Assembly: GCA_003164045.1 (NCBI GenBank)
Contig: PLRU01000034.1
Location: forward strand, 177,406-241,405
Length of the DNA: 64,000 nt
Source of the DNA: Vulcanimicrobiota bacterium
Lineage (GTDB): Bacteria; Vulcanimicrobiota; Vulcanimicrobiia; Vulcanimicrobiales; Vulcanimicrobiaceae
Direction: 5' to 3'
The position numbers and the translations under genes were made by a program. The notes below the pieces were generated by a model. The model saw only the letters and a list, made by a program, of their open reading frames with translations, had not been told where the DNA came from and ran no database searches. This document shows, one piece after another, positions 1 to 64,000 of the stretch (position 1 is the first letter of the stretch; each line of letters starts with the position of its first letter).

Positions 1-353
1 AACCGCGCCGGGACCAGCATCTCGATTGATTCGCCGAGCAGCTCATCGCGCGAGTATCCGAAGAGCTTCTCCGTTTGGGCGTTGACGAGCGCGATGCGCC
101 CGCGTGCGTTGACGAGGACCTTCGCAAACGGGGATCCGTCGATAATGGCGTTGAGGAAGCGCTCTTTGGCGTCGGCATCCGCCTGCGGCGCGCGCAGGGG
201 CGGCTGACCGATGGCCGCGTCGACATCTTGCAAGGATTCGAGCACGATCTGCAAGTTCGCTTCATCCGGCTCGAGTTTACCGTCGATGAACGCATGAACG
301 CTTCCGATCGCAACGGCTAAGTCGTTGCGTATGTCGTGCAAGGTTCTATCCAT
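1..353 (-). CDS. PAS-domain sensor protein, N-terminal part (gene runs off the window start)
   Basis: A minus-strand ATG at 353..351 opens MDRTLHDIRNDLAVAIGSVHAFIDGKLEP...FLNAIIDGSPFAKVLVNARGRIALVNAQTEKLFGYSRDELLGESIEMLVPAR. The last 45 aa look like the start of a PAS fold. The gene is divergent from the response regulator at 444. It is absent from the ORF track because there is no stop inside the window. Confidence 0.6.
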   Translation of the reverse strand, partial: MDRTLHDIRNDLAVAIGSVHAFIDGKLEPDEANLQIVLESLQDVDAAIGQPPLRAPQADADAKERFLNAIIDGSPFAKVLVNARGRIALVNAQTEKLFGYSRDELLGESIEMLVPAR

Positions 354-443
354 CCGTGTCCCTTTTTTTTCCCCAAGAGGTGTGCCCTCTAGAAGTTCTT
401 GTTCCCCCAGGGAGCCCCCCTGTGTCGGCGAAACCCGCTGGCC

Positions 444-1151
444 ATGGAAACGACGATTAGACAGCGACGGGCGCTCATCGTTGATGACGAGAAAACGATC
501 GTCGAGATCCTCTCGCGCTACCTGCAAGACGAAGGCTTCGCCGTCACCGGTGTATTCGACGGCGCAGAAGCCGTGACCGCAGCGCTTGCTGACGCCTACG
601 ATGTCATCCTGCTCGATCTCAACTTGCCCACGATGTCGGGCGTCGAGGTCTTCAAAGCTATCCGTAAGGTCTCCGACGTGGCGATTCTGATGGTAACGTC
701 CCGCGACGATACCGTCGATCGTGTCGTAGGCCTTGAATTGGGTGCTGACGATTACATCTCAAAGCCGTTCAACCCGCGCGAAGTCGTGGCACGCGTCAAG
801 AACATCATCAATCGAGTCGAACGCAAGCCCGCAGTTACGCGCGTCAGCCATGACGTTCAGCGTGCCGGCGATCTCGAGATCGACCGTACCGGACACGAAG
901 TCCGCGTCAAGGGTGAACTCGTCAAGCTGACGCCGATGGAGTATCGCATCCTCGACGTTCTGTTGCGCAACTCCGGCGCGGCTCTCACGCGCGCGCAACT
1001 GCTGGACAGCGTCAGTGCCGATTCAACGGAAGTCTTCGACCGCACCCTCGACAAGCACATCGCAAACCTCCGGCACAAGATCGGGGACGATCCGAACCGT
1101 CCGCGTTATATCCTGACCGTTCACGGCATCGGCTATAAGTTCGCTGAATAA
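444..1151 (+). CDS. OmpR/PhoB-family response regulator (receiver + winged-helix)
   Basis: METTIRQRRALIVDDEKTIVEIL...VILLDLNLPTMSGVEVF...DDYISKPF is a receiver domain. The C-terminal LTPMEYRILDVLLRN...RYILTVHGIGYKF is a trans_reg_C winged helix. I prefer the ATG at 444 over the upstream ATG at 399. Confidence 0.9.
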   Translation: METTIRQRRALIVDDEKTIVEILSRYLQDEGFAVTGVFDGAEAVTAALADAYDVILLDLNLPTMSGVEVFKAIRKVSDVAILMVTSRDDTVDRVVGLELGADDYISKPFNPREVVARVKNIINRVERKPAVTRVSHDVQRAGDLEIDRTGHEVRVKGELVKLTPMEYRILDVLLRNSGAALTRAQLLDSVSADSTEVFDRTLDKHIANLRHKIGDDPNRPRYILTVHGIGYKFAE

Positions 1152-2098
1152 CCCGGTGCGTTCTCCGCTTGCGGACTGAACGTCATCCTGACATCCGCAC
1201 GTGCGCTCGAACGCTTTTCAGCAACGGGAACCTCTTGGCTCGTCCTTACGACGAGCACCGGCAGCACGGAGTTCCGCACGACGCCCTCTGCGACGCTACC
1301 GAGGAAGAGACGCTGAAGTCCGCGCCGCCCGTGGCTACCGAGAACGATGAGATCCGCAGCCTGTAGCTGCGCCGCAGCGATCAGGGCTTCGGCCGGATGG
1401 CCGGCGATGACGCGGCCTTTCGCGGATATGCCGCGCGCATTTGCCAAGCCGACTGCCTTGCCGACGACGCGGTGCGCTTGATCCCCTTCGTCCTCGCGCG
1501 CGCCCGCAATGCTATAGAAGATGACGTGTTGCCGGTCCTCGGCCGGGAGGTCCAAGATGGTCTGAATAGCCGCGTCGCTCGGCTCCGATGCATCGACTCC
1601 GGCGACGATGCGCTCGATACACCGTTTGCCCGGCCCGGCAATGGTCGTGCCGGGGAGCACGGTCAGCACCGGGATGGTGCTTCCGCGTAGCACCGCCTCC
1701 GTCGTGCTGCCGACGAACAGGCGCTCCAAGCCTTTGCGGCCATGCGTTCCCATGACGATGAGGCTGCACTTCGCCTCGGCGGCTTGAGCGAGGATGCTTT
1801 GCGCAGGCTCGCCTTCGAGCGCCCGTCTCTGCGCGTCCGCGCCGCAGCGCTTTGCCGCGTTCACGGCTCGATCGAGGAGGGCTTCGCCCTCGGCCTTGAG
1901 ATCATCGATGACCAGCGTCGAATCGATGATCGCGCCGGACGCAGCGATCTGTGTCATGACCGGAAGCCAATTCACGGAATGAGCGATGATCAGTTGGCCG
2001 CCGTGTTCGCTCGAAAGCCGCGCCGCGAAGGTAACGGCCTTCGTCGAGGCTTCGGAATCGTCGATGCCGACCAGGATGCGCGAGAATACGTTGCTCAT
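1133..2098 (-). CDS. tandem universal stress protein (two UspA domains)
   Basis: Two repeats of the RILVGIDDSEAS...GTHGRKGLERLFVGSTTEAVLRGSTIPVLTV pattern; the second repeat reads GSHGRRGLQRLFLGSVAEGVVRNSVLPVLVV. The 3' end overlaps the convergent regulator by 19 nt. Confidence 0.9.
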   Translation of the reverse strand: MSNVFSRILVGIDDSEASTKAVTFAARLSSEHGGQLIIAHSVNWLPVMTQIAASGAIIDSTLVIDDLKAEGEALLDRAVNAAKRCGADAQRRALEGEPAQSILAQAAEAKCSLIVMGTHGRKGLERLFVGSTTEAVLRGSTIPVLTVLPGTTIAGPGKRCIERIVAGVDASEPSDAAIQTILDLPAEDRQHVIFYSIAGAREDEGDQAHRVVGKAVGLANARGISAKGRVIAGHPAEALIAAAQLQAADLIVLGSHGRRGLQRLFLGSVAEGVVRNSVLPVLVVRTSQEVPVAEKRSSARADVRMTFSPQAENAPGYSANL

Positions 2099-2174
2099 AC
2101 GACGTATGCTAGTCCGGTTATGTGAAGGCGCAATGACCGCCGTTCGGTAGGGTTCTTCGCGGAACGTTCAAGCG

Positions 2175-2405
2175 TCAGGTTTCTGGTTCGATCTGCCGAA
2201 TCTGTACGGCCCGATCGACAACGTGGATGAAACGTTGATACTCCGGATTCGAGTTGGAACCAAGCTCGAACAGCTCACCGAGCTCGTCGGCCGGATGGAT
2301 CGACCGAACCACACCGCTATAAGCGATGCCGGCCATCGAGTGAATCTCGACGTGGCTTCCGAGGCAGGGGTCCGGCTGCATGCTTGTCACGTGGCGTTTC
2401 GTCAA
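2175..2405 (-). CDS. small hypothetical protein (start uncertain)
   Basis: Only the 3' third of the 196-aa ORF looks coding (..GSHVEIHSMAGIAYSGVVRSIHPADELGELFELGSNSNPEYQRFIHVVDRAVQIRQIEPET). A candidate TTG at 2405 follows a GAGGG. I recognise no family. Confidence 0.25.
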   Translation of the reverse strand: MTKRHVTSMQPDPCLGSHVEIHSMAGIAYSGVVRSIHPADELGELFELGSNSNPEYQRFIHVVDRAVQIRQIEPET

Positions 2406-2526
2406 CGCTACCGAGCCCTCGTGAACATCGCCCGAAGATTCCTTCGCAGAACCTTCACATGAAGCGACAGCTTCACCATCCCTTCGCCGGTAGTTCGCTC
2501 TCGGGCGCCAGGATAGTGATTGAGAC

Positions 2527-2964
2527 ATGAACATCCATATTATCGAAACGCTCGCCAGCGGCGCACCGTACGTCGCGCCGATCCTCGTGTCGCAGCTCAA
2601 CGCGTTGCGGGCGCTGCCGGACGACGCACATTCGCTCGGTACGCTCGGCGCCTCCGTGAAGATCACGATTCGCGCCGGCGAGCATGTGGGCACCCCCCCC
2701 GACGGCGCGCAGATCGAAATGCAGGCACTCGACGGCGCCGCCGTTTTTCCGGTATTCAACGGCACGCTGCGCGTCGAACCGATCGATCCGTTTTCATGCC
2801 GGTTGGTGCTTGCGGGCCACTATAGCGTGCCGCTCGGCCTTATCGGAACGGTTGCGGATCGCACGATTCTCGCCGGTGCGGCGAAACGCAGTTTGCGCGC
2901 CCTGCTGGTCACCATGAAGACCGAAATTACCTCGTCGGTCCTGCGAAGCGTAACCGGCGCCTGA
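2527..2964 (+). CDS. hypothetical protein
   Basis: A 145-aa ORF with coding-like composition (MNIHIIETLASGAPYVAPILVSQLNALRAL...FPVFNGTLRVEPIDPFSCRLVLAGHYSVPLGLIG). No family recognised with confidence. Confidence 0.5.
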   Translation: MNIHIIETLASGAPYVAPILVSQLNALRALPDDAHSLGTLGASVKITIRAGEHVGTPPDGAQIEMQALDGAAVFPVFNGTLRVEPIDPFSCRLVLAGHYSVPLGLIGTVADRTILAGAAKRSLRALLVTMKTEITSSVLRSVTGA

Positions 2965-2978
2965 AAGCTCGGCGTGCA

Positions 2979-3737
2979 TCAGCCGCCGACGCTGATCGCT
3001 CCGTGTCCAAACAACGGCGGGATGTAGCGGCCGCATGCCCACGCGGCGACGAAGACGAGCGCGCCAAAGGCGACGATTTCCAGGCCCTTCGCAATCGGGT
3101 TCCGCTTTGTATGGCTCGCGGCAAAGACACCAATGCCGAAGAGAGCGACGACCGCGAGGAGTAAGGCCACCCACATCGCCGTACCGAGCGGAAGCGGAAA
3201 AACATAGGGCAGTACCGGCAGGGCGCCACCTAACGCGAACGAGCCGGCGATCGCGAAGGTCGCGCGCAACCCCCCGCTTTCCGCCTCGCGAAGATCGATC
3301 CCGAACTCGTCGCGCACCATCTCGTGCAGCCAAATTTCAGGGTTCTTCACCAGACGATTGACGATCGTGAGCGCTTCATCGTGCGTAAATCCCTTGAGGC
3401 AATAGTAGGCGATCTGCTCGGCGAACTCTTCGTCCGGCATTTCGATCATCTCACGCCGCTCCAAGTCGATCGCGCTCTGGACGACCTCGCGTTCGGATTT
3501 TTCTCCGAGGTATTCGCCCACGCCCATCGAGAGCGCGCCGACGAGCAACGCAAGACCGCCCGTGATGAGAATGGCGGCGCGATCGTTCTCAGCGCTGCCG
3601 ACGCCCGTGACGATTCCCAACGTTGTCAGGAGGCCATCCTGCATCCCAAAGACGACCTCACGGATGCCGCGCTGGCGCCCCAGACGCTTGCGTTCGGATG
3701 TGTCAGGGATCCGCGGCATGGCGTCGATCAATGTCAT
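2979..3737 (-). CDS. VIT1/CCC1-family iron/manganese transporter
   Basis: REVVFGMQDGLLTTLGIVTGVG...LSMGVGEYLGEKSEREV... is followed by C-terminal TM helices, the typical VIT1 layout. I chose the start MTLIDAMPRIP (ATG 3737). The upstream 111 codons of the ORF are Arg-rich, non-coding-like sequence. Confidence 0.85.
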   Translation of the reverse strand: MTLIDAMPRIPDTSERKRLGRQRGIREVVFGMQDGLLTTLGIVTGVGSAENDRAAILITGGLALLVGALSMGVGEYLGEKSEREVVQSAIDLERREMIEMPDEEFAEQIAYYCLKGFTHDEALTIVNRLVKNPEIWLHEMVRDEFGIDLREAESGGLRATFAIAGSFALGGALPVLPYVFPLPLGTAMWVALLLAVVALFGIGVFAASHTKRNPIAKGLEIVAFGALVFVAAWACGRYIPPLFGHGAISVGG

Positions 3738-3964
3738 GGAGCTGTCATGGTGCCACGAGCCTGTGAAGGCAGCGTGAATGGGCGACATGCGGATTCGTAT
3801 GCACGAGCGCATCAAAGCGAGTCTGGCACGCAACCAACTGCCGTCCCCCGCGCCCGGCGCCATCCGGAAACGTTTTTTATGCTCCCCGTCTCGCATTGGT
3901 CGGACGGCACCGTTGCCCCACCCGATATGTAGTGTAAGCGCAACGGGAGAGTGGCCCCATTCTC

Positions 3965-5140
3965 TTAAGCGCCGACGGTAGGCAGAACGTCGTCGGGTGC
4001 GCGCTGCCATTTCTTCGGCGTACCACCTGCAGCAATTATTTCGAGTTCGCGTTGCAGGATGCGGCGCCATAACGCGATGCCCGCATCGGAGCGGCCGAGC
4101 GTTTCGGTTTCATGGTTTTCGATGCGTCCCTGACCCGCTTGGACGGCGATGTCCTGAACGCGCGCGAGTACCGGATGACGTACGTCGGCATACGGAACCT
4201 TACCGGCCCAGATGTCTTCCACGAGTGCGTTGATGTCGGGCGCAGCCGCTAACTTGGCGAAGAACTCGCGGCGCTTCGTCCAGTACGGCTCGATATCCGC
4301 ACCCGTAACGGCGACCTTGGCACTGACGAACCACTTGTGGTTCTCATCGTCCACCGGGGTGAAATGAAACGTGATCGTGGGCCAGCCGCCGATGCCGTCC
4401 ATCCCGGCTTGCGGCGGAACGATCGTGCGCACGATGTTCGGCGCGTAGTGCAACGTATAGCGCGTCAGCCCGGTAGCCCGGTTACCGAAACGCATCATGC
4501 CCCACGGCGTTTCCTCGGCCGTGATGATCGGGAGATCGATCGACAACTTAGCGTGCGAGCCGCCGGGCGCATGCGTGAACGCCACATGTACTTCGTCCAT
4601 GCTGTTCTCGAACGATTGCAGATAATTGCACGGCACCTCAGAGGGGTCCCATGCTTCGATGATTCCCTCGCCGTGCGCCTCAGGATAGGGCGGAAACGCC
4701 GGCGGTTCGTCGGGGCCGAAGAAGCCGTAGACCAAGCCGAACGCTTCGCCGGTCGGGAACGTCGCGATGCGAACGTTCTTGGCGAAGCCTTCCTTTTCGG
4801 CCGGCGCTTCGACGCACTGGCCCGAGCAGTCGTACTTCCAGCCATGGTACACGCAGCGGATGTCGTCGTTCTCGACCCAGCCGAGGTGCATCAACGCGCC
4901 GCGGTGCGGACAGCGCTGCGCAACGAGTTGCGCCCGGCCGCTCTCGCCGCGGTAGAGGGTGTAGTCTTCGTTCATCACGCGCACCGGCCGCGCGCGGCCT
5001 TTGGGCAAATCGACACTGCGGCAAATCGCGTGCCAGAACTGGCGCATGAAAATGCCGCCCGGCGTCCCGGGCTTCGTGGTTGCAAGGTCGACGCTGCTGC
5101 GCGGCTTGCGCGCCGGTGCGATACGATCGGTGACGGCCAT
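3965..5140 (-). CDS. Rieske [2Fe-2S] non-heme-iron oxygenase, alpha-only (phthalate-family type), copy A
   Basis: Rieske motif CPHRGALMHLGWVENDDIRCVYHGW and iron motif NYLQSFENSMDEVHVAFTH (D-x2-H-x4-H). The start MAVTDRIAP (ATG 5140..5138) shares one nt with the TGA of copy B (TGATG). Confidence 0.9.
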   Translation of the reverse strand: MAVTDRIAPARKPRSSVDLATTKPGTPGGIFMRQFWHAICRSVDLPKGRARPVRVMNEDYTLYRGESGRAQLVAQRCPHRGALMHLGWVENDDIRCVYHGWKYDCSGQCVEAPAEKEGFAKNVRIATFPTGEAFGLVYGFFGPDEPPAFPPYPEAHGEGIIEAWDPSEVPCNYLQSFENSMDEVHVAFTHAPGGSHAKLSIDLPIITAEETPWGMMRFGNRATGLTRYTLHYAPNIVRTIVPPQAGMDGIGGWPTITFHFTPVDDENHKWFVSAKVAVTGADIEPYWTKRREFFAKLAAAPDINALVEDIWAGKVPYADVRHPVLARVQDIAVQAGQGRIENHETETLGRSDAGIALWRRILQRELEIIAAGGTPKKWQRAPDDVLPTVGA

Positions 5141-6324
5141 CAGTGTTTCCCCGGGATGCCGACGACGGGAACGACGTCGTCGGGCGTGCGTTGCCATTTC
5201 TTCGGCGTTCCGCCGTCGGCGATGATCTGTAGTTCGCGTTCGAGAATACGGCGCCAGAGCGCGAGACCCGCATCGGAACGCCCGAGCGTCTCGGTGCTGC
5301 GGTCCTGGATGCGGCCTTGCCCGGCCTGCACGGCGATGTCCTGAACGATGGCGAGCTCCGGATGGCGCACGGTGTCGAACGGAATCTTTCCCGCCCAGAT
5401 ATCGTCCACCACGTTCTGGATACGCGGCGCGGCGGCGCGCGCGGCGTAGAACTCGGCGCGTTTTTCCTTGTAGCGCTCGACCTCGTCGCCCGTCACCTGG
5501 ACTTTGGCCGTTATGATCCAGAGATGGTTGTCGTCGTCAACCGGGGTGAAGTGGAACGTAATCTCGGGCCACCCGCCCACGCCGTCCATGCCGTAGAGGG
5601 GCGGCACGATCACGCGCACGATGTTGGGCGCGATGTGCAGCGTTTCACGCACCATGCCGCTGGCGCGCTTGCCGTGACGCAACATGCCCCACGGCGTTTC
5701 CTCGGCTGTGATGATCGGCAGATCTTTGGCGAGCGCGGCGTGCGAGCCGCCGGGACTATGCGTGAAGGCAACGTGGACTTCGTCCATGCTGTTCTCGAAC
5801 GACTGCAGGTAGTTGCACGGCACGTGTTCGACCGGCCAGCTTTCGATATACCCTTCGCCCTGCGACTCCGGATAGGGCGGAAACGCCGGCGGCTCGTCCG
5901 CTCCGAAGTAGCCGTAGATCAAGCCGAACGCTTCGCCGGTCGGGAACGTCGCGATCGAAACGTTCTTGGCGAAGCCTTCCTTTTCGGCCGGCGCCTCGAC
6001 GCACTGGCCGGTGCAGTCGTACTTCCAGCCGTGATAGACACAGCGGATGTCGTCGTTCTCGACCCAGCCGAGATGCATCAGCGCTCCGCGATGCGGGCAG
6101 CGCTGCGCGACGAGCTGTGCGCGTCCGCTCGCTCCACGGAAGAGCGTGTAGTCTTCGCTCATGACACGCACCGGAATCGCATGTCCAGGCAAAATGTCTT
6201 CGCTGCGGGCGATCGCGTGCCAGAACTGGCGCATGAACGTTCCGCCGGGCGTGCCCGGCTTCGTCGTCGTCATATCGAGTTTCGTGCGCGGGCGCGGCAG
6301 TTCGCGTTCGGTTACGGCCATCAT
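5140..6324 (-). CDS. Rieske [2Fe-2S] non-heme-iron oxygenase, alpha-only, copy B (tandem paralog)
   Basis: Same motifs as copy A (CPHRGALMHLGWVENDDIRCVYHGW; NYLQSFENSMDEVHVAFTH). It is collinear with copy A along its whole length. Confidence 0.9.
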   Translation of the reverse strand: MMAVTERELPRPRTKLDMTTTKPGTPGGTFMRQFWHAIARSEDILPGHAIPVRVMSEDYTLFRGASGRAQLVAQRCPHRGALMHLGWVENDDIRCVYHGWKYDCTGQCVEAPAEKEGFAKNVSIATFPTGEAFGLIYGYFGADEPPAFPPYPESQGEGYIESWPVEHVPCNYLQSFENSMDEVHVAFTHSPGGSHAALAKDLPIITAEETPWGMLRHGKRASGMVRETLHIAPNIVRVIVPPLYGMDGVGGWPEITFHFTPVDDDNHLWIITAKVQVTGDEVERYKEKRAEFYAARAAAPRIQNVVDDIWAGKIPFDTVRHPELAIVQDIAVQAGQGRIQDRSTETLGRSDAGLALWRRILERELQIIADGGTPKKWQRTPDDVVPVVGIPGKH

Positions 6325-6437
6325 CGAAACCTCACAAAACGGGGAGACGTCGCGTGGCCTTCATCGGGCCAGGCCCCCAGACCCTCTGCCGTCGAACGCT
6401 GCCCGGCAACTGCGGTTCATGCTCCCGAGGCAACGCT

Positions 6438-7388
6438 ATGCGAGTCACCCGTCAACGAGCGCTCCAGTCCGTCGCCGCAACCTGGACTGCACCGTGGTGG
6501 CTGCGCAGCGCAGATGCGCAAACGCTGCCCGCGATTCGCGCCGCGCTGATTCCGATCGAGCCCGCGGCGTCGATCTACTACGCGGCCGAGAACGGCTTCT
6601 TTACCAAAGCCGGCATCGACGTGCAGATTACACAGAATCCGTCGTCGCCGGCACTCGCCGCGGCCGTCGCCTCCGGCACTTATGACATCGCGTATGCTCC
6701 GATATCGACGCTCGCTGTCGCGCACTCGCGCGGCTTGCCGTTCGTTGCCATCACCCCGGGGATCGGTTTCGTGCCGGGCGAGATCGCGGGCGCGATCATG
6801 CTACCGATAGCATCGACCGTCAAGACGGCCAAGGATTTCAACGGCAAGACCTTCGCTTGTGCCGGACTCGGCACGATCGCCGAATATCAGCCGCGAGCCT
6901 GGATCGACAAACACGGCGGCGACTCGACGACGGTGAAATTCATCGAGATTCCGTTTCCCGAGACGATCGCGGCGCTGAATGCGGGGCGCGTGGATGCCGC
7001 CTATCTGGTCGAACCGTTCATCACGGTCGCCACGCGCAGCAACACCGTGCGTCTCCTTACGACCGGCGACGATGCGATCGGGACGAACTTCCTCTCGACG
7101 GCCTGGTACACCACGTCACAGTGGGCGGCAGCGCATCCCGACCTCGTCACGAAGTTCGTCAGCGCGATGGTCGCGGCCGCGCGCTGGGGCAACGCCAATC
7201 AGGATAAGGTTGTCCCGTTCCTCGTCAAGTATTTGAAAGCCGATCCGGCGCTCGCTGCGGCCGAACACCGGCCCCACTTTGAAGAACGCCTCGTTCCCGC
7301 GCAGATACAACCCTGGATCGATGTCACCGCACGATACGCAAAGTTCGCATCGTTCCCGGCCGCCGACATCATCTACGCTCCGAAGTAG
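6438..7388 (+). CDS. secreted NMT1/THI5-like (NitT/TauT-type) ABC substrate-binding protein
   Basis: MRVTRQRALQSVAATWTAPWWLRSADAQ is signal-like. YYAAENGFFTKAGIDVQI...GTYDIAY...FIEIPFPETIAALNAGRVDAAYLVEPF is typical of the family. It is paralogous to the proteins at 12169, 17275 and 19120. Confidence 0.8.
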   Translation: MRVTRQRALQSVAATWTAPWWLRSADAQTLPAIRAALIPIEPAASIYYAAENGFFTKAGIDVQITQNPSSPALAAAVASGTYDIAYAPISTLAVAHSRGLPFVAITPGIGFVPGEIAGAIMLPIASTVKTAKDFNGKTFACAGLGTIAEYQPRAWIDKHGGDSTTVKFIEIPFPETIAALNAGRVDAAYLVEPFITVATRSNTVRLLTTGDDAIGTNFLSTAWYTTSQWAAAHPDLVTKFVSAMVAAARWGNANQDKVVPFLVKYLKADPALAAAEHRPHFEERLVPAQIQPWIDVTARYAKFASFPAADIIYAPK

Positions 7389-7450
7389 GCATCTCCCGGC
7401 TCTCGGCACGCGAGGTTTTTGCGCTCGGCAACGTGAAATGTGCGCGTCCA

Positions 7451-7723
7451 ATGCTGGGAGATGAGTTCACCGACCGCCGCCGTACTGAGCGGCGGCGACA
7501 TATTGCGCGCTGTAGCCATCGTACCGTTCGCCAGGGCGTTCCCGACAAGTGCATCTCAGCGGCCCTTTGGCATTGTACCGGTTGCGGGCAGCTCAACTGC
7601 AAGAGACACCGGGTTGTGTTGGACGATCCGTCGCTCTGCAACCACTGCACCAGCGCGATGGTGCGCTTCACCAGCCGCCGCACCAGCCGTCGCCAAGAGC
7701 CGACAATTTTCGTTCGCGGTTAG
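7451..7723 (+). CDS. possible small C4 zinc-finger protein (TraR/DksA-like spacing)
   Basis: The ORF contains HCTGCGQLNCKRHRVVLDDPSLCNHC, i.e. CxxC-x17-CxxC. The codons look coding, but GC3 is lower than in neighbouring genes. No clear SD; the start could be ATG 7451 or GTG 7433. Confidence 0.35.
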   Translation: MLGDEFTDRRRTERRRHIARCSHRTVRQGVPDKCISAALWHCTGCGQLNCKRHRVVLDDPSLCNHCTSAMVRFTSRRTSRRQEPTIFVRG

Positions 7724-7777
7724 GAACCGTTCTTTCGGCAAACGCACCTAGTAGTACGGGGCCGACACGGCGCAAGC

Positions 7778-7807
7778 AAAAAGGCCCGCACCACTGAGGT
7801 ACGGGCC
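7778..7807 (-). terminator. rho-independent terminator downstream of the tRNA stub (probable original tRNA-Thr terminator)
   Basis: The minus strand reads GGCCCG-tacctcagtggtg-CGGGCC followed by TTTTTG. Confidence 0.6.
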
Positions 7808-7860
7808 TGAAGCTGGAGCCGACGAGCGGATTTGAACCGCTGACCTGCTGATTACGAATC
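7801..7860. repeat. 60-bp direct repeat, left copy (att-like core)
   Basis: Identical to 10880..10939 (acgggcctgaagctggagccgacgagcggatttgaaccgctgacctgctgattacgaatc). Confidence 0.95.
7814..7860 (-). pseudogene. 5'-truncated tRNA-Thr stub (3' 47 nt: anticodon loop to CCA)
   Basis: Identical to the 3' 47 nt of the intact tRNA at 10893..10968. The acceptor 5' strand, the D arm and part of the anticodon stem are missing. Confidence 0.9.
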
Positions 7861-8072
7861 GGCGCCCGTTCGTAGGAAGCCATCCGCTTAAGGTGGCTCG
7901 GGTTGGTTTTCCTCCAGGACTGAGAGAGTCGGCACCGGTCCAGTCCGATCGAGACGGCCGCGTCGGGAACACTTGGTGACACAGTGGTGACACACCGCGA
8001 GGCCCACTAGCACGGATCTTAGCTGTAGGAGTATTGCGCATTCGGCCGCGAGGCGCGCCTACTCGGGCTGCC

Positions 8073-8564
8073 CTACGGCAGTTTCCAAACGTCGCCTGTT
8101 TCGGTGGAAACAAAGAGGTCGATACTCTGGCTTGGCTGCTTCTTACTCGGCGCTAAGTTAAAGCGAATGTGCCAGGATGCCAGAGTTGGGTCGGCGGCAT
8201 CGGCGCCGCGGATCAATTCTATCGCGTCAACCTTCGTGACGCGAATACTTGATGCAAGGCTAGCGCGCGCTTTTATGACCGCATCAGTGGCGCGTGGCAC
8301 CGTCGCGTGCGAGTTGTGCGCGATTACGGCATGTTCGATCGTCGGGAGGCCGCGCAATACTATCCAGAAGCGACCCACCACGCTTAGCCGGTTCAGAGGA
8401 AATACGCCATAGCCATCGATGGCCCACGCACCGATCAGGTCGCGCGACTTGTTGGGGATCCCTCGCGAGCGGCGATGCTCAACGTTCTCATGGACGGCCG
8501 CGCATGGACCGGTCGCGAACTCGCTCACGCAGCCCATGTCACCCCGTCCACGGCAAGCGAGCAT
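8073..8564 (-). CDS. hypothetical protein (start uncertain; may be shorter)
   Basis: Only the C-terminal approx. 90 aa look protein-like (..ATDAVIKARASLASSIRVTKVDAIELIRGADAADPTLASWHIRFNLAPSKKQPSQSIDLFVSTETGDVWKLP). The 5' end overlaps the divergent regulator, so the annotated start is unlikely. Confidence 0.2.
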   Translation of the reverse strand: MLACRGRGDMGCVSEFATGPCAAVHENVEHRRSRGIPNKSRDLIGAWAIDGYGVFPLNRLSVVGRFWIVLRGLPTIEHAVIAHNSHATVPRATDAVIKARASLASSIRVTKVDAIELIRGADAADPTLASWHIRFNLAPSKKQPSQSIDLFVSTETGDVWKLP

Positions 8565-9098
8565 TTGCAGCGCCTCATCACCGGAAACTTGCTCTCAGCT
8601 GTTCAGCAAGGCCGATTCCGCTATTATCGAATCGCGACGGCCGAGGTTGCGCAAATGCTCGAAGCGCTCATGATACTAGCGCCACGGGAAGCTGCGCCCG
8701 CACCGAAACGCCCCGGTATCGATCCGGCCCTGCGCCGCGGACGCATGTGCTACGACCATTTGGCCGGCGAACTCGGGGTAACTCTCACCGAAGCACTCGT
8801 TCGGCGCGGCGCACTCCTTCTCGGACCGGACGGCTGCACGCTCACCCCCGACGGCGCGACTTTTTTTGAGCGGTTTCAAATCGAAATAGAGCCCGCTAAC
8901 GCTCGCCGTCTCCTCTGTCGGCCATGTTTGGATTGGAGCGAGCGGCGCTTCCACCTCGCCGGCAGAGCTGGGGCTGCCTTGGCACGACATGCGATCGGCC
9001 GGGGTTGGGTTCGACGTAAACAGGGAACCCGTGCCGTTATCGTCACGGCCGTCGGAGCTACCGCATTGCACGAACTGTTTGATATCGGAATCGCGTAA
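8475..9098 (+). CDS. ArsR-type winged-helix transcriptional regulator with C-terminal extension
   Basis: MLNVLMDGRAWTGRELAHAAHVTPSTASEHLQRLITGNLLSAVQQGRFRYYRIA is an ArsR HTH. The in-frame upstream codons (8388..8474) still encode family-like sequence (..ARLVGDPSRAA) but contain no ATG/GTG/TTG. Confidence 0.75.
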   Translation: MLNVLMDGRAWTGRELAHAAHVTPSTASEHLQRLITGNLLSAVQQGRFRYYRIATAEVAQMLEALMILAPREAAPAPKRPGIDPALRRGRMCYDHLAGELGVTLTEALVRRGALLLGPDGCTLTPDGATFFERFQIEIEPANARRLLCRPCLDWSERRFHLAGRAGAALARHAIGRGWVRRKQGTRAVIVTAVGATALHELFDIGIA

Positions 9099-9193
9099 AG
9101 AAATCAGCCGTGAGGGCTAGACGTGGACGACCTCGTACTGGTAAAGCGTACCAGCTTATATTCAGGCCGGCGTACTAGCTCACTGGTATACGC

Positions 9194-9391
9194 TTGGCAC
9201 GTTCGACCGAGTCGGGACCTGGGTCAGCGGAGATCGAGGCGTTCGAAGCCCTCTTCGGGGGCGAACCGTTTGTCTATGGCCTCGAACCCAACCGTCATAC
9301 ACTAGAGACACTGTCCGGCTACTTAGTCGACCAATCACTCGCGAGCAGCCAAATCGCAATTGATGACGCGTTCGTCGACGTCACGAAGTGA
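9194..9391 (+). pseudogene. C-terminal stub of a 4,5-dihydroxyphthalate-decarboxylase-like (SBP-fold) gene
   Basis: ..FGGEPFVYGLEPNRHTLETLSGYLVDQSLASSQIAIDDAFVD aligns by eye with the C-terminus of the intact gene at 55842..56831 (..DDYWPYGFEANKHVLDTFTRYSFEQGLSKRKLDPAELFAP). About 270 N-terminal residues are absent. Confidence 0.5.
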
Positions 9392-9410
9392 TCCAGAGGA
9401 GGCAACCGTC

Positions 9411-9837
9411 ATGAGCAGCACCGATTTTGAGCGATTCTTCGCGGAGCGCGGTGCCGCGGCTGAAGCAAATGTCAATGGCAATCCGGCTCCACTCGACGCT
9501 GTAGTGACGAAAGAGGGTGATGCGACATATCACAGTCCTCGATGATACAGCGTGACGGGAGCTATTGAGGTCGCGGCTCATTATCGTGAGGATGCCGCGT
9601 CATTCGGATTGGGCGGCGAGACTCGCTTTGAGATCTTACAGAAATCAGTAGATCAGGACCTTTGCTTTCTGGACCGGATTCCAGATCGCGACTGTTCGGT
9701 TGCCGGACACAGACGAACCGAAGCAGTTGCGAATCCGGGTAACTGAAGTTTTTCGAAGGATCGACGGACGGTGGAAGATCGTCCATCGCCACGGACGTTC
9801 CGCACAGTTAGCGTTGCAACGCGCCTCAGATGGGTAG
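9411..9837 (+). pseudogene. NTF2/SnoaL-like (DUF4440-type) gene, disrupted
   Basis: MSSTDFERFFAERGAAAEANVNG...ATYHSPR is followed by an in-frame TGA at 9543, then ..VTGAIEVAAHYREDAASFGLGGETRFEILQKSVDQDL. A 1-nt frameshift near 9660 (T-run) leads to AFWTGFQIATVRLPDTDEPKQLRIRVTEVFRRIDGRWKIVHRH. Confidence 0.6.
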
Positions 9838-9846
9838 TATGGCACT

Positions 9847-10686
9847 ATGCAATTACGTGTCCTGACGCTGAACGTCTGGAACACCGAAGGCGACCCCGGT
9901 CGTCTGCCGGCCATCAACCGCGAAGTGCGTCGCCTCGATCCCGACGTCATCTCTTTCCAAGAAGTCGTGCAAACGACAGAGGTGCGGATGCTCGATACGC
10001 TTCTAGACGGCTTGAACATGCAACGAACCCATCAAGCCGACATGCAGAGTGAAGCGCCACCGTTTTCTGAACGTTATGGTGGTAGCGCCGTCGCGTCGCG
10101 CTGGCCCCACCGTGCAGTCGAGGTACTGGATCTGCGGGTTCCGGGAGCCGTCGACGTGCCTTGGGCGACGCTCGCCGTTGTGGTTCAAGTACCGAACGAG
10201 GGAGAGTTCCTGTTTATCGGTGCGACGGCAGCGTGGCGATTGAGTGCAGAGGCTGCGCGTGAACGCCAGGCGGTTGCCATAACCGATCTAGACGCGCGCC
10301 ATCGGTGCGATTTGCCGACTGTGATCGCCGGCGACTTTAACGCAAACCCGGACACCGCCAGCATCCGGTACCTTACCGGTCGCCAGTCGTTGGGCGGTCG
10401 AAGCGTACTCTATCACGATGCATGGGCGATCGCCGGCGAGGGCCCCGGTTACACGTGGACGGTGGAGAATCCTAAGGCGAGTGCAGTCGTAGATCAGATT
10501 GTGAAACAGCCCGCCAACCGTAGCCGCTTCGACTATGTGTTCGTTGGCTCGTGGGACGCGCACCCTAAAGCCCACGCACGCGTGCTGGACGCTAGACTCG
10601 CCTTCGATCAACCAATCGACGGCATCTGGGCCAGCGACCATTTCGGCGTCGTCGTAGATTTGGAGATCGGTCGGGACGATCTGTGA
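9847..10686 (+). CDS. endonuclease/exonuclease/phosphatase (EEP) family protein
   Basis: MQLRVLTLNVWNTEGDPGRLPAINREVRRLDPDVISFQEV...VIAGDFNANPDTASIRYL...ASDHFGVVVDL matches the canonical EEP motifs. Confidence 0.85.
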   Translation: MQLRVLTLNVWNTEGDPGRLPAINREVRRLDPDVISFQEVVQTTEVRMLDTLLDGLNMQRTHQADMQSEAPPFSERYGGSAVASRWPHRAVEVLDLRVPGAVDVPWATLAVVVQVPNEGEFLFIGATAAWRLSAEAARERQAVAITDLDARHRCDLPTVIAGDFNANPDTASIRYLTGRQSLGGRSVLYHDAWAIAGEGPGYTWTVENPKASAVVDQIVKQPANRSRFDYVFVGSWDAHPKAHARVLDARLAFDQPIDGIWASDHFGVVVDLEIGRDDL

Positions 10687-10860
10687 ACCATTGGCGGGTG
10701 CGTGTTTGGTAGGTGGACATTATCGAACGCGGGCACTTAATCGGCTCGAAAAAGCGGCGCCCATCGCCATACAGGCATTGATGTTGGATTCACCGACTCA
10801 GCTCATGTGACACTAGAGGTGACACAAGCACTCGAATCCGCGATGCCAGTCTAATGGCAC

Positions 10861-10885
10861 AAAGAAAAAAGCCCGTGGTCACGGG
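10861..10885 (-). terminator. rho-independent terminator directly 3' of tRNA-Thr (element-side copy)
   Basis: The minus strand reads GCCCGTG-ac-CACGGGC followed by TTTTTTCTTTG. Confidence 0.6.
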
Positions 10886-10939
10886 CCTGAAGCTGGAGCC
10901 GACGAGCGGATTTGAACCGCTGACCTGCTGATTACGAAT
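10880..10939. repeat. 60-bp direct repeat, right copy (inside and just 3' of the intact tRNA-Thr)
   Basis: Identical to 7801..7860. Confidence 0.95.
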
Positions 10940-10968
10940 CAGCTGCTCTACCAACTGAGCTACGTCGG
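10893..10968 (-). tRNA. tRNA-Thr (anticodon CGU), CCA encoded
   Basis: Folded by hand as GCCGACG-UA-GCUC-AGUUGGUA-GAGC-A-GCUGA-UUCGUAA-UCAGC-AGGUC-AGCGG-UUCAAAU-CCGCU-CGUCGGC-U-CCA. All four stems are perfect, the T-loop is UUCAAAU, and the anticodon is flanked by U33 and A37. Confidence 0.9.
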
Positions 10969-11020
10969 CACGGGGGCGACCCGCTTCGATTCGGATTCGC
11001 CCAACCCCGGCCCTGTTGGC

Positions 11021-11527
11021 TTAGGTCGCAGGGGCCTTCAGCTGTGCCAAGATTCCGGCAATATCGCCCATGCCCCAGTGCTCGGCGAGCTTGCCGTTCT
11101 GGACCCGGAAAATATCGCAGGATGTGAAGCGGAGCGGCCGCCCGGTTGGTGCGATGCCGAAGTACGTGCCGCCGTGCGTGCCGGTGTAGACGAAACTCGC
11201 GGCGACCTTGTCGGCGGTGATGACCTGCGCTTCGATCGTCACCTTGAGATCCGGCATCCCGGCGAGCCGGGCAGCGAAAAAGGCGACCGATCCGCGCTTG
11301 GGCGACATGGCGGGCGCGCCGGTCGGCGGCGGTCCGGTCGCGGCGCTCACCTGGTGGTTCGTGTAATCTTCCGCAAATAGATCGGCGAACGCGACCATAT
11401 CGTGGGCGCTGAGCGCGGCCGCGTAGTGGTCGAGGATCGATGCGGCGCCTTGCGCCTCGGCGGTAGCCGGAACGATGAGCGCACTTCCGGCCAGCGCGGC
11501 GGCGGTGATGAGCGAACGACGGTCCAT
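11021..11527 (-). CDS. SnoaL-like ester cyclase family protein with Tat-type signal
   Basis: MDRRSLITAAALAGSALIVPATAEAQ has a twin-Arg followed by a hydrophobic stretch. It is followed by ..YTNHQ...TGTHGGTYFGIAPTGRPLRFTSCDIFRVQNGKLAEHWGMGD, a SnoaL/ester-cyclase signature. Confidence 0.75.
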   Translation of the reverse strand: MDRRSLITAAALAGSALIVPATAEAQGAASILDHYAAALSAHDMVAFADLFAEDYTNHQVSAATGPPPTGAPAMSPKRGSVAFFAARLAGMPDLKVTIEAQVITADKVAASFVYTGTHGGTYFGIAPTGRPLRFTSCDIFRVQNGKLAEHWGMGDIAGILAQLKAPAT

Positions 11528-11585
11528 GGTGAACCTCCAATCTTCGGCGGAATGATTCGCCACGGTGGAGGCCGGATCAGTCCCG

Positions 11586-12161
11586 ATGATCCTGCGTTTT
11601 GCCACCGTGCGCGACGCTGAGGCGCTCGCGGCCATTTATGCGCCGATCGTCGAATCCACGATGATCTCGTTCGAGGTGCTTGCCCCGGACGTGGACGAGA
11701 TGCGCGCGCGCATCGGCACCCACCCGGCAAACAAACCGTGGATCGTCGCCGAATCGGACGGCACGGTTGCCGGCTACGCGTACGCCAGCTCATTTCGCGG
11801 GCGCGTCGCGTACCGGTTCAGCGCTGAAGTGACGGTCTACGTTGCCGAACATGCGCGGCGCGGCGGCGTCGGGCGCACGCTCTATCGCGCGCTGCTGCAA
11901 TTGCTCGCACGACAGGGCTATCGGCGCGCCTTCGCCGGTATCGCGCTACCAAACGATGCGAGCGTCGCACTGCATCGCGCCGTCGGTTTCACCGAAACGG
12001 GCGTTACCCACGCGGCCGGGTTCAAGTTCAACACGTGGCACGATGTTGCGTTTTACGAGTGCGCACTCGGGCCGCTCGACATCCCGGCGCACGACCCCAC
12101 CGCCGTCGACGAACTTCCAATGAGTGTCGTCAAGGCGGCATTCGCAATCGATCGGGCCTAA
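11586..12161 (+). CDS. GNAT N-acetyltransferase (phosphinothricin acetyltransferase-like)
   Basis: MILRFATVRDAEALAAIYAPIVESTMISFEV...YVAEHARRGGVGRTLYRALLQLLARQGYRRAFAGIALPNDASVALHRAVGF. Confidence 0.85.
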   Translation: MILRFATVRDAEALAAIYAPIVESTMISFEVLAPDVDEMRARIGTHPANKPWIVAESDGTVAGYAYASSFRGRVAYRFSAEVTVYVAEHARRGGVGRTLYRALLQLLARQGYRRAFAGIALPNDASVALHRAVGFTETGVTHAAGFKFNTWHDVAFYECALGPLDIPAHDPTAVDELPMSVVKAAFAIDRA

Positions 12162-12168
12162 GCCGCGA

Positions 12169-13128
12169 CTACGGCTTCCAGATCAGGTCGGTCGCGGGAA
12201 CGGGCTTGGAAATCAAGCCGTAACGCGACCCGAGGTTGAGCACCGGCGTGAGCATCGAGGGGTCCAACGTCGTTCCGTAGACAGCGCGCACGATTTTGCT
12301 CGCGATTTCCGCGGGCATTTTCGTATGATTGGACAGCATCACGGCGCTTTCGGGTTGATGCGCGTTCGCCCACACCGATGCTTGCCGCATGATGTCAGCG
12401 AATTTCTTTGCCGTGGCACCATTCTGCGCGAGCCAGCCTTCAGCCGCAAACCAGCCCAGCAGCATGAAGCGCGGCCCGACGCCGTCGAACGCGTCTCCGA
12501 TCACTTTGCCTACCTTGGTATTCGCCGTGCTGAACGGTTCGGTCGGAAAGATGATGTCCGCGCGCTTCTCTTCCAGCGCACCGCCCATTGCGGGAAACGG
12601 AACTTCGACAAACTTCACCGTGCTCGAATCACCTCCGAATTTATCGACGAAGCCTCGCGCCTCGATCTCCTGGAGATCTTTCAAACCATTGATCGCGATC
12701 AATTTTCCGTTCATGGCCGCGCCGGGCGTAATCGTTGAATCTTGCGCGACCATGACGACGTCCGTCGGCTTCTGCCCCGGATTCACCACGGCACCCGCCG
12801 CGACGAAGCGGAACGGGAGTCCCTTCAGACGCGCGTTGCCGATCGTCGCAACGTTCGAGATGCCGAAATCGATCGCGCCGCCCGCAACGGCCTGCGCCAG
12901 CACGGGTCCGCTCGCCATCACCTGAAATTCGACCGCGAAACCGGCCTTGGTGAACAACCCGAGGTCTTGCGCGTAAAACGCGTTGGCCGCGACGTCGACC
13001 GGGATGATACCGATCTTGAGGGGCGTCAGCGACTGGCTGCGCACGATCGCCGGGAACCCCGTGACGAGTGCCGGGGCTGCGACGGCACCGCCGAGGACGC
13101 GTAGGGCACGTGAACGGTTCATAGACAT
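12169..13128 (-). CDS. secreted NMT1/THI5-like ABC substrate-binding protein
   Basis: Signal-like MSMNRSRALRVLGGAVAAPALVTGFPAIVRSQS, then AFYAQDLGLFTKAGFAVEF..GAIDFGISN..FVEVPFPAMGGALEEKRADIIFPTEPF. Paralog of 6438, 17275 and 19120. Confidence 0.8.
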   Translation of the reverse strand: MSMNRSRALRVLGGAVAAPALVTGFPAIVRSQSLTPLKIGIIPVDVAANAFYAQDLGLFTKAGFAVEFQVMASGPVLAQAVAGGAIDFGISNVATIGNARLKGLPFRFVAAGAVVNPGQKPTDVVMVAQDSTITPGAAMNGKLIAINGLKDLQEIEARGFVDKFGGDSSTVKFVEVPFPAMGGALEEKRADIIFPTEPFSTANTKVGKVIGDAFDGVGPRFMLLGWFAAEGWLAQNGATAKKFADIMRQASVWANAHQPESAVMLSNHTKMPAEIASKIVRAVYGTTLDPSMLTPVLNLGSRYGLISKPVPATDLIWKP

Positions 13129-13140
13129 AACGGCTCCTCA

Positions 13141-14685
13141 TTGAGCAGCGCAGGCACGGGAATGATGGCCGACAACTTTATACGCATCATGAGCTTTGGA
13201 CCTCTCGGGGCGCAGACGACGCGACCGATCGTCATGGGGCGCAGCGGCATCGTGGTTGCCGGCCACCATCTCGCAGCGCAGGCGGGCCTGGGCATGCTGC
13301 AGTCGGGCGGTAACGCGATCGATGCGGCCATTGCGACCGCAGCGGCGCTCGCAATCCTCAAACCCGACGCGTGCGGTTTAGGCAGCGATCTCTTTTTGCT
13401 CTACAGCGAAGCAAGAACCGGCAAGACGTACGCGCTCAATGCCAGCGGGCCGGCACCGCTAGCCGCGACGCTCGCCGCGTACGGTCATGCAATTCCCGAA
13501 CATGGGCTGCGCGCATCGTCCGTTCCGGGCGCCGTTCACGGTTGGGAAAATGCAATCGCTCGATTCGGGCGCAAACCGCTCGCGGACGTCTTGGCGCCGG
13601 CGATCGCGCTGGCGGGCAACGGCATCCCGGTCTCCGCACTCTTCGCGACCACGCTCTCACGCAACGCCGCGCTCCTTCAGCCATTTCCGGCGACGACCGA
13701 GGTCTTCTTTCCACGCGGAACGGCACCGGCCGCCGGCGAGCTGCTCGTGCAAGGTGACGCCTGCCGCACGCTCGAGGCGATTGCCGCAGGCGGCGCGGCG
13801 GCCTTCTACGACGGTCCGTTTGCCAAGGCGCTCGATGCCTATGCGCGCGAAACGAATGCGCCCATGCGGGCGAGCGATTTGCGCGACTACCGCAGCGAAT
13901 GGCGCGAACCGGTACTCGGACGATTCCGCGACGTCGAACTCGTTGGCCAGCCGCCCGTGTCCGTCGGCATCGTCGTACTTGAAGCGCTAAGGCTGCTCGA
14001 AGCGTCACCGATCTCAACCTATGCCGACTCGAGCGCCGACTTCATTCACGCTCACGTCGAAGCGATGAAACGCGCGCGCACGAATGTCGAATCGCACTTG
14101 GCCGATCCGACCTTCGATGCGAACACGGCGAGCGATACCAGCTACACGGCCGTCATCGACGAGGAAGGCAACGCCGTCTCGCTGCTGCAGAGCATCTTTG
14201 CGATCTTCGGCAGCGCGGCCGTGATCCCGCATACCGGCGTCTTGATGAACAATCGGATGACCGGCTTCTCGCTCGATCCGAGATCACCGAACGCCCTCGC
14301 TCCCGGGAAGCGCACCGTCCATACGCTCAATCCGCTGATGGTCCGCAAGGACGGCCGGCTGCTGATGTGTCTGGGCACGCCCGGGGCGGCGGGCCAGGTG
14401 TACACCAACGTGCTGCTCGTCATGCGCCTGATCGAGCGCGGCTACAATCTGCAACGCGCCGTTGAAGCGCCGCGCTGGTTCGCCGGGCCGGACGGCGTGT
14501 TGCAGATCGAAGATTCCGTCGGCGATGAAACGCTGGAAGCCCTGGCATTCCGCGGACACAAGCTCCTGGTGCTGCCCCGCCTGCATCCATCCGTCGGCGG
14601 CGCGGGCATCGTTCGCATCAACGCGCACGGCGTTCGCGAGAGCGGGGCAGATCCACGGCGCGAATCGTACGCGGTGGCCTATTGA
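13141..14685 (+). CDS. gamma-glutamyltransferase family protein (no obvious signal peptide)
   Basis: RPIVMGRSGIVVAGHHLAAQAGLGMLQSGGNAIDAAIATAAAL..., a candidate nucleophile segment DTSYTAVIDEEGNAVSLLQS, and GTPGAAGQ. The true start may be ATG 13162 or 13189 rather than TTG 13141. Confidence 0.85.
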   Translation: MSSAGTGMMADNFIRIMSFGPLGAQTTRPIVMGRSGIVVAGHHLAAQAGLGMLQSGGNAIDAAIATAAALAILKPDACGLGSDLFLLYSEARTGKTYALNASGPAPLAATLAAYGHAIPEHGLRASSVPGAVHGWENAIARFGRKPLADVLAPAIALAGNGIPVSALFATTLSRNAALLQPFPATTEVFFPRGTAPAAGELLVQGDACRTLEAIAAGGAAAFYDGPFAKALDAYARETNAPMRASDLRDYRSEWREPVLGRFRDVELVGQPPVSVGIVVLEALRLLEASPISTYADSSADFIHAHVEAMKRARTNVESHLADPTFDANTASDTSYTAVIDEEGNAVSLLQSIFAIFGSAAVIPHTGVLMNNRMTGFSLDPRSPNALAPGKRTVHTLNPLMVRKDGRLLMCLGTPGAAGQVYTNVLLVMRLIERGYNLQRAVEAPRWFAGPDGVLQIEDSVGDETLEALAFRGHKLLVLPRLHPSVGGAGIVRINAHGVRESGADPRRESYAVAY

Positions 14686-15752
14686 TGGACATCGCGCAGG
14701 TCGACACGCCCGCCCTCTTGCTCGACCTCGACATGGTCGAACGAAATCTCGACGCGATGGCCGCGCAGTTCGACGGCGGCCGCGTCAAGCTGCGCCCGCA
14801 CGCAAAGACGCACAAGACCGCAACGCTCGCGCGCATGCAACTCGACCGCGGCGCCGTCGGCATCTGCTGCGCGAAGCTCGGCGAAGCGGAAGCCTTGGCC
14901 GACGGCGGCATCACGGGCGTTCTCGTAACCACCGAAATCGTCGGCGAAGAGAAGCTTCGCCGGCTCGTCGCACTCGTTCCGCGTGCGCAACCCGTGATCG
15001 TGCTCGACGACGAGCAGGCAGCACGGCACATTTCCGCCGCCGTCGCCGCCGCGGGAATCCAGATCGACGTTCTCATCGATATCGACGTTGGTCAGCATCG
15101 CACGGGAACGGCGCCGGGAGAGCCTGCCGTTGCGCTCGGCAAAGCGGTTGCCGCGTTACCCGGTCTCCGTTTACGCGGACTGCAAGGGTATGAGGGCCAC
15201 GTCCAGCACATCACCGGCACCGACGAGCGCCGCGCGGCTACGGCAGCGGCGATGTCGCTCCTATGCGCGACCGCCGACGCCTTTTCCGTCGCGGGCCTCG
15301 CGACCGATATCGTGACCACCGGCGGCACCGGGTCGGCGGTGTTTGCCGCCGGATTCGATGCGATCACGGACGTTCAGCCCGGATCGTACGTGGTGATGGA
15401 CTCCCAATATCGCGACGTGCAGGGCGTTCACTTCGAGAACGCATTGACCGTCCTCGCGACCGTTCTCAGCGTTCGCGACACGTGGGCGGTCGTTGATGCC
15501 GGCCGCAAATCGCTCAGCAACGACGGCGGCCCGCTGTGCGCGATCGGCGTCGATGCCGACTTCCGTCTCGCCGGCGACGAGCACGGAAAGCTGCTCTTTG
15601 CCGGCACACCCGCCATCGCACTCGGAGCAACCGTGCAGTTCGTGCCGAGCCACTGCGACACGACGATCAATTTGTACGACGAATACGTCGTTCACCGCAA
15701 CGGCACCGTCGTCGATCGCTGGCCGATCGTCGGCCGCGGCCGCACCCGCTAG
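14685..15752 (+). CDS. DSD1/D-threonine-aldolase-like PLP enzyme (alanine-racemase N-terminal fold)
   Basis: DTPALLLDLDMVERNLDAMA...VKLRPHAKTHKTATLARMQL contains the PLP-Lys motif HAKTHK. The C-terminal part reads ..VPSHCDTTINLYDEYVV. The ATG shares one nt with the GGT stop (TGATG). Confidence 0.8.
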   Translation: MDIAQVDTPALLLDLDMVERNLDAMAAQFDGGRVKLRPHAKTHKTATLARMQLDRGAVGICCAKLGEAEALADGGITGVLVTTEIVGEEKLRRLVALVPRAQPVIVLDDEQAARHISAAVAAAGIQIDVLIDIDVGQHRTGTAPGEPAVALGKAVAALPGLRLRGLQGYEGHVQHITGTDERRAATAAAMSLLCATADAFSVAGLATDIVTTGGTGSAVFAAGFDAITDVQPGSYVVMDSQYRDVQGVHFENALTVLATVLSVRDTWAVVDAGRKSLSNDGGPLCAIGVDADFRLAGDEHGKLLFAGTPAIALGATVQFVPSHCDTTINLYDEYVVHRNGTVVDRWPIVGRGRTR

Positions 15753-15756
15753 GGGC

Positions 15757-17250
15757 CTATACGCCGACGAGGCTTGGTTTCTCGCCGGTCAAGAGCCAGC
15801 CGAAGCGCTCGCGCGCGAGCCGCGCGACTTCCGGCGTCGGCGTGTTTGCGATCGAGAACTTGTCGCGCCAGTGGAATGGGCGGCACGCATCGATCACCGC
15901 AACCGAGTGCGTCATGTCACGCACGGCGCGCTTCTCCGGTGGTAGGCGCGGATCGGCCGGCGAGTCCCACGAACCGCGGATGAACTGAATCGACTCGACC
16001 GGATCCGTCCGGGTGAGCATCGCCCAGAGCAGCTGGTCGAGATTGCTCGCGTCGATGTCGTCATCAACGACCACGACGTAGCGGCTGGCGTATGCCGAAG
16101 CGCCGCACTGCGCGGCGATGTGACCGGCTTGCACGGCGTGCCCCGGATAGCGCTGCTTGATCGAGACTCCGTGGAGCAAACGTGCGCCGCCAACTTCGTG
16201 GCACCACACTTGCTGCACGTCGGGAACGCCCGCGTTCATGATGTTCTGCTTGATCATCGCCGAACGCATGATCGCCCGATAGCGCGCCATCTCGTCGGGG
16301 CCGCCGCCCATCGGCGGCACACCGACGATGATCGGATCGTTCCGGTAGTAGATCGCTTTGATGTCCAGCACGGCCGTCTTGCTCGCATCGCCGACGTAGT
16401 GGCCGGTCCAGTCGCCGAACGGGCCCTCCATCTCGAGTCGATCGGGCGTGACATACCCTTCGAGTACCACCTCGGCGTTGGCCGGGAACGGCAATCCGGT
16501 GATCTGGCCGCGCACCATTTTCATCGGCGCGCCACGCATGCCGCCGACGATGTCGATCTCGAACGTCCCGTACGGCGCTTCGACGCCGCCATAGAAAAAG
16601 CACAGCGGATCGCCGCCGAGCACCATGACGAGCGGCAGCGCTTCGCCTCGGGCAAAGTACTTCTCGCGATGGATGAAACCGTGGTGCCCGGGGGCCATTT
16701 GTACGCCGACTGACTTCGCATCGTGCACTTGCGCACGATACGTCCCGGCATTGAGCCAGTTTTCTTCGGGATCGCGCGTGATGCTGTAGGTTCCGGTCCC
16801 GATGAACGGGCCACCATCTTTTTGATGCCAAATCGGCGCCGGAAACTTGAGCACATCGACGTCGTCGCCAAGCATGATGTTCTCAAAGATCGGACCGTCG
16901 GCGACGATCTCGTGCGGAATGATCCGCGGATGTTCGAGATACGCGGCCCGGTACGCGTCGCTCATTTCCCATTTGCTCAGATGCTCCGGCAGCCCGAGCG
17001 TCATCGCGCGGCGCTTGCCGGCGAACATATTCATCAACAGGCGAAAGCCCTTCGGGCAGCCGGGAATGTCCTCGAAGACGACGCACGGACCGTCATCCGC
17101 GCGCACGACGGCCTCCGCCGCAAGGCCCATATCTTCTTCCGTGTTGGCGCCGGTAACCGTACGCACTTCGCCGAGACGATCGGCGGCCGCAAGCCACTCA
17201 CGCAGATCGGTGTACGCAACGTGGGCGGCGGCGTCGGAATGGTCTGCCAT
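15757..17250 (-). CDS. UbiD-family (prFMN-dependent) aromatic acid decarboxylase
   Basis: 497 aa with a full-length UbiD-like layout (..VVFEDIPGCPKGFRLLMNMF...APIWHQKDGGPFIGTG...GHHGFIHREKY...). Last gene of the long minus-strand operon. Confidence 0.9.
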   Translation of the reverse strand: MADHSDAAAHVAYTDLREWLAAADRLGEVRTVTGANTEEDMGLAAEAVVRADDGPCVVFEDIPGCPKGFRLLMNMFAGKRRAMTLGLPEHLSKWEMSDAYRAAYLEHPRIIPHEIVADGPIFENIMLGDDVDVLKFPAPIWHQKDGGPFIGTGTYSITRDPEENWLNAGTYRAQVHDAKSVGVQMAPGHHGFIHREKYFARGEALPLVMVLGGDPLCFFYGGVEAPYGTFEIDIVGGMRGAPMKMVRGQITGLPFPANAEVVLEGYVTPDRLEMEGPFGDWTGHYVGDASKTAVLDIKAIYYRNDPIIVGVPPMGGGPDEMARYRAIMRSAMIKQNIMNAGVPDVQQVWCHEVGGARLLHGVSIKQRYPGHAVQAGHIAAQCGASAYASRYVVVVDDDIDASNLDQLLWAMLTRTDPVESIQFIRGSWDSPADPRLPPEKRAVRDMTHSVAVIDACRPFHWRDKFSIANTPTPEVARLARERFGWLLTGEKPSLVGV

Positions 17251-17274
17251 CGTTTCCTCTTCTCTCGAAGCGAT

Positions 17275-18237
17275 TCAGTCGGCGCCGGCGGCGATCATCA
17301 CGCCGGCGGGGAAGGCTGTTTTCAACGCACCGTAACGGGCAGCAACGTCGATCAGGGGTTGGATTTCGGCCGGCCGTAAGTGCTCGCCGTAAAGCGTTCG
17401 CGGCGCACCGGGTGCGACCGCCATCTTCACATATTTCTCGAGCATCTTCGCCGAGGCGTCGTGGTTCGCGTTCGCCCACACTGCGGCGTCGCGCATGACG
17501 GCGTTGAACCGCCGAATCACGTCGGACTGCGCGCGGGCATAGTCGGCTGTCGTGAACCATTCGCCAAGCAGACAGTCCTTCGACACGGCATCGAAGTGGT
17601 TCGCGAGCAGGCGGCCGTTGTCGGCGACGACGGCACTCAGAAATGGTTCGACCGACGAAGCGGCATCGATACGGCCCGACGCTAGGGCCGCACCCATCTG
17701 GGCGATCGGAATTTCGAGAAAACGCAATGACTTGATATCGCCGCCGTTCTGATCGCACCAAGCTTGTGTGGCCAAACGGCTGATGCTGCTCAACGCATCG
17801 ACGGCGATGACTTTGCCGTTGAGGTCTTTGGCGTTCACGATCGCGGAGCCGCGCGCGACGACGAGACCCTGAATCGAGGTCTTACTCGTATAGCGCGGAC
17901 CCGCCGCGGCGAAGACAAACGGAACGCCGCGTTCGTGTGCGAGGGCCAGTGAAAACGTGTTCGACGTGCCGAAATCGTAGGCCCCGCCGGCAATCGCCGC
18001 GGCGATCGCCGCGCCGCTGCTCGGCGAGGTGATCTGCGCATCGAGGCCGGCCCGCTTGAACAGTCCGAGTTCGGCCGCGTAGTAGACCTGTCCGCCGGAA
18101 TCGGTCGGGAAGGTGGCGATACGAATCGGCGTCAGCGTCTGGGCGCCGAGCGCTCGCGGCAGTGCCGCTACAAAAAGCCCAGCGCTCGCAAGCGAACGCA
18201 GCGCCGAGCTGCGCGAGAGCCTGGGCCGCGTCGTCAC
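17275..18237 (-). CDS. secreted NMT1/THI5-like ABC substrate-binding protein
   Basis: A GTG start at 18237 overlaps the upstream TGA (GTGA). VTTRPRLSRSSALRSLASAGLFVAALPRALGAQT is signal-like. VYYAAELGLFKRAGLDAQI..GAYDFGTSN..FLEIPIAQMGAALASGRIDAASSVEPF. Confidence 0.8.
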   Translation of the reverse strand: MTTRPRLSRSSALRSLASAGLFVAALPRALGAQTLTPIRIATFPTDSGGQVYYAAELGLFKRAGLDAQITSPSSGAAIAAAIAGGAYDFGTSNTFSLALAHERGVPFVFAAAGPRYTSKTSIQGLVVARGSAIVNAKDLNGKVIAVDALSSISRLATQAWCDQNGGDIKSLRFLEIPIAQMGAALASGRIDAASSVEPFLSAVVADNGRLLANHFDAVSKDCLLGEWFTTADYARAQSDVIRRFNAVMRDAAVWANANHDASAKMLEKYVKMAVAPGAPRTLYGEHLRPAEIQPLIDVAARYGALKTAFPAGVMIAAGAD

Positions 18238-19109
18238 TTGTTCAAATACGCTGTGACGATGCGGTTGAATTCGTCGGGGTGTTCCCACTGCGGCCAGTGG
18301 CCCGCATCCTCGATCATCGCCCACTCCGCGTCTTTCACGTATTGCATCGCCGCCTTCGCCGTTTTGGCTTGCTGTGACGGATTATGATCGGTCCACAGAA
18401 AGAGCATCGGCCGGGGAATGCGCGCCAGCACCTCCGGCGTGAGTTCCGATTCGGTCGTGCCCAGCGACGAGGCGGGATTCGGCTTACCGAGCGCGCGCTG
18501 GTAGAGCGCCCAGCGCAGATCGATCAGCTCGTCGTTGATGTCGCGATCCGGTTTGTAAAAGAGCCACTTCAGCCGGGCGTGTACGTTGGCCCGGTTCGGC
18601 TCCGCCATGAATTGTTTTGAAAGGCGCGTGAGTTCGGCTTGACCGGCCGCGGTCTTGGCCTGCGTCGCCTCGTCGATCGGTACCTTGAGGTGCGCACCGA
18701 CGGTATAGATCACTTTACCCACCCGATCGGGATAATCGATCGCGGCCCAGGCAGCGATCCAGCCGCCGAGCGACTCGCCGATGAGATGTGCCTTCTTGAT
18801 GCCGGCCGCATCCATGAAGTCGATCAGATGCCGGACATAGGTATCCTTGACGAACGGCTTGCCGCCGTAATCGGTGAACCCATGACCGTAATAGTCAATC
18901 GAGCGGGCGTTGAAATGCTCGCCGAGCGGAACGACGTTGCGCGCGAATGCCTCGGCGTGGCCGCCGATGCCGTGCAGCATGATGATCGTCTCGCCCGTAC
19001 CGCTCTCGATGCTCCGCGTGCGGATGCCGGCGGCATCATAGTAACGAACTTCGGCGCCCAGAAGATCGACCCAAATCGATTTCGCGGTCGCTGGAACGGT
19101 TGTTGTCAT
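18234..19109 (-). CDS. alpha/beta hydrolase (meta-cleavage-product hydrolase-like)
   Basis: IIMLHGIGGHAEAF..., nucleophile elbow LIGESLGGWIA, and C-terminal ..IEDAGHWPQWEHPDEFN. Confidence 0.85.
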   Translation of the reverse strand: MTTTVPATAKSIWVDLLGAEVRYYDAAGIRTRSIESGTGETIIMLHGIGGHAEAFARNVVPLGEHFNARSIDYYGHGFTDYGGKPFVKDTYVRHLIDFMDAAGIKKAHLIGESLGGWIAAWAAIDYPDRVGKVIYTVGAHLKVPIDEATQAKTAAGQAELTRLSKQFMAEPNRANVHARLKWLFYKPDRDINDELIDLRWALYQRALGKPNPASSLGTTESELTPEVLARIPRPMLFLWTDHNPSQQAKTAKAAMQYVKDAEWAMIEDAGHWPQWEHPDEFNRIVTAYLNK

Positions 19110-19119
19110 GACTTCCTAT

Positions 19120-20064
19120 CTATTGCGGGACGCCCGGAGCGATGATGTCTTTGGCCGGGAAGGATGCTTTGAGCAGACCGTACTTGGCCGAAGCGTCGAT
19201 CAGCGGTTGCAGTTCCGAGGCGCGCAGGCGCTCCGGATAATACATGCGCTGCACGTTCGGGTTGACCGGCGTCTTCGCGTAATCGGCGAGCATCACGGCG
19301 GTCGCGGCATGGTTTGCGTTTGCCCACACGGCGGCTTCGGCCATCGCGTCGGTGAATTGCTTGATGATCTCCGGATGGGCCTTGGCGTAGTCGATCGTGC
19401 AGAAGTAGCCGCCCTCGACCCACGTCGGCGCGATCGTATCGTAGACGTTCGCAAGAACGCGGCCCACGTCGCCTTGAACGATCGAGGTCAGCACCGGCTC
19501 CTCCGCCATGACCGCATCGACGCGGCCGGCTGCGAGCGCGGCGCTCATCGCGCTGAACGGGATCTCGACGAACTTCACCGAGTCGCTGCTCACGCCGTTC
19601 TTGTCGAGCCACGCGCGCGGCGCGACCTCACTGATGTTGCGCAGACCCGAGACGCCGATCGTCTTGCCGGCCATATCCTTGGCAGTCTTGATCGGCGAGG
19701 TCTTAGCGACCACTAGCGCGCCGGTCGGCCCTTTGCTCGAATACGCGCCCGACGGCGCGATCAGCACGAACGGCACACCGCGCTCGTGTCCGGTCGCGAT
19801 CGAGGTGGTGTTGCTATCGCCGATATCGATCGCACCGCCGACGACGGCCGCCGCAATCGCGGCGCCGTTCGTTCCGGTGATGATCTCGACATCGAGGCCG
19901 TGCTTCTTGAAAAAGCCCTGTTGCTGGGCAAAATACGAGAGCGCGCCGACGTCGATGGCGAGCGCCGCGACACGAATGTGGGGCATGGTGGTTTGCGCAG
20001 CGGCCGGGCTGCCGAGCAACGGCACGAGCAACGCGAGAACGAGAGCCATCAGGCGAGATTGCAT
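19120..20064 (-). CDS. secreted NMT1/THI5-like ABC substrate-binding protein
   Basis: Sec-type signal MQSRLMALVLALLVPLLGSPAAAQ, then LSYFAQQQGFFKKHGLDVEI..GAIDIGDSN..FVEIPFSAMSAALAAGRVDAVMAEEP. Confidence 0.8.
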   Translation of the reverse strand: MQSRLMALVLALLVPLLGSPAAAQTTMPHIRVAALAIDVGALSYFAQQQGFFKKHGLDVEIITGTNGAAIAAAVVGGAIDIGDSNTTSIATGHERGVPFVLIAPSGAYSSKGPTGALVVAKTSPIKTAKDMAGKTIGVSGLRNISEVAPRAWLDKNGVSSDSVKFVEIPFSAMSAALAAGRVDAVMAEEPVLTSIVQGDVGRVLANVYDTIAPTWVEGGYFCTIDYAKAHPEIIKQFTDAMAEAAVWANANHAATAVMLADYAKTPVNPNVQRMYYPERLRASELQPLIDASAKYGLLKASFPAKDIIAPGVPQ

Positions 20065-20065
20065 G

Positions 20066-21061
20066 TCAAACCTCCAGGAGACTGGGTACGTCTGCGGTCC
20101 AGGTCACCCAGCCGTTGCCGCATGTGGATTTACGCGCCACGAAATAGTCGACGAGCGTGGCGTGAATGCCGGGCTGCACGGCATCCATTGCCGCCGCAAC
20201 CGGTAACCACGTCCGCAATTCGCCCGTGCCCGATTCGGTCGCAGCGGATCGGAACGAGTAGAGCGCGCTCAAGCGATCCGGCTTTCCGGCGGTGAGCGCA
20301 TCGAGGAACCAGCGATCGAGTGGTTCGTCAACCCAACCCGAACGCGGCCCGAGCGGATCGTGCGACATGCCGCCGCTGCCGTACATCGCAACGCGTTGCG
20401 GGACGTCGCGGCAGATCCGTTCGATCGCCCGCCCGAGTGCGAGGCAGCGTTCGCCGTTAAGAATCGCGGGTGACCGTTCGACCGTCTTCATCATCACCGG
20501 CACGATCGGGATATCGAGCGCCGGCATCAGCAGCGGCAACGGACGCACGAGTGCGTGCGGCACCGTGCGCTTGGGATCGGCGACGACCGGAACACGCCGG
20601 CTGATCGCTACGTCGAAACCGTCGCGCACCAGTCCGTCCAGCAGCCGGTCGCCCAGTACGCGGTCGACCCGCAGGCGCACGCCGAAGCGGTCGGGATGTT
20701 CCCACGGCAAGAGCCGCGGCTCGTGATCTTCGGAGCCGAAGTTGTGGAAGCCGACGATGTCGTCGTCGCCGGCATAGATCATCAGGTTCGGCAGGTTCGC
20801 TTCGTCGAACCACTCGTTCTGATCGCCCGCCAACACGATGAGCACGTCGGGCCGCGCGGCGGCGAGTTCGCGCCTGAGCGTAGCGAAGTTCGCCGCCGTG
20901 CGCGCGACGAAACCGGCGACGGCTTCCGGCCCTTCGTCGCCGACTTGCGGCGGTTGCGGCGTCTCGCCGCTGAAGCGCTGCCATAGGCGCTGCCAGCCTT
21001 CATAGCTTTCGGCAAACAAGCTCGGCGCATGGGACGACGCCATTCCGAAAACAACGGGCAT
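20066..21061 (-). CDS. class III (LigB-type) extradiol dioxygenase, probable catalytic subunit
   Basis: MPVVFGMASSHAPSLF (first His motif), GSGGMSHDP (catalytic His) and GTGELRTW (Glu motif). The position expected for the second His reads GDQNEWF. Confidence 0.8.
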   Translation of the reverse strand: MPVVFGMASSHAPSLFAESYEGWQRLWQRFSGETPQPPQVGDEGPEAVAGFVARTAANFATLRRELAAARPDVLIVLAGDQNEWFDEANLPNLMIYAGDDDIVGFHNFGSEDHEPRLLPWEHPDRFGVRLRVDRVLGDRLLDGLVRDGFDVAISRRVPVVADPKRTVPHALVRPLPLLMPALDIPIVPVMMKTVERSPAILNGERCLALGRAIERICRDVPQRVAMYGSGGMSHDPLGPRSGWVDEPLDRWFLDALTAGKPDRLSALYSFRSAATESGTGELRTWLPVAAAMDAVQPGIHATLVDYFVARKSTCGNGWVTWTADVPSLLEV

Positions 21062-21063
21062 GG

Positions 21064-21984
21064 TTAGTTCCTCCAGTGCATGAAGCCGATTCCGGCAGCA
21101 GCGTGATGCAAGGGAATGTACTCATCGGTCACGGCGCGCAGTCCGGCCGCCTCGCAGGCGGCGCCGGCTGCCGCCCACAAGCGAATTTCGGATGTCGCGC
21201 CACGCAGCGATTGCGACTCTACCTCGAAAATCGAACCGAGGTCCGACGCTCGTCCGGTACGCAGGCGTTCGAGCACCCACGCGTCGAGCACGTCGTCGAT
21301 CCAGCCGGCCATCACATCGCCGGGCTGGCCGCTGAGACCGCCGCTCGCCAAAATCCCAATGCGGCCCGGTTGATGGACGAGCGCGCGCGCGAGCGCCGCA
21401 CCGAGCGGCGCCATACGCCGGCCCGAAATCGCGGGCGCCACGTGGCAGTTGATGTGAATCGGCACGATCGGGATCGTCACGACAAGCCGGTCGAGTGGTT
21501 CGACTAGGGCCGCGACGGCGCCGCGCTGCGGATCGCCAAGCGGCCGGAACGCGCCGCGCGCCTCCGAGACATCGAACCCATCGCGCGCGAGTTCTTCCGC
21601 CAACTGCGATGCGATAACGGCATCGCAGCGGAACGTCACCGCATCGGGCGCCTCGCCGAGGTCTGAACGCGCCGCGTCGCCCCAGATATCGTGGCCCGCG
21701 AACACGTGCAGCTGCGGCGTGTTCGTATCGTCGAAGACTCGTCCATTGTCGGCGACGAGCACCACGAGCGCGTCGAGCCGCATCGCGGCGAGCCGTTCGC
21801 CCGCGAACCAGAACGCCTCGTCGAGCCGCTGCGCGTACGTGTCGAGCCGTTCGGGCGTTTCGTCGGCCGCCGCGCGCGGCTGCACGATGTCGCCGACAAG
21901 CGCAGCGCGAACGTCGCCCCATCGCGCGCGCTCGCGATAGAGCAGCGGCGAGAACGATAACGCCTGACCGTAAACGAGCGGCAC
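21064..21984 (-). CDS. LigB-like paralog lacking the His motifs (probable non-catalytic partner subunit)
   Basis: The GTG at 21984 lies 5 nt after the upstream stop. It is collinear with 20066..21061, but reads LSFSPLLY instead of SSHAP, ADNGRVF instead of D-H, and SGGLSGQP instead of GGxSH. SEIRLW is retained. Confidence 0.65.
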   Translation of the reverse strand: MPLVYGQALSFSPLLYRERARWGDVRAALVGDIVQPRAAADETPERLDTYAQRLDEAFWFAGERLAAMRLDALVVLVADNGRVFDDTNTPQLHVFAGHDIWGDAARSDLGEAPDAVTFRCDAVIASQLAEELARDGFDVSEARGAFRPLGDPQRGAVAALVEPLDRLVVTIPIVPIHINCHVAPAISGRRMAPLGAALARALVHQPGRIGILASGGLSGQPGDVMAGWIDDVLDAWVLERLRTGRASDLGSIFEVESQSLRGATSEIRLWAAAGAACEAAGLRAVTDEYIPLHHAAAGIGFMHWRN

Positions 21985-21989
21985 TCCGC

Positions 21990-23141
21990 TCAGGTTGCCT
22001 GAGCCGAGAAGTCGTACCAATAATCCGGCTGCCAGCCCTTTTGCGCGACCGTCGTCGTGCGCGGCGCCGAAATTTCGGTCACGTATCCGAGCGTCTTGCG
22101 CGTGTCTTGATAGTGGAAGAGCGCGGAGTGATTGCGCAGCCAGCCGCTCATGCACGTCGGCGCGCCGAAGTCGTCACCGAGCCAACGGTTGATGCCTTCC
22201 CACTCATTCCAATCCGCCATCGGCACGCGCACGTCGACGTGATGGATGCCCGGCCCCAATACCTGAAGATAATCTTCTTTATAGTGGCTGGGGCCGGCGG
22301 TCGGCTGGATCACCTCGAAGCCGAACGGTAAGCCGGAGGGATTTTTCCCGAGGTCGGAGCGGCCGGTGAAGTAGCCGTGCACGACGGGCACACCGTTGTT
22401 CGTGGTGTCTTCGAGCGAACCGGGGGCGGTGCGCCAATGCATGCCGCGCCACACCGGCTGACCGAAGAGCTTGGCGAAATTCGGCAGCTTCTCGCTGAGA
22501 TTGTCAACGACGACGCCGAAGTGCGTGATGCCGAGCGCTTCCGACGCCGCTTTGACGCCGCTCGGGCGCTTGACCTCGGCCGAAAAATCCCACGTCTCAT
22601 CGACCGGGATCGTCTTTTCCCAATCGGCTTGCTGCGGTACGACGACTTGAATGTAGAACGAACCGAGCAGTTTGCGCATATCGAAGTAATAGTAATCCGC
22701 GGCACCCAAGCGATACGATTGTGCGACGGTCACGCCTTCGCTCGCGAGCCACTTGCGCATTTCGGCGAACGGCGCGGCGTCGAGTACGGTAGCAAAAATA
22801 CTGTGCACGCCCTCGCCGCGCGTGACGAGGAACTCCTCGAACGTGCTCAGGCCGCTCGTGGGCTGCACGAGCTGAAACGTCACGTTGCCGCTGGGCGTGC
22901 TGCCGATGGCCGATATGAAGCCGTACTGTCCGGGCACCGGCACCGGACCGTTGAGGTCGTACGGCGGCGGCGTGGTGGGCACGCGGCCGCGAATCGTCAT
23001 CGCCTGCAACCGCTCGGGCGTCGCGTTCGTGACGTTCCAGCGTTCGATGCCGTAGAAATCGGCGTAGTTGCGCGCCGTCGCCTTCGCGTCGTGGACGACG
23101 ACCGTAGCATACCGCAGCGTATCGAGCGGGATCTTCTGCAT
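21990..23141 (-). CDS. two-module VOC (glyoxalase/extradiol dioxygenase-fold) family protein
   Basis: 383 aa with repeated beta-alpha-beta-beta-beta-like modules (..YATVVVHDAKATARNYADFYGIERW..; ..ITHFGVVVDNLSEKLPNFAKLFG..; ..GIHHVDVRV..). The substrate is unknown. Confidence 0.7.
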   Translation of the reverse strand: MQKIPLDTLRYATVVVHDAKATARNYADFYGIERWNVTNATPERLQAMTIRGRVPTTPPPYDLNGPVPVPGQYGFISAIGSTPSGNVTFQLVQPTSGLSTFEEFLVTRGEGVHSIFATVLDAAPFAEMRKWLASEGVTVAQSYRLGAADYYYFDMRKLLGSFYIQVVVPQQADWEKTIPVDETWDFSAEVKRPSGVKAASEALGITHFGVVVDNLSEKLPNFAKLFGQPVWRGMHWRTAPGSLEDTTNNGVPVVHGYFTGRSDLGKNPSGLPFGFEVIQPTAGPSHYKEDYLQVLGPGIHHVDVRVPMADWNEWEGINRWLGDDFGAPTCMSGWLRNHSALFHYQDTRKTLGYVTEISAPRTTTVAQKGWQPDYWYDFSAQAT

Positions 23142-23155
23142 GCCGTACTCCGTGC

Positions 23156-23686
23156 TTAGAAAAAACTACTGAGGTTTTTGGAATCGAGGCTAACGTGGTC
23201 GAGGAACAAATGCCGTTTCACGATCGTGTATCCGCCCGCGCCTTCGCGCAAGACGTCACGGCGCAGCCCCGACCACATATCGTTGTCGTTGGCCAGGCGC
23301 GTGCGAACGACGAGGAAATTGCATTCGAGCGTGACGAGCCCATCGCTCCGGTCGGTAATGCGCACGTTCAAGACGTTGTGGCGCGTTCGCGACGGCGGGT
23401 CTTCGGCCCAGGCGAAGCCCGTATAGAGCTTGCGCACGCGCTGTTCCATCGACGCCTTGTCGTCATCGTAGAACGCACCCTCGCCGAGCTTCGCGAATTC
23501 ATTCGCTTCATCGCCCATCGAACGCGTGCTGCGTACCGGCATCCAGTACTCGAGTTCCGGATCGAGCAAATCGAGCCACTCGGTGAAGCGCCGCTCGTCG
23601 AGCAGCGCCGCCTCGCGATAGAGAAACTGCTCGATCTCGTACTGCAGCTGCATGGCACCATTGAGGTCGATCGCTGCGGCGCTCAC
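23156..23686 (-). CDS. aromatic ring-hydroxylating dioxygenase beta subunit
   Basis: [42 protein letters not shown]... is the canonical beta-subunit N-terminus. The GTG at 23686 overlaps the alpha-subunit TGA (GTGA). An alternative ATG lies at 23653. Confidence 0.85.
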   Translation of the reverse strand: MSAAAIDLNGAMQLQYEIEQFLYREAALLDERRFTEWLDLLDPELEYWMPVRSTRSMGDEANEFAKLGEGAFYDDDKASMEQRVRKLYTGFAWAEDPPSRTRHNVLNVRITDRSDGLVTLECNFLVVRTRLANDNDMWSGLRRDVLREGAGGYTIVKRHLFLDHVSLDSKNLSSFF

Positions 23687-25005
23687 ATCCGACCCCGCGG
23701 CTCTTGCGCCGACGCGCGCAGTTCCGGCCACGAGCCGGCCGCCATGAACTCAGCCCATACGCGATACATCCAAAACTGCGCGTGCTCGTTCGTCAGCGTG
23801 TCGATGCGCGGCGGACTCGCGCCGTCATCGACGGTCTGGCCGAACCCCAAACCCATCGCGTAGTTGAGGTCGTAGCGCTGCGAGATCGCCGTTTGCGCCG
23901 CGAGGGTGCTCTGATCCCAATTCTCGCCGTCGTCCTGTTCGAACATACCCGCCGGACCGAAGTGCCGGTTCGACGCGCGCACGGCCATCCGCTGAACGTC
24001 AGCCGGCAAATTCTTGTCGACGAGTATCGTCTTCGAGATCTCCATTTTTGCGGGACCCATCGGCCGGCGCAGCATGAACTCACGCGAACCGGTATTTACG
24101 AACAGGTTCGGAAAAATCAACATATTCGCCCGGTTCACTTTGCCGCGTAGCGGGCCTAGCTTCGCCTGCACCGCCGGATCGAAGCGCCAGTCCGAGAGTG
24201 GCGACGAGCGATCGACCTGGGACTTGTCGATGAAGTTCGCGTTGAATCCGTGACCGTACTTGGTGACCATGGTAAAGCCGTTTTCGAGACTCGGCGACAA
24301 GGTCTGCAAACTCGCCTGGCCGTTGCCGGAGCGATGGCCGGACAGAACGGCAGAACGGTGCGTCCAGAACCCGTGGTACATGTCGCCGATTGCATTGTCC
24401 GATGCGAACTTCCAGTTGACGTCCATCGTCCAACGCGCCATGCCCGGCACTGCAACGAGATCGCCCTGATCGAAGAGCATGTCCAGTCCCCAGCGGATGT
24501 CGCCGAGAAATTCATCGAGCGACGGTGCCTCCGGATCGAACGTGGCGAAGATCATTCCGCGATATGAATCGACCTTAGCCACGCGTGGCAAGCCCCATCG
24601 ACTCCGATCCAGCTGATCGCGGTATAGTTCGCTGTGACCCGGCAAACCGATGAGATCACCGCGTACGTTGTACGTCCACCCGTGATACGGACACTGGAAG
24701 CTTTTCGCATTCCCGGCATCGGCACGGCAGACTTTGTTACCGCGATGACGGCACGAGTTGATGAACGCGTTGAACGATCCGTCGGCGTCGCGGCAGACCA
24801 GTACCGGTTCTTCGCCCATGTAGACGTTGACGTAATCGCCGGTCGCCGGAAGCTGGCTCTCGTGCGCGAGAAAAAGCCAGCAGCGCGCGTAAATGCGTTC
24901 GATCTCTTCGCGATAGATCTCGGGATCGGAAAAGATCTTCCGATTGACGGTACCGGTTTGGAGATCGACGAGGCCTGCGATGCCGGAAGCGACTGCGTTA
25001 TCCAT
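23683..25005 (-). CDS. aromatic ring-hydroxylating dioxygenase alpha subunit (Rieske)
   Basis: CRHRGNKVCRADAGNAKSFQCPYHGW (Rieske motif) and DNAIGDMYHGFWTH (D-x2-H-x4-H iron site). Confidence 0.9.
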   Translation of the reverse strand: MDNAVASGIAGLVDLQTGTVNRKIFSDPEIYREEIERIYARCWLFLAHESQLPATGDYVNVYMGEEPVLVCRDADGSFNAFINSCRHRGNKVCRADAGNAKSFQCPYHGWTYNVRGDLIGLPGHSELYRDQLDRSRWGLPRVAKVDSYRGMIFATFDPEAPSLDEFLGDIRWGLDMLFDQGDLVAVPGMARWTMDVNWKFASDNAIGDMYHGFWTHRSAVLSGHRSGNGQASLQTLSPSLENGFTMVTKYGHGFNANFIDKSQVDRSSPLSDWRFDPAVQAKLGPLRGKVNRANMLIFPNLFVNTGSREFMLRRPMGPAKMEISKTILVDKNLPADVQRMAVRASNRHFGPAGMFEQDDGENWDQSTLAAQTAISQRYDLNYAMGLGFGQTVDDGASPPRIDTLTNEHAQFWMYRVWAEFMAAGSWPELRASAQEPRGRM

Positions 25006-25837
25006 GTTGCACGAAATCCGTTACGTAGCGTACGAACTCGTCCGGCTTCTCCACGGGGATCCAGTGCCCGCATTGGCTGAAGAGAACGAGGCGTGAGTTC
25101 GGTAAGTAGTTGAACAACCGGAGGGCGTTTTCGAGCGGGGCGATGAGATCGTTGCGGCCGTGCATCTGCAAGACCGGAAGCGTGAGGGAAGCGAGCTGCG
25201 CAGAGAGGTCTCGCTGCACATTTTCGGATGCGCGGCGCGCTTCGTCCAGCTCCGGCCGCGAGGTCCACGCATCGACGCGCGCCTGCAGCATCAAGTCGTC
25301 GTCGCCGTACCGCGCACCGTCGTAAAGAAACGCGTTCATCATGCCGCGCATCGTCGCGAGACTCGGGTCGGCAAACGCCGCGTACATCGCGACGAACGCG
25401 TGCGAAGCCATCGGCGGGTGTCCGAATAGGGTCGGTCCGCCGATCCCCGAGGCGTGCAGCACCAGCCGCTTGGCGCGGCCGGGATAGTCGACGGCAAACG
25501 CTTGCGCGGTCTGCGCGCCGAACGACATATCGACCATCGTGACGGCATCGACGCCGAGCGCATCGAGCACGTCGCGCACGGTGCGGGCGTACATCGTGCT
25601 ACGCGATTCGCCGCGCACGACCACCGGATCGCTTTTGCCGTACCCCGGCTGGTCGATCAAGATGCAGCGATGGTGCTGCGCGAGCGCCTCGACGACGCGG
25701 TGATAGACGACCCAGGCGCTGGTACCGGCGCCCTGGCCGATGCAGAACACGAGCGGCTCGCCGCTGCCCGCTTCGTTGTAATGCACGCGCACCGTACCCG
25801 CCGCAACATAGTGGCTGGTCGCCGCTTCGGAGAGCAT
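24998..25837 (-). CDS. alpha/beta hydrolase
   Basis: The start MLSEAATSHYV (ATG 25837) shares one nt with the upstream TAA. ..PLVFCIGQGAGTSAW.., elbow region VDMSFGAQTA, and C-terminal ..QCGHWIPVEKPDEF. The stop overlaps the alpha-subunit start by 8 nt. Confidence 0.85.
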   Translation of the reverse strand: MLSEAATSHYVAAGTVRVHYNEAGSGEPLVFCIGQGAGTSAWVVYHRVVEALAQHHRCILIDQPGYGKSDPVVVRGESRSTMYARTVRDVLDALGVDAVTMVDMSFGAQTAQAFAVDYPGRAKRLVLHASGIGGPTLFGHPPMASHAFVAMYAAFADPSLATMRGMMNAFLYDGARYGDDDLMLQARVDAWTSRPELDEARRASENVQRDLSAQLASLTLPVLQMHGRNDLIAPLENALRLFNYLPNSRLVLFSQCGHWIPVEKPDEFVRYVTDFVQHG

Positions 25838-26718
25838 TACGTTGCGACGGCTCGGCGTGCTCCGGTGAACTCGCGAACGATATCGGCCACGACATCCGGC
25901 CGGTCGGTCTGGACTTGGTGACCGGCGTTCGGTACCCAATGAAACTTCACGTCGGGCAGCAGCGGCTCGAGCTTGTGGCCGAGTTCCGGCACGGCGAAGA
26001 TGTCGTTCTCGCCCCAGATCATGATCGATGGAACGAGCTTGGTGATCTCCGGCAGCGACGTGCGCATGTCGAAGATCGGCCAGAACAGCGGATCGTTCTG
26101 CAGCTTGCGATTGGCGAGCGCCATCGCCTTGAAAGCTTCCGGCGCGCCCGGCGCTTGTGCCGCGGCATGCCGCAGATTCACCAGATCTTCGGTGATCTTG
26201 CTGCGATCGAACACGAGGCCTTCGAGCAGCTTGCGCATCCCTTCGCGCGAGCCGTCGTAGCCGTCCATCAACTTCATGCCGGCGGACGGCGGCATCTTGT
26301 GACCCATCGCCGTGCCGACCGAACCAGTGCCGAGCATGATCAGTTTCTCGACGCGATCCGGATGCATGATCGTGTATTTCGCGACGCACCACGCACCTTG
26401 CGAGTTACCGATCAACGTGAACCGGTCGAGACACAAGGCATCGACGAATGCGGCCAAGTGATCGACGCGGCTCTGCAAACCATACGTCACCGGCCCGCTC
26501 GGATCGGTCTCGCCGAACCCGCCGACCGAATCGAGCCCGATCACCCGGAACGAATCGGACAGGAGCGACATCAGCGCCCCCATCCCGGCAGCCCCGGACG
26601 ACCCGGCGCCGCCGCCGTGCATCGCGATGAGGACCGGACCGTCGCCGCCGGACTCGGTGTAATGCGTCTTGACACCGCCCGCCAAGACAAAGCGTGACCG
26701 TGACCCATTCTGCGCCAT
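25837..26718 (-). CDS. alpha/beta hydrolase (meta-cleavage-product hydrolase-like)
   Basis: MAQNGSRSRFVLAGGVKTHYTESGGDGPVLIAMHGGGAGSS.., elbow LIGNSQGAWC, and ..PNAGHQVQTDRPD. First gene of the operon, divergent from the LysR gene. Confidence 0.85.
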   Translation of the reverse strand: MAQNGSRSRFVLAGGVKTHYTESGGDGPVLIAMHGGGAGSSGAAGMGALMSLLSDSFRVIGLDSVGGFGETDPSGPVTYGLQSRVDHLAAFVDALCLDRFTLIGNSQGAWCVAKYTIMHPDRVEKLIMLGTGSVGTAMGHKMPPSAGMKLMDGYDGSREGMRKLLEGLVFDRSKITEDLVNLRHAAAQAPGAPEAFKAMALANRKLQNDPLFWPIFDMRTSLPEITKLVPSIMIWGENDIFAVPELGHKLEPLLPDVKFHWVPNAGHQVQTDRPDVVADIVREFTGARRAVAT

Positions 26719-26763
26719 GAAACAATTATGCAGGGGGCACGCTGAGGCGTCCAATACTTAATT

Positions 26764-26776
26764 TCAATAACATTGA
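26764..26776. promoter_or_regulatory. candidate LysR-type operator (TCAAT-AAC-ATTGA inverted repeat) in an AT-rich divergent promoter region
   Basis: A perfect 5-bp inverted repeat with a 3-bp spacer. It lies in the only AT-rich stretch between the LysR gene (26810) and the operon start (26718). Confidence 0.35.
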
Positions 26777-26809
26777 TAGGTAAAACGTCTCAGTAAACGG
26801 AGGGTCACG

Positions 26810-27703
26810 ATGGATTTTCGGCGCCTGCGCTACTTCGTGGCGGTCGCGGAACATTTGAATTTCCGGCGCGCGGCAGAGACACTCAACACCTCGCAGCCCT
26901 CGCTGAGCCAGCAAATTCGAGCGCTCGAGGACGAACTCGGCGTCGTCCTCTTCGAGCGGACGAAGCGGAGGGTCCAACTCACGACGGCCGGGAGCGTCTA
27001 CCTCGTCGGGGTCCGGCACGTCATCTCCGAGGTCGACGCCTGCGGCCAGCACGCGCGCGAGGCGCAAGCCGGTCTGCGCGGCAGCCTAACGGTCGGCACA
27101 AACGGGATGGTGATGATCGACCACATGCCGCCGGTCGTGCGCGCCTTCCGGTCGGAATTCCCCGACGTGAACCTCTCACTGTCGATTCTGCGCAACCCCG
27201 ACATCATCGGCGCGCTGCGCGCCGGACGCATCGAGTTGGCGTTCTCAACCGCCGTCGAGCCCGACGACGACCTCGAAGCGCAGCTGTTATGGACGCTGCA
27301 GCAGAACGTGGTGTTACCGGCCGATCATCCGATGGCGAAGCAGGCGCGGATTCGCCTCAGCGACTTGCACGGAGAAACCCTGATCACGCATCCCCGCCGC
27401 GGTGGCGCCGGCGCCGGCAGTCAGGTCATGGCACTGTGCCGCGAGCAAGGGTTCACTCCGAAAGCCATCAAGGAAGTCTCGGAGATCGCCGACCTCGAGA
27501 CGCTCATCGGACTCGTCGCGTGCGGCTTGGGCATCACGATTCTGCCATCATCGTTTGCGACGATCGCACCGCCGTCGGTGGTCTTCAAGTCGGTCGGCAC
27601 CACGAGCATCGTGAACAAGGTGTCGGCGTGCTGGCGTCACGACGAAGTAAACCCGCTCGTGCGCAACTTCGTACGCCTCGCGAAGGCAATCCCGGCTCCC
27701 TGA
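26810..27703 (+). CDS. LysR-family transcriptional regulator
   Basis: MDFRRLRYFVAVAEHLNFRRAAETLNTSQPSLSQQIRALEDELGVVLFERTKRRVQLT is the canonical LysR HTH. A GGAGGG SD lies 6 nt upstream. Confidence 0.9.
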   Translation: MDFRRLRYFVAVAEHLNFRRAAETLNTSQPSLSQQIRALEDELGVVLFERTKRRVQLTTAGSVYLVGVRHVISEVDACGQHAREAQAGLRGSLTVGTNGMVMIDHMPPVVRAFRSEFPDVNLSLSILRNPDIIGALRAGRIELAFSTAVEPDDDLEAQLLWTLQQNVVLPADHPMAKQARIRLSDLHGETLITHPRRGGAGAGSQVMALCREQGFTPKAIKEVSEIADLETLIGLVACGLGITILPSSFATIAPPSVVFKSVGTTSIVNKVSACWRHDEVNPLVRNFVRLAKAIPAP

Positions 27704-27745
27704 TGGGCAAAGGAACGCCGAGCGGCATCGCGCAACAGCGCGCGC

Positions 27746-28135
27746 ATGCCAGTACGAGTACTAGTAACAGTTACGCATCCGAATCCCAAAGCTGCCGAAG
27801 CGATGCTCGCCGAGCGCGTCGAATTGTGCCGGCGCGCCGAAGCGGAGGAAGAGGGCTGCCTCCAATACGAGCTCTTTCACAGCAAAATGAACGCGAACAA
27901 GACCATTCTCTGCGAGCTGTGGGCGAGTCGCGCGATCTACGACAAACACTGGAATTTACAGCAGGAGCGGGAAAACACGAACCCGCGCAAGCCGCCGGCA
28001 CCACCCCAGCCGGGTGACGGACCGCGTAGCGTTTCGGTTGAATTCTACGAACAGCAGATCTATCAGAACGTCGATGGGACGTGGATGGCCGCCGATCCGC
28101 AACTGCGCACGGAAACCGTTCGCTGGATCGGATAG
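27746..28135 (+). CDS. antibiotic-biosynthesis-monooxygenase (ABM/Dabb fold) domain protein
   Basis: VRVLVTVTHPNPKAAEAMLAERVELCRRAEAEEEGCLQYELFHSKMNANKTILCELWASRAIYDKHW. Confidence 0.7.
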   Translation: MPVRVLVTVTHPNPKAAEAMLAERVELCRRAEAEEEGCLQYELFHSKMNANKTILCELWASRAIYDKHWNLQQERENTNPRKPPAPPQPGDGPRSVSVEFYEQQIYQNVDGTWMAADPQLRTETVRWIG

Positions 28136-28159
28136 CGTAAGCCCAAGTAGGAGACACCC

Positions 28160-29275
28160 TTGGCGACCATCACCGATATCGAGTTCATCTGGATTCGCAT
28201 TCCGCTCGCGCACGACTTTCGCGGCAGCGTGTATCACGTGCCGGAAAAGAACGCGATCATCACGCGCATCCGCACGAGCGACGGCCTCGTCGGCGAATGC
28301 ATGAACGGTGAAGGCGGCGCCGACGTGCACGCGCACATTCTGCACTTTCTGCAAACGGAATTTGCGCCGTTGCTGATCGGCGAAGATCCAAGCGAGATCG
28401 AGCGCTTGTGGGCGAAGCTGTGGCGGCGGACCGATCTGCATAGCTGGCGCCGCCGCGAAGCCGTGCGCGCGGTGGCGTGTTTGGATAGCGCGCTCTGGGA
28501 TCTCAAAGGGAAAACTGCCGGTCTTCCGCTGCACGTGCTGTGGGGCGGCGCACGTTCGTCGTTACCGATCCTTGCGATCGGCGGACAATATCGCGACGGT
28601 TCGGCCGAACTCGACTATGGCCACGAGATGGAGGAATATTTGGCGCTTGGGCTCGCGGGCTGCAAGTTCAAGGTGGCGGGGCGCACGCCGGAGATCGATA
28701 GCAAGCGCACGCGTGCCGCGCGCAAAGCCGCGGGCGACGACTTCATCATTTGCGCCGATGCGAACCGCGGCTGGAGCAAGCGCGACGCGCTCGCGTACGC
28801 GCAACTCGTGCACGACGTCAACCTGCGTTGGTTGGAAGAGCCGTGCTTCTGGGAGAACGACCGCGAGGACATGGCGGCGATGCGCGCGACGAGCGGGCTG
28901 CCGATTTGTTCGGGTCAGTCCGAGATTACGGCGCAGGGCTGTCGCGATTTGATGGTGAGCGGCGCGATCGACATCTGCAATATCGATGCGAGTTGGGGCG
29001 GCGGACCGACGGCGTGGCTGCGCATCGCGAAGATGGCGGCGGCGTTCGGTGTCGAGATGGCGCACCACGGCGAACCGCTCGTCGGCGCGCACTTGCTCGC
29101 TGCGGTCGACAACGGGACGTATCTGGAGACGCATCACCCGGACCGCGACCCGGTCTTCCATCAGATGGTCGTCGGGCGCGGGACGATCGCGAACGGGTAT
29201 TACACGTTGCCTGACGCGCCCGGCTGGGGCGTTACGTTCGATCCGGCGATGGTGGCAAAGTACCGCGCAAACTAA
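28160..29275 (+). CDS. mandelate racemase/muconate lactonizing enzyme (enolase superfamily) protein
   Basis: The TTG start has an AGGAG 7 nt upstream. ..KFKVAG.., ..ICADANRGW.., ..RWLEEP.., ..ICSGQSE.. match the metal-ligand/TIM-barrel motif positions. Confidence 0.85.
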   Translation: MATITDIEFIWIRIPLAHDFRGSVYHVPEKNAIITRIRTSDGLVGECMNGEGGADVHAHILHFLQTEFAPLLIGEDPSEIERLWAKLWRRTDLHSWRRREAVRAVACLDSALWDLKGKTAGLPLHVLWGGARSSLPILAIGGQYRDGSAELDYGHEMEEYLALGLAGCKFKVAGRTPEIDSKRTRAARKAAGDDFIICADANRGWSKRDALAYAQLVHDVNLRWLEEPCFWENDREDMAAMRATSGLPICSGQSEITAQGCRDLMVSGAIDICNIDASWGGGPTAWLRIAKMAAAFGVEMAHHGEPLVGAHLLAAVDNGTYLETHHPDRDPVFHQMVVGRGTIANGYYTLPDAPGWGVTFDPAMVAKYRAN

Positions 29276-29285
29276 GCCTCCTTTG

Positions 29286-30323
29286 TCATCCCGAGCGGGA
29301 TGACAAGGCGAGGCCGCGGATGCGGTCGCGGACGAGGGCGGCGCCGGCGTTCATGGCGCGGAGTTTGGCTAGGGCTATTTTGCCCGGGAGATGACGCAGG
29401 CCGCAATCCGGGTTGATTATCACTTGTTCCGGGTCGAGCACCGCTAGCGCGCGGTCGACGCGCGAGGCGACGAGTTCCGGCGTTTCTACGACGTCGCTCT
29501 TTACGTCGATCACGCCGAGGCCGAGCTTGAAGTCGGGATGGTATTTTTTGAAGAGCGCGACGTCGTCGTAGCCTTTGCGCGCGAATTCGAGCACCAGTTG
29601 ATCGACCTGCGCATCGAGAATTGCCGGGAAAAGAAAATCGTAGTGCCCCTCCCAGGCCGGCCGCGCGTGGCGGTTGCCGTAACAAATGTGGAGCGCCCAC
29701 TCGACGTCGATGCCTTCGACGACGAGATTGATCGCCTTCACCGCCAACGGCACTTGTTCGGGATATCCGGCTAAGAACGGCTCGTCGATCTGCAGCAGCG
29801 CCGCGCCGGCAGCGGCAAGTTCGCGGGCTTCGCGGTTGAGATGCCGCGCGATGTCCAGGACCAAGCCTTCCGCATCGGGATAGCCCTCGTTGCGAATGCG
29901 CTTCGCGAGCGAAAATGGCCCGGTGAACGAAAACTTGATCGGGCGGTCGGTTTGTTCGCGCGTAAACTGGAAGTCTTTGACTAGACGTAAGCCTTCACCG
30001 GCTTCGGGTGAGGGGAGCGGCGCATGCACGTGCGCGTCGTAATAATCGTAATAGTGCACCTTGGCTAGCGTCGGCAACTCGATGCCGGGCATACGCTCGA
30101 GGAAGTAATCGATGTCGTTGTCGCGGCGAAGTTCGCCGTCGGAAACGATGTCCACACCGGCGCGCTCTTGATCTTTGACCGCCGCTTTGATCGCGGTCTC
30201 GTAAATCTCGTTGAGCGAGGTGCGGCTGATGCGCCCTTCGTGGAAATCCGTCTTGGCGCGCTCGAGCCACTCGGGCACCGAGTACGAGCCGACAACCGTC
30301 GTCGGCAGTAGCGTCTCGCTCAC
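29286..30323 (-). CDS. short single-domain cobalamin-independent methionine synthase-like (core-MetE / UROD-fold) zinc methyltransferase
   Basis: MSETLLPTTVVGSYSVPEWL... The zinc-ligand pattern is ..ALHICYGN.. (H-x-C) and ..IINPDCGLRHLP.. At 345 aa it corresponds to the C-terminal half of MetE only. The GTG start overlaps the upstream TGA (GTGA). Confidence 0.8.
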   Translation of the reverse strand: MSETLLPTTVVGSYSVPEWLERAKTDFHEGRISRTSLNEIYETAIKAAVKDQERAGVDIVSDGELRRDNDIDYFLERMPGIELPTLAKVHYYDYYDAHVHAPLPSPEAGEGLRLVKDFQFTREQTDRPIKFSFTGPFSLAKRIRNEGYPDAEGLVLDIARHLNREARELAAAGAALLQIDEPFLAGYPEQVPLAVKAINLVVEGIDVEWALHICYGNRHARPAWEGHYDFLFPAILDAQVDQLVLEFARKGYDDVALFKKYHPDFKLGLGVIDVKSDVVETPELVASRVDRALAVLDPEQVIINPDCGLRHLPGKIALAKLRAMNAGAALVRDRIRGLALSSRSG

Positions 30324-31774
30324 TCACGCACCTCAGCGGTCATGGTCGTAATGTTGGAACCAGCGCGGAACGCGAACTTCTTGAAGCTCACGTCAAAGCC
30401 GCGCCGCCCGCCGAGCGCCGTGAGGACGTTGCCGTTGACCCAGTTCACGACCGAACCTTCGTACTTCCCGGGCCCGCGAAAACCGCTCGCATATCCCTCG
30501 AGGTTGGTCACGAAAATATCGTGGCACTCGAGCATGCCGTGCGGGTGCAAGAGCGGCAGCGTATCGACGAAGCTCGCGGCCGCACCGTTGCTGACGTGCA
30601 TGCGCACGTCGCCGTTCGCCTCCATCAGCGGGCGGAGCACTTCGCCGTTGATGCCCGAGGTGAATTCGTACTCATCGAGCGGCGGTAGCGCGACGTAGCG
30701 TTCCTCGAGCCCCAGTGCGTCCCACACCGCCGCCCAAAAGCGCACGGCCGCGTGCGCATCCGCGAAGCGCTTCGGCTCGGAATCGGCCAGCAACTCCGGG
30801 CCAAGACGCAGCAAGCGGTGGATGAGGTCGGATAATTCGTGCACGGTCGCGCCTACGGTCGGCGCGATTGCTTCGGCAGATTCGTTGGCGAGAAACGCCC
30901 GCGACTCGACTTGGAAGAGATGGCCGTCGATGCGCGCGATCTCGTCGGTCGGCAAGTTGTCGTACACGTTGGAGATGTACACGAAGAACGTCTTGTACTT
31001 GAGGAATCCGAGCGTGCTCGACGGCCGCATCGCATCGAGCACCAACGCGCTGATGTGCTCGTCATGTGCGCGCAACTGCACGCGCGCGATATCGAGCAAG
31101 TGCGACGAGTAATCGCCCATGAGGTAGTGGAGCCGGCGATAGTAGTCGCGCCCTTGCTCGCGATCGATCTCGACGAACGTATCGAGCCACACCCGGGCCT
31201 GATTGCCGTTGCCGATGCCGATCTCGAGCACGTGCAGCTGATCGGGCAACGCCCGCCGCTCGGCCAGTCCATCCCAGATCGCAAACAGCCGCAGGATCGT
31301 ATCGCGCGCACCCGCCGCGTTGCGCGCATCGCTCTCCCCGCCCGGCAACGCCTGCTCGTACGGCCGGCCCGACACTTCTTCCCAGAGGCCGAGCGACTTC
31401 CAGTACAGCGCGTTGAAGTTCCAAATCAAACTCGCCGACGTGCGGCTCCACGGTTCGAGGTAGAGCCGGTCGGGCTCGCTGCGCCGCGCGAGCGCGCGCG
31501 CCATCTCCACGGCCACGTCGTGCTTTCCGCTCGCCGCGCGCCGCAAATCGACGCCGATCTCTAGGCGTTCGCTAGCGCTGCCGTTCACGATCGCGCGCAG
31601 TTCCACCGGATCGCGGAAGCTGTTTTTGTATTGCACCCAGTCGCACACGATGCGCAGCTTCTCGAGGTCGAGCGACTCATCACCGACCGCATGCAAGATC
31701 GAACCGAGCACGCTCTGCACCACGGCGCCGTTGCCTTGGCGCAACCGATCCGTGGGCCGCAGATCAACCAACAT
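30320..31774 (-). CDS. SAM-dependent methyltransferase-fold protein, MidA/NDUFAF7 (DUF185)-like architecture
   Basis: Motif I LHVLEIGIGNGNQARVWLD, ..FVYISNVYDNLPTDEI.. (compare the family pattern aNEffDALP), and ..HPHGMLECHDIFVT.. My recollection of the family is only moderately sure. The ATG overlaps the MTHFR 3' end by 11 nt. Confidence 0.55.
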   Translation of the reverse strand: MLVDLRPTDRLRQGNGAVVQSVLGSILHAVGDESLDLEKLRIVCDWVQYKNSFRDPVELRAIVNGSASERLEIGVDLRRAASGKHDVAVEMARALARRSEPDRLYLEPWSRTSASLIWNFNALYWKSLGLWEEVSGRPYEQALPGGESDARNAAGARDTILRLFAIWDGLAERRALPDQLHVLEIGIGNGNQARVWLDTFVEIDREQGRDYYRRLHYLMGDYSSHLLDIARVQLRAHDEHISALVLDAMRPSSTLGFLKYKTFFVYISNVYDNLPTDEIARIDGHLFQVESRAFLANESAEAIAPTVGATVHELSDLIHRLLRLGPELLADSEPKRFADAHAAVRFWAAVWDALGLEERYVALPPLDEYEFTSGINGEVLRPLMEANGDVRMHVSNGAAASFVDTLPLLHPHGMLECHDIFVTNLEGYASGFRGPGKYEGSVVNWVNGNVLTALGGRRGFDVSFKKFAFRAGSNITTMTAEVRE

Positions 31775-32708
31775 GTTCGTTCACCCGCGCGTGCGCCCGC
31801 CGGCCGAGTCCGGCACGTTCGACGATTTCCGGAACGAGATGTTCGGCGCCGAACGCCATCACGTGCACGCCGGCGAGGTCCGGAATCTCGCGCAATTCGG
31901 TGATGATCTCGGCGCAAATCGTAATGCTCTCCGCGAGCACCCGGTCTTCCGGCACGCCGCGCAAGCGCTGCTCGACGGCCGGCGCGATCACGATGCCTGG
32001 AATCTGCTGCATCCGTTCGAGCGCGCGCAGCGAGCGGATCGGCCCGACGCCGGCGAGCACGCCGCAGCGTTGCGTAAGCCCAAGTTCGCGGCTCGCCTGC
32101 ATCCACGCCTTGAAGCGCGTAACGTCGAAGACATACTGCGTCTGCACGAACTCGGCGCCCGCGGCGATCTTCTTCCCTAATCGTTCGGCGCGAAAGGCGA
32201 GCGGCGGGGCGAACGGATTTTCGACGCCGCCGATCAGCCATACCGGCGGCGGCTTCAGCGTTTTTCCTGAAAGCAGCTTTCCCGAGTCGCGCATCGTGCG
32301 CGCCATCCACAAGAGCTGCACCGAATCGAGATCGAACACGCCACGCGCTTCGGGATGATCGCCGAACTTCTGATGATCGCCGGTCAGCAACAGCACGTTG
32401 GTGATCCCCAGCGCCGCCGCACCGAGCAGATCGGATTGCAGCGCCATGCGGTTGCGGTCGCGGCACTGCAGTTGCATCACCGGTTCGACGTCCTCGGCCA
32501 GCGCGATCACGGAACCGGCCCAGCTCGCGAGACGCACCATCGCGCCTTGGTTATCGGTCACGTTGGCCGCATCGACCCAGTCGTGCAACTCGCGCGCGGC
32601 TTTGCGGATCGCTTCGGCATCGGCGCCGCGCGGCGGACTCAGTTCGGCGGTAACGGCGAAACGATGCTCGCGCAGCGCGTCGCGCAGCCGGCTTCCAGCG
32701 GGGATCAA
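31764..32708 (-). CDS. metF: methylenetetrahydrofolate reductase (MetF, MetVF-type large subunit)
   Basis: ..HRFAVTAELSPPRGADAEAI...AANVTDNQGAMVRLAS...MQLQCRDRNRMALQSDLLGAAALGITNVLLLTGDH... The TTG start at 32708 overlaps the upstream TGA (TTGA). Confidence 0.85.
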   Translation of the reverse strand: MIPAGSRLRDALREHRFAVTAELSPPRGADAEAIRKAARELHDWVDAANVTDNQGAMVRLASWAGSVIALAEDVEPVMQLQCRDRNRMALQSDLLGAAALGITNVLLLTGDHQKFGDHPEARGVFDLDSVQLLWMARTMRDSGKLLSGKTLKPPPVWLIGGVENPFAPPLAFRAERLGKKIAAGAEFVQTQYVFDVTRFKAWMQASRELGLTQRCGVLAGVGPIRSLRALERMQQIPGIVIAPAVEQRLRGVPEDRVLAESITICAEIITELREIPDLAGVHVMAFGAEHLVPEIVERAGLGRRAHARVNEHVG

Positions 32709-33250
32709 CGTTGTTCGATCGGTGGCGCGGCGGCGAACGATGCGTCGGCCGTCCAGAGGCCGGCGTCGCGGTGCTGCCAGTAATTCACCCACGAGCTCTT
32801 GCCCCACTCGCGGTTGTCGATCGGCCGCTGCAAACGCCGCAAGTCGGCGGTGTGGCCGGCGCCGGCGGCTCGCTCGTACGCCACGACCCACACGCAGCGC
32901 ACGCCCGGATACACTTCACAGTCGCCGTTTGCCGCCACGCCGCCGCACGGGCCGTTGCGCAGCTGCTTTGGACAGGTCATGGGACACGCATACGCGGTGC
33001 TCGGCAACGCGCATTGGGCGCACATCCGGCAGCCGAAGAGCTTGCCTTTGACCAGCTTCTCGAGCGCCGTGAACGTCGCATAGGCCCAAGGGGTCGCCTC
33101 GAGCCAGACCGCCAGCGAGTACCAGATCCGCTTGGGCCGGAGCACCCGCTGGACCACCAGGGCAAAGGGCAGCGAGATGCCCGGCGTCGTCGGCACCGGC
33201 CGATCCCCGACGCGTTCAACCGCATCTCGTGCGTGAACGGCAGTCTCCAC
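32705..33250 (-). CDS. MTHFR C-terminal-domain / zinc-ribbon protein (MetV-like small subunit)
   Basis: Cys-rich block GCRMCAQCALPSTAYACPMTCPKQLRNGPCGGV..GDCEVYPG..CVW, typical of MetV-type partners of MetF. GTG start with a GAGGG SD. Confidence 0.75.
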   Translation of the reverse strand: METAVHARDAVERVGDRPVPTTPGISLPFALVVQRVLRPKRIWYSLAVWLEATPWAYATFTALEKLVKGKLFGCRMCAQCALPSTAYACPMTCPKQLRNGPCGGVAANGDCEVYPGVRCVWVVAYERAAGAGHTADLRRLQRPIDNREWGKSSWVNYWQHRDAGLWTADASFAAAPPIEQR

Positions 33251-33336
33251 GTGTAGCCCTCGCGTTCGTCAGGCCTATTCTCAGAGTCGTGAGCGTGCTC
33301 ATCCTGCGCCCGGGGACGTGCCTCCGCGGGGCGTAT

Positions 33337-33365
33337 TTGCGCGACGTATCACGACATGCTATAAT
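33337..33365 (+). promoter_or_regulatory. sigma-70-like promoter TTGCGC-17 nt-TATAAT
   Basis: A perfect TATAAT at 33360..33365 stands out in a GC-rich genome. It has 17-nt spacing to TTGCGC. It lies about 30 nt upstream of the ORF at 33398, which has a GGAG SD. Confidence 0.4.
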
Positions 33366-33397
33366 ACAGCCTTTCCTCTCGTTGACGTGGAGCGCAG

Positions 33398-33655
33398 ATG
33401 GAAACCTCGGATACCCAACGACGGCTCGACGCCGTGTTGCGTGCCGACGCCCAAGAGGTGGCGCGGCGTACGCTTCGCCATAAATTCGGTCGCTTGAGCA
33501 ATCGGCGGATCATTGCTACCCTCCGGGCAGCACTTCCGGCCGACCTCCAGACGGAGCTTGCCGACGGCGAGCTGCTCGACCGGTGGTTCGCCGAATACGC
33601 AACCGCCGTCGACCGCCTGCGCAGCGAACAGACCTTCTCCTCACAGGCGTCCTAG
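33398..33655 (+). CDS. small hypothetical protein (85 aa)
   Basis: ATG preceded by GGAG and by the promoter above. METSDTQRRLDAVLRADAQEVARRTLRHKFGRLSNRRIIATLRAAL.. is predicted helical. No family recognised. Confidence 0.35.
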   Translation: METSDTQRRLDAVLRADAQEVARRTLRHKFGRLSNRRIIATLRAALPADLQTELADGELLDRWFAEYATAVDRLRSEQTFSSQAS

Positions 33656-33691
33656 CCCGCACCTCGCCCCCAAACCGGCCCCAGCGAGCGC

Positions 33692-34879
33692 TTAATTAAA
33701 CGCTTGAATTCCTGTTTGGGCGCGCCCGAGGATGAGACCGTGGATGTCGTGCGTGCCCTCGTAGGTATTCACGGCCTCGAGGTTCATCACGTGGCGGATC
33801 ACGTGATATTCATCCGACACGCCGTTGCCGCCGTGCATGTCGCGCGACACGCGCGCGATCGCGAGCGACTTGCCGCACGAGTTGCGCTTGAGCAGCGAGA
33901 TCATCTCCGGCTGTTCGCGCCCTGCATCCATCAGCTGACCGAGCCGAATCGCCGCGTGCAGGCCGATCGTGATCTCCGTCTGCATGTCGGCAAGCTTGAT
34001 CTGGATGAGCTGCGTTGCGGCGAGCGGCCGGCCGAACTGCGTGCGCTCGAGGGTGTATTTGCGCGCCGCGTGCCAGCAGAATTCCGCCGCGCCGAGCGCG
34101 CCGAAGATGATGCCGTAGCGGGCGCGGTTGAGGCAGCCGAACGGGCCGGCGAGACCGCGTGCGTTCGGTAAGAGGTTGGCGTCGGGCACGAACACGTTGT
34201 CCATGCTGATCATGCCGGTGCTCGACGCGCGCAAGCTGAACTTGCCCTCGATCTTCGGCGCGGTCAGCCCTTCCATACCTTTTTCGAGAATGAAGCCGCG
34301 AATTTTGCCGGCGTCGTCTTTCGCCCACACGATGAACACGTCGGCGATCGGCGAGTTGGTGATCCAGTTCTTCGCACCGCTCAGCCGGAAACCGCCATCG
34401 ACTTTCTGCGCGCGCGACGTCATGCTGCCCGGATCCGAACCGTGATCGGGTTCGGTGAGTCCGAAGCAGCCGATCAGTTCGCCCGTGGCCAGCTTCGGCA
34501 AGAAGCGTTCGCGCTGTTCGTCGTTCCCGTAGGTAAAGATGGGGAACATCACTAGGCTCGATTGCACGGAGAGCGCCGAGCGGTACCCGCTGTCAACGCG
34601 TTCGATTTCGCGCGCGATCAAGCCGTACGCGACGTAACTCGTGCCGGCGCAGCCATAACCGTGGATCGTCGAGCCGAGCAAGCCGAGCGCGCCCATCTCG
34701 TGAAAGATCGCGCGATCGAAGATCTCGTTGCGGTTGGCTTCGAGAATGCGCGGCATAAGTTTTGACTGCGCGTAGTCGTGCGCCATGTCGCGAATCATCC
34801 GCTCTTCGTCGGTGAGCAACTCGCTTGCGAGCAGCGGATCTTCCCATTGGAAGGTTTCGATCGAAGGAAGGACGGCCAC
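33692..34879 (-). CDS. gcdH: glutaryl-CoA dehydrogenase (acyl-CoA dehydrogenase family)
   Basis: ..[43 protein letters not shown].. and the C-terminal ..[21 protein letters not shown] are typical GCDH sequence. The GTG at 34879 shares one nt with the upstream TAG. Confidence 0.9.
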
Positions 34880-35430
34880 TAGAAGATCACCGTGAGGTTT
34901 TTTGCGGTTAGCACACTTTGCTCCAAGATAATTTCGCGGCGGGCGATCTTCCACGAGTCGCCGGCGCGCCGTAAGATATCGTTGCGTTTTCCAACGAACA
35001 GGTTCGTCTCGTATTCGACGCGGTTCTGATAGATCAGGAAACGGCTGCGCACGGTGAGTTCCTGCGGCGCGTCGAGCGACGGCGTCGCGTCCGTCAGCTG
35101 CACGTTACTGATCAGCCGGCAGACCCGCGAGAACGGTTCCTCCGCCCAATGGATGCCGGTCATGATCTGCTCGACGCGTTTGGAGAGCGTCCACTTGTCC
35201 TCATCGAACCAGCTGATGTCTTTGCCGATGCGTGTGTTCTCGCGCGCGGCTTGCTCGCCGAACTTCACGTTGCGCCGCAGCGGCATGAAATATGCCAAAT
35301 CGTCGGTGAGCAACGTGAGCCACTCGGTGTAGTGGCGCTCATCGAGCAACGCGGCTTCCTCGTAGAGAAACTCTTCGATCTCTTCACGCAGCCGGTAGTA
35401 CTCGAGGGTTTTTGGGAGCACGGGGGTCAA
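34879..35430 (-). CDS. ring-hydroxylating-dioxygenase beta-subunit-like (NTF2 fold) protein with no adjacent alpha subunit
   Basis: [46 protein letters not shown].. parallels the beta subunit at 23156. The start is TTG 35430 or GTG 35421. Confidence 0.7.
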
Positions 35431-35471
35431 AGCTTGGTCCGTGGGCGCAAATAGCCCTCTCGGAGTGCCGA

Positions 35472-36218
35472 ATGAACCTCGTCGAAGACAACGTGATTCT
35501 GTTTGCCGGAGCGACCGGGCGCGTCGGCGGCGCGACCCTCGCCACGTTGGTGGCGGAAGGCGCGCGCGTGGCCGTGCTCTCGCGCGATCGTGAGCGCGCT
35601 CAGCAGGCGATCGACGCGCTTGCCGGTGCCGCGCCCGACCGCACGCTTGCGATCCAGGCGGATCTGAGCGATCCGGCATCCGCCGCGTCGGCCGTCGCCG
35701 CGTGCGTGAAGGCATTCGGGCGCATCGACGCGCTGGTAAACCTCGCCGGCAGCGGCGGCGGGCGCATTCCGCTCACCGACTCGAAGCTCGACGATCTGCG
35801 ATTTGCGCTGGCGGCGTTTGCCGAGACCGCATACAACCTGGCGATGCCTGCCTTGCGCGCGATGCTCGCGCAGCCGTATCGCGACGGCGCTCGTTCGCGC
35901 GGGCGCATCGTGACCGTCACGGCCGGTTCATCGAAAGCGCCGGCACCCGGACGCGGCGCGTTCGCCACGGCAAAAGCCGGCGTCAACGCGCTGATGCTCG
36001 CGATTGCGCGCGAGCACAAGATCGACGGCATCGTCGCCAACGCCCTCGTGCTTGGCGGCGTCGGGTTCGACGGCGCGGAGAAGTTCTATTCCAAAGAAGA
36101 CTTCGCCGCCGCCGCAACCCCGCAAGAAGTCGCCGACACGCTAACGTTTCTCGCCAGCGACCACGCAAGCGGCATCAACGGCGCCCTCGTCGACCTAAAC
36201 GCCCGCGAAATCGACTAA
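35472..36218 (+). CDS. short-chain dehydrogenase/reductase (SDR)
   Basis: NVILFAGATGRVGGATLATLVAEGARVAVLSRD is a Rossmann TGxxxGxG-type motif. ..AFATAKAGVNAL.. matches the SDR catalytic region. Confidence 0.85.
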   Translation: MNLVEDNVILFAGATGRVGGATLATLVAEGARVAVLSRDRERAQQAIDALAGAAPDRTLAIQADLSDPASAASAVAACVKAFGRIDALVNLAGSGGGRIPLTDSKLDDLRFALAAFAETAYNLAMPALRAMLAQPYRDGARSRGRIVTVTAGSSKAPAPGRGAFATAKAGVNALMLAIAREHKIDGIVANALVLGGVGFDGAEKFYSKEDFAAAATPQEVADTLTFLASDHASGINGALVDLNAREID

Positions 36219-36227
36219 CCTTCTCTG

Positions 36228-37400
36228 CTATTTGATCGCGCCGCCGCCTTTGCTTACGAGGACGAAGTCGCCGGCTGCGGGGTCCCAGCGATCCATCACG
36301 ACGGCATCGATGCCGAGGCCGCGTTGATTGCCGGTGGTGAAGTTGTAGTAGCCGTTGATGCCGGCCCAGCCGTTGAGGTGCTGGATGTAGTCGTTGAGCT
36401 GCGCGGCCGTTGCGTTCGGCCCGATTTTCTTTAACCCGTCAATGACGATCAGCGCCGGATCCCACGACAGCGTCGAGGCGAGATTGGGCTTCGCGTCGAT
36501 CGACTTGAACGCATCGAAGAACGCCTTCGCCGCGTTGCGCACCGGCGCGGGTGCGCTCGGATCGTAGACGAGCGAACGGCGGCCGGGGAAGTAGAGTTCC
36601 TTCGGCAAGAACGATGCGTATTGCGCCAGTTGCGCCTGGATCATATTACCGTTGCCGGCGGCCGTCGGAATTTCGAGGCCCACGTCGTGGATGCCGCGCA
36701 AAATCGTACCGGTCGGCGTGCCTGCCGCCCACGCGATCATCGCTTGCGGTTTGGCCACTTTAATGCGTTCGGCAAGGCCCGCGGCGCTAAGATCGGTGGG
36801 ATTGAAGTTTTCGCGATCGACCAATTCCATCGACTTGTTTTCCGGCAGCTTCAACGCCTCGTCGAGCGCCGCAGCGAATTGCTGACCGCTCGCGTCGGTG
36901 GTGGCAATCAGCGCGATCTTCGTCCAGCCGCGTTCGCGGTAGTAGCGCGTGATGGCTTGCGCATCTTCATGCGTCGACGCGGTGGCCGAGTATTGGAAAC
37001 TGCCGGCCGGCGGCGAAATCGCCGGCGAGAAGCAGTAATCGACCGGACCGGTTTTCACCAGCGGGCCGACCGAGAGACACGTCGCCGTAAACGTCGGGCC
37101 GAGAATCACCGGCACGTTTTTTGCGATCAGCGCGTTCGCCAGTTGGACGGTCACCGCACCGTTCGAGGTATCGTCGACCACGACGAACTTCACCGGCCGC
37201 CCGCCGATGCCGCCGCTCTTGTTGACGATCCCCTCGAGCAGCTGGAGCGATTGCTGCTCGGCCTTTCCGATGAAGGCGGCCGCCCCGGTCAACGCCAGAA
37301 TGACGTTGATTTCGTACGGCGCCGGCTGAGCGGCGGCGGGGCGGCTCGAGCCGAGACCCGCGAGGGCGAAAACGAGTGCCAGAACGATGAGATTGCGCAT
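36228..37400 (-). CDS. secreted LivJ-type (branched-chain amino acid/amide family) ABC substrate-binding protein
   Basis: Signal MRNLIVLALVFALAGLGSSRPAAAQ, then ..INVILALTGAAAFIGKAEQQSLQLLEGIVNKSGGIGGRPVKFVVVDD... Confidence 0.85.
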   Translation of the reverse strand: MRNLIVLALVFALAGLGSSRPAAAQPAPYEINVILALTGAAAFIGKAEQQSLQLLEGIVNKSGGIGGRPVKFVVVDDTSNGAVTVQLANALIAKNVPVILGPTFTATCLSVGPLVKTGPVDYCFSPAISPPAGSFQYSATASTHEDAQAITRYYRERGWTKIALIATTDASGQQFAAALDEALKLPENKSMELVDRENFNPTDLSAAGLAERIKVAKPQAMIAWAAGTPTGTILRGIHDVGLEIPTAAGNGNMIQAQLAQYASFLPKELYFPGRRSLVYDPSAPAPVRNAAKAFFDAFKSIDAKPNLASTLSWDPALIVIDGLKKIGPNATAAQLNDYIQHLNGWAGINGYYNFTTGNQRGLGIDAVVMDRWDPAAGDFVLVSKGGGAIK

Positions 37401-37448
37401 GGTAAAATCTTGCGGGGATGACGTGCGTCTCCCTCCGAATCACCGGAG

Positions 37449-38015
37449 GTGAAATCGATCGCCGGGTTTGTCAGCGCGATGCACGAGCTCTTCGCGCTGG
37501 AGCTGGACGACGCCGAGCGCTGGCGGCGCGTCGGCGTGCTGCTGCCGATGCTGCTCGACGATCCGGAGCTCCGCGCCAGCGCCAAGGATTGGCCGACCAC
37601 CCAATACGCCAACGCCGCGACGAACCTGCTCTTCTATGAAGATCCCGAATGCAAGTTCGTCATCAACGGCTTGGTCAAAGATCCGCATGCGGCGACGCCG
37701 ATCCACGATCACGCGCATACGTGGACGGCATACGGCGTGATCGAGGGCAGCGAGCGCGTGTTGCGTTACACGATCGCGGAGGGCGACGGCGAACGCGCCG
37801 TGCTCGCGCCCGCGGGCGAATACACCGTCGCTCCCGGCTACGTCGACGTGGTGCCGCCGCACGAGCCGCACGCGGAGATTGCGGGCGAGGGCCGGACGGT
37901 GGCCGTCATCGTGCGCAGCGAACGCGTCGGCGGCTTTCCGCAGAACATGTACGATTTGGCCAGCGGCCGCATCGAGCGGCGACCGGGACCAACGTCAATT
38001 CCCCACTCGCTCTAA
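37449..38015 (+). CDS. cupin-fold protein (cysteine-dioxygenase-type-I-like)
   Basis: ..LLFYEDPECKFVINGLVKDPHAATPIHDHAHTWTAYGVIEGSE...VVPPHEPHAE contains cupin His motifs. The start is uncertain (GTG 37449 or ATG 37479). Confidence 0.6.
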   Translation: MKSIAGFVSAMHELFALELDDAERWRRVGVLLPMLLDDPELRASAKDWPTTQYANAATNLLFYEDPECKFVINGLVKDPHAATPIHDHAHTWTAYGVIEGSERVLRYTIAEGDGERAVLAPAGEYTVAPGYVDVVPPHEPHAEIAGEGRTVAVIVRSERVGGFPQNMYDLASGRIERRPGPTSIPHSL

Positions 38016-38833
38016 GGCGGCGCGTTCCAACTCGGGCGGAAGCACGATCTTGCGTTCGTGGTCGCTGGCCTGCAGCCACGCGTACGTATCGCGCACCGTT
38101 TCGGCCAGCGGACGGAATGTGAGGCCGGCGGCGAGCGCGCGATCGATGTTCGCCTCCATGATCCCGTACTCGCCGGGCTGGAGCCAAAACGGGATGTGCT
38201 GCCACGGGATCACGCCGGCGGCTTGCAATTCCGCGCTCGGCACGACCAGCGGCGCGCCGCCTCCGCCGGTAGCATCGATGCACGTCTGCGCGAGGCCGAG
38301 CAGGCGCAGCGGACGTTCGGGTCCGGTCGCGTTGTACGTTCCCGTGGTGCCGCGCTCAGCCAGCGCGATCATCCACGCGGCCAAATCGTCAACAGGCGGC
38401 CCGGCAGAAGCGCCGCGAGCAGCGCTTCGCAAGCGGCCTTGCGCGCGCCGTAATTTTCCATGTCGCGCGCGTCCTCGACGTCGGAGCCCGTCGTGAAGCT
38501 TGCGGTCGGCGCCGATTCGTCGGTTCCCGGTTGGATCGGAAACGGATACACGCTGATCGACGAGGTGAACACGTACCGGTCGATGCGCTCGCGCAGCCCT
38601 TCGGCCGCAGCCCGCACCTGGTGCGGCGCGTACCCGCTGGTATCGATCGCCGCGTCCCAACGGCGTCCGGCCGGAAAGACCGGATCGCCGCGGTCGCCGG
38701 TCAGTTGCTCGACGCCTGGTGGCGCCTCGTGATTTCCGCGGTTGAAGGCCGTCACCGTGTGGCCGCGCGCGTGCGCGGCGTCGATCAGCGCCCGGCCGAC
38801 GAATGCGTAGCCGCCGAGCAACAGGATCTTCAC
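37995..38833 (-). pseudogene. NAD-dependent epimerase/dehydratase (extended SDR) gene with internal deletion and frameshift
   Basis: The N-terminal Rossmann part MKILLLGGYAFVGRALIDAA...ARKAACEALLAALLPGR is in one frame and stops at 38369. The C-terminal part PVDDLAAWMIALAERGTTGTYNATGPE...LERVGN is in another frame. The junction lies near 38385..38405. Confidence 0.6.
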
Positions 38834-39678
38834 GCGATGCGCTCAGCGCCCGCATAGACGTTGAAGCGCTTGCCGCGCAAGAAGCCGGCCAGCGTTACGT
38901 TGAATTCGCGGGCGAGCTCGACCGCAAGACTGCTCGGCGCAGATACCGCGCACACCACGGCAATACCGGCGGAGATCGCCTTCTGCAGCAGTTCGTAACT
39001 CGCGCGTCCGCTCAGGAGCACGATGTGTTCGTCGAGCGGCAGTTTCCCGTTCATCAGCGCCCAGCCGATGAGCTTGTCGAGCGCGTTGTGACGGCCCACG
39101 TCTTCGCGAACGGCTACCAACCCGCCGCGCGCATCGAACAACGCCGCCGCGTGTAAGCCGCCGGTCGTCGCGAACACGCGTTGCGCGGTGACGAGCCGCT
39201 CGGGAAGTCCGGAGATCAGTTCGGCCGTCACGCGCAGCGCCGATTGCACGGGAACCAGGCCACGGTCGCGCAGCGCATCGATATTCGCTTTGCCGCACAC
39301 GCCGCAAGCGCTGGTCATCGTGAAGTGCCGCTCGAGCGCATCGAGCGGCGGGAGTTCGCTGCCGTACAGATCGACGTTGACGATGTTGTAGCGCTGTGCT
39401 TCGTCAACGTCGCGGTCGACGCAGTACGTGATGCCGCTGAGCGCATCGAGGGATGCGAGCACGCCTTCGTTGTAGAGAAAGCCGGCAGCCAATTCGAAGT
39501 CCGCACCCGGCGTGCGCATCGTGATCGCGACCGTGCGCTGCTGCCCGCCCGCGCGCATGCGGATCTCGAGCGGTTCTTCGGTGGCCAGCAGATCGTAGCG
39601 CTGCTCCGCGTGCTGCCCGTCGTAGCTGACGATCGGCGCCTCGACCGTCGTGCCCGGCCGCCCGTTCTCCGAAATCAT
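38830..39678 (-). CDS. fdhD: formate dehydrogenase accessory sulfurtransferase FdhD
   Basis: ..TSACGVCGK.., ..GGLHAAALF.., ..VGRHNALDKLIGW.. are canonical FdhD motifs. The ATG at 39678 overlaps the upstream TGA (ATGA). Confidence 0.9.
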   Translation of the reverse strand: MISENGRPGTTVEAPIVSYDGQHAEQRYDLLATEEPLEIRMRAGGQQRTVAITMRTPGADFELAAGFLYNEGVLASLDALSGITYCVDRDVDEAQRYNIVNVDLYGSELPPLDALERHFTMTSACGVCGKANIDALRDRGLVPVQSALRVTAELISGLPERLVTAQRVFATTGGLHAAALFDARGGLVAVREDVGRHNALDKLIGWALMNGKLPLDEHIVLLSGRASYELLQKAISAGIAVVCAVSAPSSLAVELAREFNVTLAGFLRGKRFNVYAGAERIA

Positions 39679-40655
39679 TCCGGCTGGCGCGATGCCGCTC
39701 GCGGATCTTTGGCCGACGCTTTGCCGGCTTCGATGAACGTTTCGCGCAACACGTAGCCGCCGGCCAGCGTCAGCGCGCTGGCCAGGAGCGTTTTCGTTTT
39801 GCCGCCGAACGGCAAGAGTCCGAGCACGGCCGGCCCGAGAATTCCGGTGAACTGCGTGAAGGTGCGCAGCTTCTGCCCGCGCGCACCGGTGTACATCGGA
39901 TCGCCGATCGAGCCGGCGTGGCGACGAAACATTTCGAGCATGACGTATTCGGCGGTGGACGCGATGAACTCGAGCCGTTCGAGTTTGTGGCGCGTGCGAT
40001 CCGTACCGGTCAGGGCGAGAATCGCCGCGTTCACGGCGCAGGCGCCGGCAAATCCGGAACAGAGGGAAAGCGCCGGAATGTGACGTTTGCCGACGCCCCA
40101 GAGCGGGATCGCCGTTGCGCTGAGCAGCACGCCGGTGTACCCGGCCATGAATCCGCCGATAAGGCCCTGCAAAATATTCGTGATACTGCGCGGCGCGAGC
40201 GCGGCGATCCACTTCGGCAGAATCCCGTCACGTGACAATTGCCCCGCGGCGGCCACCGTCGATGGAATGCTGAACGTGATGAGTCCCCACACGCCCATCG
40301 ACATCACCGATTTGAACTTCGCGATGCGCAGCATGTTGAGGAACCGCTCCGGCCGGCCGAGATGCGTGATGAGCACGAGCGGACACACGGCGGCGAGCAC
40401 CATCGAAACGTAGCGCGCGCTGCGGGCAAGGTCGGCTTCGCGTTCCGGCCGATCGTCGGCGATCATCGCGAGAAGTCCCGAGCCGCCCATGATTCCACCG
40501 AGGAAGAGGTACAGGACGACTTCGCCTTCCCAATGCGGCGTTTTGAGCAGCGGCCGTTCGTAGTACGTCGTCGATCCGGGCGTGGGTAAGCCCTCGCCGC
40601 GCGATGCGCCGCGGTCCGATTCGCTGGGCTGCGGCGGAAGTTGCGCCGTGCTCAT
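39675..40655 (-). CDS. NrfD/PsrC-type integral membrane subunit of the formate dehydrogenase complex
   Basis: ..YYERPLLKTPHWEGEVVLYLFLGGIMGGSGLLAMI.. plus about 8 hydrophobic segments. The ATG at 40655 overlaps the FdnH stop (ATGA). Confidence 0.8.
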   Translation of the reverse strand: MSTAQLPPQPSESDRGASRGEGLPTPGSTTYYERPLLKTPHWEGEVVLYLFLGGIMGGSGLLAMIADDRPEREADLARSARYVSMVLAAVCPLVLITHLGRPERFLNMLRIAKFKSVMSMGVWGLITFSIPSTVAAAGQLSRDGILPKWIAALAPRSITNILQGLIGGFMAGYTGVLLSATAIPLWGVGKRHIPALSLCSGFAGACAVNAAILALTGTDRTRHKLERLEFIASTAEYVMLEMFRRHAGSIGDPMYTGARGQKLRTFTQFTGILGPAVLGLLPFGGKTKTLLASALTLAGGYVLRETFIEAGKASAKDPRAASRQPE

Positions 40656-41485
40656 TCGCGCCCTCGCAACACCGCCCACCCGGCGATGACGAGCGCCGCA
40701 GCGGTCACGGCTGCAGCGGTGTATCCGGCGGCCTGACGCGTGGACGGCAGCACCGGACGCGCCGGCAGGTTATACGCTTCCGGCACTTCGGTGAGCAAGA
40801 AGAACGCGTTGAGATCGCCGACCGACGTGTTCTCATCGACGCCGTACAGATACGCGTCCACGCCGCGCGCTTGCAGTTGCTCGACGCGCTTCTTCGCGCG
40901 GTCGTGCAATTCGTCGACGTTGCCGAATTGAATCGACTCGGTCGGACAGGCTTTCGCGCAAGCCGGCGTCATGCCGAGTTTCTGCCGATCGTAACAGAGC
41001 GTACATTTGCCCGCGACGCCGCCATGATGCTGCGTCGCATCGTCGTTGGTGCGGCCGTCCGAGACGAACCCGCGCGGCGCATCGTAGTCGGCCGGTGCGA
41101 TCAGATCGACCACGCCGAACGGACACGAGGGAACGCAGTAGCCGCAGCCGTTGCAGATTTCCGGCTGAACGAACACGTCGTCGAACTCGTTGCGAATGAT
41201 CGCGCCGGTCGGGCAGGCTTCCATGCAGCCCGCATTCGTGCAATGTTTGCACACGTCGCTCATCATGAGCCACTTCATGTCGGTCGGCAGCGCGCCCGGC
41301 GGCGCGGCCTGTTCGACAAACGCGACGTGCCGCCAGGTCGTTCCGCTCAGCGCCATCGTGTTATCGTAGGAGTTTCCGGTGAACTCGTAGCCGTCGGCCG
41401 GCAGCTGATTCCACTGTTTGCACGCGACTTCGCAGGCTTTGCAGCCGATGCAAAGCGTGGTATCGGTGAAGAAGCCGTTACCCAT
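40652..41485 (-). CDS. fdnH: formate dehydrogenase iron-sulfur (beta) subunit, FdnH-type with C-terminal TM helix
   Basis: MGNGFFTDTTLCIGCKACEVACKQWN.., CKHCTNAGCMEACP, CNGCGYCVPSCP and CTLCYDR are four Fe-S Cys clusters. The hydrophobic tail is AAAVTAAALVIAGWAVL. Confidence 0.9.
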   Translation of the reverse strand: MGNGFFTDTTLCIGCKACEVACKQWNQLPADGYEFTGNSYDNTMALSGTTWRHVAFVEQAAPPGALPTDMKWLMMSDVCKHCTNAGCMEACPTGAIIRNEFDDVFVQPEICNGCGYCVPSCPFGVVDLIAPADYDAPRGFVSDGRTNDDATQHHGGVAGKCTLCYDRQKLGMTPACAKACPTESIQFGNVDELHDRAKKRVEQLQARGVDAYLYGVDENTSVGDLNAFFLLTEVPEAYNLPARPVLPSTRQAAGYTAAAVTAAALVIAGWAVLRGRE

Positions 41486-41497
41486 ACATCATCATCC

Positions 41498-44400
41498 TTA
41501 CGGACGCGGCGGGAGGCCGCCTCTGTCGATCCCGTGCGCGGCGGATTGACCCGCCGTCGTATGCTGCCCGGCCGGCACCGGACGGTCCGCGTCTTCCGTC
41601 GCCGCGACGTACGCCGCACGCCGGCCCGGGCGGATCGTGCACGTGATCGTCTTCGCTTCGTGAATCGAGACGTTCGGGTCCATCGCCAGCGGAACGAGAT
41701 CTCCCACGACGTCGCCGCTCGTGTAGCCGAGCGTACCGTAATTGTACGGAATGCCGATTTGATGGATATACTGGCCGCGGCCCAAGCGCAGCGGCCGCAT
41801 GCGCCCGCTGACGAGTGCCCGCGCTTCGATCTCGCCTACGCGCGTACTGATCGTTGCCCAGCCGCCGTTCTTGATGCCCTTGAGGACCGCGAGTTCCGGA
41901 TCGATTTCGACGAACAGGGCCGGCTGCAGCTCCGCCAGCCACGGCACGTAGCGCGTCATGATGCCCGAGTGTTCGGTGAGCCGGTACGTGGTAAGCACGT
42001 AGGGGAAATCCGCATTCAGCGTGCCGTTATAGCGGTTGTCGTCGCGATCCCATTCGCGCAAGGCCGGATTATTTTGCTGTCCGTAGAGATGGTTTTGCAC
42101 GACGGAATCGAGCGGCTCGTAGTGCGCCGGGAGCGGTCCGTCCTTGAGCGTTCCGGCGGCAAAGAGCTGCATGCGGCCATCGGGCTGCATGATGAACGGA
42201 TCGCTGCCGGCGTGCGCGTCGATGCCGACCGCACCCGGTTTGGCCGGCGTGGTGGGCGCTTTGACGGCGGGGAAATCCGGGATATCGGGGCCGGCCCATT
42301 TCTTGGCCTCCTCGTCCCAGTACATGTACTTCTTCCGCTCGCTCCACGGCTTACCGGCGGCATCGGCCGAGGCGCGGTTGTAGAGCATGCGGCGATTCGC
42401 GGGCCACGCAAAGCCCCAGTCCAGCGACGTCCAGTTGTCTTTCTTGCGATTGCGGGCGCGATTCGTCGTCTTGTCGGGAAAGACGCCGGTGTAAATCCAC
42501 GCGCCGGCGGCGGTGGAACCGTCGTCTTTGAGATTGACGAACGCATCGACTTGTTCGCAGGCATAGCCGGGCTTGCCGGGCTCGACTTTGTAGCCGTTGA
42601 TTTCTTGCAGCACTTTAACGGCCGAGGGTTCGCCCTTCCGGCGCTCGTGTTCGTCTTCGTGCGGATACTCCCAGGTGAGATCGAGGATCGGACGATCCTT
42701 CGGATCGGTCGAATTCGCATAGAGCGTTTTCAAGCGGATGCCGAGCTGATAGATCAGATACAGATCCGACTTGCTCGCGCCCGCCGGTTCGACCGCCTTG
42801 TCGTGGAATTGCAGCATGCGGTTGGTGTTGACCATCGTGCCGTCTTTTTCGAGCACGGTTGCGGCGGGCATGAAGAACGTCTCGGTTCCGATCTTCGCCG
42901 GATCCGCACCTTCGCGCCGCCAGAACGACGCCGTCTCGGTTTCGTACGAATCGACGACGACCATCCACTCCAAACGTTCGAGCGCGGCGCGCGCCAGCTC
43001 GGCGTTCAAGCCCGACGACGCCGGGTTCATGCCGATGACGAAGTAGCCTTTGACGTTGCCGTCCTTCATCGAGATCTGGGTCGGCAGCACGGAATAGTCG
43101 CCCGAGATCTGCGGCAAATATTCGAAACAGAAATCGTTCTCCGGCGTTGCGGCATCGCCGTAGTACGCTTTCAAGAGCGACGTGATGTACTTGGGCGCGT
43201 TCGACCACCAGCCCGGCTTGGTCGCGTTCTTCAGATACTGCGCGAACGTCTGTTCTTCGCGCAGCGTCGAGGGCATCGGCAAGTAACCGGGCAGCAAATC
43301 GTAGAGCGTGGGAATATCGGTCGCGCCTTGAATGTTGGCATGCCCGCGCAAGGCCATGATGCCGCCGCCCGGACGGCCCATGTTGCCGAGCAGCGACTGC
43401 AGGATGCCGGCCGTGCGAATGTACTGGACGCCCACCGTGTGCTGCGTCCAGCCGACCGCGTAGGCAAACGCCGTCGTCCGTTCGCGGCCGCTGTTGTCGG
43501 CGAGAAGATTGGCGATCTGTTCGAACGTCTCGGCCGGAGTGCCGCACACGTCTTCGACCATTTGCGCGGTGTAGCGCGAAAAATGCCGGCGCATCACGTT
43601 GAGCACGCAGCGCGGATGCGCCAGCGTTTCATCGCGTTTGGGAATCTTGACCGTGCCCTCGCCGTCGAAGCGCGGCACCTCTTCCATCTCGAAGGTCCAG
43701 GTCGATGTATCGTAGCTGCCGGGCGGAATCTTTGACTTGCCGGGCGACGCGGCGCTGCCTTCGTGCGCCTCGGCGCTGCCGTCGTTTTCGCCGGCACCCG
43801 CTTCTTTGTCGACCCAGCCGGAGAAGAGCCCGTCGAGGTCTTCGGTATCGGCGAACTTCTCATCGACGAGATACGTCGCGTTGGTGAACGAGACGACGTA
43901 TTCTTTGAAGTAGCGTTCGTTCGTCAGCACCCAATTGATCAGCGCGCCGAGGAAGACGATGTCGGTGCCGCTGCGGATCGGCGCGTAGAGATCGGCCACG
44001 GCCGAGGTGCGGGTGAAGCGCGGATCGACGTGGATGATCTTCGCGCCGCGTTCCTTGGCTTCCATGACGAAGCGGAACGCCACCGGATGACATTCGGCAA
44101 AATTCGAACCTTCGATCAAAATGCAATCGGCATTGACCAGATCCTGAACGAACGTTGTCGCGCCGCCGCGACCGAACGAGGCACCCAGACCGGGCACCGT
44201 CGAGCTATGTCAAATTCGAGCTTGGTTCTCGATCGCTACGATGCCCGAAGACTTGAAGAGCTTCTGCAAGAGGTAGTTCTCTTCGAGTCCGAACGTCGCG
44301 CCGCCGAGCGAGGCGATGCCGAGCGTGTGGTTCCGGCGTTTGCCGTCGGGCCCGATACCGACGAACGTCGCGTCGCGCGCGGCCTTGAACTTTTCGGCGA

Positions 44401-44791
44401 TCCGGTCGAGCGCCCAATCCATCGTGACGTCGATCCACTCGCTGCTGTACGGCGCGCGGTACTTCGGCGTGGTCCAACGCTGATCGTTGACCGTCAGGCC
44501 GAATATCGCCGAGCCTTTGGGGCAGAGATGCCCCTCATTCACGGGACTGTCGGGGTTGCCCTCAACATCGAGCAGCTTGCCCTCATCGCTGACGTACGCC
44601 AGCGTGCTGCAGCCGACCGCGCAGTACGGGCACAAACTCACCACCGGTTTCGCCCCGCGCACGCGGCCGGCGAGTTCGCGGCTGCGCTTCGATTCGACGT
44701 TCGGCAGGTTGCCGACGCGCTCGCCGATGCGCATTCCGGAGATGGCGCGCGAGATAATCGTCGTGAGGTCGAGGGTGGGCTTTATGGCCAT
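41498..44791 (-). CDS. fdnG: selenocysteine-containing formate dehydrogenase catalytic (alpha) subunit, FdnG/FdoG-type; in-frame TGA at 44212..44210
   Basis: ORFs 44210..44908 and 41498..44197 share one frame and are separated only by a TGA: ..IENQARI-U-HSSTVPGLGASFGRGGATT. E. coli FdnG reads ..NQARVUHGPTV.. at the Sec site. The N-terminal Fe-S motif is SLCPYCAVGC..GHLCPKG. The start is MAIKPTLDL (ATG 44791). Confidence 0.9.
44177..44212 (-). promoter_or_regulatory. UGA(Sec) codon plus SECIS-like hairpin
   Basis: The RNA reads UGA CAU AGC UCG ACG GUG CCC GGU CUG GGU GCC UCG. The stem is GGUGCCC/GGGUGCC (7 bp, 2 G-U) and the loop is GGUCU at +22..+26 from the U of UGA. As I recall the E. coli fdhF SECIS, its GGUCU loop has the same position and sequence. 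GGU is a rare codon here, which suggests an RNA-level constraint. Confidence 0.65.
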
Positions 44792-44937
44792 GTGCTGCTC
44801 CCGGAAAATACGTTCACCGGCGCTTGTACGAGGCAAAAGGAGGTCCCTGCACGAGAAAAACCGTAGACCGGCCGTTCGCCGTCGTCCATTATGAACGCTG
44901 GCAAACAACTAACGCTTACCTTCTGTGGAGTGCACTC

Positions 44938-46173
44938 ATGCCGACCGAACCGTCGGTTCACTCGCAGTCGACTTCACGGCCTAACGGCCGTGAGAGCGAC
45001 GTAGCTTCTCCCTACAAGGGATTCGCTACTCGAGCGATCCGAATCGGACAAGATCCGGATAGCGCGACCGGGTCAACCGTTGTCCCCATCTACCAAACCG
45101 CGACGTTCACGCAACAAGCCGTGGGCGTACACAAAGGCTTCGACTACGCGCGCTCGGGCAATCCGACCCGGCTCGCGCTCGAACGTCAGCTCGCCGATCT
45201 CGAGAGTGCCCGCTACGGCATCTCGTTCGGTTCCGGTATGGCGGCCGCTCATGCGGTCACCTCGCTGCTCTCGCAAGGCGATCACATCGTCGCCACGCGC
45301 GACATCTATGGCGGCGTTCACCGGCTCCTGACCGTGATTATGCCGCGCTACGGCGTCACGACGACGTTCGTCGATATGAACGATCTCGATGCCGTGCGCG
45401 CAGCAGTGACGCCGGCCACGAAACTGTTCTGGGTCGAGACGCCGACCAACCCGCTCTTGACCGTGATCGACATCGCGGCGATCGTGGGCCTGCGCAAACC
45501 GGGGCAATTCGTCGCCGTCGACAACACGTTCTGCTCGCCGTATTTGCAGCGGCCGATCGAACTCGGCGCCGACATCACCTGGCACTCGACGACCAAGTAC
45601 ATCAACGGCCACAGCGACGTGGTCGGCGGCATCGTCATCACCGACAACGCCGACATCCACGCGCAAATGGCGTTCCATCAGAACGCCGTCGGTGCGATAC
45701 CGGGGCCGCAGGATGCCTACTTGACGCTGCGCGGTGCGAAGACGCTCGCGCTGCGCATGCGGGAGCACGTGCGGAACGCGCAAGCGGTGGCCGAGTGGCT
45801 CGACGGCCGCGACGACGTCTCCGACGTGTTCTATCCGGGACTCAAAGCCCACCCGCAGTACGATCTGGCCCAGCGTCAGATGCATGGTGCCGGCGGCGTG
45901 CTATCGTTTCGCGCGCGCGGCGGTGCCGATCGCGCCTTGGCGATCGCCCGCAGCACGAAGATCTTCAATCTCGCGGCGTCGCTCGGCGGCGTGGAATCGT
46001 TGATCTGCATCCCGACGATCATGACGCACGGCTCGATTCCGGTCGAAGAAAAGATCGCGCTCGGCGTGACCGACGATCTGCTCCGCCTCTCGGTCGGCAT
46101 CGAAGACGCCGACGACATCATCGCCGACCTCGAGCAAGCGCTCGCGCGCAGTCAGGTCTTCTCTGTAGCTTAG
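44938..46173 (+). CDS. cystathionine gamma-lyase/gamma-synthase family PLP enzyme
   Basis: ..GSTVVPIYQTATF.., ..YARSGNPTR.., and the PLP-Lys motif HSTTKYINGHSDVVGG. Start MPTEPSV (ATG 44938). Confidence 0.9.
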   Translation: MPTEPSVHSQSTSRPNGRESDVASPYKGFATRAIRIGQDPDSATGSTVVPIYQTATFTQQAVGVHKGFDYARSGNPTRLALERQLADLESARYGISFGSGMAAAHAVTSLLSQGDHIVATRDIYGGVHRLLTVIMPRYGVTTTFVDMNDLDAVRAAVTPATKLFWVETPTNPLLTVIDIAAIVGLRKPGQFVAVDNTFCSPYLQRPIELGADITWHSTTKYINGHSDVVGGIVITDNADIHAQMAFHQNAVGAIPGPQDAYLTLRGAKTLALRMREHVRNAQAVAEWLDGRDDVSDVFYPGLKAHPQYDLAQRQMHGAGGVLSFRARGGADRALAIARSTKIFNLAASLGGVESLICIPTIMTHGSIPVEEKIALGVTDDLLRLSVGIEDADDIIADLEQALARSQVFSVA

Positions 46174-46224
46174 GCGGCGGCTTGGCCGAAGGCCAAACGC
46201 AACGGATTGCGCTTTAGCGCAATC

Positions 46225-46587
46225 CTAGTGTCTATCCGTCTGACGGCGCCGCAGCTTCGCTTGGAGCGCGGCGTGCGTCGGACACTGCAACAGTTGCAGG
46301 CGTGCGGTCGAGGCCTTCGGATCGACGGCCACGCAGCCGCAGCTAAAGACGGCACTCCGGCGCTCGCCCGTGCCGCCGAGTGAGAACGTCTTGATGATCG
46401 AACCTTCTTGCGCTCCCGCAATCGTTTCCAAAACGGAATGCGCGTCGCCACGGCGGCGATTGTGCCGGCGGCGCTCGCCCTCACGCGGATCTTCGTCCGC
46501 TACGAGGACGAGTCCGAGCGCGGCTCCGACGGCCAGGTCTGGTTCATTGCGGCGTTCTTCCGCGCGACGATTCATGAGATGCTCCAC
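46225..46587 (-). CDS. hypothetical protein
   Basis: The codons are coding-like. The C-terminal part reads ..SIIKTFSLGGTGERRSAVFSCGCVAVDPKASTARLQLLQCPTHAALQ (three Cys). No family recognised. Confidence 0.3.
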   Translation of the reverse strand: MEHLMNRRAEERRNEPDLAVGAALGLVLVADEDPREGERRRHNRRRGDAHSVLETIAGAQEGSIIKTFSLGGTGERRSAVFSCGCVAVDPKASTARLQLLQCPTHAALQAKLRRRQTDRH

Positions 46588-46655
46588 GATGATACCGACC
46601 CGTTGGGGGCGTCCTACTCATGAACCTCCGGCACTTACACGCTCTTAGCGAAGCC

Positions 46656-49355
46656 TTAACCGGTAACGCGCAAACCGGCCGCAACGCCGTTGATGGATAG
46701 CCGGATAGCGTTTGCAAGCGGCACGTCGTTCTTGCCGGCGGCGCGGTAGGCGCGCAGCAGGCGCACCTGCATCAGCGAGAGCGGATCGACGTAAGGATTA
46801 CGCAAAGCGATGCTGCGTTCGAGCGTCGGATCGGCCTCGAGCAGTCGTTCGTGACCGAGGATCTCGAGCAGCATCGCCGTCGATGCCGCGTGCTCGTCGC
46901 GTATGAGCGCGGTGAAGCGTTCGCGGCTCGCGACATCATCGACGAGTTCGCGCGCGTAGCGCTCGAAGATCTCGAGGTCCGCGATCGCCAACGCCCGTTC
47001 GACGTTGCGCAACAGCGTGCCGAAAAACGGAAAATTGCGGCCCATCGTACGCAACAGCTCGCGCGCCCCGGGCTCGGCCGCAACGGCGCTGCCGAAGCCG
47101 TACCAGCCCGGCAGCATGGCGCGCGTCTGCGCCCAGCCGAACGACCACGGAATCGCGCGCAGGTCGTCGATCGAGCGCCGCTCGCCGCGGCGGCCGGGGC
47201 GCGAACTGATCTGCATCTCACCGATCTCGTCGACCGGCGTACACTGCGCGAAGAAGTCCAGAAAGCCCGGCGCATCGATCAGATCGACATAGGCGTCCTG
47301 CGCGCGCTTCGCCATCCGGTCGAGCAGCGTAAACCACTCCGGCGGAAAATCGGCGGGCCCGTCGAGTCCGCCGAGCACCGATGTAACCGCTAGCTCCAGA
47401 TTGCGTCGCGCGAGCGAGGGGAGGCCGTAGCGGGCGCTGATGACCTCGCCTTGTTCGGTAACCTTGAAGCGCCCGTTTCGCACCTGCGGCGGTTGCGCGG
47501 CGATCGCTTCGCGCGCGTCGGCCGCACCGCGTCCGGACGAACCGCCGCGGCCGTGAAAATACCGCAGCGTCGTGCCGTGGCGCGCGGCAACCTCGCAGAT
47601 CGCAAGTTGCGCGCGGTAGATCGACCACGAACTCTGGACGATGCCCGCCACCTTCGCGCTATCGGAGTAGCCGAGCATCACTTCCCATACGTCGCCGCAC
47701 GCGCGCACGTGCGCGCGGAACGCCGGGCTCGCGAGCAACGCCTCGGCGATCGCCGGGCCGGCTGCGATGGAGGTCGCGCTCTCGAGCAGCGGTACGATCT
47801 GCAGCGGGCCCGCGTCGAGCGCGCCGCACGCGCGCGCCAGCACGAGCAGTGCGAGCATTTCGAACGGCTCCTCGGCGTTGGCGAGGATCAGCGATGCGAC
47901 GGTCTGCGGGCCGCGGCGCGCGCGTAGCTTGGCCACAGCTTCGAGCGACACGATGATGTCGGTGCTCGCCGCCGAGAACGCATACGCGCGCGGGAGCAGC
48001 GGTCGCACGGTCGTCAGTTCGCGCTCGATCCACGCCGCGCGCTCCTCCGGCGCACGTTTGGAGAGCGGGGCGAGGCCGGGTTCGACGACGCCGACGATCT
48101 CGTCGAGCGCCGCCACGACTTTGCCGCTCTGCTGGCGCCATTCCAGCTCGCACAAATGGAAACCGAACATCGCGACCGCGCGCCGCAACCGCCGCAGCGG
48201 CCGCACGACGTCGGGCCCGCTGCCGGCGTTTACGCTCGCTTCGATCAGTGCAAGGTCGCGATCGAGCGCCGCGGCGTCGGGATAACCGTCGGGCGCGTCG
48301 TCACGGGCGAGGGTCAAGCGGCGATGGATGAAGGCGAGCTTGCGCCGGTAGGGTTCGGCTTCTTGGCGCGGACCGATCGTGTAGCGCACGTCGATCAGCT
48401 CGTCCTGATCGCGTTCGACGGAGGCGACCAGTTCCGGCGCGACCGCCGCGCGCCCCACATCTTGCGAGAAGCGCGCCTGCAGTTCTTCAACCGCCCGGAT
48501 CGTGCGCTCGAAGACGAAGGCGCGCGCGCGTTCGTGCGCCCCGAGCAGCGCGTCGGGCGCGACGTTTGCGTTCCCGTCGCGATCGGAACCGATCCAGCTA
48601 CCGAAGGTGAGAAACGTCGGAACGTCAACGCCCAGCTGTGTTTCCAGCCGTTCGAAGAGCAGCGCCGCCTCATCGTAGATCGCCTCGCGGAAGCGCGCCA
48701 GGAGATTGCGCACTTCGTCGGCCACCGTGGGTGCGGTGCCGTACAGCTCGCTGCTCTGCCATAGCAGCACGATCTGCGCGCGGACTTCCGAATCGATCGC
48801 CACGGCTTCTTCGCGTGTGAGCACGCGCTCGTCGCTCTCGCGCAGTAGCGCGGCGATCGCGGCGAGCTTTTCGCTCGTCGTCCGGCGCCGCACTTCGGTC
48901 GGGTGCGCGGTGAACACCAGGCGAATCTCGAGCCGGTCGAGCAGTGCGGCAGCGGCGTCCGGCAACGTTTCGAGCGATCCGCGCAGCGGCTCGTCGCCCT
49001 CGATCGCACGTTCGCGGCGGCGCCGCTCGCGATGCAGTTCTTCGGCCAAATTGACCATCTGAAAGTACAAGCCGAACGCGCGGATCACGTCGACCGCATC
49101 GTCGAGGCTCAGCGCATCGAGGATCGCGTCGATTTCACGTTCGTCCGAGCTTTGCGGTTCGGCGCGGTGGCGGCGCGTCAGCGCGCGCAGCGCTTCGACA
49201 TACTCGAATGTGCGCGGACGCGCACAGGAGCGCAGCACGTCGCCGACGAGCCGTCCGAGAGCCGTAACGCGCGCCCGCAAGGACGCATTCGCATCGCGTT
49301 CGATAAGCATCGGTTCGGACGGTTCGGAGGGTCCTTCCGGCAGCCTTTGGCCCAA
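46656..49355 (-). CDS. ppc: phosphoenolpyruvate carboxylase
   Basis: ..LVFTAHPTEVRRRT.., ..GYSDSAKVAG.., and the C-terminal ..INGVAAGLRVTG are Ppc hallmarks. The start is TTG 49355 or, more likely, ATG 49310 (MLIERD). Confidence 0.95.
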   Translation of the reverse strand: MGQRLPEGPSEPSEPMLIERDANASLRARVTALGRLVGDVLRSCARPRTFEYVEALRALTRRHRAEPQSSDEREIDAILDALSLDDAVDVIRAFGLYFQMVNLAEELHRERRRRERAIEGDEPLRGSLETLPDAAAALLDRLEIRLVFTAHPTEVRRRTTSEKLAAIAALLRESDERVLTREEAVAIDSEVRAQIVLLWQSSELYGTAPTVADEVRNLLARFREAIYDEAALLFERLETQLGVDVPTFLTFGSWIGSDRDGNANVAPDALLGAHERARAFVFERTIRAVEELQARFSQDVGRAAVAPELVASVERDQDELIDVRYTIGPRQEAEPYRRKLAFIHRRLTLARDDAPDGYPDAAALDRDLALIEASVNAGSGPDVVRPLRRLRRAVAMFGFHLCELEWRQQSGKVVAALDEIVGVVEPGLAPLSKRAPEERAAWIERELTTVRPLLPRAYAFSAASTDIIVSLEAVAKLRARRGPQTVASLILANAEEPFEMLALLVLARACGALDAGPLQIVPLLESATSIAAGPAIAEALLASPAFRAHVRACGDVWEVMLGYSDSAKVAGIVQSSWSIYRAQLAICEVAARHGTTLRYFHGRGGSSGRGAADAREAIAAQPPQVRNGRFKVTEQGEVISARYGLPSLARRNLELAVTSVLGGLDGPADFPPEWFTLLDRMAKRAQDAYVDLIDAPGFLDFFAQCTPVDEIGEMQISSRPGRRGERRSIDDLRAIPWSFGWAQTRAMLPGWYGFGSAVAAEPGARELLRTMGRNFPFFGTLLRNVERALAIADLEIFERYARELVDDVASRERFTALIRDEHAASTAMLLEILGHERLLEADPTLERSIALRNPYVDPLSLMQVRLLRAYRAAGKNDVPLANAIRLSINGVAAGLRVTG

Positions 49356-49358
49356 ACG

Positions 49359-49928
49359 TTAGCCGCGTGCGATGCGAGCGGCAAGTTCGGCCTCGGTATC
49401 GATGTCATCGAAGCCGCGCGAATCTTCCACCGTGACGATCCGGCGCCGCAAACCGGCTGCGTCGCGGACGCGGTTCAAGCCGTCACCATCGCCGAGCGTC
49501 GCAATCGCGCGCCGCGCCGCCGGACCGAACACCACCGGGTGCCCGAATCGTTCGCCCGCTTGTGGAATCACCACATCGACGTCATCGCCATACGCGGCAA
49601 CGACGCGCGCGATCGTCGCGGCATCGCAGTCGGGCAGATCGCCCAACAGCACCGCGATCGGCTCGTTCGCCGGAATCACCGCGTCGGCCAGCGCCAAAGA
49701 TCGATTCATGCCGCGCTCGGGCTCACGATTATGCACGATGTGCACGCGGCCGGCCACGCCGAGCGCCGCAAGCTCCGCCGCCACCGCATCCGAGGCGACG
49801 ACGACCGTAGGCCAAGCCGCGGCCGCGTCGACCGCGCGCCCGATCAGCGAACGCCCGCCGACGTGCGCGAGCAACTTCTGCCGCCCCATGCGCCGCGACG
49901 CTCCGGCCGCGAGGACGACGATCGTCAG
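49359..49928 (-). CDS. MobA/MocA-like molybdenum-cofactor nucleotidyltransferase
   Basis: (L)TIVVLAAGASRRMGRQKLLAHVGG.. is the N-terminal NTP-transferase signature, followed by ..LLGDLPD.. There is no ATG/GTG/TTG in frame upstream of the signature. A CTG at 49928 overlaps the XdhC TGA (CTGA), and an ATC lies at 49922. Confidence 0.7.
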   Translation of the reverse strand: MTIVVLAAGASRRMGRQKLLAHVGGRSLIGRAVDAAAAWPTVVVASDAVAAELAALGVAGRVHIVHNREPERGMNRSLALADAVIPANEPIAVLLGDLPDCDAATIARVVAAYGDDVDVVIPQAGERFGHPVVFGPAARRAIATLGDGDGLNRVRDAAGLRRRIVTVEDSRGFDDIDTEAELAARIARG

Positions 49929-50902
49929 GCGGTCACCATCACGCGATTGCGGATCGGACCCGTGCCGTAGCGCAGCGAGCCGCCCGCGCCGCCATGGCGT
50001 TCTTTGACGATTTCGGCGACGACCGCGAGCGCGATCTCCTCGGGCGAACGCGCGCCGAGATCGAGACCGATCGGCGCGTGGATGCGCTCGAGATCGGCAT
50101 CGGTGAAGCCGCGTTCGCGCAGCGCCTCGGCGCGACGCGCCGTCGTGCCGCGGCTGCCCATCGCGCCGATGTAGCCCGCCGGGCTGCGCAACGCCGCCGA
50201 AATCCCGGGAACGTCGAACTTCGGGTCGTGCGCGAGCGAAACGATCGCATCGCGTTCGTTGACCGGCGCGGCCGCGAGGACTTCGTCCGGCCACGCAACG
50301 AGCACTTCCGCTCCCGGATAGCGGGACGGCACCGCAAACGGGGCCCGCGGGTCGATGATCGTCACCGCAAAGCCGAGCGCTTTGGCGTAGATAAGCAGTG
50401 GGCGCGCAACGTCGACGGCGCCGATCACGTACATGCGCGGCGGCGGACCGTAACGCAGCACAAACGTGCGTTCGTCGCAGCGGTTGATCGCGTCGTCATC
50501 GTGCAGTACGCGCATGGTGAAGGGCGGATCGATCGTCAGCGCCAGTGCAAACGGCTCGCCGCGCTCTTGCGCGGCGACGAATTCTTCAAAGGTGGCGCGA
50601 TCGAGTTCCCGCGTCACGACGTGCAGCGTGCCGCCGCAAGTCGGGCCGCCGTCGAGATCGTCGTCCGGCCCGAACGAGTTGCGGCGCGGCGCGGCGCCGT
50701 CGAAGATCCCGTCGGCGACATCGACCAGCGTCGACTCGACGCAGCCGCCGCTGATCGCGCCGGCCAAGTCGTGGTCGTTCGAAACGGCGAACATCGCGCC
50801 GGCATCTCGCGGTGAGGGGCCGTCCGTATCCACGAGCGTCGAGAGGACGACGCGCTTGCCGTCTGCGAACCAGCCCCGGACCCGCTCACTAACTTCGTTC
50901 AT
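49925..50902 (-). CDS. XdhC/CoxI-family molybdoenzyme maturation factor
   Basis: MNEVSERVRGWFADGKRVVLSTLVDTDGPSPRDAGAMFAV..GAISGGCVES.. is the XdhC N-domain. It is followed by the Rossmann-like ..MYVIGAVDVARPL... Confidence 0.85.
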   Translation of the reverse strand: MNEVSERVRGWFADGKRVVLSTLVDTDGPSPRDAGAMFAVSNDHDLAGAISGGCVESTLVDVADGIFDGAAPRRNSFGPDDDLDGGPTCGGTLHVVTRELDRATFEEFVAAQERGEPFALALTIDPPFTMRVLHDDDAINRCDERTFVLRYGPPPRMYVIGAVDVARPLLIYAKALGFAVTIIDPRAPFAVPSRYPGAEVLVAWPDEVLAAAPVNERDAIVSLAHDPKFDVPGISAALRSPAGYIGAMGSRGTTARRAEALRERGFTDADLERIHAPIGLDLGARSPEEIALAVVAEIVKERHGGAGGSLRYGTGPIRNRVMVTA

Positions 50903-50986
50903 AGCTATCCACTTCGAGTAGGCCGAGGCCCCCTCCGGTTGCGCCTGAATGGAGGAAACCGCGGCAAAAACCGGGGAACGTCTACG

Positions 50987-51685
50987 ATGCCGAGTAGCAG
51001 AGCGGCCGTGCTCGCGGACCACATCGAGGCGGCGATTGCCGATGGGGCCATTCCGCCCGGTGCGCGGCTAGGGACCAAGGAAGAGCTGCGCCGCAGCCAC
51101 GACGTCGCCTACGGCACCCTCAATGAGGCCCTGCGGATCCTCCATCAGCGCGGCTACGTTACCTCGCGCACGGGTCCCGGCGGCGGCCTGTTTGCCACCG
51201 AGCCGACGGCGAACTTCCGCCTCTGTCAGCTGATTCTCGGCTTCCGCGAAGGCGGCACGCTCGCCGACTGCGCGGTCGTTCGTCACTCGCTCGAGGAACC
51301 GGTCGCGCTCGATGCTGCCCGGTCGCGCACCCGCGCGGACATCGCCGAGCTGGAAACAATCATGGTGCGCATGACCGCAGCGCGCGACGATGCGCGTGAG
51401 TATCTCTACGAGAATTGGCAGCTGCACCGGCGCATCGCGCAGATCGGCCGCAATCGCATTCTCGGCAACCTCTACAACACGCTGCTCGACGCGAGCGAAT
51501 CCGAACTGCACGACGTGGCACCGCATCCCAGTTTCGCCGCGACCGTCGGCGAAAACGTGGCCGCGCACCGGGCGATCGTCGATGCGATCGCGCAGGCATC
51601 GGACGAGCGCGTACGGGCCGCAATTCGTGCCCACGAAGCGTTCTTCGTCGTGACCAACGGCGATCGCCCCGTCATGCGGGCATAG
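50987..51685 (+). CDS. GntR-family (FadR/FCD-type) transcriptional regulator
   Basis: ..LGTKEELRRSHDVAYGTLNEALRILHQRGYVTSRTGPGGGLFA is a GntR wHTH. The C-terminal helical FCD-like domain contains ..NWQLHRRIAQ.. Confidence 0.85.
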   Translation: MPSSRAAVLADHIEAAIADGAIPPGARLGTKEELRRSHDVAYGTLNEALRILHQRGYVTSRTGPGGGLFATEPTANFRLCQLILGFREGGTLADCAVVRHSLEEPVALDAARSRTRADIAELETIMVRMTAARDDAREYLYENWQLHRRIAQIGRNRILGNLYNTLLDASESELHDVAPHPSFAATVGENVAAHRAIVDAIAQASDERVRAAIRAHEAFFVVTNGDRPVMRA

Positions 51686-51694
51686 CGGCGCCGC

Positions 51695-52318
51695 GTGGCC
51701 GAAGCTCCCGATTTCGCCCAGACGCGCGTGCTGCTCGACGCAAAGTTCGACCGGCTACGCGTGCGCGACCGGACGCTGCTGCAATCGATCGTCGCGTTCG
51801 ACGTGTTCGTCGGGCCGCAGTTGCTCGCCGTGTTTCTCGGCCTCTCGCCGGCCGCAATCAGCACGTCGCTCTCCAAGCTCAAACGCACTGGTCTGATCCG
51901 TGCCACGCCCGAGGGCGAAGTGGGCATCAGCTACCGCGTGCTCCGCGACATCTTGCCCCAGAGCTGGCGTCATCCGGGACCGCTCGAAGCGGTGCGCATG
52001 GCCGCCCTCTTGATCGATAACGGCGACTGGTATGCGATCGCGCGGCGAGCCGAGCTGTGCGTGCTCGCCGGCCACCTCGAGGAGGCCGTCGGTGAATTCG
52101 AGCGCGCCGGGATCGAAGCGCAGCACGGTGGCCACCTCAAAGATGCCGCGCGCATCTTTGCCGTTGCGGTGAAGACGGCCAAGGCGGCGATCAACGACGA
52201 GAACTACGTGCGCGACCAGAGTTCCGATGAGGACTGGCTCGAGCGGGCAGCCGCCCGCTGCCGGAGCCGCGCCAAGACCGTCCGGCTAAAGATTCAGCGC
52301 GCTTCAAGCGCCGTCTAA
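51695..52318 (+). CDS. hypothetical protein resembling the winged-helix/TPR-linker part of large STAND/LuxR-type regulators (no NTPase domain)
   Basis: ..KFDRLRVRDRTLLQSIVAFDVFVGPQLLAVFLGLSPAAISTSLSKLKRTGLIRATPEGEVGISYRVLRDIL. This matches the family pattern (L..L....R.LL..AsV.G..F....L..v.......v...L..L...glI) that normally follows an AAA/NB-ARC module. Confidence 0.4.
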   Translation: MAEAPDFAQTRVLLDAKFDRLRVRDRTLLQSIVAFDVFVGPQLLAVFLGLSPAAISTSLSKLKRTGLIRATPEGEVGISYRVLRDILPQSWRHPGPLEAVRMAALLIDNGDWYAIARRAELCVLAGHLEEAVGEFERAGIEAQHGGHLKDAARIFAVAVKTAKAAINDENYVRDQSSDEDWLERAAARCRSRAKTVRLKIQRASSAV

Positions 52319-52342
52319 GCTTGGTGCGGTGAGATAGCGAGT

Positions 52343-54139
52343 ATGAACTCTCCGGAAGCGGCTGAGCGGCTCGACCGCGCGATCGAGGCGGCACGGCAAG
52401 CGACCGCGGCCGATGACGCTTCGGCCGCGTCGTGGCACGATCTGGGCGCACTCTACCAGCGCCGCAACGCCTTGCCCGAGAGCCGAGCGGCCTTCGAACG
52501 ATCCCTGAGCATCGATCCCGAACATGCCTCGGCCCATAACAATCTCGGCAACACGCTCACCCTGATGGGCGATCGGGAACGCGCCGTGGAGAGCTACCGC
52601 CGCGCCGTCGAGCGCGACCCCAACCTCTTCCCTGCCCACGCCAACGCGGCCGCGGCACTCTTCCATCTCGGGCGCAATGACGAGGCGCTCGCACACGCGA
52701 GGCGCGCGGTCGAGATCGATCCAACGTCGACGGCGGCGCGCGTCACGGCGGCATTCGTAGAGGGCGCGGTATCCGGCTACGACACGGCGCTGCGGGAAAT
52801 CGACGCGCTCTTGGCCGCCGCGCCGGACGAACTGATCGCCCTAGCGGCGCGCGCGTACATTCTGCTGCGCCTCGAACGTTTTGGCGAAGCCCTCGCGACG
52901 GCGCGGCGCGGTCTCGCGATCCAGCCGAACTTCGGGCTGCTGCTCGAGTCGCTTGGCTGCGCGCTGCGCAGTCTCGGCCGGTTCGACGAAGCCCTAGCGA
53001 CGTTCGACCAAGCCTTCGAGCTCGGTCACGATCGCGCGAACATCCTCGTGCTCAAAGGCAGCGCCCTATTGGAAATGGGCGACCTCGACGCCGCGCGCAC
53101 GACGCTCGAACGAGCCCTCGAGTTTGCGCCCGACCAAGCGCAAGCATGGAGCGCTCTCTCCGAATTACGCACCTTCGCGCCGGGCGATCCGGCGATCGCG
53201 CAGATGGAAGCGTACCTCGAGACCTCGCCGAATTTGCGCGCCCCCGAAGCACGCACGACGATGCATTTCGCACTCGGGAAAGCCTACCGCAAATCCGGCG
53301 ACCGCGAGAACTCGTTCCGCCACATTGCAACGGGCAACGCGCTCAAACGCGGCACGTTCACCTACGACGTCGCCGGCGACGAGCGGTTCGCGCATGAGAC
53401 CGTCGCATTTTTCACGCCGGAAATGATGGCCGAACTTGGCGGTGCGGGCGATCGATCGCGCGCACCGATCTTCGTCGTCGGCATGCCGCGCTCGGGCACG
53501 TCGCTGGTCGAACAAGTGCTCGCCTCACATCCCGACGTCTACGGAGCCGGCGAGTTGCTGCTGTTCGAGCGCGCGATTGCCGAAGCCGGCGCCGACGACA
53601 TGACGGCGCTCGGCCGGCGCTACATCGAACTCGTCGATGCGATCGCGCCGGCGGATAAGCGTGTCGTCGACAAGTTGCCGAGCAACTTTCGCCACGTTGC
53701 GCTGATCCATCTCGCGCTGCCGCGCGCGCGCATCATCCATTGCACGCGCGACGCGATCGACACGTGCTTTTCATGTTACTCAACGCTCTTTACCGGCCGT
53801 CAGGACTTCGCGTTCGACCTCACCGAAGCCGGACGCTATTATCGAGCCTACCAGGAACTCGTCGAGCACTGGCCCACGATCCTACCGCCAGGCGTCATGC
53901 TCGACGTCGCCTACGAGGACATCGTCGCCGATCTAGAAGGCAATGCACGCCGTATGCTGGCATTCTGCGGCCTTCCCTGGGACGACGCGGTACTGCGTTA
54001 CTACGAAACCCAGCGCGTCATCCGCACCGCAAGTTTCCGCCAAGCCCGCCAACCCATCTACCGGACGAGCGTGCGCGCAGCCGACGCCTACCGCAAACAA
54101 CTCCAACCCCTCATCGACGCGCTAAACGCCGCGCACTAG
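52343..54139 (+). CDS. TPR-repeat protein with C-terminal sulfotransferase domain
   Basis: The N-terminal approx. 340 aa are TPR repeats (..WHDLGALYQRRNALPESRAAFERSLSIDPEHASAHNNLGN..). They are followed by the sulfotransferase 5'-PSB motif IFVVGMPRSGTSLVEQVL and ..RIIHCTRDAIDTC.. Confidence 0.8.
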   Translation: MNSPEAAERLDRAIEAARQATAADDASAASWHDLGALYQRRNALPESRAAFERSLSIDPEHASAHNNLGNTLTLMGDRERAVESYRRAVERDPNLFPAHANAAAALFHLGRNDEALAHARRAVEIDPTSTAARVTAAFVEGAVSGYDTALREIDALLAAAPDELIALAARAYILLRLERFGEALATARRGLAIQPNFGLLLESLGCALRSLGRFDEALATFDQAFELGHDRANILVLKGSALLEMGDLDAARTTLERALEFAPDQAQAWSALSELRTFAPGDPAIAQMEAYLETSPNLRAPEARTTMHFALGKAYRKSGDRENSFRHIATGNALKRGTFTYDVAGDERFAHETVAFFTPEMMAELGGAGDRSRAPIFVVGMPRSGTSLVEQVLASHPDVYGAGELLLFERAIAEAGADDMTALGRRYIELVDAIAPADKRVVDKLPSNFRHVALIHLALPRARIIHCTRDAIDTCFSCYSTLFTGRQDFAFDLTEAGRYYRAYQELVEHWPTILPPGVMLDVAYEDIVADLEGNARRMLAFCGLPWDDAVLRYYETQRVIRTASFRQARQPIYRTSVRAADAYRKQLQPLIDALNAAH

Positions 54140-54144
54140 CGCGG

Positions 54145-54552
54145 CTACGTTTTGGCGTCGGCGAAGCAGCTGAGGCCGGTGGCGGCGAGGGCGGCGTCGG
54201 TCATTTTTGTCAGGCCGGTTACGCCGATGCCACCGATGGTCGAGCCGTCTTTGCCGATGATCGGAATGCCGCCGGGGAGTGCGGTGAACAGCGGGTCGCC
54301 GTAGTAGCTGATCTGGAGTTGGCGGCGAATGATTTCTTCGCCGAAGTTTTCGGTCGTGCGGTCCATCACGCACGACGTATGCGCCTTGCGCAGCGAGACC
54401 TTCATCCAACGCGGGCGGCAGCCGTCCATGCGGTGCGCCGCGACCAGATCGGTGTTCTCATCGACGATGGCGATCGCGACGACATATCCCGCTTCGATCG
54501 TCGCGGCGACGATCTTCTTGATGGCCGCTTCGGCCTCGGCAACTTTGATCAT
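54145..54552 (-). CDS. GlcG/HbpS-like (DUF336) heme-binding-fold protein
   Basis: MIKVAEAEAAIKKIVAATIEAGYVVAIAIVDENTDLVAAHRMDG...LPGGIPIIGKDGSTIGGIGVTG. Confidence 0.8.
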   Translation of the reverse strand: MIKVAEAEAAIKKIVAATIEAGYVVAIAIVDENTDLVAAHRMDGCRPRWMKVSLRKAHTSCVMDRTTENFGEEIIRRQLQISYYGDPLFTALPGGIPIIGKDGSTIGGIGVTGLTKMTDAALAATGLSCFADAKT

Positions 54553-54559
54553 GTCTGCC

Positions 54560-55828
54560 TCAGAATTTCGCGAGCAGTTCGTCGCCGAGCGCTTCGCGCC
54601 ACGGGATATCGAGCGGCACCATCTTGTCGACGGCGCGCACCCGGCGGTAGGTTTCCGGATCGAGTCCGCGCGGCGTCTCACCGCGTTCGCTCGCGTCGAG
54701 CGCTTCGAGCAGCAGTTGGCGCATCGCGATGATCGCGCGGTCGCTCGTGCCGAGATGCTCCTTCGAGCGGTCGACGATCGGACCCATGCCCTCTTGCAGC
54801 GCCATGTCTTGCGTGTTGATCCCCTCGATGCCGGTGAACGTCTGCGTCTTCTGCAGCTGCCGGTCGATGAAGTAGTCGTTGCCGAGGTTTTTCTTGAGCC
54901 GGTAGCTGCCCGGGATGAGATCGGTCGGTCCGCGGCCGTACATCGTCTCGTGTTCGATCGCGTACTCCGGCGTCACCGGAATCGTTGGATCGTACGAATA
55001 CTGCCAGTTGTAGACGGCCGTCGTCGTGTCGTCGATCGCAACCCAGATGTGGCCGTTGATCGTCGGCACCTTTTCCATGCCGCCCTTGCGCCCTTGCACG
55101 CGGCCGCGCATCTGCTGCGCCGGCAGCACGTAGTGATAGGCACGCACGTATTGCTGGCCATCGATCTTGCGGATGCCGGCATACGTATAGCCGTACGCCG
55201 TCTTTTCGATCTCGAGCCGCGGCGCCGTATCGGCGTTGCGCAGATACGACTTGTTCTTGATGTCGAGGTTGTGCGCGAACGACGAGTGCGACGTGTCGAG
55301 GCCGCCCTCGAGCGCCTGCAGCCAGTTGCAATCCTCAATCGTTTTCGAGGTGTAGCGATGCGTGACGGGCGCGCGCAGCAATTCGTAGTCCGGCGGCGCG
55401 GGTTGCTGCTCGCGCGGACCGAGATAGGCCCAGAGCATTCCGCCGCCTTCCCACACGGGATACGCGGCGATCGTCACCTTCGTCTTGAAGAGCGAATCCG
55501 GCGGTTCGGAGGGCATGTCGACGCAGGTGCCGTTCTTGTCGAACTTCCAACCGTGATAGACGCAGCGCAGCCCGCACTCTTCGTTGCGGCCGAAAAACAT
55601 CGGCGCGCGGCGGTGCGGGCAGAACGCATCGACCAGACCCACGTCACCGTTGCTATCGCGAAATGCGACGAGGTCTTCGCCGAGCAAACGCACGCGCACC
55701 GGAGCGCCGTCGTTCTCCGGGAGTTCGCTCGTGAGCAGCGCGGGCTGCCAGTATCGCCGCAGCAACGTGCCCATCGGCGTTCCGGCGCCCACGCGCGTTA
55801 TCCGTTCGTTGTCTTGCGGTGTCAGCAT
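54560..55828 (-). CDS. phthalate-dioxygenase-type Rieske oxygenase (alpha-only), paralog 1
   Basis: CPHRRAPMFFGRNEECGLRCVYHGW (Rieske motif) and NWLQALEGGLDTSHSSFAH (iron site). The N-terminus MLTPQDNERITRVGAGTPMG.. is nearly identical to that of 59624..60895. Confidence 0.9.
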   Translation of the reverse strand: MLTPQDNERITRVGAGTPMGTLLRRYWQPALLTSELPENDGAPVRVRLLGEDLVAFRDSNGDVGLVDAFCPHRRAPMFFGRNEECGLRCVYHGWKFDKNGTCVDMPSEPPDSLFKTKVTIAAYPVWEGGGMLWAYLGPREQQPAPPDYELLRAPVTHRYTSKTIEDCNWLQALEGGLDTSHSSFAHNLDIKNKSYLRNADTAPRLEIEKTAYGYTYAGIRKIDGQQYVRAYHYVLPAQQMRGRVQGRKGGMEKVPTINGHIWVAIDDTTTAVYNWQYSYDPTIPVTPEYAIEHETMYGRGPTDLIPGSYRLKKNLGNDYFIDRQLQKTQTFTGIEGINTQDMALQEGMGPIVDRSKEHLGTSDRAIIAMRQLLLEALDASERGETPRGLDPETYRRVRAVDKMVPLDIPWREALGDELLAKF

Positions 55829-55841
55829 GACGAAGCTCCCA

Positions 55842-56831
55842 TTAGATCTTGAACGCTTCGAGCGTCTCGGGCGCGAAGAGTTCGGCCGGATCGAGTTTGC
55901 GCTTGGAGAGACCCTGTTCGAACGAGTAGCGCGTGAACGTATCGAGCACGTGCTTGTTTGCCTCGAACCCGTAGGGCCAGTAGTCGTCGCCCATCAATTT
56001 TCGCGCGTTCTCTTCTTCGGCCGAAGCCCACGGCAGCATCGCCTGCAGCGAGGCCGTCGTGCGTAAGTCGGCGTACGTGAGCCGCTGCGCTTCGACGAAG
56101 GCTTTATAGAGCGCCGTTGCGAGCCAGCGATTCTTCTCGTACACGTCGCGCCGGAGTACCAGCGTGTGCATGATCGGGAAGATCTTCGTCTTCGCGTAGT
56201 AGGCCTGTTCGACCGGAACGTAATCCTCGAACAGCCGTTTGACGTGCGGCACCTGGCCGTAGCACGACGGCTTGCGTGCCGTGTAGAGCGCGTCGATCTT
56301 ACCGTCGATCAGCATCTGCGAGAGCGTTTCCGTCGGACCGATCGGTTCGAGCTTGATGTTCGGCGGCAGGTCGAGCGCGATTTTTTCCGGCCGGCCGGGT
56401 TCTTCTTCACCGCCGGTGAGGTACTGCACCGAGTCGACCGGCACGCCGTACTCGTCGGCGAGAATGCCCCGGATCCAGGCCGGCGCGGTCATCTGATATT
56501 CGGGATTGCCGATGCGCTTGCCGATCAAGTCTTTCGGTTCGCGGATGCCGCTGTTCGTGTTGATGTAGATGCACGAGTGACGGAAAAAACGCGACGGCCA
56601 CACCGGGATCGCGATGAACGGATCGTCGATGAATTTCGAGCGGCAGTACGACGAAAACGACATTTCGCAGGCGTCGAACTCGCGGTAGCGCAGCATGCGG
56701 AAGAACGTCTCTTCCACTTCTAAGGCCTGATACACGAGGTCGACGCCGTCGACGTTCACGCGGCCATCACGCAGCGCGCGCGTGCGGTCGTAATCCCAAC
56801 ACGCGAGGGAAAGACTTAGCTTGGTAGCCAT
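55842..56831 (-). CDS. 4,5-dihydroxyphthalate decarboxylase-like enzyme (periplasmic-binding-protein fold, no signal peptide)
   Basis: MATKLSLSLACWDYDRTRALRDGRVNVDGVDLVYQALEVEETFFRMLRYREFDACEMSFSSY matches my recollection of the OphC/Pht5 N-terminus. Confidence 0.8.
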   Translation of the reverse strand: MATKLSLSLACWDYDRTRALRDGRVNVDGVDLVYQALEVEETFFRMLRYREFDACEMSFSSYCRSKFIDDPFIAIPVWPSRFFRHSCIYINTNSGIREPKDLIGKRIGNPEYQMTAPAWIRGILADEYGVPVDSVQYLTGGEEEPGRPEKIALDLPPNIKLEPIGPTETLSQMLIDGKIDALYTARKPSCYGQVPHVKRLFEDYVPVEQAYYAKTKIFPIMHTLVLRRDVYEKNRWLATALYKAFVEAQRLTYADLRTTASLQAMLPWASAEEENARKLMGDDYWPYGFEANKHVLDTFTRYSFEQGLSKRKLDPAELFAPETLEAFKI

Positions 56832-56832
56832 C

Positions 56833-57939
56833 TCAGTTCCAGGGGGTAACGGTTACGTGGATTGCGCCGTCGTCGATTTTTCCGCCGACCAGCTGCAGCG
56901 CGTGGTCGACCTTGTCGAGGCCGAAGTGATGCGTCGACATCACGCTGAGGTCGATCGTCTTACGGGCCATGAGATCGAGCGCGAGTTCCACCGACTTGTA
57001 GCTGTGTCCGCGCACGCCGCGAAACGTGGCTTGCTTCGTGATGATGATATCCATGTCGAAATCGTTCAACGGTTTTTTCTTGTACGCGGCCGTGAGCAGT
57101 TTGCCGCGCTTCTTGAGCGCCTTGAGCGCCCCGCCGATGACCTCGCTCGCGCCGCCCGACGAAACGTCGATTACGAGATCGACGCCCGCGCCTTTGGTGA
57201 TGCGCTCGACGGCATCCGTCAGCGGTTCCTGATCGACCATCACGATGTGATCGGCGCCGAGCCGCTTGGCCGCTTCGAGCCGATGCGCATCGCGCGTCAA
57301 ACCGGTGCAGATGATCGTCGATGCGCCGGCCGCCTTGGCCGCGATCACGCACGCGAGCCCTTGCTGGCCGGGTCCTTGCACGACCACGGTTTGACCCGGA
57401 CCCGCGCCGCCGTCGAGATACGCCCACTGGAAGCCGTTTCCGATCGGCAGGCACATCGAGGCGATGCGCGGCGAAACGCCTTCGGGCACGCGATGAAAAA
57501 CCGACCGCGGGTGGAGGTACTGAAACTGGCTATAGCCGCCCCAGAGCGCCGGTTCGACCGTCGTGCTGGTGCTGCCGTAGCGCAGCGAACCCGCGCGCTT
57601 ACTGTCGGTCTCCAAGCACGACCGGTATTCGCCCGAGCGGCAGTCGATGCAATGCCCGCACGGCAAGTACTCTTCGAGCGCGACCATGTCGCCGACGTTG
57701 AGCCCCCAGCGCTGTTTCGCGATGTCGCCGATCTTCTCGATCGTTCCGACGTTCTCGTGGCCGAGGATGCGCGGCACGATCTTATCGTCGGCGTACATCC
57801 CGATATCGCTGCCGCAGATACCGGCGGCTATGACGCGCAGCAGACCCGCATCGGCCGGAATCTCGGGGAGCGGAATGTCGCGCAGTTCGGTCGTGTTTAC
57901 CGCGGTTTGAACGGCAGCGCGCGAAATCGTATCGGGGAT
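56833..57939 (-). CDS. zinc-dependent alcohol dehydrogenase (MDR family); probable non-canonical AUC (or AUU) start
   Basis: ILGHENVGTIEK.., CGHCIDCRSGEYRSC (structural Zn), and GPGQQGLACVIAAKAAGA. The conserved N-terminus ..RAAVQTAVNTTELRDIPLPEIPADAGLLRVIAAGICGSD lies upstream of the first ATG (57798). AAGGAG is followed after 6 nt by ATC at 57939. Confidence 0.8.
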   Translation of the reverse strand: MPDTISRAAVQTAVNTTELRDIPLPEIPADAGLLRVIAAGICGSDIGMYADDKIVPRILGHENVGTIEKIGDIAKQRWGLNVGDMVALEEYLPCGHCIDCRSGEYRSCLETDSKRAGSLRYGSTSTTVEPALWGGYSQFQYLHPRSVFHRVPEGVSPRIASMCLPIGNGFQWAYLDGGAGPGQTVVVQGPGQQGLACVIAAKAAGASTIICTGLTRDAHRLEAAKRLGADHIVMVDQEPLTDAVERITKGAGVDLVIDVSSGGASEVIGGALKALKKRGKLLTAAYKKKPLNDFDMDIIITKQATFRGVRGHSYKSVELALDLMARKTIDLSVMSTHHFGLDKVDHALQLVGGKIDDGAIHVTVTPWN

Positions 57940-57960
57940 GGCGGTCTCCTTCGTAGGTGG

Positions 57961-59253
57961 CTAAACGGAAATCAGCGGTGTGCCGGCGCCCGGAATCATC
58001 GCTTCGCGCACCGCTTGGTCGAACGGTACGTCTTTATCTAACAGCACCGAAGCCGAGCGCACGTGCTGGTCTTCGGGATTGAGCGCCGGCGGCGTGGTGC
58101 CGTGATCGCGCAGAGCGATCGCGGCTTGCAGCAGCCGTTCCCGCGCGGCGATAATGCCGGCGTCGCTCGTGCCGAGCCGTTCGCGCGACCGGTCTTGGAT
58201 CGCGCCCATCGATTCTTGACACGCCGCATCTTGCTGCGCAATGCCGGCGACGCCGCTGAACGTGCGGCGCTCTTTCTGCGCCTTGCGGTCGATCATGTAG
58301 TCGTTGCTCTTGTTCGCAACCGGCTTGAACGTGCCCGGAATGTTTACCGAGTGAATCCCTTGCCCGTGCTCCATGCTCTCGCGCAGTTCGTCATCGATCG
58401 GCTTCGTGGGATGCCAATAAAAGCTATACGAGAACACGTTTTCATCGTCGATCGGCACGAACGAATGTCCGCCGGTCGGGTTGTCGCCGTACGGCGGCAC
58501 CATCTGATGGAACGGCATGATGAACGGCGTCATGCGCCAGTACCAGCGGTCGTCGCGGTCACCGTTGCGGCGCGCGCCGATCGCCGTGCCGAACGGCGTC
58601 GGGGCGGTGAAGAAGATCGGCCGCGTGTCGGCCTTGATGAACTTCGGTCCTTCCGCATCTTGATGCAAGCGGTCGTGGTCGAGTTCGTAGCGGTGCAGCA
58701 CGCCGACGTGGCTCGAATCGAGCGCGCCTTCAACCGCTTGCAGCCAGTTCGACTCTTGCTCGCGCTTCGTCCAGAAGATGTTTTCAGGGGGCACCCGCAG
58801 CCAATCGAAGTTCGGCGGCGGCGGCTGGAGTTCGGGCGGCCCCATGTACGTCCACACCAAACCGCCGGCCTCGATGCACGGATAGGCCGTGAGTTTGACC
58901 TTTGCTTTGAAGTTCGATTCGGCGGGCTCCGAGGGCATGTCGACGCACTGTCCGGTGAGGTCGAACTTCCAGCCGTGATAGGGACAACGGATCCCGCATT
59001 CTTCGTTGCGCCCGAAGAAGAGCGAGACGCCGCGATGTGCGCAAAACTGATCGATCAGCCCGATGCGGCCGTCGGTATCGCGAAATGCCAGCAGATCCTC
59101 GCCCAGGATGCGGACGCGTACCTGCGGTCCGTCGGGCTCGGGGAGCTCGGTTCCGAGTAATATCGGAACCCAGTAGCGGCGCATCAGCGCGCCCATCGCC
59201 GTGCCGGGCCCGACGCGGACGAGCAACTCTTGGGCTTCCCGCGAAAGTGCCAT
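57961..59253 (-). CDS. phthalate-dioxygenase-type Rieske oxygenase (alpha-only), paralog 3
   Basis: CAHRGVSLFFGRNEECGIRCPYHGW and NWLQAVEGALDSSHVGVLH. Start MALSREAQELL (ATG 59253). Confidence 0.9.
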   Translation of the reverse strand: MALSREAQELLVRVGPGTAMGALMRRYWVPILLGTELPEPDGPQVRVRILGEDLLAFRDTDGRIGLIDQFCAHRGVSLFFGRNEECGIRCPYHGWKFDLTGQCVDMPSEPAESNFKAKVKLTAYPCIEAGGLVWTYMGPPELQPPPPNFDWLRVPPENIFWTKREQESNWLQAVEGALDSSHVGVLHRYELDHDRLHQDAEGPKFIKADTRPIFFTAPTPFGTAIGARRNGDRDDRWYWRMTPFIMPFHQMVPPYGDNPTGGHSFVPIDDENVFSYSFYWHPTKPIDDELRESMEHGQGIHSVNIPGTFKPVANKSNDYMIDRKAQKERRTFSGVAGIAQQDAACQESMGAIQDRSRERLGTSDAGIIAARERLLQAAIALRDHGTTPPALNPEDQHVRSASVLLDKDVPFDQAVREAMIPGAGTPLISV

Positions 59254-59360
59254 TTCTTTTAGACTCTCGGACGGTGCGAGCCGGCTCTCCTGCCGGGCTC
59301 TATGCAAAATCGCAGCATTACCTCAAGTCCGCTACAGGTTCCAAGGCTACGCTAGGTCGC

Positions 59361-59627
59361 ATGACGATCCCACTTCTTCCCGACAGCGACGGCGACTGCA
59401 CCGCGAACCTGCGGTTGGCCCTGCGCAACATCAGCGACGAGGCGGTCGCGATCGACCTCGAGCGCGTGCCCTACCTCTCGTCCCAGGCCCTCACCGAGCT
59501 GGCTCGCTTCCGCCGCAAGCACAAAGACAACCGCATCACCTTGCAGCATCCCAACGCCCTGGTGCTGCGCACCCTGAACATCGTCGGTTTCAACAAGCTC
59601 TTCGCGATCGAGAACGCCGCGGCTTAG
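59361..59627 (+). CDS. small STAS-domain (anti-sigma-factor-antagonist-like) protein
   Basis: MTIPLLPDSDGDCTANLRLALRNISDEAVAIDLERVPYLSSQALTELARFRRKHKDNRITLQHPNALVLRTLNIVGFNKLFAI. The pattern (DL..V.yldSs.l..L) and the ending ..L...G....F.I resemble SpoIIAA/STAS. At 88 aa it is shorter than usual. Confidence 0.6.
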   Translation: MTIPLLPDSDGDCTANLRLALRNISDEAVAIDLERVPYLSSQALTELARFRRKHKDNRITLQHPNALVLRTLNIVGFNKLFAIENAAA

Positions 59628-60895
59628 AACTTCGCGACCAGCTCCGGCGCGAATTCCGTCTCCCACGTTTTCCCCACCGGGACGACGGCATCATACGGTC
59701 GCACGCGCTCGTAGGTCGACGGATCGACCCCGCGCGGCGCTTGCCCGTCCTCCACGGCCTTCACCGCTTCCAGCAAGAGCTGGCGGCACGCGATGATCGC
59801 CTTGTCCGTCGTTCCCAAGTGTTCTTTGGATCGATCGCAGATCGCGCCCATGCCCTCTTGCAAGGCCATGTCTTGCGTGTTGATGCCGACGATGCCGGTG
59901 TAGGTCTGCGTCTTCTGCACCGCGCGGTCGATCATGAAATCGTTCGCTAAGTTCTTCTTGAGCTTGAACGTGCCCGGGATCAGATCGTCGACGCCGCGGC
60001 CGAAGCGCGCTTCGTCCTTGGCGTGCCATTCATCCGTGATCGGAATGTTGGCATCGTAGCTCCAGACCATGTTCCAGACCCACGACGTCTCGTCGTCGAT
60101 CGGCACCCAAATGTGCCCGTCGAGACGCGGCACGTCGGCCATCCCGGTGCCCGTCCACGACGTGACGCCGCCGCGCAGCGCCTGCGCCGGCATGATGTAG
60201 TGATAGACGCGCACGTACTTACCGTCGTCGCCGAGGTTGCGCGTCGAAACGTACGTGTACCCGTAATCGGTGCGCTCGACATCGAGGCGCGGCGCGCCAT
60301 CGCGGGCGCGGACCCAGTTCTTGTCGCCGAGCTTATCGTTATGCGCGTACGACGAGTGCGCCGTATCGAGGCCGCCTTCGAGCGCCTGCAGGTAATTTGC
60401 ATCTTCGAACGTCTTGGAGATGCGCCGGTGCGTTGCGGGCGCGCGTACCCATTCGTAGTTCGGCGGCGGCGGTTGCTGCTCGCGCGGGCCCATGTAGATC
60501 CAGATGACGTCGCCGCCTTCCCAGGCCGGGTAGGCGTTGATCGTAACCTTCGTCTTGAAGAGCGAATCCGGCGGCTCCGACGGCATATCGACGCACGTGC
60601 CGTCTTTGTCGAACTTCCAGCCATGATAGACGCAGCGCAGTCCGCACTCTTCGTTGCGGCCGAAGAACATCGGCGCGCGGCGATGCGGACAGAATGCATC
60701 GACGATACCGACGTCGCCGTTCGTGTCGCGGAACGCGACCAAGTCTTCGCCCAGCAAGCGCACGCGCAGCGGCGCACCGTCGGCCTCGAGTTCGCTACTC
60801 ATCAGGGCCGGTTGCCAATACCGCCGCAACAAAGCGCCGCCCGGCGTTCCAGGTCCGACGCGCGTGAGTCGTTCGTTGTCCTGCGGTGTTAACAC
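59624..60895 (-). CDS. phthalate-dioxygenase-type Rieske oxygenase (alpha-only), paralog 2
   Basis: CPHRRAPMFFGRNEECGLRCVYHGW and NYLQALEGGLDTAHSSYAH. It is collinear with 54560..55828. Confidence 0.9.
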   Translation of the reverse strand: MLTPQDNERLTRVGPGTPGGALLRRYWQPALMSSELEADGAPLRVRLLGEDLVAFRDTNGDVGIVDAFCPHRRAPMFFGRNEECGLRCVYHGWKFDKDGTCVDMPSEPPDSLFKTKVTINAYPAWEGGDVIWIYMGPREQQPPPPNYEWVRAPATHRRISKTFEDANYLQALEGGLDTAHSSYAHNDKLGDKNWVRARDGAPRLDVERTDYGYTYVSTRNLGDDGKYVRVYHYIMPAQALRGGVTSWTGTGMADVPRLDGHIWVPIDDETSWVWNMVWSYDANIPITDEWHAKDEARFGRGVDDLIPGTFKLKKNLANDFMIDRAVQKTQTYTGIVGINTQDMALQEGMGAICDRSKEHLGTTDKAIIACRQLLLEAVKAVEDGQAPRGVDPSTYERVRPYDAVVPVGKTWETEFAPELVAKF

Positions 60896-60905
60896 GGTCT
60901 TCTCC

Positions 60906-62396
60906 TCAGAGCGCTATACAGATGTTCTTGAGTTCGCTGTAGAAATCGAGCGAGAGGCGGCCGCCCTCGCGGCCGATCCCGGATTCGCGCATGCCGCCGA
61001 ACGGCGTGCGCAGGTCGCGGACGAACCAGCAATTGACCCACACGATGCCGGCCCGGATCTTGCGCGCCACGCGGTGCGCGCGCTTGAGGTCTTGCGTGAA
61101 GATCGTCGCGGCGAGTCCGTACTTCACGTCATTCGCGATCGCGATGCCCTCTTCTTCGGTGTCGAACGGCATGATCGTCACGACCGGCCCGAAGACTTCT
61201 TCTTGACAGATGCGCATGCTGTTCTTTACATCGACGAACGCCGTCGGCTTGAGGAACGCACCCTTGTCGAAGGGCGGCGGCAAATCGGGGCGCGTGCCGC
61301 CGAAGAGCAGGCGGGCGCCCTCTTTCTTCGCGATCTCGATATAGCTGACGACGCGGTCGTAATGCTCTTTGTCGACGAGCGAACCGATCGAGGTGTCGTG
61401 ATCGAGCGGATCGCCGAACACGAGCGACTCGGCCGCGGCCTGATAGCGCTTGCAGAACTCATCGTAGATCGGGCGTTGCACGAGCAGCCGCGGCGAGGCC
61501 AGGCACACTTCGCCTTGATTGAGGAACGTCGAGCGCGTGGTCTGCGCGATGACGACGTCCATGTCGGCATCCGCGAAAATCACCGCAGCGGCCTTACCGC
61601 CCAGCTCGAACGAGACTTCTTTGAGCCCATCGGCAGCGGCTTTCATGATCGCTTTGCCGGTCGTCGTTTCGCCGGTGAACGAGATGCAGTCCACGCCCGG
61701 ATGTTCGGTGATCGCCGAACCGGCGGCGTTGGGACCGAAGCCCTGCACGATGTTGAGCACGCCCGGCGGCAAGCCGGCTTCGTTGGCGACTTCGCCCAAC
61801 AGGCTCGCGGTGATCGGCGTGAATTCGGCCGGCTTGCACACGACGGTGTTGCCACAGGCGAGCGCCGGGCCGAGCTTCCACGTGAGCAGCAGCAGCGGCA
61901 GATTCCACGGGCTGATGCAGCCGGCGACGCCCACGGGTTCGCGCAGTGCGTAGTTGAGGAACTTGTCGTCGACCGGATTGCAGTCGGTGCCTTCGTACTT
62001 GATCAGCTCGGCGAAAAACTCGAAGTTGTACGCGGCGCGCGGGATGTCGAGATGCGAGCTCTCACGGATCGGCTTGCCGGTATCGAGCGATTCGAGTTCG
62101 CTCCACTCCGGAATGCGCGCCTTGATGCCCGCGGCAAGTTTCATCAAAATCGCCGAGCGTTCGGCGACCGGCATACGCGGCCAGGGGCCCTCGTCGAACG
62201 CTCTGCGCGCGGCCTTGACCGCCAGATCGACGTCGGCGTAATCGGCTTCCGCCACTCGGGCGATCACTTCGCCCGTCGCCGGATTGACGTCGTCGAACGT
62301 CTTGCCGCTGATCGCATCAACGTACTTACCGTCGATGAACAGTTTGACGTCGAGGATGCCCGTCCGCGGACGCGTGCGAATCTCTTGCTGTAACAC
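60906..62396 (-). CDS. NAD(P)-dependent aldehyde dehydrogenase (2-hydroxymuconic-semialdehyde-dehydrogenase-like)
   Basis: ..SFELGGKAAAVIF.. (ELGGK) and ..FLNQGEVCLASPRLLV.. (catalytic Cys). 496 aa. Confidence 0.9.
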   Translation of the reverse strand: MLQQEIRTRPRTGILDVKLFIDGKYVDAISGKTFDDVNPATGEVIARVAEADYADVDLAVKAARRAFDEGPWPRMPVAERSAILMKLAAGIKARIPEWSELESLDTGKPIRESSHLDIPRAAYNFEFFAELIKYEGTDCNPVDDKFLNYALREPVGVAGCISPWNLPLLLLTWKLGPALACGNTVVCKPAEFTPITASLLGEVANEAGLPPGVLNIVQGFGPNAAGSAITEHPGVDCISFTGETTTGKAIMKAAADGLKEVSFELGGKAAAVIFADADMDVVIAQTTRSTFLNQGEVCLASPRLLVQRPIYDEFCKRYQAAAESLVFGDPLDHDTSIGSLVDKEHYDRVVSYIEIAKKEGARLLFGGTRPDLPPPFDKGAFLKPTAFVDVKNSMRICQEEVFGPVVTIMPFDTEEEGIAIANDVKYGLAATIFTQDLKRAHRVARKIRAGIVWVNCWFVRDLRTPFGGMRESGIGREGGRLSLDFYSELKNICIAL

Positions 62397-62398
62397 TT

Positions 62399-62779
62399 CT
62401 ACCCCTTTGCCGTTGCCGTCGCGCGACCGATTCCCCAGTGCACGCTCGGAAAGTCTTGTACTAACACGCGCACGACGCTTTCATCGACGCGATAGATGCG
62501 GGCCAACACTTCGAGCAGCTCGGCGACGAACGCCGCGCGCTTCTCCTCCGGGCGCCCTTCGAGAATCGATGCCCAGGCGACGATATACGGCGGCGCGTCC
62601 GCGCCATGCTTACCCGCAACGATCACATCGGCCGGTTCGAAGTCGACGAACGCAACCCGGACTTGCACCGGTTTGACTTCGAGCTTGCGCACGATGCAAT
62701 CGGCGATCGCGTGGAGGGCTTCGGCGCGCGGCGTGCCCGAGGGCAGCGAAATCGAGGACTCGACGCGGACGATCGGCAT
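62399..62779 (-). CDS. tautomerase-superfamily protein (4-oxalocrotonate tautomerase-like, long form)
   Basis: MPIVRVESS.. has Pro1 after Met. At 126 aa it is about two beta-alpha-beta units long. Confidence 0.75.
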   Translation of the reverse strand: MPIVRVESSISLPSGTPRAEALHAIADCIVRKLEVKPVQVRVAFVDFEPADVIVAGKHGADAPPYIVAWASILEGRPEEKRAAFVAELLEVLARIYRVDESVVRVLVQDFPSVHWGIGRATATAKG

Positions 62780-62798
62780 CGTTACGCGCTCACTCTGC

Positions 62799-63596
62799 TT
62801 AGACGCAGCGCAGCGAGAGCGTGCCGAGCTGGGCGATCGAGACGCGCACGATGTCGCCCGGCGCGATTGAAATCGCGTCGGTCAGAGCGCCCGTCATCAC
62901 CACCGTACCGGCCGGAATCGATTCGCCGTGTTCGGCCATCTTGTTGGCCAGCCACGCGAGCCCCTCAGCGGGATCGCCCAGGATCGCTGCACCGGCGGCG
63001 GTCGATACGACCTCGCCGTTCTTCTCGAACACGACGCCGAGCGTACGCAGGTCCAGCTCTTTGGCCGGTACGCGGAACGCCGAGATCGTGTGCCGCGAGG
63101 CGGACGTGTTGTCGGCGATCACGTCGGTGAACGTGAAGCGGAAGTTCTTGTACCGGCTATCGATGATCTCCATCGCGCAGCTCGCCGAACCGATCGCTTC
63201 GCGGGCCTGATCGGCGGTCACGCCCGGGCCTTGCAGATCGCGGCTCGTGACGATCGCGATTTCGGGTTCCGCCTTGGGATGGATCAGCGACGAGATCGCC
63301 AGCGGTTCGCCTTCGTCGATCATGCGCGACCCGATGAGCAAACCGTAGATCGGCTCGCCGACCGACATCTGCTTCTGCTTCGCAACGCTCGTTAGGCCAA
63401 GCTTGATGCCGGAGATGTGCGTCGCTTCGTCCTTGACGTGCGCGAGGACCAACCGCTTCTGAATGGCGTACGCCGTGCGTTCGTCGAGTTCGGGCCACGT
63501 GTCGGCCAGCGACTCCACCTCGAAGCGGCCATCGGCGGCCGCCTTGAGCGTGCTCAGGGCCCAGTCGGCCTTGTTTGCTGCTGCGACCGAGGTCAT
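62799..63596 (-). CDS. 2-oxopent-4-enoate hydratase / 4-oxalocrotonate decarboxylase family (FAH fold)
   Basis: MTSVAAANKADWALSTLKAAADGRFEV..ERTAYAIQKRLV..GIKLGLTS..GEPIYGLL..PKAEPEIA... The ATG shares one nt with the upstream TGA. Confidence 0.85.
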   Translation of the reverse strand: MTSVAAANKADWALSTLKAAADGRFEVESLADTWPELDERTAYAIQKRLVLAHVKDEATHISGIKLGLTSVAKQKQMSVGEPIYGLLIGSRMIDEGEPLAISSLIHPKAEPEIAIVTSRDLQGPGVTADQAREAIGSASCAMEIIDSRYKNFRFTFTDVIADNTSASRHTISAFRVPAKELDLRTLGVVFEKNGEVVSTAAGAAILGDPAEGLAWLANKMAEHGESIPAGTVVMTGALTDAISIAPGDIVRVSIAQLGTLSLRCV

Positions 63597-64000
63597 CAGA
63601 CGGCCGCGAGTTCCGGCGCGGACGCTTCGTTCTGCGCGGCCGCGAGTTCGATCGCACACTCCACGATGATGTCTTCTTGTCCGCCGACCGCTTTGCGATG
63701 GCCGACGGCCTCGAGAATCTTGGCCGTCGGAACGCCGAAACGTTTCGATGCATTTTCGGCGTGGCGCATGAAGCTCGAGTACACGCCGGCGTAGCCCAGC
63801 ACGAGTGCTGCGCGGTTGACGATCGGCGTGATGCCGATCTCGCCGCCGATGATGTCTTCCGCGACGTTCATCACGCCGTAGAGATCGATGCCCGTCTCCC
63901 AGCCCATCTTGTTGAAGACCGCAACGATCGCTTCGGTCGCGGCGTTACCCGCGCCGGCGCCGAGCCCACGGCACGCGCCGTCGATGTTGTCGGCGCCCGC
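63596..64000 (-). CDS. 4-hydroxy-2-oxovalerate aldolase (DmpG-like), C-terminal part (gene runs off the window end)
   Basis: ..GAGAGNAATEAIVAVFNKMGWETGIDLYGVMNVAEDIIGGEIGITPIVNRAALVLGYAGVYSSFMRHAE.. is the typical DmpG/MhpE C-terminal communication domain. Confidence 0.85.
   Translation of the reverse strand, partial: AGADNIDGACRGLGAGAGNAATEAIVAVFNKMGWETGIDLYGVMNVAEDIIGGEIGITPIVNRAALVLGYAGVYSSFMRHAENASKRFGVPTAKILEAVGHRKAVGGQEDIIVECAIELAAAQNEASAPELAAV

What the first reader, a model, noticed from the sequence alone, without database searches (positions are those of the whole stretch)
29286..33250. Four translationally coupled genes: MetV-like / MTHFR / DUF185(MidA)-like methyltransferase-fold protein / short 'core-MetE', a candidate undescribed methyl-transfer module
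Seen in the sequence:
- Four minus-strand ORFs have overlapping stop and start codons. MetV-like (33250..32705) and MTHFR (32708..31764) overlap as TTGA. MTHFR and a 484-aa ORF (31774..30320) overlap by 11 nt. The 484-aa ORF and a 345-aa ORF (30323..29286) overlap as GTGA.
- The 345-aa protein is a single MetE C-terminal-type barrel with the zinc pattern H-I-C ... NPDCGL.
- The 484-aa protein has a Rossmann SAM motif (VLEIGIGNGNQ) plus ISNVYDNLP and CHDIF blocks, arranged as in MidA/NDUFAF7-type methyltransferases.

Established knowledge:
- MetVF is the MTHFR form characterised in acetogens.
- As I recall, single-domain core-MetE homologues (the Mes families) are folate-independent methionine synthases that depend on dedicated methyl-donor partner proteins.

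Inference:
- I do not know of a described arrangement in which a DUF185-like protein sits between MTHFR and a core-MetE and is coupled to both.
- It could be the missing methyl relay or partner for this core-MetE.
- Alternatively, given the surrounding aromatic-catabolic genes, the cluster could be a demethylation and C1-salvage unit, analogous in logic to ligM-metF-ligH of Sphingobium.
- I could not recognise a riboswitch in the roughly 110-nt leader (33251..33360).
Basis: partly seen in the sequence, partly recalled or inferred. Interest (0 to 1): 0.7.

Follow-up and report, generated by a model that had tools for sequence, protein, structure and literature searches.

The report
Short MetE with unknown conserved partner
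A truncated methionine synthase is always encoded just after an uncharacterised methyltransferase-like protein and usually beside the enzyme that makes methyl-folate, across hundreds of soil bacterial species, which points to an undescribed two-protein way of making methionine without vitamin B12.

Summary
Four minus-strand genes with overlapping stop and start codons encode MetV (DUF5981), MTHFR, a 484-aa protein ("X") and a 345-aa single-barrel MetE.

- **X** has no family assignment. Its Methyltransf_28 match is below threshold and it has no PDB sequence relative. A confident model (pLDDT 88) is a class I SAM-methyltransferase fold, closest to MidA/COG1565.
- **The short MetE** keeps all zinc and homocysteine ligands. 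It lacks the N-terminal barrel and the pterin-stacking Trp.
- **Linkage is strongly conserved.** X occurs in at least 582 species genomes (Eremiobacterota, Chloroflexota, Binatia, Actinomycetota). In 79 of 81 loci a core-MetE orthologue follows on the same strand; the other two contigs end there.
- **MTHFR stays linked in four forms:** MetVF, fused MetV-MTHFR, mycobacterial MTHFR_2, and MTHFR(-MetV)-X fusions. One such fusion sits beside a MetH-type homocysteine-binding gene instead of MetE.
- **Operons** often continue with MetK, SAH hydrolase, a PfkB kinase, Fhs, PurU or FolD.
- No riboswitch, corrinoid protein or DUF1852 was found, and no paper describes the arrangement.

Best reading (about 0.4): X is the obligate partner that lets the truncated MetE use MTHFR-made methyl groups. 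Rivals are a SAM-consuming methyltransferase or a SAM sensor. The aromatic demethylation idea is not supported.

The parts
32705..33250 (-). MetV-like small subunit of MetVF-type methylenetetrahydrofolate reductase (181 aa, GTG start)
   Evidence: Pfam DUF5981/MTHFR_C, E 1.5e-25, residues 59-145. The Cys-rich motif is readable in the translation. Orthologues lie directly upstream of MTHFR in 47 of 81 related loci.
31764..32708 (-). MTHFR (MetF) catalytic subunit, 314 aa, TTG start overlapping the MetV stop (TTGA)
   Evidence: Pfam MTHFR, E 7e-32, full length. Best NCBIfam alignment is to the MTHFR half of the bifunctional YitJ-type model. The overlap was read. It is conserved upstream of X in 50 of 81 loci.
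30320..31774 (-). X: 484-aa uncharacterised MidA-like class I methyltransferase-fold protein. Its ATG lies 11 nt inside the MTHFR gene, and its stop overlaps the core-MetE start.
   Evidence: - No Pfam, NCBIfam or PDB sequence assignment.
- AlphaFold model: pLDDT 88, pTM 0.88.
- Foldseek top hits are MidA/COG1565 structures 5zu0, 1zkd, 4g67 (E about 1e-7, TM 0.42-0.55), followed by other SAM methyltransferases.
- Invariant in the stand-alone clade: E184-x-G186-x-G188-x-G190, D221, N269, D272-N273-L274-P275.
- At least 2456 homologous protein clusters and at least 582 species genomes.
29286..30323 (-). Core (single-barrel) MetE: 345-aa zinc-dependent homocysteine methyltransferase catalytic domain without the N-terminal barrel (GTG start, GTGA overlap with X)
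   Evidence: - Pfam Meth_synt_2, E 1.2e-44, over the whole length.
- Below every NCBIfam methionine-synthase cut-off; the best is PRK04326 at 293 bits against 406.
- Best PDB sequence match is 3RPD, a MesD: 164 bits.
- Zinc ligands H212, C214, E246, C307 and homocysteine ligands S13, E64, D180 are invariant in 16 orthologues. They align with the residues named for 3RPD and E. coli MetE.
33251..33397 (-). Leader / intergenic region between metV and a divergent small ORF; no recognisable riboswitch
   Evidence: No Rfam match at E<=1. No sigma-70-like promoter was found. The half nearest the divergent ORF is conserved in Lustribacter relatives, and the half nearest metV is variable.

Best explanation
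The four genes form a self-contained route from methylene-THF to methionine.

- MetVF reduces methylene-THF to 5-methyl-THF.
- The methyl group is then passed to zinc-activated homocysteine by a two-protein methionine synthase made of X and the truncated MetE.
- The short MetE supplies the zinc/homocysteine half-site. This is shown by its conserved residues.
- X is a MidA-like methyltransferase-fold protein. I infer that it is the obligate partner and supplies what this MetE lacks, namely the methyl-donor side of the active site that the N-terminal barrel and pterin-stacking loop provide in full-length MetE.
- X would therefore sit functionally between MTHFR and the homocysteine methylase. Its strictly conserved nucleotide (SAM/SAH-type) pocket probably also makes the step responsive to SAM.

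Shown here: gene identities, catalytic residues of the MetE, the fold of X, and the conserved three-way genomic linkage.

Inferred: physical complex formation, methyl-THF as the ultimate donor, and what X does chemically.
For: 1. **X to core-MetE adjacency.** It holds on the same strand in 79 of 81 loci from Eremiobacterota, Binatia, Chloroflexota and Actinomycetota. The other two loci are cut by contig ends. Gaps are tiny or overlapping. The adjacency persists down to 41-46% identity of X.

2. **MTHFR linkage survives rearrangement.**
   - MetV-MTHFR upstream in most loci.
   - A fused MetV+MTHFR gene downstream in L093.
   - The non-homologous mycobacterial MTHFR_2 in Pseudonocardiaceae.
   - Single polypeptides MTHFR+MetV+X (P0167, P0171) and MTHFR+X (P0202).

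3. **Partner swap.** In L008 the MTHFR-MetV-X fusion is translationally coupled to a stand-alone S-methyl_trans (MetH/BHMT-type zinc homocysteine-binding) gene instead of a core MetE. X therefore pairs with either of the two known homocysteine-activating modules.

4. **Operon content.** Operons continue with MetK (54 of 81), SAH hydrolase (23), Fhs (19), a PfkB kinase, PurU or FolD. Methionine synthase is the only step not otherwise accounted for.

5. **State of the MetE.** It keeps its zinc and homocysteine ligands but lacks the N-terminal barrel. The 'NGWV' pterin-stacking Trp segment of T. maritima MetE aligns to 'LAKV'.

6. **Precedent.** Every characterised or genetically analysed core MetE depends on a separate methyl-donor partner (PMC7857596).

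7. **No alternative partner nearby.** The annotated neighbourhoods contain no corrinoid protein, DUF1852 or Meth_synt_1 partner gene.

8. **Conservation and co-variation.** X is as conserved as a core metabolic enzyme, at 53-60% identity between phyla. Its distance matrix tracks that of the MetE best: r = 0.91 against 0.64-0.87 for other pairs.
Against: - No class I methyltransferase-fold protein is known to me to use methyl-THF as a donor.
- The canonical SAM-binding motifs of X are under strict selection: E-x-G-x-G-x-G, the acidic residue after strand 2, and motif IV. This is most simply read as SAM/SAH binding, which a pure folate-relay role does not need.
- SAM itself cannot be the net methyl source for methionine synthesis.
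- Deep-branching X-like domains fused to divergent MTHFR-like domains in Gemmatimonadaceae, and the MTHFR+X fusion P0202, have no homocysteine methyltransferase next to them. The MetE link may therefore be clade-specific.
- It is not excluded that this core MetE uses methyl-THF unaided.
- The correlation advantage is modest.
Confidence: 0.4

Rival explanations
1. X is an ordinary SAM-dependent methyltransferase acting on an unidentified small molecule or protein, possibly one of its neighbours, as MidA methylates NDUFS2. The cluster is then an activated-methyl-cycle operon that resupplies SAM for it, and the short MetE works alone with methyl-THF.
For: - All canonical SAM-binding motifs of class I methyltransferases are invariant in the stand-alone clade.
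- The fold is closest to the protein arginine methyltransferase MidA.
- Many operons contain the whole methyl cycle: MTHFR, MetE, MetK, SAH hydrolase and a PfkB kinase.
- From my own knowledge, high-flux methyltransferases such as the glycine/sarcosine methyltransferases of betaine synthesis are sometimes clustered with metK or ahcY.
Against: - The tightest partner of X is the MetE (79 of 81 loci). MetK (54) and SAH hydrolase (23), which a SAM consumer needs most directly, are less constant.
- In the window and its relatives only MetVF, X and MetE are present.
- No substrate-pathway genes are conserved nearby.
- Fusion of a consumer methyltransferase to MTHFR would be unexpected.
- Characterised core MetEs do not use methyl-THF on their own (PMC7857596).
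Confidence: 0.25
2. X is a SAM/SAH-sensing regulatory subunit. It would be a bacterial analogue, built on a different fold, of the C-terminal SAM-binding regulatory domain of eukaryotic MTHFR. It throttles MTHFR, and perhaps the MetE, according to the SAM level, without taking part in methyl transfer.
For: - X-like domains are fused C-terminally to MTHFR or MTHFR-MetV in several lineages. By position this mirrors the catalytic-plus-regulatory layout of eukaryotic MTHFR (my own knowledge).
- The deepest-branching relatives keep the MTHFR link rather than the MetE link.
- The SAM-type pocket is conserved.
Against: - When MTHFR and MetE separate, X stays with the MetE. L005 and L056 have no MTHFR within about 7 kb, in L043 another gene lies between, and in L093 the order is X-MetE-MetVF.
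- The fused forms have lost the second and third glycines of motif I.
- A 484-aa protein with many invariant Trp, Arg, His and Asp residues outside the nucleotide pocket looks more like an enzyme or a composite active-site subunit.
- This reading leaves the missing folate half-site of the MetE unexplained.
Confidence: 0.2
3. Onium-donor shuttle. X uses SAM to make a sulfonium or ammonium methyl donor, for example S-methylmethionine. The short MetE, or in L008 the S-methyl_trans protein, uses that donor to methylate homocysteine. This would be an SMM-type cycle for SAM and methionine homeostasis.
For: In L008, X pairs with a PF02574 protein. Characterised members of that family (MmuM, HMT, BHMT) use sulfonium or ammonium donors (my own knowledge). 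The SAM pocket of X is conserved.
Against: The cycle is net futile, giving no net methionine, so it does not explain the universal MTHFR linkage and fusions. X shows no similarity to known methionine S-methyltransferases in any library searched.
Confidence: 0.07
4. The cluster is a demethylation and C1-salvage unit serving the surrounding aromatic catabolism. It would be analogous to ligM-metF-ligH and run from methylated substrate to methyl-THF and then oxidised C1.
For: The window is rich in aromatic-catabolic genes: five LigXa-like Rieske oxygenase paralogues and a ring-hydroxylating beta subunit. PurU occurs in a few related operons. One related locus has a LigXa-like gene two genes upstream.
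Against: - The aromatic neighbours are not conserved with the cluster in other lineages.
- The conserved companions are MetK, SAH hydrolase, a PfkB kinase, Fhs and FolD.
- The MetE keeps all homocysteine/methionine-binding residues.
- No LigM/GcvT-type demethylase is present.
Confidence: 0.03

Closest known systems
MesD/MesX (core methionine synthase plus DUF1852 partner of aerobic bacteria; Price et al. 2021, PMC7857596)
   Same: - A single-barrel MetE with intact zinc and homocysteine ligands, encoded next to an uncharacterised partner protein.
- Occurs in aerobic bacteria, with no corrinoid protein involved.
- The MesD structure 3RPD is the closest solved sequence relative of the window's MetE (164 bits).
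   Different: - The partner is an unrelated MidA-like methyltransferase-fold protein, not DUF1852.
- No PF08908 gene appears in any neighbourhood.
- The MetE scores only 195 bits against a cut-off of 392 on PRK09121, the NCBIfam model I take, from memory, to be the MesD one.
- MesD does not need methyl-THF, whereas this system is persistently linked or fused to MTHFR.
Split MetE of archaea (separate Meth_synt_1 and Meth_synt_2 subunits; PMC7857596)
   Same: A catalytic Meth_synt_2 subunit is encoded beside a separate subunit predicted to supply the methyl-pterin side. The best NCBIfam model for the window's MetE is PRK04326, which I believe, from memory and untested, covers such archaeal catalytic subunits.
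   Different: The partner here has no Meth_synt_1 similarity at all and has a Rossmann-type methyltransferase fold instead of a TIM barrel.
Canonical two-barrel MetE (E. coli, T. maritima, A. thaliana)
   Same: The same catalytic barrel and zinc site (H-x-C, E, C), and the same Ser/Glu/Asp homocysteine ligands. It is cobalamin-independent, and methyl-THF is the likely ultimate donor.
   Different: There is no N-terminal barrel. The Trp-containing folate loop is not conserved. An extra, unrelated 484-aa protein is always co-encoded.
MidA / NDUFAF7 (COG1565, Pfam Methyltransf_28) protein arginine methyltransferases
   Same: This is the best structural match of X. It shares a class I fold with motif I and an N-x-x-D-x-L-P type motif IV, and it acts as a factor dedicated to one partner protein.
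   Different: Sequence similarity is below the Pfam threshold, identity in structural alignments is about 10%, and TM-scores are only 0.42-0.55. X has a different N-terminal domain and extra motifs: WxFNxxYW, LHPxG and GPGKYxGSxVNWxNG. Its genomic context is methionine/C1 metabolism rather than complex I.
MetVF-type MTHFR of acetogens (PMC8760232)
   Same: A MetF catalytic subunit plus a Cys-rich MetV subunit, encoded by overlapping genes.
   Different: Here it is found in aerobic soil lineages, coupled to methionine synthesis genes rather than the Wood-Ljungdahl pathway. The electron donor is unknown.
YitJ-type bifunctional homocysteine S-methyltransferase/MTHFR and modular MetH
   Same: They share the logic of joining MTHFR or a methyl-folate module to a zinc homocysteine-activating module. 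A YitJ-like gene lies divergently next to 13 of the 81 surveyed loci.
   Different: They contain no X-like domain. MetH needs cobalamin as the intermediate methyl carrier.

Membership tests
Cobalamin-independent methionine synthase catalytic domain (Meth_synt_2 / MetE C-terminal barrel) | Pfam PF01717 match above the gathering score over the full domain | tested here: met
   153 bits against a cut-off of 21; residues 6-328 match profile positions 1-322 of 324.
Cobalamin-independent methionine synthase catalytic domain (Meth_synt_2 / MetE C-terminal barrel) | Zinc ligands His-x-Cys, Glu, Cys (E. coli H641, C643, E665, C726) and homocysteine ligands Ser, Glu, Asp (S433, E484, D599) | tested here: met
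   H212, C214, E246, C307 and S13, E64, D180 are invariant in 16 orthologues. They align to the corresponding residues of 3RPD, whose Ser22/Glu73/Asp188 are the ligands named in PMC7857596.
Canonical (two-barrel) MetE | N-terminal Meth_synt_1 barrel in the same polypeptide | tested here: not met
   The protein is 345 aa and the Meth_synt_2 match covers all of it. The only Meth_synt_1 signal is a sub-threshold cross-match inside the same barrel (21.8 bits against 27). It is also far below the NCBIfam MetE cut-offs (110 against 541 bits).
MesD (Price et al. 2021) | Close similarity to ACIAD3523 (at least about 55% identity) and adjacency to a DUF1852 (MesX) gene | tested here: not met
   Only 164 bits to the MesD structure 3RPD. 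PRK09121 scores 195 bits against a cut-off of 392. No DUF1852 gene is present in the window flanks or in the annotated related neighbourhoods.
MesA / MesB / MesC | Membership score to the family, plus a host with a corrinoid methyl-donor protein (MtrA or CoFeSP) and an anaerobic Wood-Ljungdahl or methanogenic lifestyle | tested here: not met
   PRK00957 scores 175 bits against 258 and PRK06052 scores 17 bits against 387. My assignment of those models to MesA and MesC is from memory. No corrinoid-protein gene lies in any annotated neighbourhood. Hosts include aerobic Pseudonocardia and Actinophytocola isolates. Whole-genome content could not be checked.
Split MetE | Adjacent gene encoding a Meth_synt_1 (N-terminal barrel) subunit | tested here: not met
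   The adjacent, coupled gene is X, which has no Meth_synt_1 match. The same holds in 79 of 81 related loci.
MidA / NDUFAF7 (Pfam Methyltransf_28, COG1565) | Pfam PF02636 match above the gathering score | tested here: not met
   18.6 bits against 23.3, covering residues 166-289 only. A minority of homologues carry a weak precomputed PF02636 hit.
MidA / NDUFAF7 (Pfam Methyltransf_28, COG1565) | Overall fold like the solved MidA/COG1565 structures | tested here: inconclusive
   These structures are the top Foldseek hits (5zu0, 1zkd, 4g67, 4f3n; E about 1e-7). However, TM-scores are only 0.42-0.55, rmsd is 7.5-8.5 Å and identity is 9-13%.
MidA / NDUFAF7 (Pfam Methyltransf_28, COG1565) | SAM-dependent protein arginine methylation | not testable with these tools
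   Needs biochemistry.
Class I (Rossmann-fold) SAM-dependent methyltransferases | Seven-strand fold with motif I (E/D-x-G-x-G-x-G), an acidic residue at the end of strand 2, and motif IV | tested here: met
   - The model has pLDDT 88.
- 140 PDB matches have E<=1e-3, and the hits listed after MidA are mostly SAM methyltransferases.
- E184, G186, G188, G190, D221, N269, D272, N273, L274 and P275 are invariant.
- A marginal profile match to the PsoF methyltransferase core is in register with these motifs.
- Actual SAM binding was not tested.
MetVF-type MTHFR | MetF (PF02219) plus a separate Cys-rich MetV (PF12225) subunit encoded together | tested here: met
   Both Pfam matches are well above threshold. 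The genes overlap by 4 nt. Cofactors and electron donor cannot be tested here.

The most novel reading that the evidence does not exclude
X is the first example of a methyltransferase-fold protein that handles methyl-tetrahydrofolate. It takes the methyl group, or the methyl-folate itself, from a co-encoded or fused MTHFR and presents it to a stand-alone homocysteine-activating module, which is either a core MetE or a MetH-type Hcy domain.

That would define a fifth, folate-dependent but B12-independent class of partner-dependent methionine synthase. It would be widespread in Chloroflexota, Actinomycetota, Eremiobacterota and Binatia.
Probability: 0.3. Interest if true: 0.85.

Novelty: new variant of a known kind. 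Interest (0 to 1): 0.72.

Why it matters
Methionine synthase determines whether an organism depends on vitamin B12. How the truncated 'core' MetE enzymes obtain their methyl groups is an open question: the donor for MesD/MesX is still unknown.

- This locus defines a large, sharply delimited and apparently undescribed gene pair, present in at least 582 species genomes and about 2,400 protein clusters. It occurs in dominant but poorly studied soil phyla and also in cultured Pseudonocardia and Actinophytocola strains.
- The partner is tied by fusion to the enzyme that makes methyl-THF, which makes the donor question directly testable.
- If X is required, pathway-reconstruction tools that now either miss methionine synthesis or call the short MetE a complete synthase in these lineages would need a new rule. 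Predictions of B12 dependence in soil communities would change.
- If X turns out to be a SAM sensor or a dedicated protein methyltransferase, it would still be a new control element of the bacterial methyl cycle.

Tried and rejected
- **Riboswitch in the leader.** Rfam at E<=1 on 32900-33800 found nothing. Rfam at gathering thresholds on nine related loci from four phyla found nothing. There is no B12 or SAM riboswitch to exploit as evidence.
- **Promoter and terminator scan.** Uninformative: 0 promoters, and 2 terminator-like sites inside genes, which is below the shuffled expectation.
- **Sequence search of X against the PDB.** Neither the single sequence nor the profile gave a significant hit.
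- **X + core-MetE complex.** I attempted a linker-joined, paired alignment of 16 loci.
- **Plasmid collection.** No homologue of X.
- **MetE-fusion of Phaeocystis (PMC10861871).** It is a different architecture (PP-binding plus CzcO-type oxidoreductase domains) and unrelated to X.
- **Glycine-betaine-linked methionine synthesis paper (PMC12478193).** It only mentions core-MetE homologues of unknown function.
- **Literature searches.** Searches for Methyltransf_28/DUF185/COG1565/MidA with methionine synthase, and for MetVF gene clusters, found no description of this arrangement.
- **Catalytic Cys in the CHD motif of X.** Rejected as universal. C417 is Asn in one orthologue and is Leu, Ile or Val in the fused forms; only D419 is invariant.
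- **SAH/SAM bound to X as a catalytic methyl carrier between methyl-THF and homocysteine.** Rejected on thermodynamic grounds (my own estimate: forming a sulfonium from methyl-THF is strongly uphill).
- **Mirror-tree comparison.** It gives only weak discrimination.

Full report
**1.

ORF listing and direct reading of the minus strand confirm four consecutive genes:

| Gene | Coordinates | Length | Start codon |
|---|---|---|---|
| MetV-like | 33250..32705 | 181 aa | GTG |
| MTHFR | 32708..31764 | 314 aa | TTG |
| X | 31774..30320 | 484 aa | ATG |
| Short MetE | 30323..29286 | 345 aa | GTG |

MetV/MTHFR read TTGA, MTHFR and X overlap by 11 nt, and X/MetE read GTGA.
- Pfam gives DUF5981 (MTHFR C-terminal, E 1.5e-25), MTHFR (7e-32) and Meth_synt_2 (1.2e-44, whole length).
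- X gets only a sub-threshold Methyltransf_28 match (18.6 bits against 23.3).
- NCBIfam has no model for X or MetV. It places the short MetE below the cut-off of every methionine-synthase model; the best is PRK04326 at 293 bits against 406.
- The leader has no Rfam match.
- Flanking genes are unrelated catabolic genes: a LysR regulator, an ABM monooxygenase, an enolase-superfamily enzyme, an acyl-CoA dehydrogenase, a ring-hydroxylating dioxygenase beta subunit and an SDR.
- The closest relatives of X are MAGs of Candidatus Lustribacter / Eremiobacterota, at 83-96% identity. The window very probably comes from that lineage.

**2. The short MetE**

- It is one catalytic barrel.
- Zinc ligands H212, C214, E246 and C307 are invariant in 16 orthologues from four phyla. 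So are the three side chains that bind the amino-acid end of homocysteine: S13, E64 and D180.
- These residues align with the residues named for E. coli MetE and for the MesD structure 3RPD in Price et al..
- 3RPD is its best solved relative, but only at 164 bits.
- Against T. maritima MetE, the 'NGWV' segment that carries the pterin-stacking Trp (my recollection of the MetE structures) aligns with 'LAKV'.
- So the homocysteine/zinc half-site is intact, and the folate side of a canonical MetE is missing.
- It is not MesD, because there is no DUF1852 neighbour and the score is low. It is not a split MetE, because there is no Meth_synt_1 partner. It shows no link to corrinoid proteins.

**3. Protein X**

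- Neither the single sequence nor a profile finds a significant PDB relative.
- An AlphaFold model from 25 homologues is confident: pLDDT 88, pTM 0.88.
- Foldseek puts the MidA/COG1565 structures first (5zu0, 1zkd, 4g67, 4f3n; E about 1e-7, TM 0.42-0.55, 9-13% identity). Other class I SAM methyltransferases follow.
- The stand-alone clade keeps a textbook SAM pocket: E184-x-G186-x-G188-x-G190, D221 at the end of strand 2, D247-A248, and N269-x-x-D272-N273-L274-P275.
- Family-specific motifs are conserved even in the most distant relatives: W118-x-F-N-x-x-Y-W125, F-W347...L-E-E-R-Y, L-H410-P-x-G413, D419 and G-P-G-K-Y-x-G-S-x-V-N-W-x-N447.
- X is therefore MidA-like in fold but not a member of Pfam Methyltransf_28 by score. 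Its function cannot be read from homology.

**4. Conservation of the arrangement**

- X has at least 2456 homologous protein clusters in the large protein collection. It has 658 representative clusters at 50% identity.
- It is found in at least 582 GTDB species genomes. These include cultured Pseudonocardia yunnanensis, P. alaniniphila and Actinophytocola sp..
- I surveyed 81 distinct loci by tblastn:

| Gene near X | Loci (of 81) |
|---|---|
| Core-MetE orthologue (58-90% identity), directly downstream on the same strand | 79 (the other two contigs end there) |
| MetK | 54 |
| MetF-type MTHFR | 50 |
| MetV | 47 |
| SAH hydrolase | 23 |
| Formate-THF ligase | 19 |
| Mycobacterial-type MTHFR_2 | 10 |
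| PurU | 8 |

- Gaps between the tblastn matches to X and to the MetE have a median of about 25 nt and are often zero or negative.
- In Pseudonocardiaceae the operon reads MTHFR_2, a small ORF, X, core MetE, MetK, PfkB kinase, SAH hydrolase, Fhs. That is the whole activated methyl cycle, with a non-homologous MTHFR in place of MetVF.
- More distant X homologues keep the trio in shuffled forms. One has MetV-MTHFR-X-MetE-FolD. One has X-MetE followed by a fused MetV+MTHFR gene. One has X-MetE-MTHFR-like. One, at 37% identity, has X beside a convergent MTHFR.

**5. Fusions**

- The representative search revealed single polypeptides MTHFR+MetV+X (P0167, 1194 aa; P0171, 1232 aa) and MTHFR+X (P0202, 891 aa).
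- It also revealed a clade in Gemmatimonadaceae, Planctomycetota and Elusimicrobiota. There the N-terminal 370-470 residues are a divergent MTHFR-like domain.
- The P0171 gene overlaps the end of a stand-alone S-methyl_trans gene, the MetH/BHMT-type zinc homocysteine-binding domain.
- X thus occurs with either of the two known homocysteine-activating modules, and always with an MTHFR.
- The deep fusions of Gemmatimonadaceae and P0202 have no homocysteine methyltransferase next to them. They have also lost the second and third glycines of motif I. They may do something different.

**6. Interpretation**

- Gene order, translational coupling, fusion and partner replacement all place X between MTHFR and the homocysteine methylase.
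- Every characterised or genetically analysed core MetE relies on a separate methyl-donor partner (PMC7857596).
- This core MetE has no other candidate partner nearby.
- I therefore favour (about 0.4) the reading that X plus the short MetE form a two-protein, B12-independent methionine synthase fed by MTHFR. X would supply the donor side that the N-terminal barrel supplies in canonical MetE.
- The weak point is chemistry. I know of no methyltransferase-fold protein that uses methyl-THF, and the SAM-type pocket of X is under strict selection.
- Hence two serious rivals:
  - X may be a genuine SAM-dependent methyltransferase for which the operon recycles SAH (0.25). This is weakened because its tightest partner is the MetE rather than MetK or SAH hydrolase, and by the fusion to MTHFR.
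  - X may be a SAM sensor controlling MTHFR, like the eukaryotic regulatory domain (0.2). This is weakened because X follows the MetE when MTHFR is elsewhere.
- An S-methylmethionine-type shuttle (0.07) is net futile.

**7. Regulation**

- No riboswitch was found in the window or in nine related loci.
- In Lustribacter relatives, a small divergent ORF and the adjoining part of the intergenic region are conserved. The part next to metV is not.
- In 13 of the 81 surveyed loci, among them Chloroflexota and Actinomycetota, a YitJ-like S-methyl_trans+MTHFR gene and a PucR-type regulator lie divergently upstream.

**8. Novelty**

- Full-text searches found no description of this partner or arrangement. 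The terms were core/folate-independent methionine synthases, Methyltransf_28/DUF185/COG1565/MidA with methionine synthase, and MetVF gene clusters.
- The MetE-fusion of Phaeocystis is a different architecture.
- I class this as a new variant of a known kind: a partner-dependent core methionine synthase with a new partner family and, unlike MesA-D, a persistent link to MTHFR.

**9. Limits**

- Whole-genome content, meaning the presence of MetH or full-length MetE in the same organisms, could not be examined.
- My assignment of NCBIfam PRK models to the Mes families is from memory.
- The literature library does not cover most subscription journals.

Noticed in passing
window 33398-33655 (+) and intergenic 33251-33397: An 85-aa ORF with no Pfam match lies divergent from metV. 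The ORF and the adjoining intergenic stretch (...CTCCACGTCAACGAGAGGAAAG...TATTATAGCATGTCGTGATA) are conserved in four of the five Eremiobacterota relatives aligned (L010, L011, L012, L020; L009 differs upstream). It may be a small regulator or a shared promoter region.
   Followed up: partly
L010, L011, L012, L020: about 30-60 nt upstream of metV (alignment A4, columns 270-290): The palindrome-like motif ATTGAATAnGCTCAAT is conserved upstream of metV in four relatives. It is absent at the same place in the window and in L009. It could be a regulator-binding site that is not universal.
   Followed up: no
window 54563-55828, 59627-60895, 57997-59247, 4013-5122, 5200-6273 (all minus strand): Five paralogues of a LigXa-like Rieske oxygenase (30-65% identity to the L005 protein, which carries Rieske + LigXa_C domains). 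The window is rich in aromatic or O-demethylation-type oxygenases that are unrelated to the met cluster.
   Followed up: no
L006 6001-8565 (Gemmatimonadaceae), L089 6001-8676; proteins P0267, P0270, P0251, P0202: A deep-branching clade of 850-980-aa proteins fuses a very divergent MTHFR-like domain to an X-like domain that has lost the second and third glycines of motif I. In L006 the gene overlaps an HpcH/HpaI aldolase gene upstream and a Laminin_G_3 gene downstream. L006 and L089 have no homocysteine methyltransferase nearby. Function unknown.
   Followed up: partly
L001 2688-6112, L003 2910-6224 and 11 further loci: A YitJ-like bifunctional S-methyl_trans+MTHFR gene and a GGDEF_2/HTH_30 (PucR-type) regulator lie divergently upstream of the metV-metF-X-metE operon in Chloroflexota and several Actinomycetota. 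This suggests a shared regulon.
   Followed up: no
L004 10481-12669 (minus strand); L001 14789-15979; L064, L068, L074 upstream: Additional distant Meth_synt_2 paralogues (22-34% identity to the X-linked MetE) sit close to the cluster in several genomes. Their role is unknown.
   Followed up: no
L043 5577-6176 (and 9 other Pseudonocardiaceae loci): A conserved 199-aa ORF with a weak 2OG-Fe(II) oxygenase match lies between the mycobacterial-type MTHFR_2 gene and X. About 800 nt of unassigned sequence follows before X.
   Followed up: no
L005 5283-7998: In one relative (63% identity) X-core MetE is preceded by a LigXa-like Rieske oxygenase and a 481-aa protein with a signal-peptide-like N-terminus, instead of MetVF. 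This is probably coincidental, but it is the only locus that hints at a demethylation context.
   Followed up: no
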